In this document: positions 1 to 64,000 of the stretch, in pieces
How the letters are laid out: each line of letters starts with the position of its first letter
Position numbering within the stretch: position 1 is the stretch's first letter
Notes under the pieces: generated by a model
Seen by the model: only the letters and a program-made list of their open reading frames with translations
Told to the model about the DNA's origin: nothing
Database searches by the model: none
From: Squalus acanthias
Taxonomy: Eukaryota
Length of the DNA: 64,000 nt
NCBI GenBank assembly: GCA_030390025.1
Contig: CM059432.1
Location: forward strand, 42,410,001-42,474,000
Direction of reading: 5' to 3'
Program-made: the position numbers and the translations under genes

Positions 1-1759
1 TGCACTAATTTGCTTCATTTGCCTAAATAAGAAAAATGACTACAATTCAAAAGTAGTTTGTTGGCTGTGAAGTGTTTTGGGACATGCTGAGGATGCAGAA
101 AGCACAATATAAATGTAAAAGCTGCATGCCCATGTCTACTAGAAACTGGATTTGGACTGCCTTCGATTCATATAAGACCCTCCGTGCGCTAATTTTCAGC
201 ACATCTTGTTGGTAACCACATAAAACGGAGGAGAGGTCTGATTTTAATTTAAATGAACATGATCCAAATTTACTACATTATCCATGTATGCAAATAATCC
301 TTTTGTTCCGGAGTGATTTTAACATGAGGCCACCTCGGAACCTCAGTGCTCATTATGCAGTATCCACTGGCATACCCTGTGCATTAGGATGAACAAGCTT
401 ACACCAGTAACTGAGCCTGCTAACTCTTCCTCAGGAAACATCAAACTATACTCCCATCAGAGCATGTAAAAAAAAAACTACATAGACACTCAGAGCAAGA
501 ACGAAAATCTTGCCCCAGATTATGAATTACCTGAAAATGCCAGCCTGTCATCTTTGGTGCTGTAGGCCCTCGATAATTCAAACCACAGCATTGTCAAGAT
601 CTATGCTGATTTGGCCATATTTGCAGCCCTGACAACTGAAGCATGAATCTGTCAAACTAAATAAGGCGATTGCAGACATTCATTTCAAGGTCAAGGCATT
701 ATCAGATCTGTGAATTTGTAAGCAACATAAGTGTGATAGTGTCTGGCACCTTTCAAAGATATAGCAAGGTGATTGCTTACTGACAAAGAGAAGAAAAGCT
801 TTAGAACATGGAATAACATTCTACAAATCACTTCAGAGTGACTGCTGTGTGTAATACCACGATTGTCAATTGAGACAAGTAGTTACTCTCTCTGAAGGAT
901 TCTCAGACAGTAATAGAGTTCTGGTACAAAAGCAGAATGAACAAGTAACAATATTTTGTTTTGAAAACTATGATTATATTGTTTCTGATGTACTAGTTTC
1001 TATTGTATGCTTGAAGTTTAAGATAATGCCAAGAATTCAACATGCAACATACTAATACGTGCAGGTAATATTAAGCATAAATAACCAACAATCTGGTATA
1101 ATGTATACTTTTTGTACCATGTTGAACCCCAAACTTTATTCAAGCAACATTTTCAATGTTAAAATCTGATTAGACAATGCTGAATGAGAAGGCATGTGTT
1201 ATGGCAGAACTATTTGAGAAGGCAAGGAATTGTACTATTTGTTTCTTCTACAGTACTTTCCCTTTCTGAACTTCCTTTTGGCAACCCATGTTAAATTGCA
1301 TTTTTTTTCCTTTTCATTATACTTTGATAGGATGGTCATTCTTGAATATTGAACATCACGATGATTTATTACATTCAATACTGATTACACTAAAGGGAAT
1401 ATAGCTTAATATCATTGTGGAATAGTGTGAAGCAGCAAGTCTTAATGCTGTTTCAGGATTGGAATTTAATGGGACTTACACGCACTCATTATACTGGTAT
1501 TGCTATTGTTATATTTTCGCACTGGTGTTATGTGTTAAGTTCAAATGAGCAGTTATAATGAAATGCATGGTGCCTGCTTTGTGTTTTATTATTAAAATGC
1601 AAAATAACATAATCAGAAAAATGAAATCTGAGAACCAAACCTCGCAGTTGTTACCTTATTCTATGTTGAAGCTGTAATATTTATTTAATACATGGATATT
1701 TAATGAGCCACTGCACACAGGCTGAGTTAAGGAAGGGATGGAGAATGGTGAAACTCATC

Positions 1760-2349
1760 GGCCTAGAAAGTTGAGCAGGCCTGGGGTAGAGGGAGCAATC
1801 CCCATGTCTGAATGGATAGGCCTGAAATGCACGTGATATTGGGCCTCGGACCTCATTATCATCAAGCCAATGTGCTGTGGACACCTAATGGGCATCCCCA
1901 GGCAGCTTGCTGCTGAAGAGGAATTGAAGATCAGGCCGCTGCGACAATCGGGGGGAGATCGAGGTCATGATGGGGAGGTCAAGGTCACGATGAAGGGGTT
2001 GCGGTCATGATGGGGGGAGGGGGGAGTAGTGTATGGCAGCAGCCTGTGTGATTTGAATATGAGGTTGGGAGGAGCACTCCTGCTCCTCCTGGCTCCTCAT
2101 TCGGGTAAGTATATTTTAAACACTTACCTTGTTGGTTGCAGCCTGCAGCATTCCCTTTAAGGACCGCCTGTTAGGCCACCTGGTTTTCCTGAACATAGTT
2201 GGCCCTGTGGCGTGGGCCCTGGATGCCGATTTATTTTCCCTGCACTAATTGGCTCGTAATGAGTGTGCGCTTCCTGCCTGCCATATTGGAGGCTTAGAAG
2301 GCCATTTAGCCCTCAACAAATGGGCACTGCATGGTCGAATTTCTAGGAC
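1760..2349. mobile_element. Old non-autonomous DNA transposon (MITE, probably PIF/Harbinger group)
   Basis: Imperfect TIRs GGCCTAGAAAGTT / AATTTCTAGGAC with ATC on both sides (3-bp TSD); GC-rich interior. Confidence 0.55.
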
Positions 2350-5238
2350 ATCAAGTCTACTGAACTCCAATTACAAAGGGTTAGGACTAAGAGTTTCAGC
2401 CTCAGCTCTATTTTGAACCCAGGGTATATTTCCTCATTGGGAAAGTTTATTCAGTTCTTGATCAGGCAGTTAGATTACTGGCCCAAAACAACACATTTCA
2501 GGATACACGAGGAAGAAATTCAGACAATTTGAGAATTCAGCATTCTTTACACATTTATTAAACTGTTAATGCACATTACATTTGCTTAACCAGTGATGCT
2601 AATCCAGCAAACATTTTCTTTAAGAAATGTGGTTGAATTATTACAAAACTAAATATTTGATTAGCTTAATGTTTGTGCACTGGATGGCAGTGTAGTTACT
2701 TAAACAACAAATTTTAACAGCCAATAAAATGTTGTCATAGATGAGCCTTTCAGAGATAGTGAAATGTTCTTTTATTGCTAAAATACTACATTACAACAGT
2801 GACTAACTTCAAAAAGTACGACATTGGGACGTCCGGTGGTCGTGAAAGGTGCTATATAAGCGCAAGTCTTTCTTTTATTATATCATGAAGTTATTGTTAT
2901 ATGCTGTATTTCGGAGCAAATTTTCTAAGTGTAATGCAGCTAAAATCCAGTAGGTGCTGCTCATTAGTATTCCAGACACAGTTCAAAATAAAAGCACACC
3001 TTTGAGCTGTTCAGCAAGAAGACAATGGATTCAGAAAAATCTAACTACATTAATTAACCCTTTGATTGGTCTAGTCTGTTTATGCAAACACTCATGTTCA
3101 AGCACTGAAACTCACTTTGTAATGTCATGCTTGAAATTTGCTTTTATTTTCAAACTAACGTTTTTTTTAAATCATTTTGCTAAAATTTTTATTGAGCTAC
3201 ATCTGTTTCACAGATGCTTTTATTGACAGACTGCTGCACAGGAGTAGGGGAAGCAAATATACATTTGTGCTGTTGAAAGGGTGAAAGATTCCCATGTATG
3301 ATAAATGCACAGGTCAAGCAGAGTCTCTCTAAATGGAATGATTAATTTTAGCATCATTACTTCACAATAATTCATGAAAGGGACGATCAGCAAACTGTTT
3401 AGTCATGGAGGTCAACTGGAAATCAGGACTTTACTTGCTGTGGGTGTCTTTAATTTCAAGCAAAATTCTGAGAGATTAACAGCCAATAATTTACTTTTGG
3501 AAAATAATAAGCTTCTTTACCAAAACAAAAAAAATCCCAGTGTTTTAATGTTTCTTCCCCGTGCTCATTTAGGTCACTATCCTCTTCACAGACACATGTG
3601 TACGCTGCAGCATGCAGTCTTTATATGTGTTGTAAGCAGAAATGGACTTAAAAGAACAAAAGAGTAAATGAGCAGGAAGCCTGTCGCCAAGTTCTTTACA
3701 ATGTCCTTCTGTGACATGCCACTTAGCAATGCACCAGAGCAGCTTGGGTTGATACCCTTTGCTTTTCCCTCCAGCTGTTTGGAGAAACACCTCACCTCTG
3801 CGAAGAGTCTTTTGTAGTGGCCTGACTGAGATCAGGAATTCACAGTGTGGAAAAATGCAGACACAAATCCCTATTCTACCACTCTGATGCACAACCCTGA
3901 ACCAATGAACTGTACGGCCCATTCTTCTGAAAATGTCCATGTAACAGTGAAAGGTTAACTCACCAGAATTCTACTTTAAGGTCTAATTTATGTTTTTCCA
4001 CGACTCTTCTCAAAGGACTTGTCCTGTTATGTTGTCAGAAGGTAATTTCAGCCATGGCACTTACACCAACAGCTTCATCAAATTAAACACTTTGACAAGA
4101 GGGAGGCAGCATCACAATATGAGACGTAGATTCAGGATTTCCATTACTGGGTTTTAATAAGGGACCCATTAGCAATGAGAATGCTATAAACTTGGGATTC
4201 ACTTTAAAGGTAAACACAGAACATCACGAAGTAAACACTCCAAAGTGAATTGCTGTTTGCACCTACCTGGGCATGAAATAAAGCAGCTAGAGAATTATCC
4301 TGTTAGTAGTTAATTAATCTGGACTTGCTCCAAGGATTCACCCAGTAAGGAAACTCAGAGTGGAATAGGGGCATATTGTTTATTAGGTAAGTGCATGTGC
4401 TGCATGCAGCACAGTTCCTTTAACCTGTTTATTTTGCTAATGTGTTTATGTTAAAATCTAAAAAAAAGTGCATTGTGTACAGGATTTGTGGTTCATTAAC
4501 CACACGTTATAACCATCTACTGGAAAGAACTATTCATTAAAATAATCATAGCACATTGGTTGTGGTGTAACAGTTACAGATTTCTTGTTGAGGGATATAT
4601 TATTACTAGTCACTTGTCCCTCCTACACATGTGCTGTGCTTTCTTTCATTTATTGGGTTGCGTGCGGTTTAATAAAATTTGCCATGATTCCAGTCATTGT
4701 GCCTTCGACAGCATCTTATCTAATGTACTCGACCTGTTTAGTGGAGTTTGAATTAGCCAAAGGTAAGGCATGATAACCAGAATAAGCTATTTCTTTTCCA
4801 TCCTTAGTTGAGAAAAGATATTTTAAATACACCAGTTCTTGTCTATAAAACTAACTGTGAGGATGAAAAAAAAATGTTTGATTGCAAGCAGTATGTTATA
4901 GAGAAGGGGCTTTGTACACTTATTTAATGATGCGATCCTAACAATGCACATTATAATCTGAAGCTGGAGGAAGTGTACTTCCCATGGCTGCCATTTAGTG
5001 AAGCTGCTTTAGTGTTTAAGGATTATTTGACAGCCTTGTGAATGATCTATTTTTTTGCCAGTTAGCTGACAAGGGTGTTGAATAAGAATATAAATAAATG
5101 ATATAAGTCAAGGTTGCCCAGTGTGTGACTCAGCGCACTTAATAAATGCCGATCTTATGGTCTGCATTATTTATGATCATGCAGGAGGGAATTTTGCTGA
5201 GTAAACCAATTTGTACTAGTTGTAAAAGTTGCGACACA

Positions 5239-5912
5239 GGTTAGCAAGGCCATAAAAAAAGCAAACCAAGCACTAGGGTTTATTTCTAGAGGGATAGAAT
5301 TGAAAAGTAGGGAAGTTATGCTAAACCTGTATTGAATCTTGGTTAGACCACACTTAGAGTACTGCGTGCAGTTCTGTTCGCCATATTATAAAAAGGACAT
5401 AGAGGCTCTGGAGAGGGTGCAGAGAAGATTTACAAGGATGATACCAGAAATGCGAGGGTATACATATCAGCAAAGGATGAACAGGATGGGTCTCTTTTCT
5501 CTTGAAAAAAGAAGGTTGAGTCGTGACCTAATAGAAGTCTTTAAAATTATGAAAGGTTTTGATAGAGTGAAAACAGAGAGAATGTTTCCACTTGTGGGGA
5601 AGAGCATAACTAGAGGCCATCAATATAAGATAGTCACCAAGAAATCCTATAGGGAATTCAGAAGAAACTTCTTTACCCAAAGAGTGGCGAGATTGTGGAA
5701 CTCGCTACCACAGGGAGTGGTTGAAGTGAATAGTATAGATGCATTTAAGGGGAGGCTAGACAAGCATATGAGGGAAAAGGGAATAGAGGGTTATGCTGAT
5801 AGAGTTAGATGAGGAAAGACGGGAGGAGGCACGTGTGGAGCATAAACGCTGGCATGGACTGGTTGGGCTGAATGGCCTGTTTCTGTGCCGTATATCTTAT
5901 ATAATCCTATGT
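5239..5912 (+). mobile_element. CR1-type LINE 3' fragment
   Basis: ORF 5339-5812 has CR1 ORF2 C-terminal motifs (VRPHLEYCVQF, LERVQRRFTRMI, RRNFFTQRV..WNSLP), then 3' UTR and a short repeat tail. Confidence 0.92.
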
Positions 5913-5964
5913 AGTTCATTTTGCTTGTTATTTTTGGTTTTATTAACTTATGAACATGCCATAC

Positions 5965-6470
5965 GTACGTATGAAAATGATAGACAGGAAAAGACCAACT
6001 TGTCCATCGAGTCTGTCCCATACCATCATGGTATAAGATAACACCACAACGCCCATTGTCACCCCAGCCCCACACTTCACCCAAAAGCAGCCACGTAATA
6101 TCCTGGGAGAGGCAAAAAACAGAGGTAAAACCCTATGCCAATTCAGGGGGAAAAAATCTGGGAAATTGCTCTCCAACCCCCCAAAGACGATCAAAAGGTT
6201 CCAGGAGACTACAGTGACCACAAGTCACATCACCCAATACCCCACCTACCTTTTGTATTCTGTGAGGTCAGCCAGAATTGGGAACTCGCCCAGCTCCCTT
6301 TTGCACGCTTACAGTGAGCCCACGCTCACCGCTTGAGCCGACAACTTTTTCCAAAGATCACTGAACCTCTGTGAAAAGAAAAACCTCCTGACATCTAGCC
6401 TAGTTCTATGCTTACATGCATGTCCTCTGGCTCCTCCCCAATCATCTAACTCAAAACTCAAATAGCCTAT
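5965..6470 (-). mobile_element. Degraded CR1-type LINE 3' end
   Basis: Minus-strand peptide RLDVRRFFFSQRFSDLWKKL resembles the CR1 C-terminus; 3' UTR-like sequence continues leftward. Confidence 0.6.
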
Positions 6471-7723
6471 CCACATAAAATAGAAACATTTCCTCCAATG
6501 GCCTGGTGAGTGAAGGCACCTGTCTGGTATTGCTCCATATAGACCAGAAGGTCCCAGCTTCAATTTCTGGTCTGTGCTGAGTTAGCTGATCTCAGCTGGG
6601 GCAACAGATATAATTGGCGTAGGACCTCTGGGTTGTAGGTGATGATTAGCTAGGTTTCCCAATCCTGAACCATGCTGGAAAGTGCATCAGTGGATGCCAG
6701 GTGAGAGTCATAGCCTATATTAAAGACTGAATAAATATTGCTGCTATAAATTTCTATGGTTTAATGTTTCTGGTCAATCTTCCATCCACCACTTATGAGG
6801 GTAGGGGTTATAACAGATTCTTGTCAGGAAATTTTAGGCTGGATGAGTCCCAGTGTCTAATGTGAAGCCCTGAATTGTGTTGCACCCTTGTAACTCCCTC
6901 ACAAGAATCTGTATAATCTGCAAAAATCTAGAAGTGTTCCTAATATAATCTCTACTGTTTTCTGTGTGCTTTTTTTTGGACAGCGAACGTTAATAAAATA
7001 TAACGTTACTTACAAGCTGTAATGACTCTGTACTAAATTAATTGTTACTTTAACTGGAGATATGGATGAGTATAACTCAAAAGTGTCAGCTTTGAGAGAA
7101 GACGTGTCACATTGGCAGATGACAGTTTAAACCTGGCATACATGCATAAAGTGTCAAAGATCATAAAGCATATACCTATTGACGTAAGAAAACTACTAGG
7201 CACTTGGTCTAAGCATTAAACAAGGCTTTAATCAACTGATTTACAACATGGAGATCTAGTTGTGTCCTTCTGTAGTTCCTGTTAAAGAATGTCCTGAGCA
7301 AGCTGGGCCCATGCCCGAGTATTTATACTCTCCCTGGACAGCGCCACCAGCAGGCCGCCCAGTATTATTTCCTAAGTCATTTCCACATAAATGACAAGAT
7401 TCATGTCACCTATTTTTAAAAGGAAAAAGATCATTTAAAAATCAAACAAAAATCAGATAAACCAGTAAGAAGAAAAGAGCCTGCATTTATATAGTGACTT
7501 AGCAGCTCTTAATATGTCCCAAAAGGGCTTCACATACAATGAATTACAGTCACTGTTGTTACTTTGGCAAACACAGCAGCTGTTTTACACACAGTAAGAT
7601 CCTACAAACAGCAATGAAACAAATAGCCAGTTAATCTACTTTTGGTTGAGGAAAGAATGTTGTCAAGGACACCATGAGAACTCTCAGCTCTTCTTCAAAT
7701 AGTGCCACAAGATCATTGTCTTT

Positions 7724-8456
7724 GGCCCAGAATGTGCGGTCCTGATGAGGGCAAACTGGCAGCGTTCACCGTCATTTCATCTTTGAAACTGATCGCAACT
7801 TCAGCATTTCGCCCATGCGCTGCCTAATGCGGAAATCCTGAAGTTGCGCTCTGTCATTTACTGCTCCATCACAGGCTGCACTGTGCAACCCCTCCCCCCC
7901 CCCACCCCCGAGCCAGAAATCAGTGTAATCTGTCAACTCATGGAAACTGACGAAAACCTCAGTTCCTCTGTTAAACTGCCGCTGTTAATTACCCCATTAA
8001 AAGTTACACCCTTTTGGATTAGGTGTAACTGGGGTTTTAACAGCGTATTGACTGCTAAACAAAGGTTATGGCCCTGAAAAAGTAATTTTAATTTTGTGGC
8101 TTGTCAAATTTATCCATTTTAATAAAAATTAAAAATTTAAGAAACTTTTAAAAAAACGGTTTTCCTTTTCCCCATGTGAGAGCCCCAATCTTTGTTATGC
8201 ACTCTCTAACATTTTTAAAAAGTTAGAATCAAAGGAGCTTACCCACTTCTTGGTTCGCTGTCTGTGAGAATTTTGCGTTTTGCTTGGCTGCTTAGACAGC
8301 TTGTTGAAGTCACAGCAGCTCTTCGCTGGGGATCCCCATTAACTTGTCGGAAAAGCCGAACTTCTTGCCACAGAGGTCGCGAGATCTTTGTGGAAAGCTT
8401 ACTTTGGGGCCAGCGGTGAAAGCCTTTGCTTCGCCGCTGACCGCAAATTATGGGCC
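7724..8456. mobile_element. Non-autonomous DNA transposon (MITE)
   Basis: TIRs GGCCCAGAATGTGCGGTC / GACCGCAAATTATGGGCC; GC-rich arms around an AT-rich core; interrupts a SINE. Confidence 0.75.
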
Positions 8457-8525
8457 AATATCTTTAAGAGGCAGATGGAACCTCAGCTTAAAGTCTCATC
8501 CAAAGAACAGCACCTCTAACAATAT

Positions 8526-9064
8526 TCTTCTTCTTCTTAGGCAGTCCCTCGGAACCGAGGATGACTTGCTTCCACATTAAAATGAGTTCTCAGGTGACTG
8601 CTGAGTCCAATGCGGGACCTACAGTCTCTGTCACAGGTGGGGCAGACAGTGGTTGAACGGGCGGGTGGATGGGGTGCTTGGGTTGATGTGCGCTCCTTGC
8701 ACTGCTTGCTCTTGGCTTCTGCTTGCTCCCGGCGAAGAGACTCGAGGTGTTCGGTGCCTTCCCGGATGCTTCTCCTCTACTTTGTGCGGTCTTGGGCCAG
8801 GGATTCCCAGGTGCCAGTGGGGATGTTGCACTTTTTCAAGGAGGCTTTGAGGGTGTTCTTGAAGCATTTCCTCTGCCCACCTGGGGCTCTCTTGCCGTGT
8901 CAGAGCTCCAAGTAGAGCGCTTGTTTTGGGAGTCTCGTATTGGGCATGTGAACGATGTGACCCGTCCATCGGAGCTGATCGAGCGTGGGTAAAGCTTCGA
9001 TGCTGGGGATGTTGGCCTGAGCGAGAACACTGACGTCGGTGCGCCAATCCTGCCAATGGGTATC
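8526..9064 (-). mobile_element. RTE-clade LINE 3' fragment
   Basis: Reverse complement of the 3' end of the RTE at 60955-62531; (TTC)n tail; 10-bp TSD CTAACAATAT at 8516-8525 and 9065-9074. Confidence 0.93.
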
Positions 9065-9141
9065 CTAACAATATATCACATCATCAGTACTCCACTGAAT
9101 TGTCAGTCTAGATTTTGTGCTCAAATCCTGGAGTAAGGCTC

Positions 9142-9300
9142 AAACATAGAAACATAGAAACATAGAAAATAGGTACAGGAGTAGACCATTCGGTCCCTCG
9201 AGCCTGCACCGCCATTCAATGCGTTCATGGCTGAACATGCTACCTCAGTACCCCATTCCTGCTTTCTCGCCATACCCCTTGATCCCCCTAGAGGCAAGAG
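9142..9300 (-). mobile_element. CR1/HER1-type LINE 3' tail
   Basis: (AAACATAG)n tail and 3' UTR like those at 27418-27560. Confidence 0.85.
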
Positions 9301-10983
9301 TACTACCAATTGACACTTTGTAGTTTGTAAATAGCTGTAAACTAACATGTTGCATTGATATGGCATTCCCTGCAGTGTGTTGCAAGGCAGTAACACATTG
9401 AAGTGCTAAGTTGATATAATAAACTATAAAAACAAAGGATCAAGTGCTTCATTATTATAATTTCAACCCAAAACATGCCATTTCCTTGAAACACACTGAG
9501 GAATGCATCATGCTTGGAAATGTGGGGTGTATCTTCTTCTGTTTCCTAACTTTGGCAAAAAAGTAGAGGTAGTATAAAGTGATTTTGCCCAGTGATATTC
9601 CTTGATGCAGTAATATTCCATGGTGATATTCCTTGATGGTGATTTCTTGTGACATTTTGCCATCTTCTGCATGGGCATCACGATTCATTTCTGATTAGTA
9701 TTTTTGTGAACTCTCTATGGTTTTTACATATTGGTCATGTTCTTATTCGTAAGACACTGTAATATCTTATTAGTTTGGGTGGGGGAGAGGGGTTATACTA
9801 AATCACTGTTCAATATTAATGCCTTTTTGTATTTTCTGTATAATGATTACTGACCTGACAACATTACTTTTTTGTGAAAATGACTGAAGGTTTAGCAAAG
9901 AAAGAACAGTATTTAATTTGCTTGCTTTTACAATACAGCACTTTTTTTAATTAGAAGAAAATCCTGCACTGCATGCTAAAAGAAGTCAATTTTAATTAAT
10001 ATGCACCGATGCAAATTGTACATTGACAGCTTTCATGCGGAGTTTGTCTCTGTCTCCATGCAGACAGAACACAACACCATCATGGACAGGTGTAGTAATC
10101 AACATGCGAGCACTGCCAGAAGCTTTTTTTTCTCCTTCAGCCTTTATCCCCGAGCAACTAATTTAAATGCAGACAAACCACAAAAGCCCTGGCACAACAA
10201 TGGCTGGGCATTTCTAGAGCAGCCATGGCCTGAAGGTATGTGGAGACAGGTGGTCCTTTATTTCCTGTTTTTTTTTCATGTAATGAAACTGAATGAGGAT
10301 TCAGGCACAAATCTTGATGCACCATGGGAGTTCAAAAAGTCATTGAGGTTAGAACAACATTGCTGAAAAGAAGAAAAATGATCTGCTTAATGATGCTACA
10401 AATGTTAAGGAGGTAGGTCTCTCTGAAGCATGTACCTACTGATAACCTCTGAGAAGGTAGAAGCCCAGTGTGTCTGGTGCTGATTGTTCTAATTCTCTCA
10501 AATGACTCCAGAACACATCCTGTTCCCATTTCCCTTACACAATGGAATAGGCATACAGCTTTCTGCAGACGATGTAAGAGAGGCAAGATAGGGTGGGAAC
10601 GATCAGCCAAATACTTCAATTAATAGCACTCTTAAAAGGACTGTGCCAGTGGGGCGCTTAGGATAGCAACACGATGGTTCACATAGAACTTAGAGCAGTA
10701 ACGTGAGGGTTCTCCCATTGTCCGCTGTAACTTAGGTGGAAGAGCTATGGAAACCCAGGAAAAATGGCATAAACAGAACTGAGGTGGTTCTTCCAGGATT
10801 TCTATGGCTCTTCCGCCGAAGTTTCAGTGTACGAGCGACAGAACCTCCGTAGAAATACGCCGCAAAAAAATTAAAAATCTTACGAGACCAATTTCAGTAA
10901 CCAGTATATATTTTTAATTGCATAATCCTTACTTGTCCTGAAAGGAAACTGATTGTATTCAGTACTTCACTCAAAAATTTAAG

Positions 10984-11196
10984 TGGAGGTGAATTTCCGT
11001 GGAGGCTCTCCTGATTGCTGTAACTTCAGTGGAAGAGCTGCGGAAATCCCAGAAAAACAACATAAGCACAATTTTTCTGGGTTTTTCCTGGCTCTTGCGC
11101 CCCGGAAAAATGGCATAACTTTTTCCAAGGGTTTTCACAGCTCTTTGCTGAATTTCTGGCAGATGGGTGGGAGATACCCTGCAGAAATTCATCCCC
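10984..11196. mobile_element. Short palindromic MITE; a related copy lies at about 10705-10862
   Basis: Ends GGAGGTGAATTTC / GAAATTCATCCCC; internally self-complementary; shares CTGTAACTT..GTGGAAGAGCT..GGAAA with the upstream copy. Confidence 0.55.
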
Positions 11197-12232
11197 AATG
11201 TTTTTCTGTTACTGCCATGTCTGTGTTTGCAGGTCATTATAACCTCACCGTTACAACACTGAGCTCCAGTTCTGTGATTAACGGGAACTGCCATCATATT
11301 GCAAGACTGAGGTCACCATAACTTGTACATGTTAGAGAATTATTGATTTTACAAAGATAATAAAAGCAGTTACCAGCACAAGATGTGAATGGTGAACTAT
11401 TTGAATTATTAACTTTAATCCTGAATAAGTATGATTACAGTTATTTTCGCCCTCAAGCACAGTCCATTGGTGCTCCAACAGCTTCTGCTACAGAACGTGT
11501 GGACGCTGCCTACTATTTGCCAAAAAGTTAGTTATTCACAAGATAAATATGGATGAGGAAAGCCATTCAGCCCATCTTAGCTCACCCATCTTGATCACAA
11601 CAATAACGACAACTTGTATTTTCTAGCACCTTTAACATAGTAAAACATCCCAAGGCACTTCACAGGAGCATTATCAAACAAAATTTGACACCGAGCTACA
11701 TAAAGTGATATTAGGGCAGATGACCAAAAGCGTGGTCAAAGAGGTAGGTTTTATGGGGCGTCTTAAAGGAGGAAAGCGAGGTAGAGAGGAGGAAAGGTCT
11801 AGGGAGGGTCTTCCAGGCCTTAGGGTCTTTGTAGCTGAAGGCATGGCCGTCACTGGTGGAGCAATTAAAATCAGGGATGATTAAGAGGCCAGAATTGGAG
11901 GAGCGCAGATATCTCGAATGGTTGTAAGGCCATAGGAGATTACAGAGATAGGGAGGGGCAAGTCCATGGAGGGATTTAAAACAAGGATGATAATTTTAAA
12001 ATCGAGGCGTTGCTTAACTGGGAGCCAATGTGGGTCAACGAGTACAGGGTGATGGGTGAACGGAACTTGGTGCGAGTTAGGACACGGGCAGCAGAGTTTT
12101 GGATGACCTCAAGTTTACGGAGAGTAGTATGTGGGAGGCCGGCCAGGGGTGCGTTGGAATATTCAAGTCTAGAGGTAACAAAAGTGAGAAGTCGCACAAC
12201 ACCAGGTTATAGTCCAACAGTTTTATTTGAAA

Positions 12233-12272
12233 TCACAAGCTTTCGGAGCTGCTGCTCCTTCATCAGGTGAAG
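12233..12272 (-). ncRNA. Minimal type I hammerhead ribozyme (Penelope pLTR)
   Basis: Minus strand reads UUCAC CUGAUGA A GGAGC-AGCA-GCUCC GAAA GCUU GUGA: core boxes, stem II, palindromic stem III, stem I UCAC/GUGA. Confidence 0.8.
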
Positions 12273-13167
12273 TGAAGGAATACAAATCGGCAAAGCATAT
12301 ATAGACAGAGAACAATGCTTGTGCAGCGTACAATGTCAGACAACTACAGTTAATCTTTCTGACTGCCTTTTATCACACTTCGGCAGAGAAACAATCAGGT
12401 CAGTCAGGAAGGCATTATATCAAAGACATAGCAAAATACAACTAAGACAATGAGGTGGGGTCACAGGGGGTCTAATGTGTCAAATGCTGCAGTCTGTATG
12501 GAAAACCAAAAACTTTAAACTTTTAACTTTTTTTACTGGAAATCACATCTGTTAACAAGCCAACGATGACTCGAGTCTGGATGACTCTGCGTCATGTAGC
12601 GTGACATGAACCCAAGATCCCGGTTGAGGCCATCCTCATGGGTGCGGAACTTGGCTATCAGTTTCTGCTCGATGATTTTGCGTTGTTGTGTGTCTCGAAG
12701 GCCGCCTTGGAGAACGCTTACCCGAAGATCCGAGGCTGAATGTCCTTGACTGCTGAAGTGTTCCCCGACTGGGAGGTAACAATCCTGCCTGGCGATTGTT
12801 GCGCGGTGTCCGTTCATACGTTGTCGCAGTGTCTGCATGGTCTCGCCGATGTACCATGCTCTGGTGCATCCTTTCCTGCAACGTATGAGGTAGACAACGT
12901 TGGCCGAGTCACATGAGTATGTACCATGTACCTGGTGGGTGGTGTCCTCACGCGTGATGATGGTATCTGTGTTGATGATCTGGCATGTCTTGCAGAGGTT
13001 GCCGTGGCAGGGTTGTGTGGTGTCGTGGTCGCTGACTGACCTGATTGTCTCTCTGCCGAGGTGTGATAAAAGGCAGTCAGAAAGATTAACTGTAGTCGTC
13101 TGACATTGTACGCTGCACAGGCATTGTTCTCTGTCTATATATGCTTTGCCGATTTGTATTCCTTCAC

Positions 13168-13206
13168 TTCACCTGACGAAGGAGCAGCAGCTCTGAAAGC
13201 TTGTGA
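13168..13206 (+). ncRNA. Minimal type I hammerhead ribozyme (inverted pLTR copy)
   Basis: UUCAC CUGACGA A GGAGC-AGCA-GCUCU GAAA GCUU GUGA. Confidence 0.78.
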
Positions 13207-14600
13207 TTTCAAATAAAACTGTTGGACTATAACCTGGTGTTGTGCGACTTCTCACTTTTGTCCACCCCAGTCCAACACCAGCATTGCTGCATCAGAGGTA
13301 ACAAAGGCATGGATGAGGGTTTCAGCAGCAGATGAGCTGAGGCAGGGGCGGAGATGAATGATGTTATGCTGGTGGAAGTAGGCAGTCTTGGTGGTGGAGT
13401 GGCTATGTGGTCAGAAGCTCATCTCGGGGTCAAATATGACACCAAGGTTGCGAACAGTCTGGTTCAGCCTTAGTCAGTTGCCAGGGAGAGGGATGGAGTC
13501 GGTGGCTAAGGAACAGAGTTTGTGGCGGGGACCGAAGATAATGACTTCGGTCTTCCCAAGATTTAGTTGGAGGAAATTTCTGCTCATCCAGTACTGGATG
13601 TCAGACAAGCAGTTAGACAATTTAGAGTCAGTGGAGGGGTTGAGAGAAGTGGTGGTGATGTAGAGCTGGGTGTCGTCAAGGTACATGTGGAAACTGACGC
13701 TGTGTTTGCAGATGATGTTGTCCAGGGGCAGCATGTAGATGAGAAATAGGAGGGGGCCAAGGATAGATCCTTGGGGGACACCAGAGGTAATGGTACGGGA
13801 TCGGGATGAGAAGCCATTGCAGGTGATTCTCTGGCTACGACTGGATAGATAAGAATGGAACCAGGCGAGGCCAGTCGTACCCAGCTGGACGATGGTGGAA
13901 AGTCATTGGAGGAGGATGGTGTGGTCAACCGTGTCAAAGGCTGCAGACAGGTCGAGAAGGACAAGGAGGGATAGTTTACCTTTGTCACATCACAGAGGAT
14001 GTAATTTGTAACTTTGATAAGAGCTGTTTCGGTACTGTGGAAGGGGTAGAAATCTGATTGGACAGATTCAAACATGGAGTTCCGGGAAAGATGGGCATGG
14101 ATTAGGGAGGTGACAATATGTTCAAGGACTTTAGAGAGGAAAGGGAGGTTGGAGATGGGGTGGTAGTTTGCAAGGACGGAGGTTTTAAAGTTCCTTTTTT
14201 TGAGGAGAGGGGTGATGACAGCAGATTTGAAGGAGAGATAGTACCTGAGGAGTGAGGGGATAGTACCTGAGGAGTGAGAACTGTTAACAATATCAGTATT
14301 CCGACAGCACTTCTCCTACCTTCAATTTTTTAATTATTATTCATTTATGGGATGTGGGCGTCGCTGGCAAGGCCAGCATTTATTGTCCATCCCTAATTGC
14401 CCTTGAGAAGGTGGTGGTGAGCCACCTTCTTGAACCGCTGCAGTCCATGTGGTGAAGGTACTCCCACATTACTGTTAGGTAGGGAGTTCCAGGATTTTGA
14501 TACGATAGCAAAATACTGCAGATGCTGGAAATCCGAAATAACAACAGAAAACGCTGGAAAAACTCAGCAGGACAGGCAGCGTCCGTGGAGAGAGAAACAG

Positions 14601-14637
14601 AGTTAACGTTTCAGGTCGAAGACCTTTCGTCAGAACT
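14601..14637 (-). ncRNA. Minimal hammerhead ribozyme
   Basis: Minus strand reads AGUU CUGACGA A AGGUC-UUC-GACCU GAAA CGUU AACU. Confidence 0.8.
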
Positions 14638-15025
14638 GGAAAAAAGCAGGAAATGAAATAGGCACCCTGCAGCCCTCGGGACTCAACATCGAGTTCAACA
14701 ATTTCAGATCATATCCTCGGCCCCTATCACATTTATATTTTTTTATTTTATTTTTTCATCCACCCTTTTGTTTGGCCCTTTTTTTCCCCCTCCCAGAAGC
14801 TGGCAGCTGTCCTTCATTCTGCCAGTGCATCTCACACTTCATCTAGCCTCAACCTGTCACATTAACACCTCCGCGTGCCTTGATTATCTCTTAATGTCTC
14901 TCAATGCCTCTTAATCTCTCCTGCTTTCTATCCCACCACTGACCTTCCCCTTTGTTCTTTCATCCCCTCCCCCTTTTCCCAGCTTTATACTTGCTTTAAA
15001 TCTATTTCATTTCCTGCTTCTTTCC

Positions 15026-15062
15026 AGTTCTGATGAAAGGTCTTCGACCTGAAACGTTAACT
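15026..15062 (+). ncRNA. Minimal hammerhead ribozyme
   Basis: AGUU CUGAUGA A AGGUC-UUC-GACCU GAAA CGUU AACU. Confidence 0.8.
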
Positions 15063-15702
15063 CTGTTTCTCTCTCCACGGATGCTGCCTGGCCTGCTGAG
15101 TTTTTCCAGCGTTTTCTGTTGTTATTCCAGGATTTTGACCCAGCGATGATGAAGGATCGGCGATATATTTCCAAGTCAGGATGGTGTGTGAATTGGAGGG
15201 GAACTTGGAAGTGGTGGTGTTCCCATGAGCCTGTGGCCCTTGACCTTCTAGGTGGAAGAGGTCACGGGTTTGGGAGGTGCTGCCGAAGAAGCCTTGGCGA
15301 GTTGCTGCAGTGCATCTTCTAGATGGTACACACTGCAGTCACAGTATGCCGGTGGTGGAGGGAGTGAATGTTTAAGGTGGTGGATGGGGTGCCAATCAAG
15401 CAGGCTGCTTTGTCCTGGATGGTGTTGAGCTTTTTGAGTGTTGTTGGAGCTGTACTCATCCAGGCAAGTGGAGAGTATTCCATCACACTCCTTACTTGTG
15501 CCTTGTAGATGGTGGAAAGGCTTTGGGGAGTCAGGAGGTGAGACACTCACCGCAGAATACCTAGCCTCAGACCTGCTCTTGTTGCCACAGTATTTATGTG
15601 GCTGGTCCAGTTAAGTTTCTGGTCAATGGTGACCCCCAGGATGTTGATGGTGGGGGATTCGGCGATGGTAATGCTGTTGAATGTCATGGGGCGGTGGTTA
15701 GA

Positions 15703-16907
15703 CATAGAAGCATAGAAGATAGGAGCAGGAGTAGGCCATTCGGCTCCTCAAGCCTGTTCCGCCATTTAATGAGATCATGGCTGATCATCCAAATTCAGTA
15801 CCCTGTCCCTGCTTTCTCCCCATATCCCTTGATCCCTTTAGCCTTAAGAAATATATCTATCTCCTTCTTGAATATATTTAATGAATTGGCCTCAACTGCC
15901 TTCTGTGGTAGAGAATTCTACAGGTTCACCACTCTCTGGGTGAAGAAATTCCTCCTCATCTCAGTCCTAAATGGCTTACCCCTTATCCTTAGACTGTGAC
16001 CTCTGGTTCTGGACTCCCCCGCCATCGGGAACATCCTTCCTGCATCTAGTCTGTCTAGTCCTGTTAGAATTTTATAAGTTTCAATGAGATCCCCTCTCAT
16101 TCTTCTAAACTCTAGCGAATATAAGCCTAATCGACCCAATCTCTCTTCATACGTCATTCCTGCCATCCCAGATATCAGTCTGGTAAATCTTCGCTGCACT
16201 CCCTCCATGGCAAGAACATCCTTCCTCAGATAAGGCGACCAAAACTGCACACAATACTCAAGGAGTGGTCTCACCAAGGCTTTATACAACTGCAGCAAGA
16301 CATCCTTGCTCCTGTACTCGAATCCTCTCGCTATGAAGGCCAACATACCATTTGCCTTCTTAACCGCCTGCTGCACCTGCATGCTTACCTTCAGCGACTG
16401 GTGCACAAGGACTCCCAGATCTCGTTGCACTTCCCCTTTTCCCAATCTATTGCCGTTCAGATAATAATCTGTCTTCCTGTTTTTGCACCAAAGTGGATAA
16501 CCATGCATCTGCCCAATCACCCAACCTGTCCAAATCATACTGGAGTTTCTCTGCATCCTCCTCACAGCACACACACCCACCCAGCTTTGTGTCGTCTGCA
16601 AACTTAGAGATATTACATCTAGTTCCCTCGTCTAGATCATTAATATATATTGTGAATAGCTGGGGTCCTAGCACCGATCCCTGTCGTACCCCACTAGTCA
16701 TTGCCTGAAACTCGGAAAAAGACCCGTTTATTCCAACTCTTTGCTTCCTGTCTGCCAAACAGTTCTCTATCCAAATCAGTACCTTACCCCCAATCCCATG
16801 TGCTTTAACTTTGCACGCTAATCTCTTATGCGGGACCTTATCGAAAGCCTTCTGAAAGTCCAAATACACCACATCCACTGGTTCTCCCTTATCTATTCTA
16901 CCAGTTA
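15703..16907 (-). mobile_element. CR1/HER1-type LINE 3' part nested in family B LINE
   Basis: YLDFQKAFDKVPH, QGSVLGP, KFADDTKL, LEYCVQFWSP; highly similar to 27418-28660. Confidence 0.93.
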
Positions 16908-17362
16908 CTCTCGCTTGTTGGAGATAGTCATTGCCTGGCACTTGTGTGGCGCGAATGTTACCTGCCACTTATCAGCCCAAGCCTGAACATCGTCCAGGTC
17001 CTGTTGCATGCGGGCATGGACTGCTTCATTATCTGAGGAGTTGTGAATGGCACTGAACACTGTGCAGTCATCAGCGAACATCCCCATTTCTGACCTTATG
17101 TTGGAGGGAAGGTCATTGATGAAGCATCTGAAGATGGTTGGGCCTAGGACACTGCCCTGAGGAACTCCTGCAGCAATGTCCTGGGGCTGTGATGATTGAC
17201 CTTCAACCACCTCAACCATCTTCCTTTGTGCTAGGTCTGACTCCAGCCAGTGGAGAGTTTTCCCCCCGATTCCCATTGACTTCAGTTTTACTAGGGCTCC
17301 TTGATTGCACACTCAGTCAAATGCTGCCTTGATGTCAAGGGCAGTTACTCTCACCTCACCTT

Positions 17363-18205
17363 AAGCGAGGAGCCATGTATTAGACGGCTCCACATTACCA
17401 AGGTGGTGGTCACAGAACTCTGCCACCTCCTCCAAGCAGACCTCCAGCCTCACAGCAGGTTGACTTAAACCCCAGATCCCTTTTGCTTACCACATGCCCA
17501 TCATACCATCCCTGTGTCATGCCATATCACAGCATCCTCCTGGGTGGAAAGGTGAAATGAGAGAGACCACAAAATATTGCACACTCCATTATGCGTAAAA
17601 ATTTCACACATATCACATTCATTCTAATAACTAATGACTCTTGTGCCTGCTTTAGTTGAATAGCTGTCATTGTGTGCAAGGCATGAGATGTGGGTGTGAA
17701 TGTTGGTAGGTAGAGATTGTTGGTGGGTGAGCGCTGGGGGTGTGGTGCTTTGGGCAGTGTGTGAAGCTTGTGGTACAGATGGTGGTATATAGCATTTGTT
17801 GAAGCATTCAATCACCCTGACCTTACGACTGAGATGGATCTGCCATAAGCATAACTGCTTCAGTCCTCTGGCTCCTTCTCCTTGTTGTACTTCTCCTTGC
17901 GGAGGCAGTTGCACAGCCAGCAATGCTGAGAATGAGGTGCTGCAGTATCAATGAACCTCCCCTTTAAGTACTGGGCAAAGCCTGTGGCAATGATGAGTTG
18001 AGATTAGACTGCACACGATATTGGTCCACCCTTTGAGTGTAACGCCACTGAGCTAGGCCTTTAAGACTTGATTTAACACCCCAATCATTTCTTTGAGCAG
18101 TGAGAATGAAGTTTGCGTGCAGTCTAAAGCATTAGCGCCTGGTGCTAATTCTTAAACTTTTCTAAAGATACCGCCCATTCCTGGGCTGGAATAAAATTCT
18201 AGCCC
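17363..18205 (-). mobile_element. Degraded Harbinger-type element (Myb-gene end)
   Basis: TIR-like AAAATTCTAGCCC near 18192-18205; minus-strand AAG|GTCAG donor and intron resemble 39955-40100. Confidence 0.45.
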
Positions 18206-18696
18206 ATGGTGTCTATAGATTTCCCGAACACCTTTAATGAAATGTCATGCAAGAGGGTTGTATTCAGGCACATACTTGAAGAGGAAATGTAGCAGCATGA
18301 ATAGAAAGTTAATCGATGGACAGGAAATAAAGAGTTTGTGTTATTGAATGCTGTTCAGACTGGCGAATGTTTTAACAGGGATCAGTGCTGGTTTTCAGTG
18401 TAAAATGATGATTTGGACTTGGGTATATGGAATAGAATCTCAAAATTTGCTGATATATGAAGTTCTGCAAACTGTGAGGAGGACAGTGAAAGGACTTCAA
18501 GAAGATATGGATATGTTAACATAATGGGCAGATACGTGTCAGATGCAAATGAATGTGGATAAATATAAGGTAATACATTTTAAGAGGAAACAAAAGGAAA
18601 AACTGAATGTAAAGACACTGAGTCATGTGCTTGAACAAAGAAAGTTCAAACGATTCAAATACATAATTCCCTGTAAGTGTTAGTGCCCGTAGATAA

Positions 18697-20678
18697 AACA
18701 TAAGAACATAAGAAATAGGAGCAGGAGTAGGCCATTCGGCCCTTCGAGCCTGCTCCGCCATTCAATGAGATCATGGCTGATCTTCTGCCTCAACTCCATT
18801 CACCGGCCCTATCGCCATATCCCTTGATGCCCTTACTAGTCAGAAATGTATCGATTTCTGTTTTGAATATACCCAATGACTGAGCCTCCACAGCCCTCTG
18901 GGGTAGAGAATTCCAAAGATTCACCACCCTCTGTGTGAAGAAATTTCTTCTCATCTCAGTCCTGAATGGCCTACCCTTTATCCTGAGGCTGTGGCCCCTG
19001 GTTCTAGACTCCCCAGCCAAGGGAAACATTCTCCCAGCATCCACCCTATCAAGCCCTGTAATAATTTTGTATGCTTCAATGAGATCCCCTCTCATTCTTC
19101 TGAATTCAAGAGAATACAGGCCTAGTTTACTCAATCTCTTCTCATACGACAGTCCTGCCATCCCAGGAATCAATCTCGTGAACCTTCGTTGCACTCCCTC
19201 TATGGCAAGTATATCCTTCCTTAGGTAAGGAGACCAAAATTGTACACAGTACTCCAGGTGTGGTCTCACCAAGGCCCTATATAATTGGAGTAAGACTTCT
19301 TTACTCCTGTACTTAACTCCTCTTGTAATGAAGGCCAACATACCATTAGCCTTCCTAATGGCTTGCTGCACCTGCACATTCACTTTCAGTGACTCATGTA
19401 CAAGGACACCCAGGCCCCTTTGAGCATCTGCATTCCCCAATCTTTCACCATTTAGGAAATACTCTGCCTTTCTGTTTTTTCTACCAAAGTGGATAACTTC
19501 ACATTTATCCACATTATATTCCATCTGCCATGTTCTCGCCCACTCACTGAGCCTGTCGAGATCCCCTTGAAGCCACTTCACATCCTCTTCGCAACTGACA
19601 CTGCCACCTAGCTTGGTATCATCAGCAAATTTGGAAATGTTACATTTAATCCCCTCATCCAAATCATTGATATAGATTGTGAATAGCTGGGGTCCAAGCG
19701 GTACCCCACTAGTCACAGCCTGCCATCCTGAAAAAGACCCGTTTATCCCTACTCTTTGGGGGAAAAATTCAGTATCGTCCCGTTTGGGGCGCAATTATCG
19801 GCCGGGCGCAAAGATTAGTGCCTGGCGCTAATTATCGCCTCCGACTGCAAACTTGACTTTTATCACCCTTGGAGGTGATTGGAGCGCTAAATCAGACGCT
19901 ACACATCTGTCTTAAGGTGCAAAGGCCGAGGAGCAAGGCGCTATCTCAGAGCGCTGGCGAAGCTCATGTGATGTCAGTCAGCAATGGAACACAGACACAA
20001 TGACGCTGGCCAGTTCTTAAAGGGGAGGGTTGATCTTGCTTTCCATCCACATCCTGATCATTGCAGCCTTGAATCTCGGCCTGGAGAGACCTATACATCA
20101 AATCTGCTGGAAAGAACAATGGAGAGACCCAGGGAAAGAGCTCAGAGTGCAACCCCCACAGTCTCTTCTAAATCGATACAAGGAAGGGAAAATCAAAATG
20201 AACCTGCAAAGTGCTGCTCAGTGCACAAAACTCCTTCACACAGCATTGAATCTCTCCAGAAGTCTCTCTATCTCTCTCTCAGAATGCGTGGTTCAAAAAT
20301 GTCACCAACAAAAAAAGGCAGAAAACGGTCGCCTTTAAATAGCGCTCCCCCAGTCCCTTCCTGACTGCAAAACGCTCCCCTCAACCTGTCGTTGCTAATG
20401 GCAGGCGGTAAGGCAGGGGGGCGCCACTCAATATCCCCTCCGGGGCGCTACCGGGGCGTGGCGCACTCGACTGACGTCATGATCTGCCGGCGCAGGAGAT
20501 CGTGGCCGTAGTGTTTAGCGCTGCCGCAAAATGTCTAGTTAATTTCCCGAGCAGCGCAAACATCGCCGCGCATGGGCGCTAGTTGCTTTGCGCCCCATTA
20601 GCGCCCTCTTAAGGCGCTAACGGGAGGCGCAACCAACTGAATTTTTCCCTCTTTGTTTTCTGTCTGTTAACCAATTAA
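18697..20678 (-). mobile_element. CR1-type LINE 3' part, interrupted by a MITE at 19758-20651
   Basis: ORF 18790-19794 carries RT motifs and the CR1 C-terminus; (AACATAAG)n tail; CR1 sequence resumes after 20651. Confidence 0.93.
19758..20651 (-). mobile_element. Non-autonomous Harbinger element, family Y (diverged copy)
   Basis: TIR G(G/A)GGGAAAAATTCAGT; TTT TSD inside CR1; 894 bp; homologous to the reverse complement of 47172-48065. Confidence 0.9.
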
Positions 20679-20689
20679 TAAAACTCTTA

Positions 20690-21285
20690 ATAAAGGCCAA
20701 TAGAATTTGGGGTTTTATAAATAGGGACACAGAGTACAAGAGTAAAGACGTAATGATGAATTTATAGAAAACTTTGTATAGGCCAATGTTTTTGGCACCA
20801 CATTATAGAAAGGACATTAAAGCCATAGAAACTGTACAACATGGGATCACCAGGATGATGCCAGGGATGAGAAATTATAGTGATGAGGAGAAACTGGATG
20901 AAAGAAGGACAAGAGTAGATTTAATTGAGGTTATTAAAATTATTTTAGTAGAGTAAATAGGGAGAGACTCTTTCCTCTGGTTGGGGAGTCAATGATGAAA
21001 GTTCATCATTTTAAAATTAGCACTGAGAGAGAGAGGAAAGTGGTTAGGAGAAATTTCTTTACATAGAGGGTCCTGGAGCACGGAATGCTTTGCTACAGGA
21101 TATGGTTGAAGCAGAGACCATTATATTTTAAGGGAAAATGCACTAAATATTTGTAGCAAAGGAAGATACAAGGCTATGGAGAGAGCAGGGCAGTGGTATT
21201 AGTTTTGGATTGCTCTCGCAAAAACCCAGCATAATCATGAGAGGCCAAGTGGCCTCCTTCTGCGCTGTAATCTTTTATGGTTCTA
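20690..21285 (+). mobile_element. Degraded CR1 LINE 3' fragment
   Basis: APHYRKDIKAIETVQ..ITRMMPGMR and DLIEVIKI peptides. Confidence 0.8.
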
Positions 21286-21645
21286 AGTGGGTGAAAAACC
21301 TCTGTGCATCTGCTAAGCAGCGCAAAAGATGCACAGATTGCATCTGGATTCAGGAAAACTCCTGGCGGTATGGGCACCCAGCAGGAAGCCACCCTTGAAA
21401 AAAGCACAGGTTGGAAACAGGATTACTGTAGCACCAATTCTCCAACTGTGTCCCTTTCACAAGCAGGACCAGTGAATTTTGACAATCTTGCTTCACTCAT
21501 TTACATATAAGGTACGGGGCGGGAGATAGTATTAGTTTGGCTGAATTCTTCAGAATGGGAATTGCATCATCCTGCGTGCCCAGCGGGGAGCAATGCTCAG
21601 AAGCAGTGCATCTTGGGAAATCACAGAATGTGTACCTGTGATTTA

Positions 21646-22115
21646 AGAACATAAGAAATAGGAGCAGGAGTAGGCCAATTGTCCCCTCGAGCCTGCTCCG
21701 CCATTCAATAAGATCATGGCTGATCTGATCCTAACCGCCAATCTACTATCACAGAACCATCTCCTGAACCTAACAGAATTGGACACACGAAATAGGAGCA
21801 GGATCAGGCTACACGGCCCCTGGGCCCGCTACGCTACCCACAGGGCCATGACCGATCCGAACCTAGACTCATGTCCAAATTCCTGCCCGCTCCCCGTAAC
21901 CCTTAATTCCCTTTACTTCTAGGAAACTGTCTATTTCTGTTTTAAATTTATGTAATGATGTAGCTTCTACAGCTTTTTGGGGCAGCATATTCCATGGACC
22001 TACCACCCTCTGAGTGAAGTAGTTCCTTCTCATCTCAGTTTTGAAAGAGCAGCCCCTTATTCTAAGACTATGCCCCCTAGTTCTAGTTTCACCCATCATT
22101 GGGAACATCCTCCAT
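21646..22115 (-). mobile_element. CR1 LINE 3' end
   Basis: MFPMMGETRTRGHSLRIRG..RRNYFTQRVV; tail AACATAAGAAATAGGAGCAGG. Confidence 0.88.
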
Positions 22116-22729
22116 TCATATTAACAGACAATCAGAGATTTCCCAAGATATACACCTTATGAGCGCTGCTCCCCGTGGGGAGCATTGGATCATGGACTGT
22201 GTTACCGTGAGTTTGGAGGTGTTAACACCTGCACCCCCAGGAGCAGAGTGTCAGGTAAGTGTCAGGAGAGAGAAAAGAGGTAGTTTGGCTGTCTGCTTGA
22301 AGAGACCAATGGCACCTGCTACAGTGTATGGGACGGAAAATACTAAGATCAGAGCAGAATGGCCAGGATAGCAACAATATAGGAGTTTAGCAGCAGAGTA
22401 ATGACAGATGAGGTCGGAGATCGACAGAAGCATAGTACAATGAATCAGGGAGCAGGAGGCTGAATGGCAGAACCCAAGGAGAGGAGGAGGCAGGAAATGA
22501 GATGGGGGTACAAAACAGGATCGAGATGATGGACAGAGGCAGTGGACCTCAGTTCCAGTTAGAACAACTGCAGCCCATAACATGAGATGCAAAAACCTAT
22601 TCAGTGCTGTGATTTGAATGGTTACAAGAATTGTTTTCATTACTAATATACCAAAAGAACCAGAATTGTAAAACAAGTGGTGAACTGCCACCTTGCTGAG
22701 TTAGTGCTCTGATTTTTCAAAGTGCTATT

Positions 22730-23491
22730 GGGCCAGAAATTCGGCTCTTGTCGGGTGAGTACGCACTGTGTACTCACCCGTAAGGCCACCTGAAGTGCCG
22801 GTTTTCTGCATGCACTGCGCATGCGCTGGAAACCGGAACTTCCGTTCCCCTGAAGGAAGGGGTTCAGAAGTCGAACGCGTGCGCGGGAGAGGCAGCGCGC
22901 ACGCAGCGAACTTCGTTTTTTTTTCCAGGTTTCTCCGTGAGGATAAGTATGGAGAAGCTGCACATTTAAAAAGGAGGCGCAAGGCCTGCTTTTAACAAGG
23001 TAAGTGGTTAATTAAGTACAATTTAAAACATTTTTCAACAGGTTTATCTTTTTTACATACTTTAAAGAAAGGTAAGTTTATTTTTAGCACTGTTAAAAAG
23101 AGTAATTAATTTTTTCAAAAATTTAAATTTTTGTTTGAAGTAGTTAATTTATGTAATTTATAGTTAGTTTAAAAATGTGATGTTTTTTTTATTTATTTGA
23201 AGTTTTAGTGTGGTTTTGGGGCCGATCTCTATTCATAGATTTGACAGGTCTTCCTGTCAAATCTATGAATGAAAATTCCCTGCTACGATTGGCTCTCCAT
23301 GGCCCATGTGATCCCAGGGGACGCTTCGAACTAACTGCGTCCCTGGGATACGCAAGCACTGCGCGCCGGCAGCTGCAGGAGGCCCAGGACCCGAATTCCT
23401 CGTGGGCCCGAAGCACAACGGCAGGCGCGGTAGGTAAGTACGCGCGCGATCCTTGCACCCGCAGGAAGCCGGAGAGCCGAATTTCTGGCCC
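22730..23491 (+). mobile_element. Non-autonomous DNA transposon, family X copy A (PIF/Harbinger-like)
   Basis: Perfect 19-bp TIR GGGCCAGAAATTCGGCTCT; ATT TSD; homologous copies at 37610, 49276 and 58049; strand is relative. Confidence 0.9.
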
Positions 23492-23594
23492 ATTGTATAA
23501 ATATAAAAATTAGAGCCCAGAAGAAGCATATTCTGCTCATTGTGCCTGTACCAGTGCTAGCTCTTCCATTGGAGCTGCTTATGTGAAGTGTTAA

Positions 23595-23972
23595 TCTTAG
23601 CTCAGTGGTTAGCAGTCTTGACTCTTAAGTCAGAATGTTGTAAGTTCAAGCCCCACTTCAAAGAGTTGAGTATATAGTCATAGATTAACAGTTCAGTACA
23701 GTACTAAGGGAGTGCTGCCCTGTCAGCAGTGCTGTCTTTCAGATGTAATGTTAGACTGAGACCCTCTCAGGTGGATGTAATAATCCTATGGCACTATTTG
23801 AGGAAGAGCAATGGTACTATCCTAGTTAACATTTATCCCTCACTGAACATCACTAAAATAGATTATGTGGTCATTTATTTGCTGTTTTTGCATCCTTGCT
23901 GTGCACAAATTGCTGTCACATTTTCCTACATTACAAGAGTGACTATACTTCAAAAGTGCTGTGAAGCACAAT
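23595..23972 (+). mobile_element. Deu-domain tRNA-derived SINE (degraded)
   Basis: A-box TAGCTCAGTGG, B-box-like GTTCAAGCC; similar to 57552-58012. Confidence 0.8.
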
Positions 23973-24829
23973 AAGCACATTCTTTCTTTACTCAAATCTC
24001 GTTTCCTTTCCCCGTATCTTCTTATATTCTTCATTTCCACATATCTATCAAGTTCCATTCCAATAATGCTTCTGAATGAATAGTTTCCTTCTGTATTATT
24101 CCCCCATATTTATTAAATGCCCATTTTTAAAATCTCATGTTTTCTCTAACTTTTCTATATAACCTTCATCACACCTCCTTTACTTCCAATCAGAATGCAT
24201 TTATTGTACCTTATTTGTTTCATATTTAAATGTTTCCCAGTTTGTCTGGTCCACTGTTGGATCTGCTGTTTTGTTTCAACCAATTAAATTGGGATAGTTC
24301 TCTTTTTGTTTCACTGAAATTACCCTGTTTCCATTCTAGTACCCTTATCTTTGACTCCTTTTATTTATCTGTTTTTCAATATGAACCTAATAAGGTTATG
24401 ATCATTATTCCCCAAGTGTTCTACTTTCAAGCCCTGCTTCATTCCCCAGAATCAGATCTGGCACTGCATCCTTCCTTGTTGCACATGCAACATACTGATT
24501 AAGGAGACAGCCCTAGCTGCATTCTAAGAAACCGTCCCCATTTTGATCACAAAACATCTGTCTTGTCCAAGAATAGGATAGTTAAAGTCATTCATTGTTG
24601 TATCTCTGTTGCTACTGAAACACTCTCTAAATTGCCTACAAATCTTATTCTTGATTTGTTTCACACTATTCAGTGGTCTATAATGTGCTCCATATATAAT
24701 ACAGATCCCTTTTTATTCCACAATTCAACACAGACAGACTCTATCTGAGTGCCACCATAAAGAAAAACTTTCCGTCTATGATCGGAATAGTATACTTAAT
24801 TAACCAGACCACTTAATGAATTAACTCTC

Positions 24830-25907
24830 CATTGGCTGGAGTCATACCTAGCACAAAGGAAGATGGTTGTGCTTGTTGGAGGCCAATCATCTCAGCCCCA
24901 GGACATCGCTGCAGGAGTTCCTCAGGGCAATGTCCTAGGCCCAACCATCTTCAGCTGCTTCATCAGTGACCTTCCCTCCATCATAAGGTTAGAAGTGGGG
25001 ATGTTCACTGATGATTGTAGTGTTCAGTTCCATTTGCAACTCCTCAGATAATGAAGCAGTCCATGCCCGCATGCAACAAGACCTGGATGACGTTCAGGCT
25101 TGGGCTGATAAGTGGCAAGTAACATTCACGCCACACAAGTACCAGGCAATGACTATCTCCAACAATAGAGCATCTAACCACCGCCCCATGACATTCAATG
25201 GCATTACCATCGCCAAATCCCCCATCATCAACATCCTGGGGGTCATCATTGACCAGAAACTTAAATGGACCAAACACATAAATACTGTGGCTACAAGAGC
25301 ATATAAGAGGCTGGGTATTCTGCGGCGAGTGTCTCATCTTCTGACTCCCCAAAGCCTTTCCACTATCTACAAGGCACAAGTCAGGAGTGTGATGGAATAT
25401 TCTCCACTTGCCTGGACCAGTGCAGCTCCAACAACACTCAAGAAGCTTGACACCATCCAAGACAAAGCGGCCCGCTTGATTGGCATCCCATCCACCACCT
25501 TAAACATTCACTCTCTCCACCACCGGCACACCGTGGCTGCAGTGTGTACCATCTACAAGATGCACTGCAGCAATTCGCTAAGGCTTCTTCGACAGCACCT
25601 CCCAAACCTGCAACCTTTACCACCTAGAAAGACAAGGGCAGCAGGCACATGGGACTACCACCACCTCTAAGTTCCCCTCCAAGTCACACACCATCCTGAT
25701 TTGGAAATATATCGACGTTCCTTCATCATCGCTGGGTCAAAATCCTGGAACTCCCTACATAACAGCACTGTGGGAGTACCTTCACCACGCGGACTGCAGC
25801 GGTTCAAGAAGGCGGCTCACCACCACCTTCTCGAGGGCAGTTAGGGATGGGCAATAAATGCTGGCCTTGCCAGCGATGCCCACATCCCATGAATGAATAA
25901 AAAAAAT
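24830..25907 (+). mobile_element. CR1-group LINE family B, 3' part
   Basis: ORFs 24863-25051 and 25011-25670 carry RT and C-terminal motifs; tail CCCATGAATGAATAAAAAAAA. Confidence 0.9.
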
Positions 25908-26684
25908 ACTAGTTCCATCAGCACTTTATTCAGTTCCATTTAGGTGAACTACATCCTGTCTGCAAAGCTTCTCTTCTGCCGGAACTAGAAACTGTGTCCT
26001 AGTAATTTGAAACTCTCCTTACCCTGGCACATGAGAGGCAATGCACATTGCAGAACTCACGGTCATGGCTGCAAACTCCAATTCTAGAATCCTCCACAGC
26101 TACCACTCTCCTATTCTCATGGCTAATAACTCTCTTCCCCCCGGATGGAACTCTTGCTCCACTATGCCTTGGTATTTCTCTTGATTACCCTTCCTTGTGC
26201 CTCCATTCTTGTTCTCATCATAGATGTTGGGAATTGCAAGGCTATTGGGACAAGTCTTCCACAGGGTTTTCCCGTATTGGTTGCTCCTGTATCCTCCTCC
26301 TCTTACTGCCGGTGGTAACCCAATTCGTTTTCTCTGCTTCACGATTTCTCTCTATCCACGAGGTGACCACCTTCTGGAACATGTCTTTCAGAAACCTTTC
26401 CTTCCCAAGTATATTGCAGAGTGTAGCCAGCTGGCTCTTGAGCTCAGTATTCCTTTGCTAGGGCAACACAACTCACTGATATTTCATACATGTGCATCCT
26501 TCTGGATGCTTTGAAAATCCAAGCTACCCCGCATAATACATCTTGCATAAGTCATTAGCCTAGCTACACTCCTAATGTCTATGCTACTCTAAACATAATT
26601 CATTCAAATTAATTCCAACTTATCTGCCATCTTACAGTTCAGGACAATTCTCTCAGCACTGAAGTCCTGTTCAGACCAAACTAG

Positions 26685-27045
26685 AGATGTACAAAATTAT
26701 ATGGGGTTTTGATAGAGTAAATAAGGAAAAGTGTTTCCACTGGTAGGAGGGTCGGTAACCAGAGGACACAGATTCGAGATAATTGGCAAAAGAACCAGAG
26801 GGGAGATGAGGAGAAATTATTTCACGGAGCAAGTTGTTATGATCTGGAATGCAGTACCTGAAAGGGTGGTGAAGCAGATTTAATAATAACTTTCACAAAG
26901 TGAATTGAATATGTACTTGTATAGGAAAACATTTTCAGGGCTATAGGGGCAGACCAGGGGAGTGGGACTAATTTTAATAGCTCTTTCAAAGAGCTGGCAC
27001 AGGCACAATGGGCTGAATGGCCTCTTTCGATGCTGTATGATTCTA
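26685..27045 (+). mobile_element. CR1 LINE 3' fragment
   Basis: Similar to other CR1 3' ends (AGAGGACACAGATT..GAGGAGAAATTATTT..GGGCTGAATGGCCT). Confidence 0.8.
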
Positions 27046-27417
27046 GCTTCCTTACCTACCTTTAGCAAAATTTCACTAGGTGAGCCTCCAACAGTTTAAG
27101 AAGCCTGTCGCTAGTACAGTTTTACTCTATAGCTGCAAGAATCTATCTTATGATTCACCTGGGGTATTACCCAGCTCTCTTAGCCATTCCCTCAATTCAA
27201 ATAGCACAATCAGCAAAATCCAGTTAACTTAATTAATTTTGCAGCTAAATACTTAATTAGACAAACAATCAGCACAGTACTCAGATTCAGTTGCACTAGA
27301 ACCTTTACAACACAGTACCACCATTAACACCTGTTTAGACTTATTTCACTTCCTTGCCTTCTCTCAGCAAAAACTCACTGTCAGCATTTCACTCAATCGG
27401 CCTCTCACATCTCATAT

Positions 27418-29688
27418 CATAGAAACATAGAAACATAGAAGATAGGAGCAGGAGTAGGCCGTTCGGCCCCTCGAGCCTGTTCCGCCATTTAATGAGATCA
27501 TGGCTGATCATTCAAATTCAGTACCCTGTCCCTGCTTTCTCCCCATATCCCTTGATCCCTTTAGCCTTAAGAAATATATTTAACTCCTTCTTGAATATAT
27601 TTAATGAATTGGCCTCAACTGCCTTCTGTGGTAGAGAATTCCACAGGTTCACCACTTTCTGGGTGAAGAAATTCCTCCTCATCTCAGTCCTAAATGGCTT
27701 ACCCCTTATCCTTAGACTGTGACCCCTGGTTCTGGACTCCCCCGCCATCGGGAACATCCTTCCTGCATCTAGTCTGTCTAGTCCTGTTAGAATTTTATAA
27801 GTTTCAATGAGATCCCCTCTCATGCTTCGAAACTCTAGCGAATATAAGCCTAATCGACCCAATCTCTCCTCATACGTCATTCCTGCCATCCCAGGTATCA
27901 GTCTGATGAATCTTCGCTGCACGCTCTCCATGGCAAGAACATCCTTCCTCAGATAAGGTGACCAAAACTGCACACAATACTCAAGGTGTGGTCTCACCAA
28001 GGCCCTGTACAACTGCAGCAAGACATCCTTGCTCCTGTACTCGAATCCTCTCGCTATGAAGGCTAACATACCATTTGCCTTCTTAACCGCCTGCTGCACC
28101 TGCATGCTTACCTTCAGCGACTGGTGCACAAGGACACCCAGGTCTCATTGCACTTCCCCTTTTCCCAATCTATTGCCGTTCAGATAATAATCTGTCTTCC
28201 TGTTTTTGCCACCAAAGTGGATAACCTCGCATTTATCCACATTATACTGCATTTGCCATGCATCTGCCCAATCACCCAACCTGTCCAAATCATACTGGAG
28301 TTTCTCTGCATCCTCCTCACAGCACACATGCCCACCCAGCTTTGTGTCATCTGCAAACTTGGAGATATTACATCTAGTTCCCTCGTCTAGATCATTTATA
28401 TATATTGTGAATAGCTGGGGTCCTAGCACCGATTCCTGCGGTACCCCACTAGTCACTGCCTGCCACTCGGAAAAAGACCCGTTTATTCCAACTCTTTGCT
28501 TCCTGTCTGCCAACCAGTTCTCTATTTAAGACAGTACCTTACCCCCAATTCCATGTGCTTTAACTTTGCACGCTAATCTCTTATGCGGGACCTTATCGAA
28601 AGCCTTCTGAAAGTCCAAATACACCACATCCACTGGTTCTCCCTTATCTATTCTACCAGTTACATCCTCAAAAAATTCCAGTAGATTAGTCAAGCACGAT
28701 TTACCTTTTGTAAATCCATGTTGACTTTGTCCGATCCTGTCACTGTTTTCCAAGTGCTCTGCTATTACATCTTTTATAATGGACTCTAGCATTTTCCCCA
28801 CTACCGATTCCCCATTTTCTCTCTACCACCTTTTTTAAATAGTGGGGTTACATTAGCTATCCTCCAATCCATGGGAACTGTTCCAGAGTCTATAGAATTT
28901 TGGAAGATGACCAGCAATGCATCTACTATTTCTAGGGCCACTTCCTTAAGTACTCTAGGATGTAGATTATCGGGCCCTGGGGCTTTATCGGCCTTCAATC
29001 CCGTCAATTTCCCTAACACCATTTCCCTACAAATACTGATTTCATTCAATTCCTCCCTCTCATTAGACCCTATGTTCCCCGACATCTCTGGGAGGTTATT
29101 TGTGTCCTCCTTTGTGAAGACAGAACCAAAGTATGTATTTCATTGGGCTGCCATTTCTTTGTTCCCCATTAGAAATTCCTCTGATTCTGACTGCAAGGGA
29201 CCTACGCTTGACTTCACCAATCTTTTTCTCTTCACATATCTATAGAAGCTTTTACAGTCAGTTTTTATGTTCCCTGCAAGTTTATGCTCATAATCTATTT
29301 TCCCCCTCTTAATTAATCCCTTTGTCCTCCTTTGCTGAAACCTAAACTGCTCCCAATCCTCAGGTTTGCTGCTTTTTCTGGCCAAATTATATGTCCTCTC
29401 CTTGGATCTTATGCTATCCCTAATTTCCCTTGTTACCTTTTTTATTTTATTTTTATGCCAAACAGGGATGAACAAATTCTGTAGTTCATCCATGTGATCT
29501 TTAAATATTTGCCATTGCCTATCCACCGTCAATCCTTTAAGTAACATTCCCCAATCCATCCTAGCCAACTCGTGCCTCATACCATCATAGTTTCCTTTAT
29601 TTAAATTCAGGACTCTAGTCTCTGAGTCAACTACTTCACTCTCCATTTTAATGAAGAATTCTATCATATTATGATTGCTCCTCCCCAT
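27418..29688 (-). mobile_element. CR1/HER1-type LINE, about 2.3 kb of ORF2 broken by frameshifts, stops and deletions
   Basis: ORFs 29140-29688, 28801-29085, 28526-28801, 28145-28513 and 27518-28129 are successive ORF2 segments (KAPGPD, QHGFTKGKSCLTNL, FADDTKL); (AAACATAG)n tail. Confidence 0.95.
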
Positions 29689-29959
29689 GTGGAGGGGTTA
29701 TGGGACAACACCCTTGAAAAGCAAATCACACTCTCAACAAATATTGAAAGGTCGTAGTATTATCATTGGAATTTGTTCCATTAGGTCGAGCACTGGCTGC
29801 CCTTGCACAGATTTTAGGGTCAGTTCTTGAATATATTTTAGACTTGTTGACAAAACAAAACTTTTGTGATTTGAATGCATGCTCACTGTTTTATTTTGCA
29901 CTGGATATCGCTAAGTTTGTTTTATGAACCCACACTTAGACAACCCTTCATCCACAGTT

Positions 29960-30082
29960 TTGAATCTGATGAAAGGTCTTTAACTCTGTTTCTCTCTCCT
30001 TAGATGCTGTCGAACTTGCTGAGAGTTTCCAGCATTTTCTGCCTTTATTTCAGATTTCTAGCATTCGCAATATTTTGCTTTT
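29960..30082 (+). mobile_element. Penelope-derived pLTR remnant with partly deleted hammerhead
   Basis: CTGATGAAAGGTCTT followed directly by TAACTCTGTTTCTCTCTCC; matches 15030-15124 but lacks the GAAA box. Confidence 0.7.
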
Positions 30083-30325
30083 GGGTAGCGTAAAACGGGC
30101 GGTATCGAATAGGCTGCCCGTTATACATCTGCCCAATATTCAATTCCATTGAAGTCAAGCAAACTGAATATCGGGAGGGGTGTATAATGGTCGGCCTATG
30201 TGATACCGCCCGTTGTGTGCTACCGCCCAAGGTGAATTTCTACCCCCACTTCTGTAGTTTGAAAAAGAGGACGACCATTCATCCCAGCTGGCTCATCCTT
30301 TAGTCCCTCAGTCCCCCCATTATAG

Positions 30326-30481
30326 TGAGAAGTTGCACAACACCAGGTTATAGTCCAACAGTTTATTTGAAATCACAACTTGATTTGATTTGATTTCAAA
30401 TAAAACTGTTGGACTATAACCTGGTGTTGTGCGACTTCTCACTTTTGTCCACCCCAGTCCAACACCGGCATCTCCGCATCA
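30326..30481. mobile_element. Minimal Penelope insertion made of two inverted pLTR ends
   Basis: Arms match 12183-12239 and 13203-13293; 12-bp TSD CCC(C/T)CATTATAG at 30314-30325 and 30482-30493. Confidence 0.85.
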
Positions 30482-30943
30482 CCCTCATTATAGCATCTAG
30501 CTGCCTCTTGAATGATTTCGGAGCTTTTGCCTTCACTACCTCTAACACTGCCACTTACGTTACCACAGTGCAATCTTTCCTCCGTACCTCACTGATGGTG
30601 AAAATGGCATCAGTGGTTCCCACCTGCAATATGTTAGTGCCCCGACCCCAAGAATCAGATGGGATCGGGGGCACTTCCAGATCTGCCCCAAAAGGCTTTC
30701 CTTGGAATTTCTGGGTATTTTTTCTAGCCTCTCCCTTTATTCTTTTTGTGTTTATCTAAAATTTGTGTCCTCTCATTTGCTTCTATTTGAGGAATGGAGA
30801 CAATGTACCAATAGTTACCTTAACGTAGCCTTTCTGGGCAAGTCGTGGTACAAATAGGGTCAAATGCCACTCACGAAAGGTGAGTCATGGTGTATGTACT
30901 TCACATGGCACTGATGTACATACATTTTATCTGAATGAGTTGA

Positions 30944-31262
30944 GGCAACACGGTGGCATAGTGGTTAGCACTGTTACCTCACAGCGCCAGGGACCCGGGT
31001 TCGAATCTGGCCTCGGGTGACTGTCTGTGTGGAGTTTGCACATTCTCCCCGTGTCTGCGTGGGTTTCCTCCGGGTGTTCCGGTTTCCTCCCACAGTCCAA
31101 AAATGTGCGGGTTAGGTTGATTTGGCTATGATAAATTGACCCTTAGTGTTAGGGCGGGATTAAATATGTGGGGTTACGGGGATAGGATGGGATATGTTAG
31201 GGGGAATTAAATACGTGGGGTTACGGGGATAGGGTGGGATATGTGTCGGTGCAGGCTCGATG
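30944..31262 (+). mobile_element. V-SINE (HE1-like) tRNA-derived SINE
   Basis: A-box TGGCATAGTGG, B-box GGTTCGAATC, V-domain TGTGTGGAGTTTGCACATTCTCCCCGTGTCTGCGTGGGTTTCCTCCGG. Confidence 0.88.
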
Positions 31263-31269
31263 GGGATTC

Positions 31270-31398
31270 TGTGTGAGAAAGCAGGGACAGGGTACTGGAT
31301 TTGGATGATCAGCCATGATCGTATTGAATGGTGGAGCAGGCTCGACGGGCCGAATGGCCTACTCCTGCTCCTAGTTTCTATGTTTCTATGTTTCTATG
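31270..31398 (+). mobile_element. CR1/HER1 3' tail adjoining the V-SINE
   Basis: Reverse complement of 27418-27545; (TTTCTATG)n tail. Confidence 0.85.
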
Positions 31399-33877
31399 AG
31401 GCACACCAATTCCCCCCTAGCCCTTTATCCAGGGAAAATCATATGAGAGACTCACTGTCACCTCCCCCCACAACCCCCACCCCCAGCCCGTCACATCACT
31501 CAGGACAAGTTTCTGTGATTAGAGACCCACAGCTCGCACAGAAAACATATTCTCAATTGCTCAGGTGCAAGTTGATTTTTTGGGGTTTTTTTTTGCACAG
31601 CTTTATTTTTCAAATAGCAACTTTTCACATTTGTAAAAGTAACTGTCAGCTGGAAAGATTGCTTTCTGCTAACGGCTGAGGCTGTTCATTCCCCACCTGC
31701 TTATTTAAGTATCCTCGGCAGTAAAATATGCAAAACAGTTTAACCGCAGTTGCATTTCATTTTACCACATCTTGTGGACAATAAAACACTGCATGGACAC
31801 GAATGTTGGACGAATGATGCTGGTAAATTTTAGAGGAAGAAACACTTACATTTATCCATTCCCTTGATGTGATACTTATTTTTGCAGTGTTTATTTAATA
31901 CACAGTGATACAGTGTAATCAGCCAACATATTAAAACTAAAATTACCACCTGTCAAAAATGATGCATTGAATAAAACTGAAAATATTAAGGTACATTATT
32001 TATGCTAATATCTATAATCCCATCTGTCCAGCTTGCAAACTGTATCAGCACTGAATCACAAATTATTAATCCTTTAAATGTTCCTGAGGTTTTAATAATA
32101 ACACAGACAGCAGAAAATGCTGACTGGAGTAAAACTTATGAAAATCATACATTGAGAAATGTGTACACTAAAACAATTTACATGACTGTTTCATTAATGC
32201 AGTCACAAGTTTCCATTAAAATCAGCCCTGAAGCATTAATCACAAATGTTTAGGCACTAAAACCCATCATCATTGTTTTCGACTTTACTTCCTGTTTTCT
32301 TTCACAATCTAATTCATTTCTGTTGTCGACCAGCCGAAAATGACCCCCCCCCCACAAAGAAATTTCCATGCCATTGTGTATTGTGTATATTTTGAAGAAA
32401 ATGTAATTAAAATCCCCTATATCACTCTCCTACTATCGCCAAATAAAAACCGCTTGTAGGTCAGAATTGTATGCCAACTTTCTGTCTGAAAAACTGTTTC
32501 GACCATTTGCTTTTTTTTTGTGTTTTCGTGTGATAAGAAGCACTAAAAGTTCTAATGCGTGGGCAATCTACCAATTCATGCACTCCTGTAAAGCATCCTG
32601 TCTGATCCTTACAGTCACACAGGGCAATAGTCATTCAAATAGTCACCACAGAGGAAATTAAAAATTTCCTCCAGTAAACATAGCTGAGAATGTCTCAGAC
32701 TGTTACATTTCTGGGTCAAGTAATGACATGGTTATGTTTGGAATATGAGTATCCTCTCTCAATGCCCTTTGCTTTTGTTCAGATCTGTAGTAAGTTCTAC
32801 ATTCATCTACATGCTAGTCATTCACATCAAACCACTCCTGAATATGCTGTTGTGGCAGCTACTGCCCATGTGAATAGGTTCTAGCTGGACTGAAATGAGA
32901 CAATGAGCTTCTGCCATGCCCTGTGGTGGTGCTATGACCCATCTGCTGTTCCTCTTTCCCCTTCCCCGCCCTTGGTTCAATGCACAGAAATTTAGAGGCA
33001 GCCAGGCAGAAGGGACATCGCGTTAAAACACTGAGGAGTCTGCAGATAAAACCAAGTTAGTGTTAGGGGCTAAAACGTGTTATTTTAAAGCTTCCCAGGA
33101 GAAGCTCTTTGACCCTAATGGCAGATAAGGAGTAAACTGTGAGTGAAAGCAGACATATGGCAAAAGCTGAAAAGCAACCTCCTAGATCCTTTCCGTGGGA
33201 TTAATGGGGAAGTCAGGCAAATGGGAGGTTAACTTTCCAAGCAGCTGTTTTAGGTCTTTGCTGTGAAAGGTATAATCTACTTGAGCCAAGAGGTTGCCAC
33301 ACAGGATTTACGTTCATTATTGCATAATCGACACAACAACATAAGGAAAGAAATGCCAGTGAAAAGGCATTTTGTGTAAAGCGTGAGCAGCTGCTTTACA
33401 ATGCAATGCAGTTTGTCTTCAGCTCAAGCACAAAGTTCAGCTGGAAATGCTATTGATTTGCTTACATGATTTCTGCATGATTGTTTTCCCACTAAATGTC
33501 ACATTTCCTTATCCAGTTGTCACTGGAATGAATACTAGTATTCTCCTTTTAAAATGCCTTATTAGCTATCCACATGCTGGCAAATATCAAAATCTACGTG
33601 GGCTAATACCTTATAAAATAAATAGTGATACAACACTGCCAGAACTAATTGATTGAGATGACATCACTTAATCACCTCAATGAAACTTTGCTGTGCAGAA
33701 CGTAACAACACATATGTGGTTGTTAAATCATAAAGTCTACTTAAGACCACAGGTATTGGGGCTGGTCAACCAGGCCAGCAACCCTGCTTTTGTTTCCACA
33801 AAAATTATGATCATTATTGAGATCCATTTTGAACTTTCTTTCTTTCTTTCTTTTTTCTTTTCCTTTTCTTTCTTCTC

Positions 33878-34172
33878 CTCCAATTCCGGCCTCTTGCGCA
33901 TCCCCGATTTTCTTCGCTCCACCATTGGCAGCCGTGCATTCAGTTGCCTAGGCCCTAAGCTCTGGAATTCCCTCCCTAAACCATTCTACTTAGCTCTCCT
34001 CCTTTAAGACGCTCCTTAAAACCTACCTCTTTGACCAAGTATTTGGTCACCTCTCCTAATGTCTCCTTATGTGGATCAGTGTCAAATTGGATTTGATTTC
34101 GCTCCTGTGAAGCGCCTTGGGAATTTTACTATGATAAAGGCGCTATATAAATGCAAGTTGTTATTGTTGTTG
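33878..34172 (+). mobile_element. L2 LINE 3' end
   Basis: IGSRAFSCLGPKLWNSLP peptide; tail GCGCTATATAAATGCAAGTTGTTATTGTTG. Confidence 0.85.
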
Positions 34173-34177
34173 TAAAA

Positions 34178-34402
34178 ATCCAACTCGTTCATTAATATCC
34201 TTCAGGGAATGAAGCCTGCCATCTTTACCTGGTTTATAAGTGACTCTTAACTGCTCTCTGAAGTGGCCTAGCAAACCACTCAGTTATATCAAACTGCTAC
34301 AAAGAATAATTGCAATGACGACGTCCCTAAGGGCACCTAGGGATTGGCAATGAATGCCAACCTTGTCAGCGATACCCACATCCCGAGAATGAATAAAAAT
34401 AA
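34178..34402 (+). mobile_element. SINE-like fragment ending in a family B LINE tail
   Basis: 3' end GCCAACCTTGTCAGCGATACCCACATCCCGAGAATGAATAAAAA resembles 25860-25907. Confidence 0.55.
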
Positions 34403-34645
34403 TAACACTTTGAAATGGATAAGAATACGGTCAAGGGAGATATACATTTAAAAAGGAATCAACACAGTAGCAGTTTATGCGCGCATTTCATGATGCTTAG
34501 AATCTGGTGATTATAATTAACAGACAGATAGATTGTGTTAATGTGACCAGTTAATGTAGGGTTGCTGAAACACTCCTTTTTTCAGACAACCATATCTAAA
34601 CAATGCAAAAACAAAATGTCCCCAAGTACACAGAGATTTAAAATG

Positions 34646-34648
<3 letters not shown>

Positions 34649-34683
<35 letters not shown>
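34649..34683. repeat. (AT)n microsatellite
   Basis: About 17 AT units. Confidence 0.97.
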
Positions 34684-34685
<2 letters not shown>

Positions 34686-36332
34686 GAATGCTACTTTCTG
34701 CTGTTTTGAATTAATCCATATATTTTAAAAACTAGACTAATTTTCTTCTCTTGCCTGCATGTATTATATTGTTATACTGTAAATTAGTAATGCAGAGCCT
34801 AATATGATAACAGACAGCACAGCAACTGTTACATTTGTTAAATATAGCATTTCCATGCTGCTATACAAGTGCTGCAATAAATTTGAGACATCCAAGGATT
34901 TTTGAAATCCTCCTCGAGTGGAGTAGCAGCTGCACCTTTACATGTACATTTTAAGTGGCATCTTTTTAAATGAGTTTACTAAAGTAGCTCAAATTGAAGA
35001 ACCACTAACAAAAAGCTCACTTACTTTCTATTTTTAAAAAAGGATACGATACGATTTTACTGTCATATAAAGCACATCCATCTGTTCCCTTCTTCGCGTT
35101 GGTACTAGGATAACATTTATGGTTTGGTTTGTTCGGTGGAGATTTCTTTTTGTTTGCTATCTATACCAAAATCATGAATGCTGATATAAAGAACATTTTT
35201 ACAATTTTGTTACAAATAGCAAACAGAGGAGATCATTTCCCATGAGAGCCAGTCACCTCTAGCAGCACTCACAATATAAATAGTTGACCCAAAACAGATA
35301 TAAGTGACATTTTGCAACATTTCTATTTTAAATAGAAACTAAAATGCAATTTTTTTTTGTATTATCAAACTTAATGCTGTACAAACTATTTGATTACTAA
35401 AAAAGCTTTTCTATAACTGGTGTGAAACTGTTCTTTTAAATTCAGGAAAAGATAATAGTGATAAGATTTTTGACTATCTATTTATTCCCCTTGCTTTTGT
35501 TTTAAGGTTTCCCTGGGCCATACACTATTCCTTGACTGAGACTGTGGGCACTTCACTTGGTCTCAGGCCTCTGCAAATGATGGACATCTGCAATAAAAAC
35601 ACAGAATGCTGGAACTACGCAACAGATCCATCTGGCACTTTCTCACGTAACTGTAGCAGCTGAGACATTTGTTCATACACCTCTTCCCACACCAATATGC
35701 AAGGCACTCCTTCTGTGTCAAACAGCAATATACATTTATTTCCTCTTATCTAGTGCACTGTATTCGTTGCTCATTAGGTGCCGTCTCCCCAACTTTGATA
35801 GACCAAATGCAGATTAGATCATCGCTTTGTTGAATACTTCAGCTCTGCCTGCAGATGTGATCCCTACCTCCCCTGTAGCTCACCACTTCAACTCCCCCCT
35901 CCTATTCTCACCTCCCACTCTTACCTCTCTGTGTTGACCTCCTATAACTGTTCCACCCACACTCGACACAAACTTCAGGATCAGCATCTCATCTTTCCAC
36001 TGAGCATTCTGCAGCTCTCTGGTCTGAATGTGGGGGCCTATTTTCCTCTGGCCCTTATGTTAGCACAACTTCAGCGGGGTGTGACTTCCATCTTCACTGT
36101 GCCTGCGCACCTGAGTCCGTCTGATTTTCCAGTGTTAGATGCGATTTAATATTTTGGACAGGGTCCCAGTAGGATTTCACACCTGCTCAGGGGAAAGAAG
36201 GAAATCACTCCTGCAGGTCTTGTATCCTGAATTAGTGTACTCTGGCTAGTTGCCTCTGGGGCAATTGAAGAAAATATGTATTTTTTTGTACAATTGTTCG
36301 AAAAAATTGGGGCAAAGGAAGTGTAATCAATT

Positions 36333-37326
36333 TGTTGTGGTAGTTGGAGGTCAATCACCACAGCCCCAGGACATCGCTGCAGGAGTTCCTCAGGGCAGTG
36401 TCCTAGGCCCAACCATCTTCAGCTGCTCCATCAATGATCTTCCCTCCATCATAAGGTCAGAAGTGGGGATGTTCGCAACTCCTCAGTCCATGCCCACATG
36501 CAGCAAGACCTGGACGACATTGAGGCTTGGGCTGATAAGTGGCAGGTAACATTCGCGCCACACAAGTGCCAGGCAATAACTATCTCCAACAAGCGAGCGA
36601 CTATCCACTGCCCCTTGACATTCAACGGCATTACCATCGCTAAATCCCCCACCGTCAACATCCTGGGAGTCACCATTGACCAGAAACTTAACTGGACCAG
36701 CCACATAAATACTGGGGCAACAAGAGCAGGTCAGAGGCTGGGTATTCTGCGGCGAGTGTCTCACCTCCTGACTCCCCAAAGCCTTTCCACCATCTACAAG
36801 GCACAAGTCGGGAGTGTGATGGAATACTCTCTACTTGCCTGAATGAGTGCAGCTCCAACAACACTCAAGAAGCTCAGCACCATCCAAGACAAAGCAGCCC
36901 GCTTGATTGGCACCCCATCCACCACCTTAAACATTCACTCCCTCCACCGTACCGTGGCTGCAGTGTGTACCATCTACAAGATGCACTGCAGCAACTCGCC
37001 AAGGCTTCTTCGGCAGCACCTCCCAAACCCGCGAACTCTACCACCTAGAAGGACAAGGGCAGCAGGTGCATGGGAACACCACCACCTCCAAGTTCCCCTC
37101 CAAGTCACACACCATCCTGACTTGGAAGTATATCGCCGATCCTTCATCGTCGCTGGGTTAAAATCCTGGAACTCCCTACTTTACAGCACTGTGGGAGTAC
37201 CTTCACCACACGGACTGCTGCGGTTCAAGAAGGCAGCTTGCCACCAGCTTCTCAAGGGCAACTAGGGATGGGCAATAAATGCTGGCCTTGCCAGCGATGC
37301 CCACATCCCATGAACAAATAAAAAAA
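36333..37326 (+). mobile_element. CR1-group LINE family B, 3' part
   Basis: Highly similar to 24860-25907, with an internal deletion near 36475. Confidence 0.9.
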
Positions 37327-37609
37327 TTATCTTGTGATCAATTAGACTTCAGAGAATTTAAAATTTAAATCCCTCCCTCCCCATGCCATTGCAACACTGA
37401 ATTCTCTTATCATAACTCTATTTTCCTGAGTAATTTAGGATAACATTGGTGTGGATCAGCCAAAATGTTTGACAACCTGGCAATGTTCCTTTAAGCCCTA
37501 ATTCACAGCAGTAAGATGATGCACCTATATAGCACATTCATTCAGATTCTCAGAGGTTAAACTGCAGAACTATAGATATTTTTGTGCTGTAGATAAATGG
37601 TCACATAAT

Positions 37610-38374
37610 GGCCCTGAAATTCACCTCTCCGGCTTGCCGCGGGGGTAAGGATCGCGCGCGCACTTACCTACCGCGCCTGCCGTTGACCTCTGGGCCCACG
37701 GGAACTTCAGCTCCTGGTCCTGCGCCAAGAGCCGGCGCGCAGTGTGTGCGTGTCCCAGGGGCGTAGTTAGTGCGATGCGTCCCCTGGGATCACGTGGGCC
37801 ATGGAGAGCCAATGGCAGCAGACCATCTTTCATTCATAGATTTGACAGGAAGACCTGTCAAATCTATGAATTGAAATCGGCCCCAAAAGAACAGCTAAAC
37901 TTAAAATAAATTTTTAAAAAACCCTCACATTTATAAAATAACTATAAGTTAAATAAATTAACTACTTTAAACAAAAATTTACATTTTTGAAAAAATTAAA
38001 ATACTTTTTAACAGTGCTAAAAATAAACTTACCTTTCTTTAAAGTATCTAAAAAAGATAAACCTGTTGAAATTTTTTTTTAATTATAATTAATTAACCAC
38101 TTACCTTGTTGAAAACGGGTCCTGCGCCTGCTTTTTAAAAGCGCAGGTTCTTCAATACTTACCCTCCCGTAGAAACCTGAAAAAAAACCTAAGTTTGCTG
38201 CGTGCGCGCAGCCTCTACCGCGCACGTGGTTCACCTCTGAACCGCTCCCTTCACCAGACCGGAAGTTCCGGTTTCCCGCGCATGCGCAGTGCATGCAGGA
38301 AACCGGCACTTCAGGAGGCCTTACGGGTGAGTACATAGTGCGTACTCACCCGGCAAGGGCCGAATTTTTGGATC
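37610..38374 (-). mobile_element. Non-autonomous DNA transposon, family X copy B
   Basis: Reverse-complement homolog of 22730-23491; AAT TSD. Confidence 0.9.
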
Positions 38375-51394: not shown

Positions 51395-53298
51395 AGATGT
51401 TGTGGTAAATGGCTGTTTTTCAGACTGGAGGATGGTAGTCAGTGGTGTTCCCCAAGGGTCAGTGCTGGGGCCACTGCTTTTTTTGATATATATAAATGAC
51501 CTGGATATTGGAATACAGAATAGAATTTCTAAATTTGCCGATGACACCAAACTTGGGGGTGCGGCAAACAGTGAGGATGCTACCAATCGACTGCAGCAGG
51601 ACATAGAAAGGCTAGCAGAATGGGTAGACAAGTGGCAGATGGAATTTAATGCAGAGAAGTGTGAGGTGATGCATTTTGGCAGAAGGAACAGGGAGAGACA
51701 ATATACACTTAGGGGTAAAAATTCAGTTGGTTGCGCCTCCCGTTAGCGCCTTAAGAGGGCGCTAATGGGGCGCAAAGCCGCTAACGCCCGGGCGCAGCGA
51801 TGTTTGCGCCGCTCGGGAACTTAACTTGAGATTGTGCGGCGGCGCTAAACTTTACCGCTGCGACCACCTGCGCGCGCAGATTGTGACGTCATTCCATGGT
51901 GCAACGCCCTTGTGGCGCCCCGGAGCGGAAATTGAGTGGCGCCCCCTGCCTTACCGCCTGGCGCATCCAACGACCAGAAGACTGGAACGCTATCAATCGC
52001 TGTGGGGCTGGGGGGGGGGCGCTATTTAAAGGGGGCCTCTTCCTGTCTTTTATTGTTGGTGGCATTTTTGAACTACGCATTCTGAGAGAGAGAGGGAGAG
52101 ACTTCTGGAGAGATTCAACGTTGTGTGAAGGAGTTTTGGGTACTGAGCAGCACTTTGCAGGTTCATTTTGATTTGCCATTCCTTGTATCGATTTAGCAGA
52201 GACTGTGGGAGCTGCACTCTGAGCTCTTTGCCTGGTACTCTCCATTGTTCTTTCCAGCACATTTGATGTGCAAGTCTCTCCAGGCCGAGATTCAAGGCTG
52301 CAATGAACAGGATGTGGATGGAAAGCAAGATTAACCATCCCCTTTAAGAACTGGCCCGTGCCATTGTGTGTGTGTTCCATTGCTGACTGACATTACATGA
52401 GCTTCGCCAGCGCTCTGAGTTAGCGCCTGATTTAGCGCTCCACTCACCTCCCGGGGCGGTAAAAGTGAAGTTTCCAGTCAGTGCCGATAATTAGCGCCAG
52501 GCGCTAATATTTGCGTCCAGACGATATTTGCGCCCCAAATGGGGCGCGACCTAATTTCTACTCCTTAATGGCATAGTTTTAAAAAGTGTGCAGGGACAGA
52601 GGGACCTGGGAGTTAATGCGTATAGGTCCCTGAAGGTGGCAGGACATATTGAGAGAGTGGTTAGCAAAGCATATGGGATCTTGGGCTTCATAAATAGAGG
52701 TATTGAGTACAAAAGTAGAGAAGTTATGCTGAACCTTTATAAAGCGCTGGTTAGGCCACAACTGGAGTATTGCATCCAGTTCTGGTCATCACACTTTAGG
52801 AAGGATGTGAAGGCCCTTGAGAGGGTGCAGAGGAGATTTATCAGAATGGTTCTGGGGATGGGGGATCTTAGATAGAAGGACAGGTTGGAGAAGCTGGATT
52901 TGTTTTCATTAGAGCAAAGGAGGTTGAGGGGTGATTTGATAGAGGTGTACAAGATTATGACCGGTTAGGCTAGACGGGGAAAGGCTATTCACACTAGTTG
53001 ATGGTACAAGGACTAGGGGTCACAGATTTAAGATTTTGGGCAAGAGATACAGGGGGGACGTGAGGAAAAACTTTTTTACGCAGCAGGTGGTGATGACCTG
53101 GAATTCACTGCCGACGGAAGTGGTGGAAGCGGAGACACTCAATGTTTACAAGGGGAGACTGGATAGGCACTTGAGGGAAATAAACTTGCAGGGTTACGGG
53201 GATAGAGCGTGGGAATGGGATGGACTGGATTGCTCTACAGAGAGCCGGAATGGACTCGATGGGTCGAATGGCCTCCTTCTGTGCCGTTATGACTCTAT
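51395..53298 (+). mobile_element. CR1 LINE 3' part, interrupted by a family Y MITE
   Basis: ORFs 51375-51746, 52588-52875 and 53036-53422 give successive CR1 ORF2 motifs; GACTCTAT tail. Confidence 0.92.
51712..52564 (+). mobile_element. Non-autonomous Harbinger element, family Y
   Basis: TTA TSD inside CR1; almost identical to 47172-48065 apart from a 42-bp deletion. Confidence 0.93.
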
Positions 53299-54984
53299 GG
53301 GCTCGATTTTTATTTTTATAGTCCTGAGGAGGCGGGTTTGGAGGCGTGTCAGCTGCGAAAATTGGAAAAAGTGGCTTCAGACACCCAACCCGTCTCCATC
53401 CTGCCCCCACGCATTTTCGTGAGGGTCGGGTCAGCCGCTCCCAAACTGACCCGACTCCAACCGGTGGGACAGGTAGTTAAGGCAGTAAGAGCCTGTTAAC
53501 TGCCTTGCTAATCCTATTTTGATGGAGGTTTCCCATTTTCGTGCCTCTGGCTCCTGTTTCCCGTCTTGTCAGAAACAGTCCTGCTGCAAGGAGACGAGTT
53601 GGTGGAGGACATGATCTGTAGTCATTGGTGCAGAACTTTAAAAGCGCTCCTGTAACATGGCTGGCATTCAAATGCAACAACTTTGTTGTTGGAGGTTTGG
53701 GATAAGATTTTGCAAATCTACTGACCTTGTGACTGTTCAAGCTGACACACATCTGCTGTTTGAACTGATTGGAATAATTTCAGGCCACTTTGAGTGTGCG
53801 CTGGCAAGCTTCTTGCCTCAACTGAAATCTATAACAACGGGATGGGAGCCATTTACATCCTCTCATCCTGGACGTCAGATTCGGAGGAAGAGCAGCACGG
53901 CTTAGTGCTGCCGGATGAACAAGTGGCTCAGCACACAGCCTCCTTGGAGGAAGATGAAGAGGACGAGGAAGAGGACGAGGAGGAGGATGAGTAGGAGGAC
54001 GGGGAGTGATGCCTTGCGGGGCCGGATGTGGCCAATCCAGCAGCAGGCGACCACATTGATGGCCGTCAGGCAAGGGATGCACTCAGCCATGCCAGATTCG
54101 CATAAGCTTATGCTTCAACCACAGGTGACTGGCACATGGAGATGAATATAAGTCCGACAGTCTCAAACCCCAGGCATCATCTGTCCAATAAATGGTGGTT
54201 TGCGCTCAGTGTCACCACCAACATTGTACATGGAAATCACCCTGAGCCCTCACTCTTGAACTTCCATGTCCCAGAACACAGAGGCCACACTTTAGGTGAT
54301 CTCAGCAGATCATTAAACCTTTTTCAACACTAAACCCATGTGCATCTGCACTCAGACATTGAGCTCACCTCCTCAGCAATTTGCAGCCAAGCTGCCTTGG
54401 TTTGCTGAGGAGGCCTCCTCCTTCCGTTTCCAGGGAAGAGGAGCTCCTGACGTCCTCTAACTCCCTCCACAAGAGCATGGAGAGAGTCCTCATTGAACCT
54501 GGGTGCAGCCTTAGTTTTGGAGCTGCCATTCCAGCACCTTTAAGAGAAAAAAGCATTAATATTACTAAGCAAATGATTGGAACACATCTGGCATCTTTTT
54601 CATTTCATAGTCAGATAATAAAGTCATATCAAAACATCATGAATCTCTTTCTGGAATAATATGATCAGCAACATCATTCATTAAATTTTGTTCAAATCAG
54701 ATGCTGTCAACTCACCTTTCAAGATAATAAAGCACCAATCCATCCAATGACATTTGTATGCAAAGGGGACATGGCCCCTTTAAATTTTCAAACAAACAAC
54801 GAGTCATCAGACGCGAGAAACTGACATCCTCCAAGCAATTGCCTGGAGGGACCCGCACATCGGCTGTAACGAGGCCAATGAAGCCACAATCGGAAGTGCT
54901 GGGAGGTGGCAGCCGGGTGCGGGTCCGAAAGCTGCCAAGCAGCGGGCCCGCCCTCAACCCGCCACCGTTATTAAAATCGAGCCC
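53299..54984. mobile_element. Internally deleted Harbinger-type element
   Basis: 12-bp TIR GGGCTCGATTTT / AAAATCGAGCCC; TAT/TAG flanks within the CR1 (GACTCTAT)n tail; acidic coding-like remnant at 53940-54000. Confidence 0.75.
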
Positions 54985-55104
54985 TAGGACTCTATGACTC
55001 GATGTATAATGGGTGGGTGATCCAACATCGCCCATTTTACACTATTGTCCAAAGTCAAAATTATCTCCATGTATAGTTTGGTGGACTTGATCACAAAACG
55101 TAGA

Positions 55105-55458
55105 CTGATACTCCGGTGCAGTACTGCCGGAGGTGCCGTCTTTTGGACAAGACATTAAACTAGGTCCCGTCTGCTCTCTCAGGTGGATATAAAATATTAC
55201 ATGGCACTATTTCAAAGAAGAGCAGGGGAGTTATCCCCGGGTGTCCTAGCCAACATTTATCAATCAACATCACAAAAAAACAGATTATCTGGTCATTATC
55301 ACATTGCTGTTTCTTGGAATCTTGCTGTGCACAAATTAGCTGCGGCATTTCCTACATTACAACAGTGACTCCACTCCACAACCACTTCATTGACTGTAAA
55401 GCGCTTTGGGATGTTATGAGGTCATGAAAGGTGCTATATAAATGCAGGTCTTTCTTTT
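55105..55458 (+). mobile_element. Deu-domain SINE, 5'-truncated
   Basis: Matches 57650-58012. Confidence 0.88.
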
Positions 55459-55552
55459 ATTTTCCTTCATTTTCATTTTCAGCAGGAGGCAATCAGAAGG
55501 GGTGTACAACGGGTGGCTGATCGACAACCGCCAGTATTCCCAAAGTACAATT

Positions 55553-56041
55553 GGGGTAGATTTTAACCATCGGGCGGCTGACTGACGGAGCGTGGTGGTC
55601 GGTCACCTGATCCTGCCAGCGGGAGGCCCAATCCATTTTATAACCATGCCAAACGGGCACCTCGCTGCAGCTTGCCACCCCAGGCTGACACAATATTAAG
55701 CAGCACAGAGGCCAACCGCTCCAGCAGGAAGATAGATCTGAGGGGGGGAGGGGGTGGGTGGAGGATATCGCAGAGGTGGGGGTGGCGGCCTGGTGGCTCA
55801 TCAGCCCACATTATTCTTGTGGCGCCTTGAGGAGCACTTCAGTTTTATTCCCCACCTGCACCAGATGGGACCATCTCCGTTATTATTAAGTTCCTTTTCA
55901 CATAAGAGACTACACGTTCTCCCAGTTTGGCTTTTCTATCTCTACAACGTCAATGGAAAAGAAACTCGGGCGGAGTGCAAAGCGGGCTGCCGATTCGCTA
56001 TCACCCATTTTGCGCTACCGCCCATGATGAATTTCCGCCCC
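55553..56041. mobile_element. Old MITE
   Basis: Ends GGGGTAGATTTTAACCATCGGGCGG / CCGCCCATGATGAATTTCCGCCCC. Confidence 0.6.
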
Positions 56042-57551
56042 AAAGTGTTCCATCAAAGCGGAGAATCAGCTATAAGGTCAGTAAATACCATGCATTCAAG
56101 TTTCTGCCACTGATCTCATTTTGTGATTGTGATTTTCTTACCAGTTGATTTTTCTCACCTCCATGTGTACCATCACTTTTACTGCAAATATCTTTTGTTC
56201 GAAAAGCACGCAAAAGTAGGTGTTTTATAATATTTATTACTCTTTAAGCTTTCACAAACTAATGATAGAGCAGGGAGGAACTTTGACCTATTAACAGGGC
56301 AAGGCAAGTGAAAGATCTGATTCCGATTTCTTGGTTTTAATTAGCTGCACCAAGAAGAAAAAAATACATAACATTTTTTCTTGTCTGTTCCAGCTGAAAA
56401 AGTTTAAGCAGCATCTGTTTTTGATTTTCAATTCGGCTTACAGCCTGGAATTGTTATGTGCACATCTGCATTCTTGGACTTACTTACTTTAACACACATT
56501 TTCCCATAAAACTAAAAATGGCATTTCACACAAAAAAGATTTTCACCTGATTATGTTTCTTATGAAGACTTTAGGCATCGACAAATAAGTCATAATGCAT
56601 GATGTCTGTGGTGTCAGGCCTAGCATTCTCCACATGTTCATACTGGCTTTCTTGTAGTGTAACACACAAAGCAGCCAGACTAGGAAAAGCAAACTTGGTC
56701 AGCATTAAATACATTTTAGTTTGTTTATGTTCAGGAATTTGATTTGTTGCTACAGATGTCGTATACTTTTACATTGGGGTTGAACTGATGCACGCCATGT
56801 ATGTAAGAAAAACTTATGTAAATATTCAACAGTTATGGACATACCTAATTTTCAATTACATTCACATAAAATAAATACATTTGTCAATCTGACTCTTAAA
56901 ATGGAGCCGTCTATTGACATAATATGGGCAAGTGACTAGGGGGCAGAAATTAGTCTGGGCGCCCCCAAACCTAGACACCCGAGGAGCGATAGAAATTGTT
57001 CCTAAGCCTCAGCTACATACTCGGGGTGAGCTGTCAGTGCTGGCCGCAGCTTTACAGGCAGCTCACTCGACGAGAAAAAACAATTGAGGGCTGCCTGCCT
57101 TGCCGACAGCAGCTCTCAGGTAAGTCCTGGGAGTGCAAAAGATCATGGAGTTTTAAGCGCAAATTACATCCGGCGCAAATCGAGTTTCTGAGATCTTTTG
57201 CGCTGGTTTAAAAAACATCACACTAGAAGCTGGCCCCGCCCACAAAGCTGGCCACGCACCCAGATCGAATGAATCACCATTCGAGCTTCTGCTAATTGCG
57301 CCCGTTTGCAGGCGCAAGGATACCAATAGGCACTTTTTAAAAGCTTTTTTAATTTTTTAAAAATTTACTAAGAAACTGACTCCTGTACACCAATGTAACT
57401 AGCAAATGGTTCTGTCTAGTTTTTTTTAAAGTCATTTTCAGTTATTTAAAATAGGTTAACTCAGAGGTGGTGGACTAGAAACTCTGATTAAAAATGCTTA
57501 TTTTTTGCAATAACACTCTCTGAGTAAAGAAATTTCTCCTTATCTCCTATA

Positions 57552-58012
57552 TGTCAGCTGTGGCTCAGTTGATAGCACACTTGCCTCTGAGTCAGAAGGT
57601 TGTGGGTTCATAGTCCCACTCCAGGGACTTGAGCACATAAAGCTAGGCTAACACTCCAGTGCAGTGCTGAGGGAGTACTGCACTGTCGGAGGTGTTGTAT
57701 TTCGGATGAGACATTAAACCGAGGCCCCTGTCTGCTCTCTCAGGTGGATGTAAAAGATCCCTATTTCGAAGAAGAGCAGGGGAGTTATCCCTGGTGTCCT
57801 GGTCAATATTTATCCCTCAACCAACATAACAGAAACAGATTATCTGGTCATTATCACATTGCTGTTTGTGGGAGCTTGCTGTGTGTAAATTGGCTGCTGT
57901 GTTTCCCACATTACAACAGTGACTCCACTTCAAAAAAGTACTTCATTGGCTGTAAAGCGCTTTGAGATGTCCGGTGGTCGTGAAAGGTGCTATATAAATG
58001 CAATTCTTTCTT
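57552..58012 (+). mobile_element. Near full-length Deu-domain tRNA-derived SINE (SacSINE1-like)
   Basis: A-box TGGCTCAGTTG, B-box-like GGTTCA(T)AGTCC, Deu core, L2-like tail GCTATATAAATGCAA. Confidence 0.9.
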
Positions 58013-58014
58013 TT

Positions 58015-59118
58015 ATGAGTTTTGGATTCTCCCACAAGTGGAAACATTGGCCCAGAAATTGATCTCGCTCTGTTCCCGCGGGGGTAAGCCTTCCCCGCGA
58101 TCTCTCACCTCGCTTGTGCTTTTTCAGATCCAGCTCGCACGAACTTGATGTTCCAGACATCAGCCGGGCAATGCTTGCGTATCCCACCGGCGTAGTGAAT
58201 TCGTGCGAGCTGTGGGATCACATGACTCAGTTAGAGCCAATGGCAGCACACCATCTTCCATTCATAAGTTTCACAGCACGGCTGTGAAATCTATGAATCT
58301 TACACCCCCCCAAAATAACAGCTAAACCTCAATTAAATTAAAAAAAAAACCATCACATTAATAAAATAAGTATAGTTAAATAAATTAACCATTTTAAATA
58401 AAAAATTAAATTTTTGAAAAAAATCTTTTAAAAAGTTATAAAAATAAACTTACCTGTCTTTAAAGTCTCTAAAAAAGATATACCTGTAAAAAAAAATTCA
58501 AAAAAATACTTAATTCACTACTTACCTTGTTAAAAGTGGGTCTTACTCCTCCTTTTTACATTTCTAAAATCTTCAGTACTTACCTGCGCGTCCAAAGCAT
58601 GAAGTGCACAGCGTGCGCGCAGCCTGTAGCGCGCACGCGATGCAACGAGGAACCGCCCCCTTTTCAAAAGAGCAATTGCCGGTTTTCAGCGCATGTGCAG
58701 GGCATGCAGAAAACCGGCAATTGCAGAGGGAATACGCGAGAATACGCAGTGCGTACTCTCGCGCACCGGGATGAATTTTTGGGCCATTCTCTCCATATCT
58801 ACCCTGTCCAACCCATTCATAATTTTAAAGACCTCTATCAGGTTACCTCTAAGTCTTCTCTTTTCTAAAGAATTCACCCCAACCTGTTCAATCTTTCCCA
58901 ATAGCTTTATCCTCTCAGTTCTGGTACCATCCTTGTGAATCTTTTTTGCACTTTTTCAGTGCTTCTGTGTCCTTTTTATAGTAAGGAGACCAGAACTCTG
59001 CACAGTACTCTTAAGTGCGGCCTGACCAGTTCCTATACAAGTTTAACATAACTTCACTACTTTTGAATTCTATACCCCCTAGAAATAAATCCCAGTGCTT
59101 TGTTAGCATTTTTAACAG
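58015..59118 (-). mobile_element. CR1 LINE fragment interrupted by family X copy D
   Basis: SLEKRRLRGNLIEVFKIMNGLDRVD peptide; sequence is continuous across the insertion. Confidence 0.85.
58049..58785 (-). mobile_element. Non-autonomous DNA transposon, family X copy D (subfamily 2)
   Basis: TIR GGCCCA(G/A)AAATT; ATT TSD, supported by the uninterrupted CR1 homolog near 5575-5600. Confidence 0.92.
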
Positions 59119-59714
59119 TCCTTCAACGGGGAGTGGGGCCCCTTAATAACACAATCAAGGGACCTAACGCCTGTTTTAGGTGTCCACCCGCAGATTTGGT
59201 GCCGGCCGTCCCACTGATAAATTTGTATGCTTTGTACCCATTTTATGCCCAGAAAACGGGCACAAAGCATACCAATTTCCACCCCTACGTGTGCAAGAAG
59301 ACCTGCATTTTGAAAGCACAAGTGAATAGACATTTTCATCTAGCCAAAAACATTAATATATAACTTATGGCACTGTCTGGCCCACAGTATAATGCTTTCC
59401 AAATGTTATGTCTTATTATAATATAGCATTGGATTGGTTTTCAAAATATGAATGTTGTAAATTCAGGTATTTACAACATCTGTATTCTTCTCTTTAAAGA
59501 TTACCTAAATGCCAATGTTGCTTTAAATGCTTATATTCAGACAACAACATTATTTGCTAAAATAAAGCAGTCCTCGGTTATAATACACTTCTCATTTTGA
59601 CTGAAGTTTTGGCTGGCTCCCAAAACCTACGTATTGAAGATCTGCTATATATTTTTAACATACATAGCTGTAATCATCAACTGCAGTCAATATTTGTATA
59701 ATTAATACAACATA

Positions 59715-60310
59715 ATGGCAACAACTTACATTCATATAACACCTTTGATGTAAAAACATCCCAAGACACTCCACAAATGAAAAGCAGACACTGAGCCATG
59801 GAAGGAGAGATTAGAGAGGCAACCAGAAGCTTTTTTGTAAAGATTTTTAAATGGAGAATAGAGAGGTGGGTGAATTTAGGAAAGACTTCCAGAGAGTGGG
59901 GCCAAAGTGCCTGAAGACTCATCCACTAATAGTGGGGCAAATGTCAGAAAACTGGATAAAAGGCAAGAGTCAGAGGACTGAAGGGTGTGAGGGCTAGCAA
60001 TATAAAGCTGGAGGATGAAGTCAATGAAAAGGGAGTGGAGCATATGACAGTGGCTAAAAACGATGGCTTCAGTGTTGTAAAAGTTAATTTGGAGGAAGTT
60101 GTGGCTCACTTACGACTTCACGTCGGACAGACAACCTGACAGCGCAGAGATGGTCAAGAGAAGTAGTGCAGAGGTAGAGTTGGGTGTCATCGGCCTACAT
60201 GTGGAAGCTGATCCAGTGCCTGCGATGATGTCACCGAGGTGCAGCATGTAAATGCGGAAAAGGAGGGAGCCAAAAATAGAACATGGGGAATTTCAGAGGT
60301 GATAGTGTGG
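59715..60310 (-). mobile_element. Degraded L2 LINE
   Basis: MSHNFLQINFYNTEAIVF peptide and L2 tail; similar to 11600-11900 and 13500-13800. Confidence 0.75.
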
Positions 60311-60954
60311 GAGCATATATTATAATTTATTGGAAAATGTAGAAAAAGAAAAATATTTAGTCATCTCCTTCCATGCAGCCTACACCTGTGCTTTTACTGG
60401 AGGGCGACTTTCAGCCCCAGATAGGACCACCTTCCTTTGGTGCACCTGCAGGACCTCTAACTCTCTTGTATCAGAAAGAACAGTGTTGCCCACATGTATC
60501 TGTTGCATCATTGTGAGCAATTATTTTACTTTTCTGTCACCACAACTTACTCTTTAATGGTGAGCCGTAGTCCTTTAAGAGCTCCTGATTCACCAGATCG
60601 ATACTCCCCGGCCAAGGGTGCTACAGGCCGAGTTCTCTGGGCAAGACCTTTATTCAATTTAGGGAGAGAGATTCCCGTCCAAAAGATTTGGCGCGGACCA
60701 CCTGATCAGCATCATTGGGAATCTTATTTGCAGTTTTGGACATTCTACTTTTGAAAAATGATTGACATTTGGAGACTGTTCAGATAAAAGTAACTGGCAT
60801 GATTCTAGGACTCAAATCTCTGAGTTATGACAGTAGACTTGTAGAATTAAACATGTTTTCATTGCACAACAATGACAGCAGCCAATATTCAGACTTTTAA
60901 ATGGCAAAAAGCATAGACAATGTAGATATAACCAGCTTATCCAGCTTAACCAGC

Positions 60955-62531
60955 TTGTCCGATTGCGGTAATTATAGAGGAGCTTCCCTGCTGTCTGCCA
61001 CAGGGAAAGTCATCGCAAGAATCCTCCTCAATCACCTTCTCCCAGTGGCCGAAGAGCTCCTCCCAGAGTCGCAATGTGGATTCCGCCCACTAAGGGGCAC
61101 AATGGACATGATCTTCACCGCATGTCAATTACAAGAGAAATGCAGGGAACAGCACCAACCGCTGTACATGGCCTTCTTTGATCTCACAAAGGCCTTCGAC
61201 ACTGTCAACCGTGAAGGATTATGGAGTGTCCTCCTCAAATTCGGCTGCCCTCAATAGTTTGTCACCATCCTCCGCCTGTTTCACGACGACATGCAAGCCA
61301 TGATCCTGACCAACGATTCCACCACAGACCCAATTCACGTACGAACCGGGGTCAAGCAAGGCTGTGTCATCGCACCAACGCTCTTCTCGATCTTCCTTGC
61401 TGCAATGCTCCATCTCATCCTCAGTAAGCTCCCCGCTGGTGTGGAGCTAATTTACAAAACAAACAGGAAACTGTTCAACCTCCGTCGCCTCCAGTCCATA
61501 TCCAAGGTCGTCCCATCCTCTGTCGTCGAATTACAGTATGCAGACGATGCTTGCGTCTGCGCTTACTCAGAGGTCGAACTCCAAACCATCGTCAACACCT
61601 TCACCGAAGCATACGAGAGCATGGGCCTTACACTAAACATCCGTAAGACAAAGGTCCTCTACCAACCTGCCCCCGCCACACAGCACTGCTCCCCGATTAT
61701 CAAAATCCACGACAAGGCCTTGGACAACGTGGACCACTTTCCATACCTCGGAAGCCTACTGTCAACAAGGGCAGACGTCGACGACGAAGTCCAACACTGC
61801 CTTCAGTGTGCCAGTGCAACCTTCGGTCGCCTGAGGAAGAGAGTGTTTGAAGACCAGGACCTCAAACCCGGCACTAAGCTCATGGTCTACAGAGCAGCAG
61901 TGATACCCGCCCTGCTGTATGCCTCAGAGACATGGACCATGTACAGCAGGCACCTCAAAGCACTGGAGAGGTACCACCAACGCTGCCTCCGCAAGATCCT
62001 GCAAATACATTGGCAGGATAGGTGCACCAACGTCAGTGTTCTTGCTCAGGCCAACATCCCCAGCATCAAAGCTTTGACCACGCTCGATCAGCTCCGATGG
62101 ACGGGTCACATTGTCCGCATGCCTGATACGAGACTTCCAAAACAAGCGCTCTACTCGGAGCTCCGGCACGGCAAGAGAGCCCCAGGTGGGCAGAGGAAAT
62201 GCTTCAAGAACACCCTCAAAGCCTCCTTGAAAAAGTGTAACATCCCCACTGGCACCTGGGAATCCCTGGCCCAAGACCGCACAAAGTGGAGGAGAAGCAT
62301 CCGGGAAGGCACCGAACACCTCGAGTCTCTTCGCCGGCAGCCATGCGCAGGCAGCGCAAGGAGCGCACGTCAACCCAAGCACCCCACCCACCCGTCCCTT
62401 CAACCACCGTCTGCCCCACCTGTGTCAGAGACTGTAGGTCCCGCATTGGACTCATCAGTCACCTGCGAACTCATTTTTAATGTGGAAGCAAGTCATCCTC
62501 GGTTCCGAGGGACTGCCTAAGAAGAAGAAGA
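60955..62531 (+). mobile_element. RTE-clade (BovB-like) LINE, 5'-truncated RT
   Basis: CGNYRGASLLS, LPESQCGFR, FFDLTKAFDTV, GVKQGCVIAPTLF, QYADD, FPYLGS; in-frame stop at 61255; C-terminal CPTC..H..H; (AAG)n tail. Confidence 0.95.
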
Positions 62532-62679
62532 TCTAACTTGAACTATGATCATAATATTGGAGGGTGGTAAAATAGAGACATTTCAAACAAGGTAGTGTTG
62601 CTTGAGGGAAAAATTCGGCCTGGAGAAAAACTTCTTAATTTTCTTCAAATGCTGCCATGGGATCTAAACATCCACCTTA

Positions 62680-63109
62680 TTCAGAAGGTTGTGGGTTCAA
62701 GTCCCACTCCAGAGCCTTAAGCACAAAAATCTAGGCTGACACTCCAGTGCAGTGCTGAGGGTGTGCTGCACTGTCGGAGGTGCTACTTTTCAGATGAGAC
62801 GTTAAACCAAGGTCCTGTCTCCTCTCTCAGGTGGATGTAAAAGATCCCATGGCACTATTTCAAAGAAGAGCAGAGGAGTTATCGCCGGTGTCCTGACCAA
62901 TATTTATCCCTCAATCAACATAACAAAAAACAGATTATCTGGTCATTATCACACTGCTGTTTTTGGGAGCTTGCTGCATGTAAATTGCTGCCGCGTTTCC
63001 TACATTATAACAGTGACTACACTTCAAAAATACTTCATTGCCGATAAAGTGCTTTGGGATATCTTGAGGTTGTGAAAGGTGCTATATAAACGCAAGTCCT
63101 TCTTTCTTT
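62680..63109 (+). mobile_element. Deu-domain SINE
   Basis: B-box GGTTCAAGTCC, Deu core and tail as in 57552-58012. Confidence 0.9.
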
Positions 63110-63155
63110 TGAACAGGAGACCGGGTTTTGGCTTAATATCTCATAAAAAGACAAC

Positions 63156-63895
63156 GGGGTAAAAATTCACTTGGTTGCGCCTCCCGTTAGCGCCTTAAGA
63201 GGGCGCTAATGGGGCGTTAAGCCGCTAACGCCCGGGCGCAGCGCTGTTTGCGCCGCTCGAGAACTTAACTTGAGATTGTGCGGCGGCGCTAAAACTTACC
63301 GCTGCGACCACCTGCGCGCGCAGATTGTGACGTCATTCCATGGTGCAACGCCCTTGGGGCGCCCCGGAGCGGAAATTGAGTGGCGCCCCCTGCCTTACTG
63401 CCTGCCGCTTCCAACGACCGGAAGACTGGAACGTTATCAATCGGTGTGGGGCTGGGGGGGGCGCTATTTAAAGGGGGCCTCTTCCTGTCTTTTTCTGTGG
63501 TCGACATTTATGCACCACTCGTTCTGAGAGAGAGAGAGAGATTCGGAGAGAGAGAGAGAGAGACTTCTACATTGACTCAACGCTTTGTGAGGTAGTTTTG
63601 CCTATTCATCCTAATTTTGTTGCTACTTTAGTTGCTGTACCTCATTACTTTTCTGGCAAAGAGAATATGGGGGCTGCAATGATTGGGGGCGTCGTCCTGC
63701 TCCAGCTGAATCGGAGGATACAGAGACGCAGACAGAGAGTGGCAATGATGGCCAGACGGAGGAGGGCCATCAGGCGCATGCACAGGAGAGCTTACCCTCC
63801 CAGGGTATATCGTGAACAGCTCTCCTACATCCATATGTCCGAGGAGCTGTGTTTGCGGAGGCTGCGATTCAGCAAGGAGGTGGTCACTGAGCTTC
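63156..63895 (+). mobile_element. 5' end of a coding Harbinger element related to family Y
   Basis: Same TIR and first ~400 bp as family Y, followed by a transposase N-terminus. Confidence 0.85.
63667..63892 (+). pseudogene. Harbinger (HARBI1-like) transposase N-terminus, truncated
   Basis: MGAAM...RRRR..YPPRVYREQLSYIHMSEELCLRRLRFSKEVVTEL; similarity ends near 63892. Confidence 0.78.
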
Positions 63896-64000
63896 TAGGG
63901 CCCCTGCCATTGCTACAAACACTAATCAACCCAGCACGCAACCCCTGAGCCGGCCAAGGCACCAATAATTCCAACCACCAACCATGTATATTTTGAATAC

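Follow-up and report, generated by a model that had tools for sequence, protein, structure and literature searches.

The closest described systems to the element reported here, designated X, are Tourist-like MITEs such as mPing of rice and the short Harbinger-Snek derivatives of sea kraits, which, in the portion of PMC8437027 that covers them, share with X TIRs starting with GG, a 3-bp duplication and the lack of a coding frame, as well as ends in common with elements encoding a transposase plus a Myb protein, a very high copy number and many intronic insertions. X differs from them in its AWT instead of TWA target, in its length of about 750 bp and in carrying the ends of current autonomous elements on an older core. 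It further differs in a stack of consensus splice donors, a feature that goes unmentioned in that portion of the source (PMC8437027). Two further groups are described in PMC4482050: Pangu has an ANT target, as X does, but its second frame has no known domain, unlike that of the relatives of X, whereas NuwaI and NuwaII resemble these relatives in their two-gene layout with a Myb/SANT protein and their length of about 4.5 kb, but differ in the target (CWG or C-TNA-G). Intronic ERV and LTR elements are comparable to X as mobile cassettes of promoter plus splice signals, and PMC1794541 presents the sense-strand splice signals of ERVs as harmful in introns, where sense copies are disfavoured; X, however, is a cut-and-paste DNA element without an RNA step, and the orientation lean of its copies is not significant. 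As for the host lineage, a review reports no Harbingers in elephant shark and recommends that other cartilaginous fish be checked (PMC9179366). A search of the literature outside subscription journals, Repbase and Dfam listed no publication dealing with splice donors of this Harbinger family. X can also be set beside vertebrate recursive splice sites and U1 telescripting, as these are commonly understood, for its AG/GT junctions and its strong U1-complementary words. At a recursive splice site a consensus donor is rebuilt directly behind the acceptor; in X the junctions rebuild no consensus donor, and sense enrichment is lacking.

The 64,000-nucleotide stretch of Squalus acanthias DNA analysed here (the window) contains four copies of X, two on the plus and two on the minus strand (Table 1). 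X is a non-autonomous PIF/Harbinger element of about 750 bp, as follows from its TIRs, its 3-bp target duplications and the ends that it has in common with L065, an element encoding a transposase and a Myb protein. TIRs were present in 30 A-like and 30 C-like loci. The modal overlap at empty sites was 3 bases, found in 16 of the 19 copies having such a site, which ruled out a Spy-like model without duplication, and the target consensus was the palindromic AWT. Exact target duplications flanked 38 of 76 copies, the remainder differing mostly at the middle base. No transposase or Myb coding remnant was matched by tblastn inside copies A to D. At the gathering score, Rfam gave no match in the window, and Pfam searches with 120 of the 196 frames in its less repetitive part returned only two RT matches and two sub-threshold matches. 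Searches of the species' own genome (3.7 Gb) yielded 6,485 candidates for copy A and 3,139 for copy C, with best identities of 95-96% and 98%, respectively. The 28-mer around donor 3 had 33,996 exact matches in the genome, and the donor 3 17-mer had 44,891, compared to 6 for its reversed control. Given the shared ends and the near-identical copies (98%), autonomous relatives with the same ends would supply the transposase and Myb protein that mobilise X in trans.

Table 1. Copies of X in the window and sequence features of copy A (positions in the window; a dot marks features without strand).
Feature	Position	Strand	Remarks
Copy A of element X, 762 bp	22730..23491	+	Ends match autonomous L065/L062
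Copy B, A/B subfamily	37610..38374	-	Four donors
Copy C, young C/D subfamily	49276..50019	+	Three donors; target duplication ATT/ATT
Copy D, C/D subfamily	58049..58785	-	Three donors; target duplication AAT/AAT; empty site overlap 3 bp
Left target duplication ATT, copy A	22727..22729	+	Right duplication ATT at 23492-23494; for other copies, paralogous empty sites show a 3-bp overlap
Left TIR, copy A	22730..22748	+	Perfect partner at 23473-23491 (19 nt); 16-nt terminal repeat identical in L065
Subterminal palindrome, copy A	22752..22780	.	Also in autonomous left ends; candidate site for the Myb protein
Promoter words, NRF1-like and ETS-like, copy A	22817..22838	+	Also present in autonomous left ends
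First acceptor-like tract with CAG end, copy A	22918..22928	+	A/B type; missing from C and D
Donor 1, copy A	22940..22948	+	Mutated here (AT for GT at 22943); intact in most family copies
Donor 2, AAG/GTAAGT, copy A	22997..23005	+	Aligned to a GTAAG-like inverted-repeat end in the one-donor sister group
Acceptor-like site, copy A	23031..23041	+	Separated by 99 nt from donor 1 and by 42 nt from donor 2
Predicted 30-nt micro-exon, copy A	23042..23071	+	Same layout in parent L062, with a 10-nt micro-exon
Donor 3 and AT-rich tail, copy A	23069..23086	+	One of the best-kept stretches between subfamilies
Internal palindrome, perfect, 18-bp, copy A	23231..23270	.	Kept in C and D with altered arms
CCAAT-like and E-box-like words, copy A	23288..23310	.	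Inside a GC-rich internal block
Donor 4, copy A	23431..23439	+	Points outward from the right end; TAG/GTAAGT at the same place in L062

A previous sequence-only reading of this DNA had reported three to four GGTAAGT words on a single strand of each copy, and all of its coordinates proved right: the GT lies at 23000, 23072 and 23434 in copy A, at 49478, 49536 and 49608 in copy C, at 38162, 38104, 38032 and 37667 in copy B (minus strand), and at 58583, 58525 and 58453 in copy D (minus strand). Among 20,000 dinucleotide shuffles per copy, a count at least as high as that observed, on either strand, was reached by none for A, B and D and by one for C, and GGTAAGT/AGGTAAG was, A/T runs aside, the sole 7-mer present at least three times in each of A, B and C. 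The motifs are therefore real; as the four copies share descent (pairwise identities of 86% for A-B, 88% for C-D and 73% for A-C), they represent one non-random event and not four. Acceptor-like AG ends were found at 22928 and 23041 in A, 49577 in C and 58484 in D, and the AG/GT junctions read CAG/GTTTAT, CAG/GTATAT or CAG/GTTTCT; AG/G(T) is the preferred context of an acceptor. The pyrimidine-tract CAG/GT junctions described earlier do exist, although the upstream one is absent from C and D, which have an 11-nt gap at this place, and the GTAAGT donor does lie exactly 30 nt downstream of a junction in both A (23042-23071) and C (49578-49607). Of the motifs, whose core was said to persist in both diverged subfamilies, donor 4 is restricted to the A/B subfamily. 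A gap of 42 nt does separate donor 2 from the acceptor, and had been noted as shorter than a typical vertebrate intron; as donor 1 and the same acceptor would delimit an intron of 99-100 nt, this puzzle disappears. The promoter-like words of X resemble NRF1, ETS, CCAAT and E-box motifs. In the internal palindrome at 23231-23270 and its homologues in B, C and D, both arms have changed jointly between subfamilies. A Myb-binding palindrome was reportedly described by Sinzelle in 2008.

A genome search with PF13359 detected 63,885 DDE_Tnp_4 candidates, 150 of which were scored, many of them having open frames of 385-392 aa with identical scores; the Harbinger load of this genome is thus very large, and some families look recently active. 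Twenty transposase loci of 10 kb each were examined as possible parents of X. Among them, L065 is a 4.67-kb element with an A-type TIR, a DDE_Tnp_4 frame (PF13359, E 7.6e-43) and an opposed Myb_DNA-bind_5 exon (PF13873, E 1.3e-13). Bases 1-258 of copy A are 79-82% identical to L065 and L062, and its right end 88-93%. In these alignments donor 1 corresponds to CGG/GTAAGT of L062 (position 214) and L065, and donor 4 to TAG/GTAAGT, 57 bases from the right end of L062. Within 800 nt, each of the eight autonomous left ends examined carries four to six GT(A/G)AG words on the strand of the transposase. In both L062 and L065 the transposase leader contains a GTAAGT donor placed ten bases behind a pyrimidine-tract acceptor, and an acceptor-like tract lies between this module and the ATG; the leader of the Myb gene, on the opposite strand, likewise presents GTAAGT and then an acceptor ahead of its ATG. 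In L065 (around 3660-3890), about 130 nt of this transposase leader are tandemly duplicated, which doubles the module of acceptor, micro-exon and donor.

Neither the 20 ten-kb transposase loci nor the surroundings of 26 other transposase remnants contained the core of X (about 260-660, comprising donors 2 and 3 as well as the 30-nt micro-exon), and looking for TIRs near 21 remnants did not reveal it either. The Myb intron of L061 gave weak, AT-rich alignments with the core (E 7e-5), which were not relied on. A simple internal deletion of one sampled parent was rejected, given that the core is missing from the sampled autonomous elements and the ends match different subfamilies: the left end of C is 92% identical to L063/L064, that of D 90% to L061, and the right end of A 93% to L065, while the left ends of C and A share only 73-75%. 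In the comparison with L061-L067, L073 and L076, the ends of each X subfamily matched different autonomous subfamilies and the core matched none. From this we infer that X is an old core whose ends have been repeatedly renewed. Homology to parental donors is established for donors 1 and 4 only, so that these two, and the layout as a whole, map to an autonomous parent, and donors 2 and 3 map to none of those sampled. An autonomous Harbinger was found inserted in a C/D-type copy of X, near its position 220, at locus L078 (2934-8147). The window also holds a second Harbinger family, of the L071 type (47158-48068, 51707-52567, 19758-20652 and 63142-63948), with non-autonomous copies and, at the window end, a truncated transposase, its ends being devoid of a GTAAG stack.

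The explanation that we favour, and regard as moderately probable, is that X has lost both genes and that its donors are a spliced 5' leader inherited from a Harbinger gene, not a host device. Its end-sharing autonomous relatives would provide the transposase and Myb protein for its movement, and its left end would act as a promoter. In a transcribed copy, donor 1 would be spliced to the acceptor 99-100 nt downstream and leave a micro-exon of 30 nt with donor 3 at its end. Donors 2 and 3 would be joined to the next acceptor, belonging to the transposase exon in the parent and to a host exon in a genic copy; donor 2 would need an acceptor beyond the one 42 nt away. After insertion the donors would decay without consistent protection, and sense copies in introns might, to a slight extent, be removed as cryptic splice signals. 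The layout of X (donor 1, intron, micro-exon, donor 3) matches the leader design of L062 and L065, which supports the leader origin. The term inherited holds for two donors only, because the core with donors 2 and 3 is absent from the sampled loci; donors 2 and 3 would come from a leader as well. The donor array is real, and the element that carries it is of an ordinary kind; as a leader relic, X would be a commonplace source of cryptic promoters and splice donors, though a very large one. The suggestion of a mobile promoter-plus-donor cassette stands insofar as X is a non-autonomous transposon with the anatomy of promoter plus donor at its left end, and is not supported as regards a module selected by the host.

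If the donors served the host, they should be better conserved than flanking positions, as the sequence-only reading anticipated, but single copies gave inconsistent results. Among the best matches, substitutions in donor columns amounted to 11 versus 8.9 expected among 28 A copies (query and one duplicate dropped), and to 0 versus 2.0 expected among 29 C copies (query dropped). Genome-wide, the +2T of donor 3 was broken in 274 copies versus 138 for one control T, beside 33,996 intact copies, and that of donor 2 in 21 versus 55 for one control T in the same GTA context, beside 12,673 intact copies. Donor T loss relative to the control T was therefore 2x for donor 3 and 0.4x for donor 2, with one control T per donor and a site-to-site scatter that covers both results. 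A control G located five bases before donor 3 (1,063 variants) was discarded as a whole, as a single allele made up 90 of the first 100 listed, probably derived from sister subfamilies; transversions counted among the first 100 were about 0.31% at this G versus about 0.55% at donor +1. Inserted copies thus decay without consistent donor protection, which makes a host-selected splicing device unlikely.

Comparison between subfamilies gave a different picture. A sister group of about 760 bp with other TIRs, encountered in intronic regions C9 and C16 and about equal to X in abundance, shares the core of X including donor 3, donors 1 and 2 being missing. In a comparison of 17 clusters comprising 36 long copies, donor 3 ranked 25th among 754 nine-base windows, with several non-splice blocks as well kept; within the three-donor group, donor 3 ranked 19th, donor 2 30th and donor 1 263rd. 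Donor 3 is AAG or CAG/GTAAGT in 22 of 22 three-donor copies, its position -3 being only A or C, and reads AAGGTAAGT in 12 of the 14 sister-group copies. Donor 2 and the acceptor conform to the consensus in the three-donor group and not in the sister group. There is constraint between subfamilies without consistent protection in single copies, and donors 2 and 3 are kept better than plain drift would suggest. What is noteworthy is that donor 3, together with donor 2 and the acceptor in one lineage, is very well kept in a core that has no parent among the sampled elements.

This constraint is the basis of the best-surviving alternative, which we regard as fairly unlikely: selection on the element lineage, in which the promoter-proximal 5' splice sites of source copies would recruit U1 and avoid early termination, so that these copies are transcribed, open and mobilised more often while ordinary copies decay. 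Such selection would explain a donor 3 that is nearly invariant across groups with different TIRs, a consensus donor 2 plus acceptor in the three-donor group only, and a core that persists while the ends track different autonomous subfamilies. It is also compatible with the block that 5' splice sites impose on Restrictor-mediated attenuation, according to PMC12211998, and with the influence of internal sequence on mPing mobility, according to PMC9921582. However, the transcription and splicing of X are themselves predictions from its sequence, non-splice blocks are kept as well as donor 3, a DNA transposon moves without RNA, and an unsampled or extinct parent may hold the core, 150 of 63,885 transposase candidates having been scored. 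If the donors were under lineage-level selection, co-transcriptional binding of U1 would be linked to the mobility of a DNA transposon. A bolder version, unlikely in our opinion, is that an old non-autonomous lineage swaps in the ends of active families while keeping and improving its stack of U1 sites for mobility. X would then be a DNA transposon that encodes nothing and is selected for its RNA-processing signals, and the genome would contain tens of thousands of ready-made first exons.

GTAAG could also be a DNA word, either a site for the Myb protein or a host factor or a by-product of palindromes, and its likeness to a donor accidental, which we judge quite improbable. The element is palindrome-rich, the position of donor 2 in the sister group aligns with the end of an inverted repeat with CTTAC and GTAAG arms, and close to the right ends of B, C, D and several parents a CTTAC is present on the other strand. 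On the other hand, an accidental likeness fits poorly with three full nine-base donor consensus words that all lie on one strand and have a pyrimidine-tract acceptor between them, with variation at position -3 of donor 3 limited in 22 copies to the A or C that the splice consensus permits, and with the GTAAGT and acceptor that precede the ATG in the Myb gene leader as well.

The orientation of intronic copies was analysed in 1.3 Mb from six genes defined by Sushi or spectrin exon matches, with same-strand exons confirmed along four of the six. Three-donor-type matches of at least 150 nt in introns were 5 sense and 14 antisense (p = 0.064), or 4 and 14 after dropping one 246-bp fragment (p = 0.031), with nine of the 14 antisense copies in a single gene; in a 300-kb replication both copies found (2/2) were sense. 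Sister-group matches, some of which are halves of split copies, were 10 sense and 10 antisense (Fisher p = 0.19 between groups). Of two controls in the first megabase, a CR1 was unskewed (61:46) and a SINE was skewed (20:41). This SINE, represented in the window at 57592-58013, has its 20:41 orientation inside genes with p = 0.01 (1.0 Mb of introns, L141-L240). Strong sense enrichment in introns is thus excluded, and there is no more than a hint that sense-oriented copies are purged in the manner described for ERVs (PMC1794541). Poly(A) signals numbered 0-1 on the donor strand and 2-6 on the opposite strand, but shuffled sequences gave the same (P 0.22-0.46), so that base composition explains this asymmetry and an axis of U1 and poly(A) signals was rejected. 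Contigs from four runs presumed to be RNA span copy A, and the four joints listed lie off the donors, these contigs being short and possibly derived from DNA. A host-beneficial mobile module, loading U1 against premature polyadenylation or serving recursive splicing of long introns as first proposed, is therefore very improbable, since perfect, co-oriented donors in tens of thousands of copies and a donor 2 +2T broken less often than one control are opposed by the 5:14 sense to antisense ratio, a donor 3 +2T broken twice as often as its control, AG/GT junctions that rebuild no consensus donor and a poly(A)-signal asymmetry due to base composition.

Whatever the role of the donors, the target duplications of X deviate from identity in a regular manner. 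Among 76 copies with both ends, taken from loci L001-L140, the gene regions and the window, the middle base was mismatched in 31, compared to 12 and 10 for the two outer positions (Fisher p = 2e-5), and in the 98%-identical C set the corresponding numbers were 10, 2 and 2 of 31. AAT/ATT pairs outnumbered ATT/AAT pairs (14 versus 4). For three such mismatched copies the empty site fits both flanks, which disfavours recombination between distant copies. In the excision model given in PMC4561436, staggered cuts are made in the old duplication. The middle-base mismatch may accordingly consist of bases carried over from the previous site and joined into the new target; it makes the cutting and rejoining of DNA by PIF/Harbinger elements accessible to testing on genomic data. 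Elsewhere in the window, a remnant recognised by eye as Penelope-like (12178-13294, frame 12533-13168) is flanked by inverted repeats of 230 bp with 97% identity.
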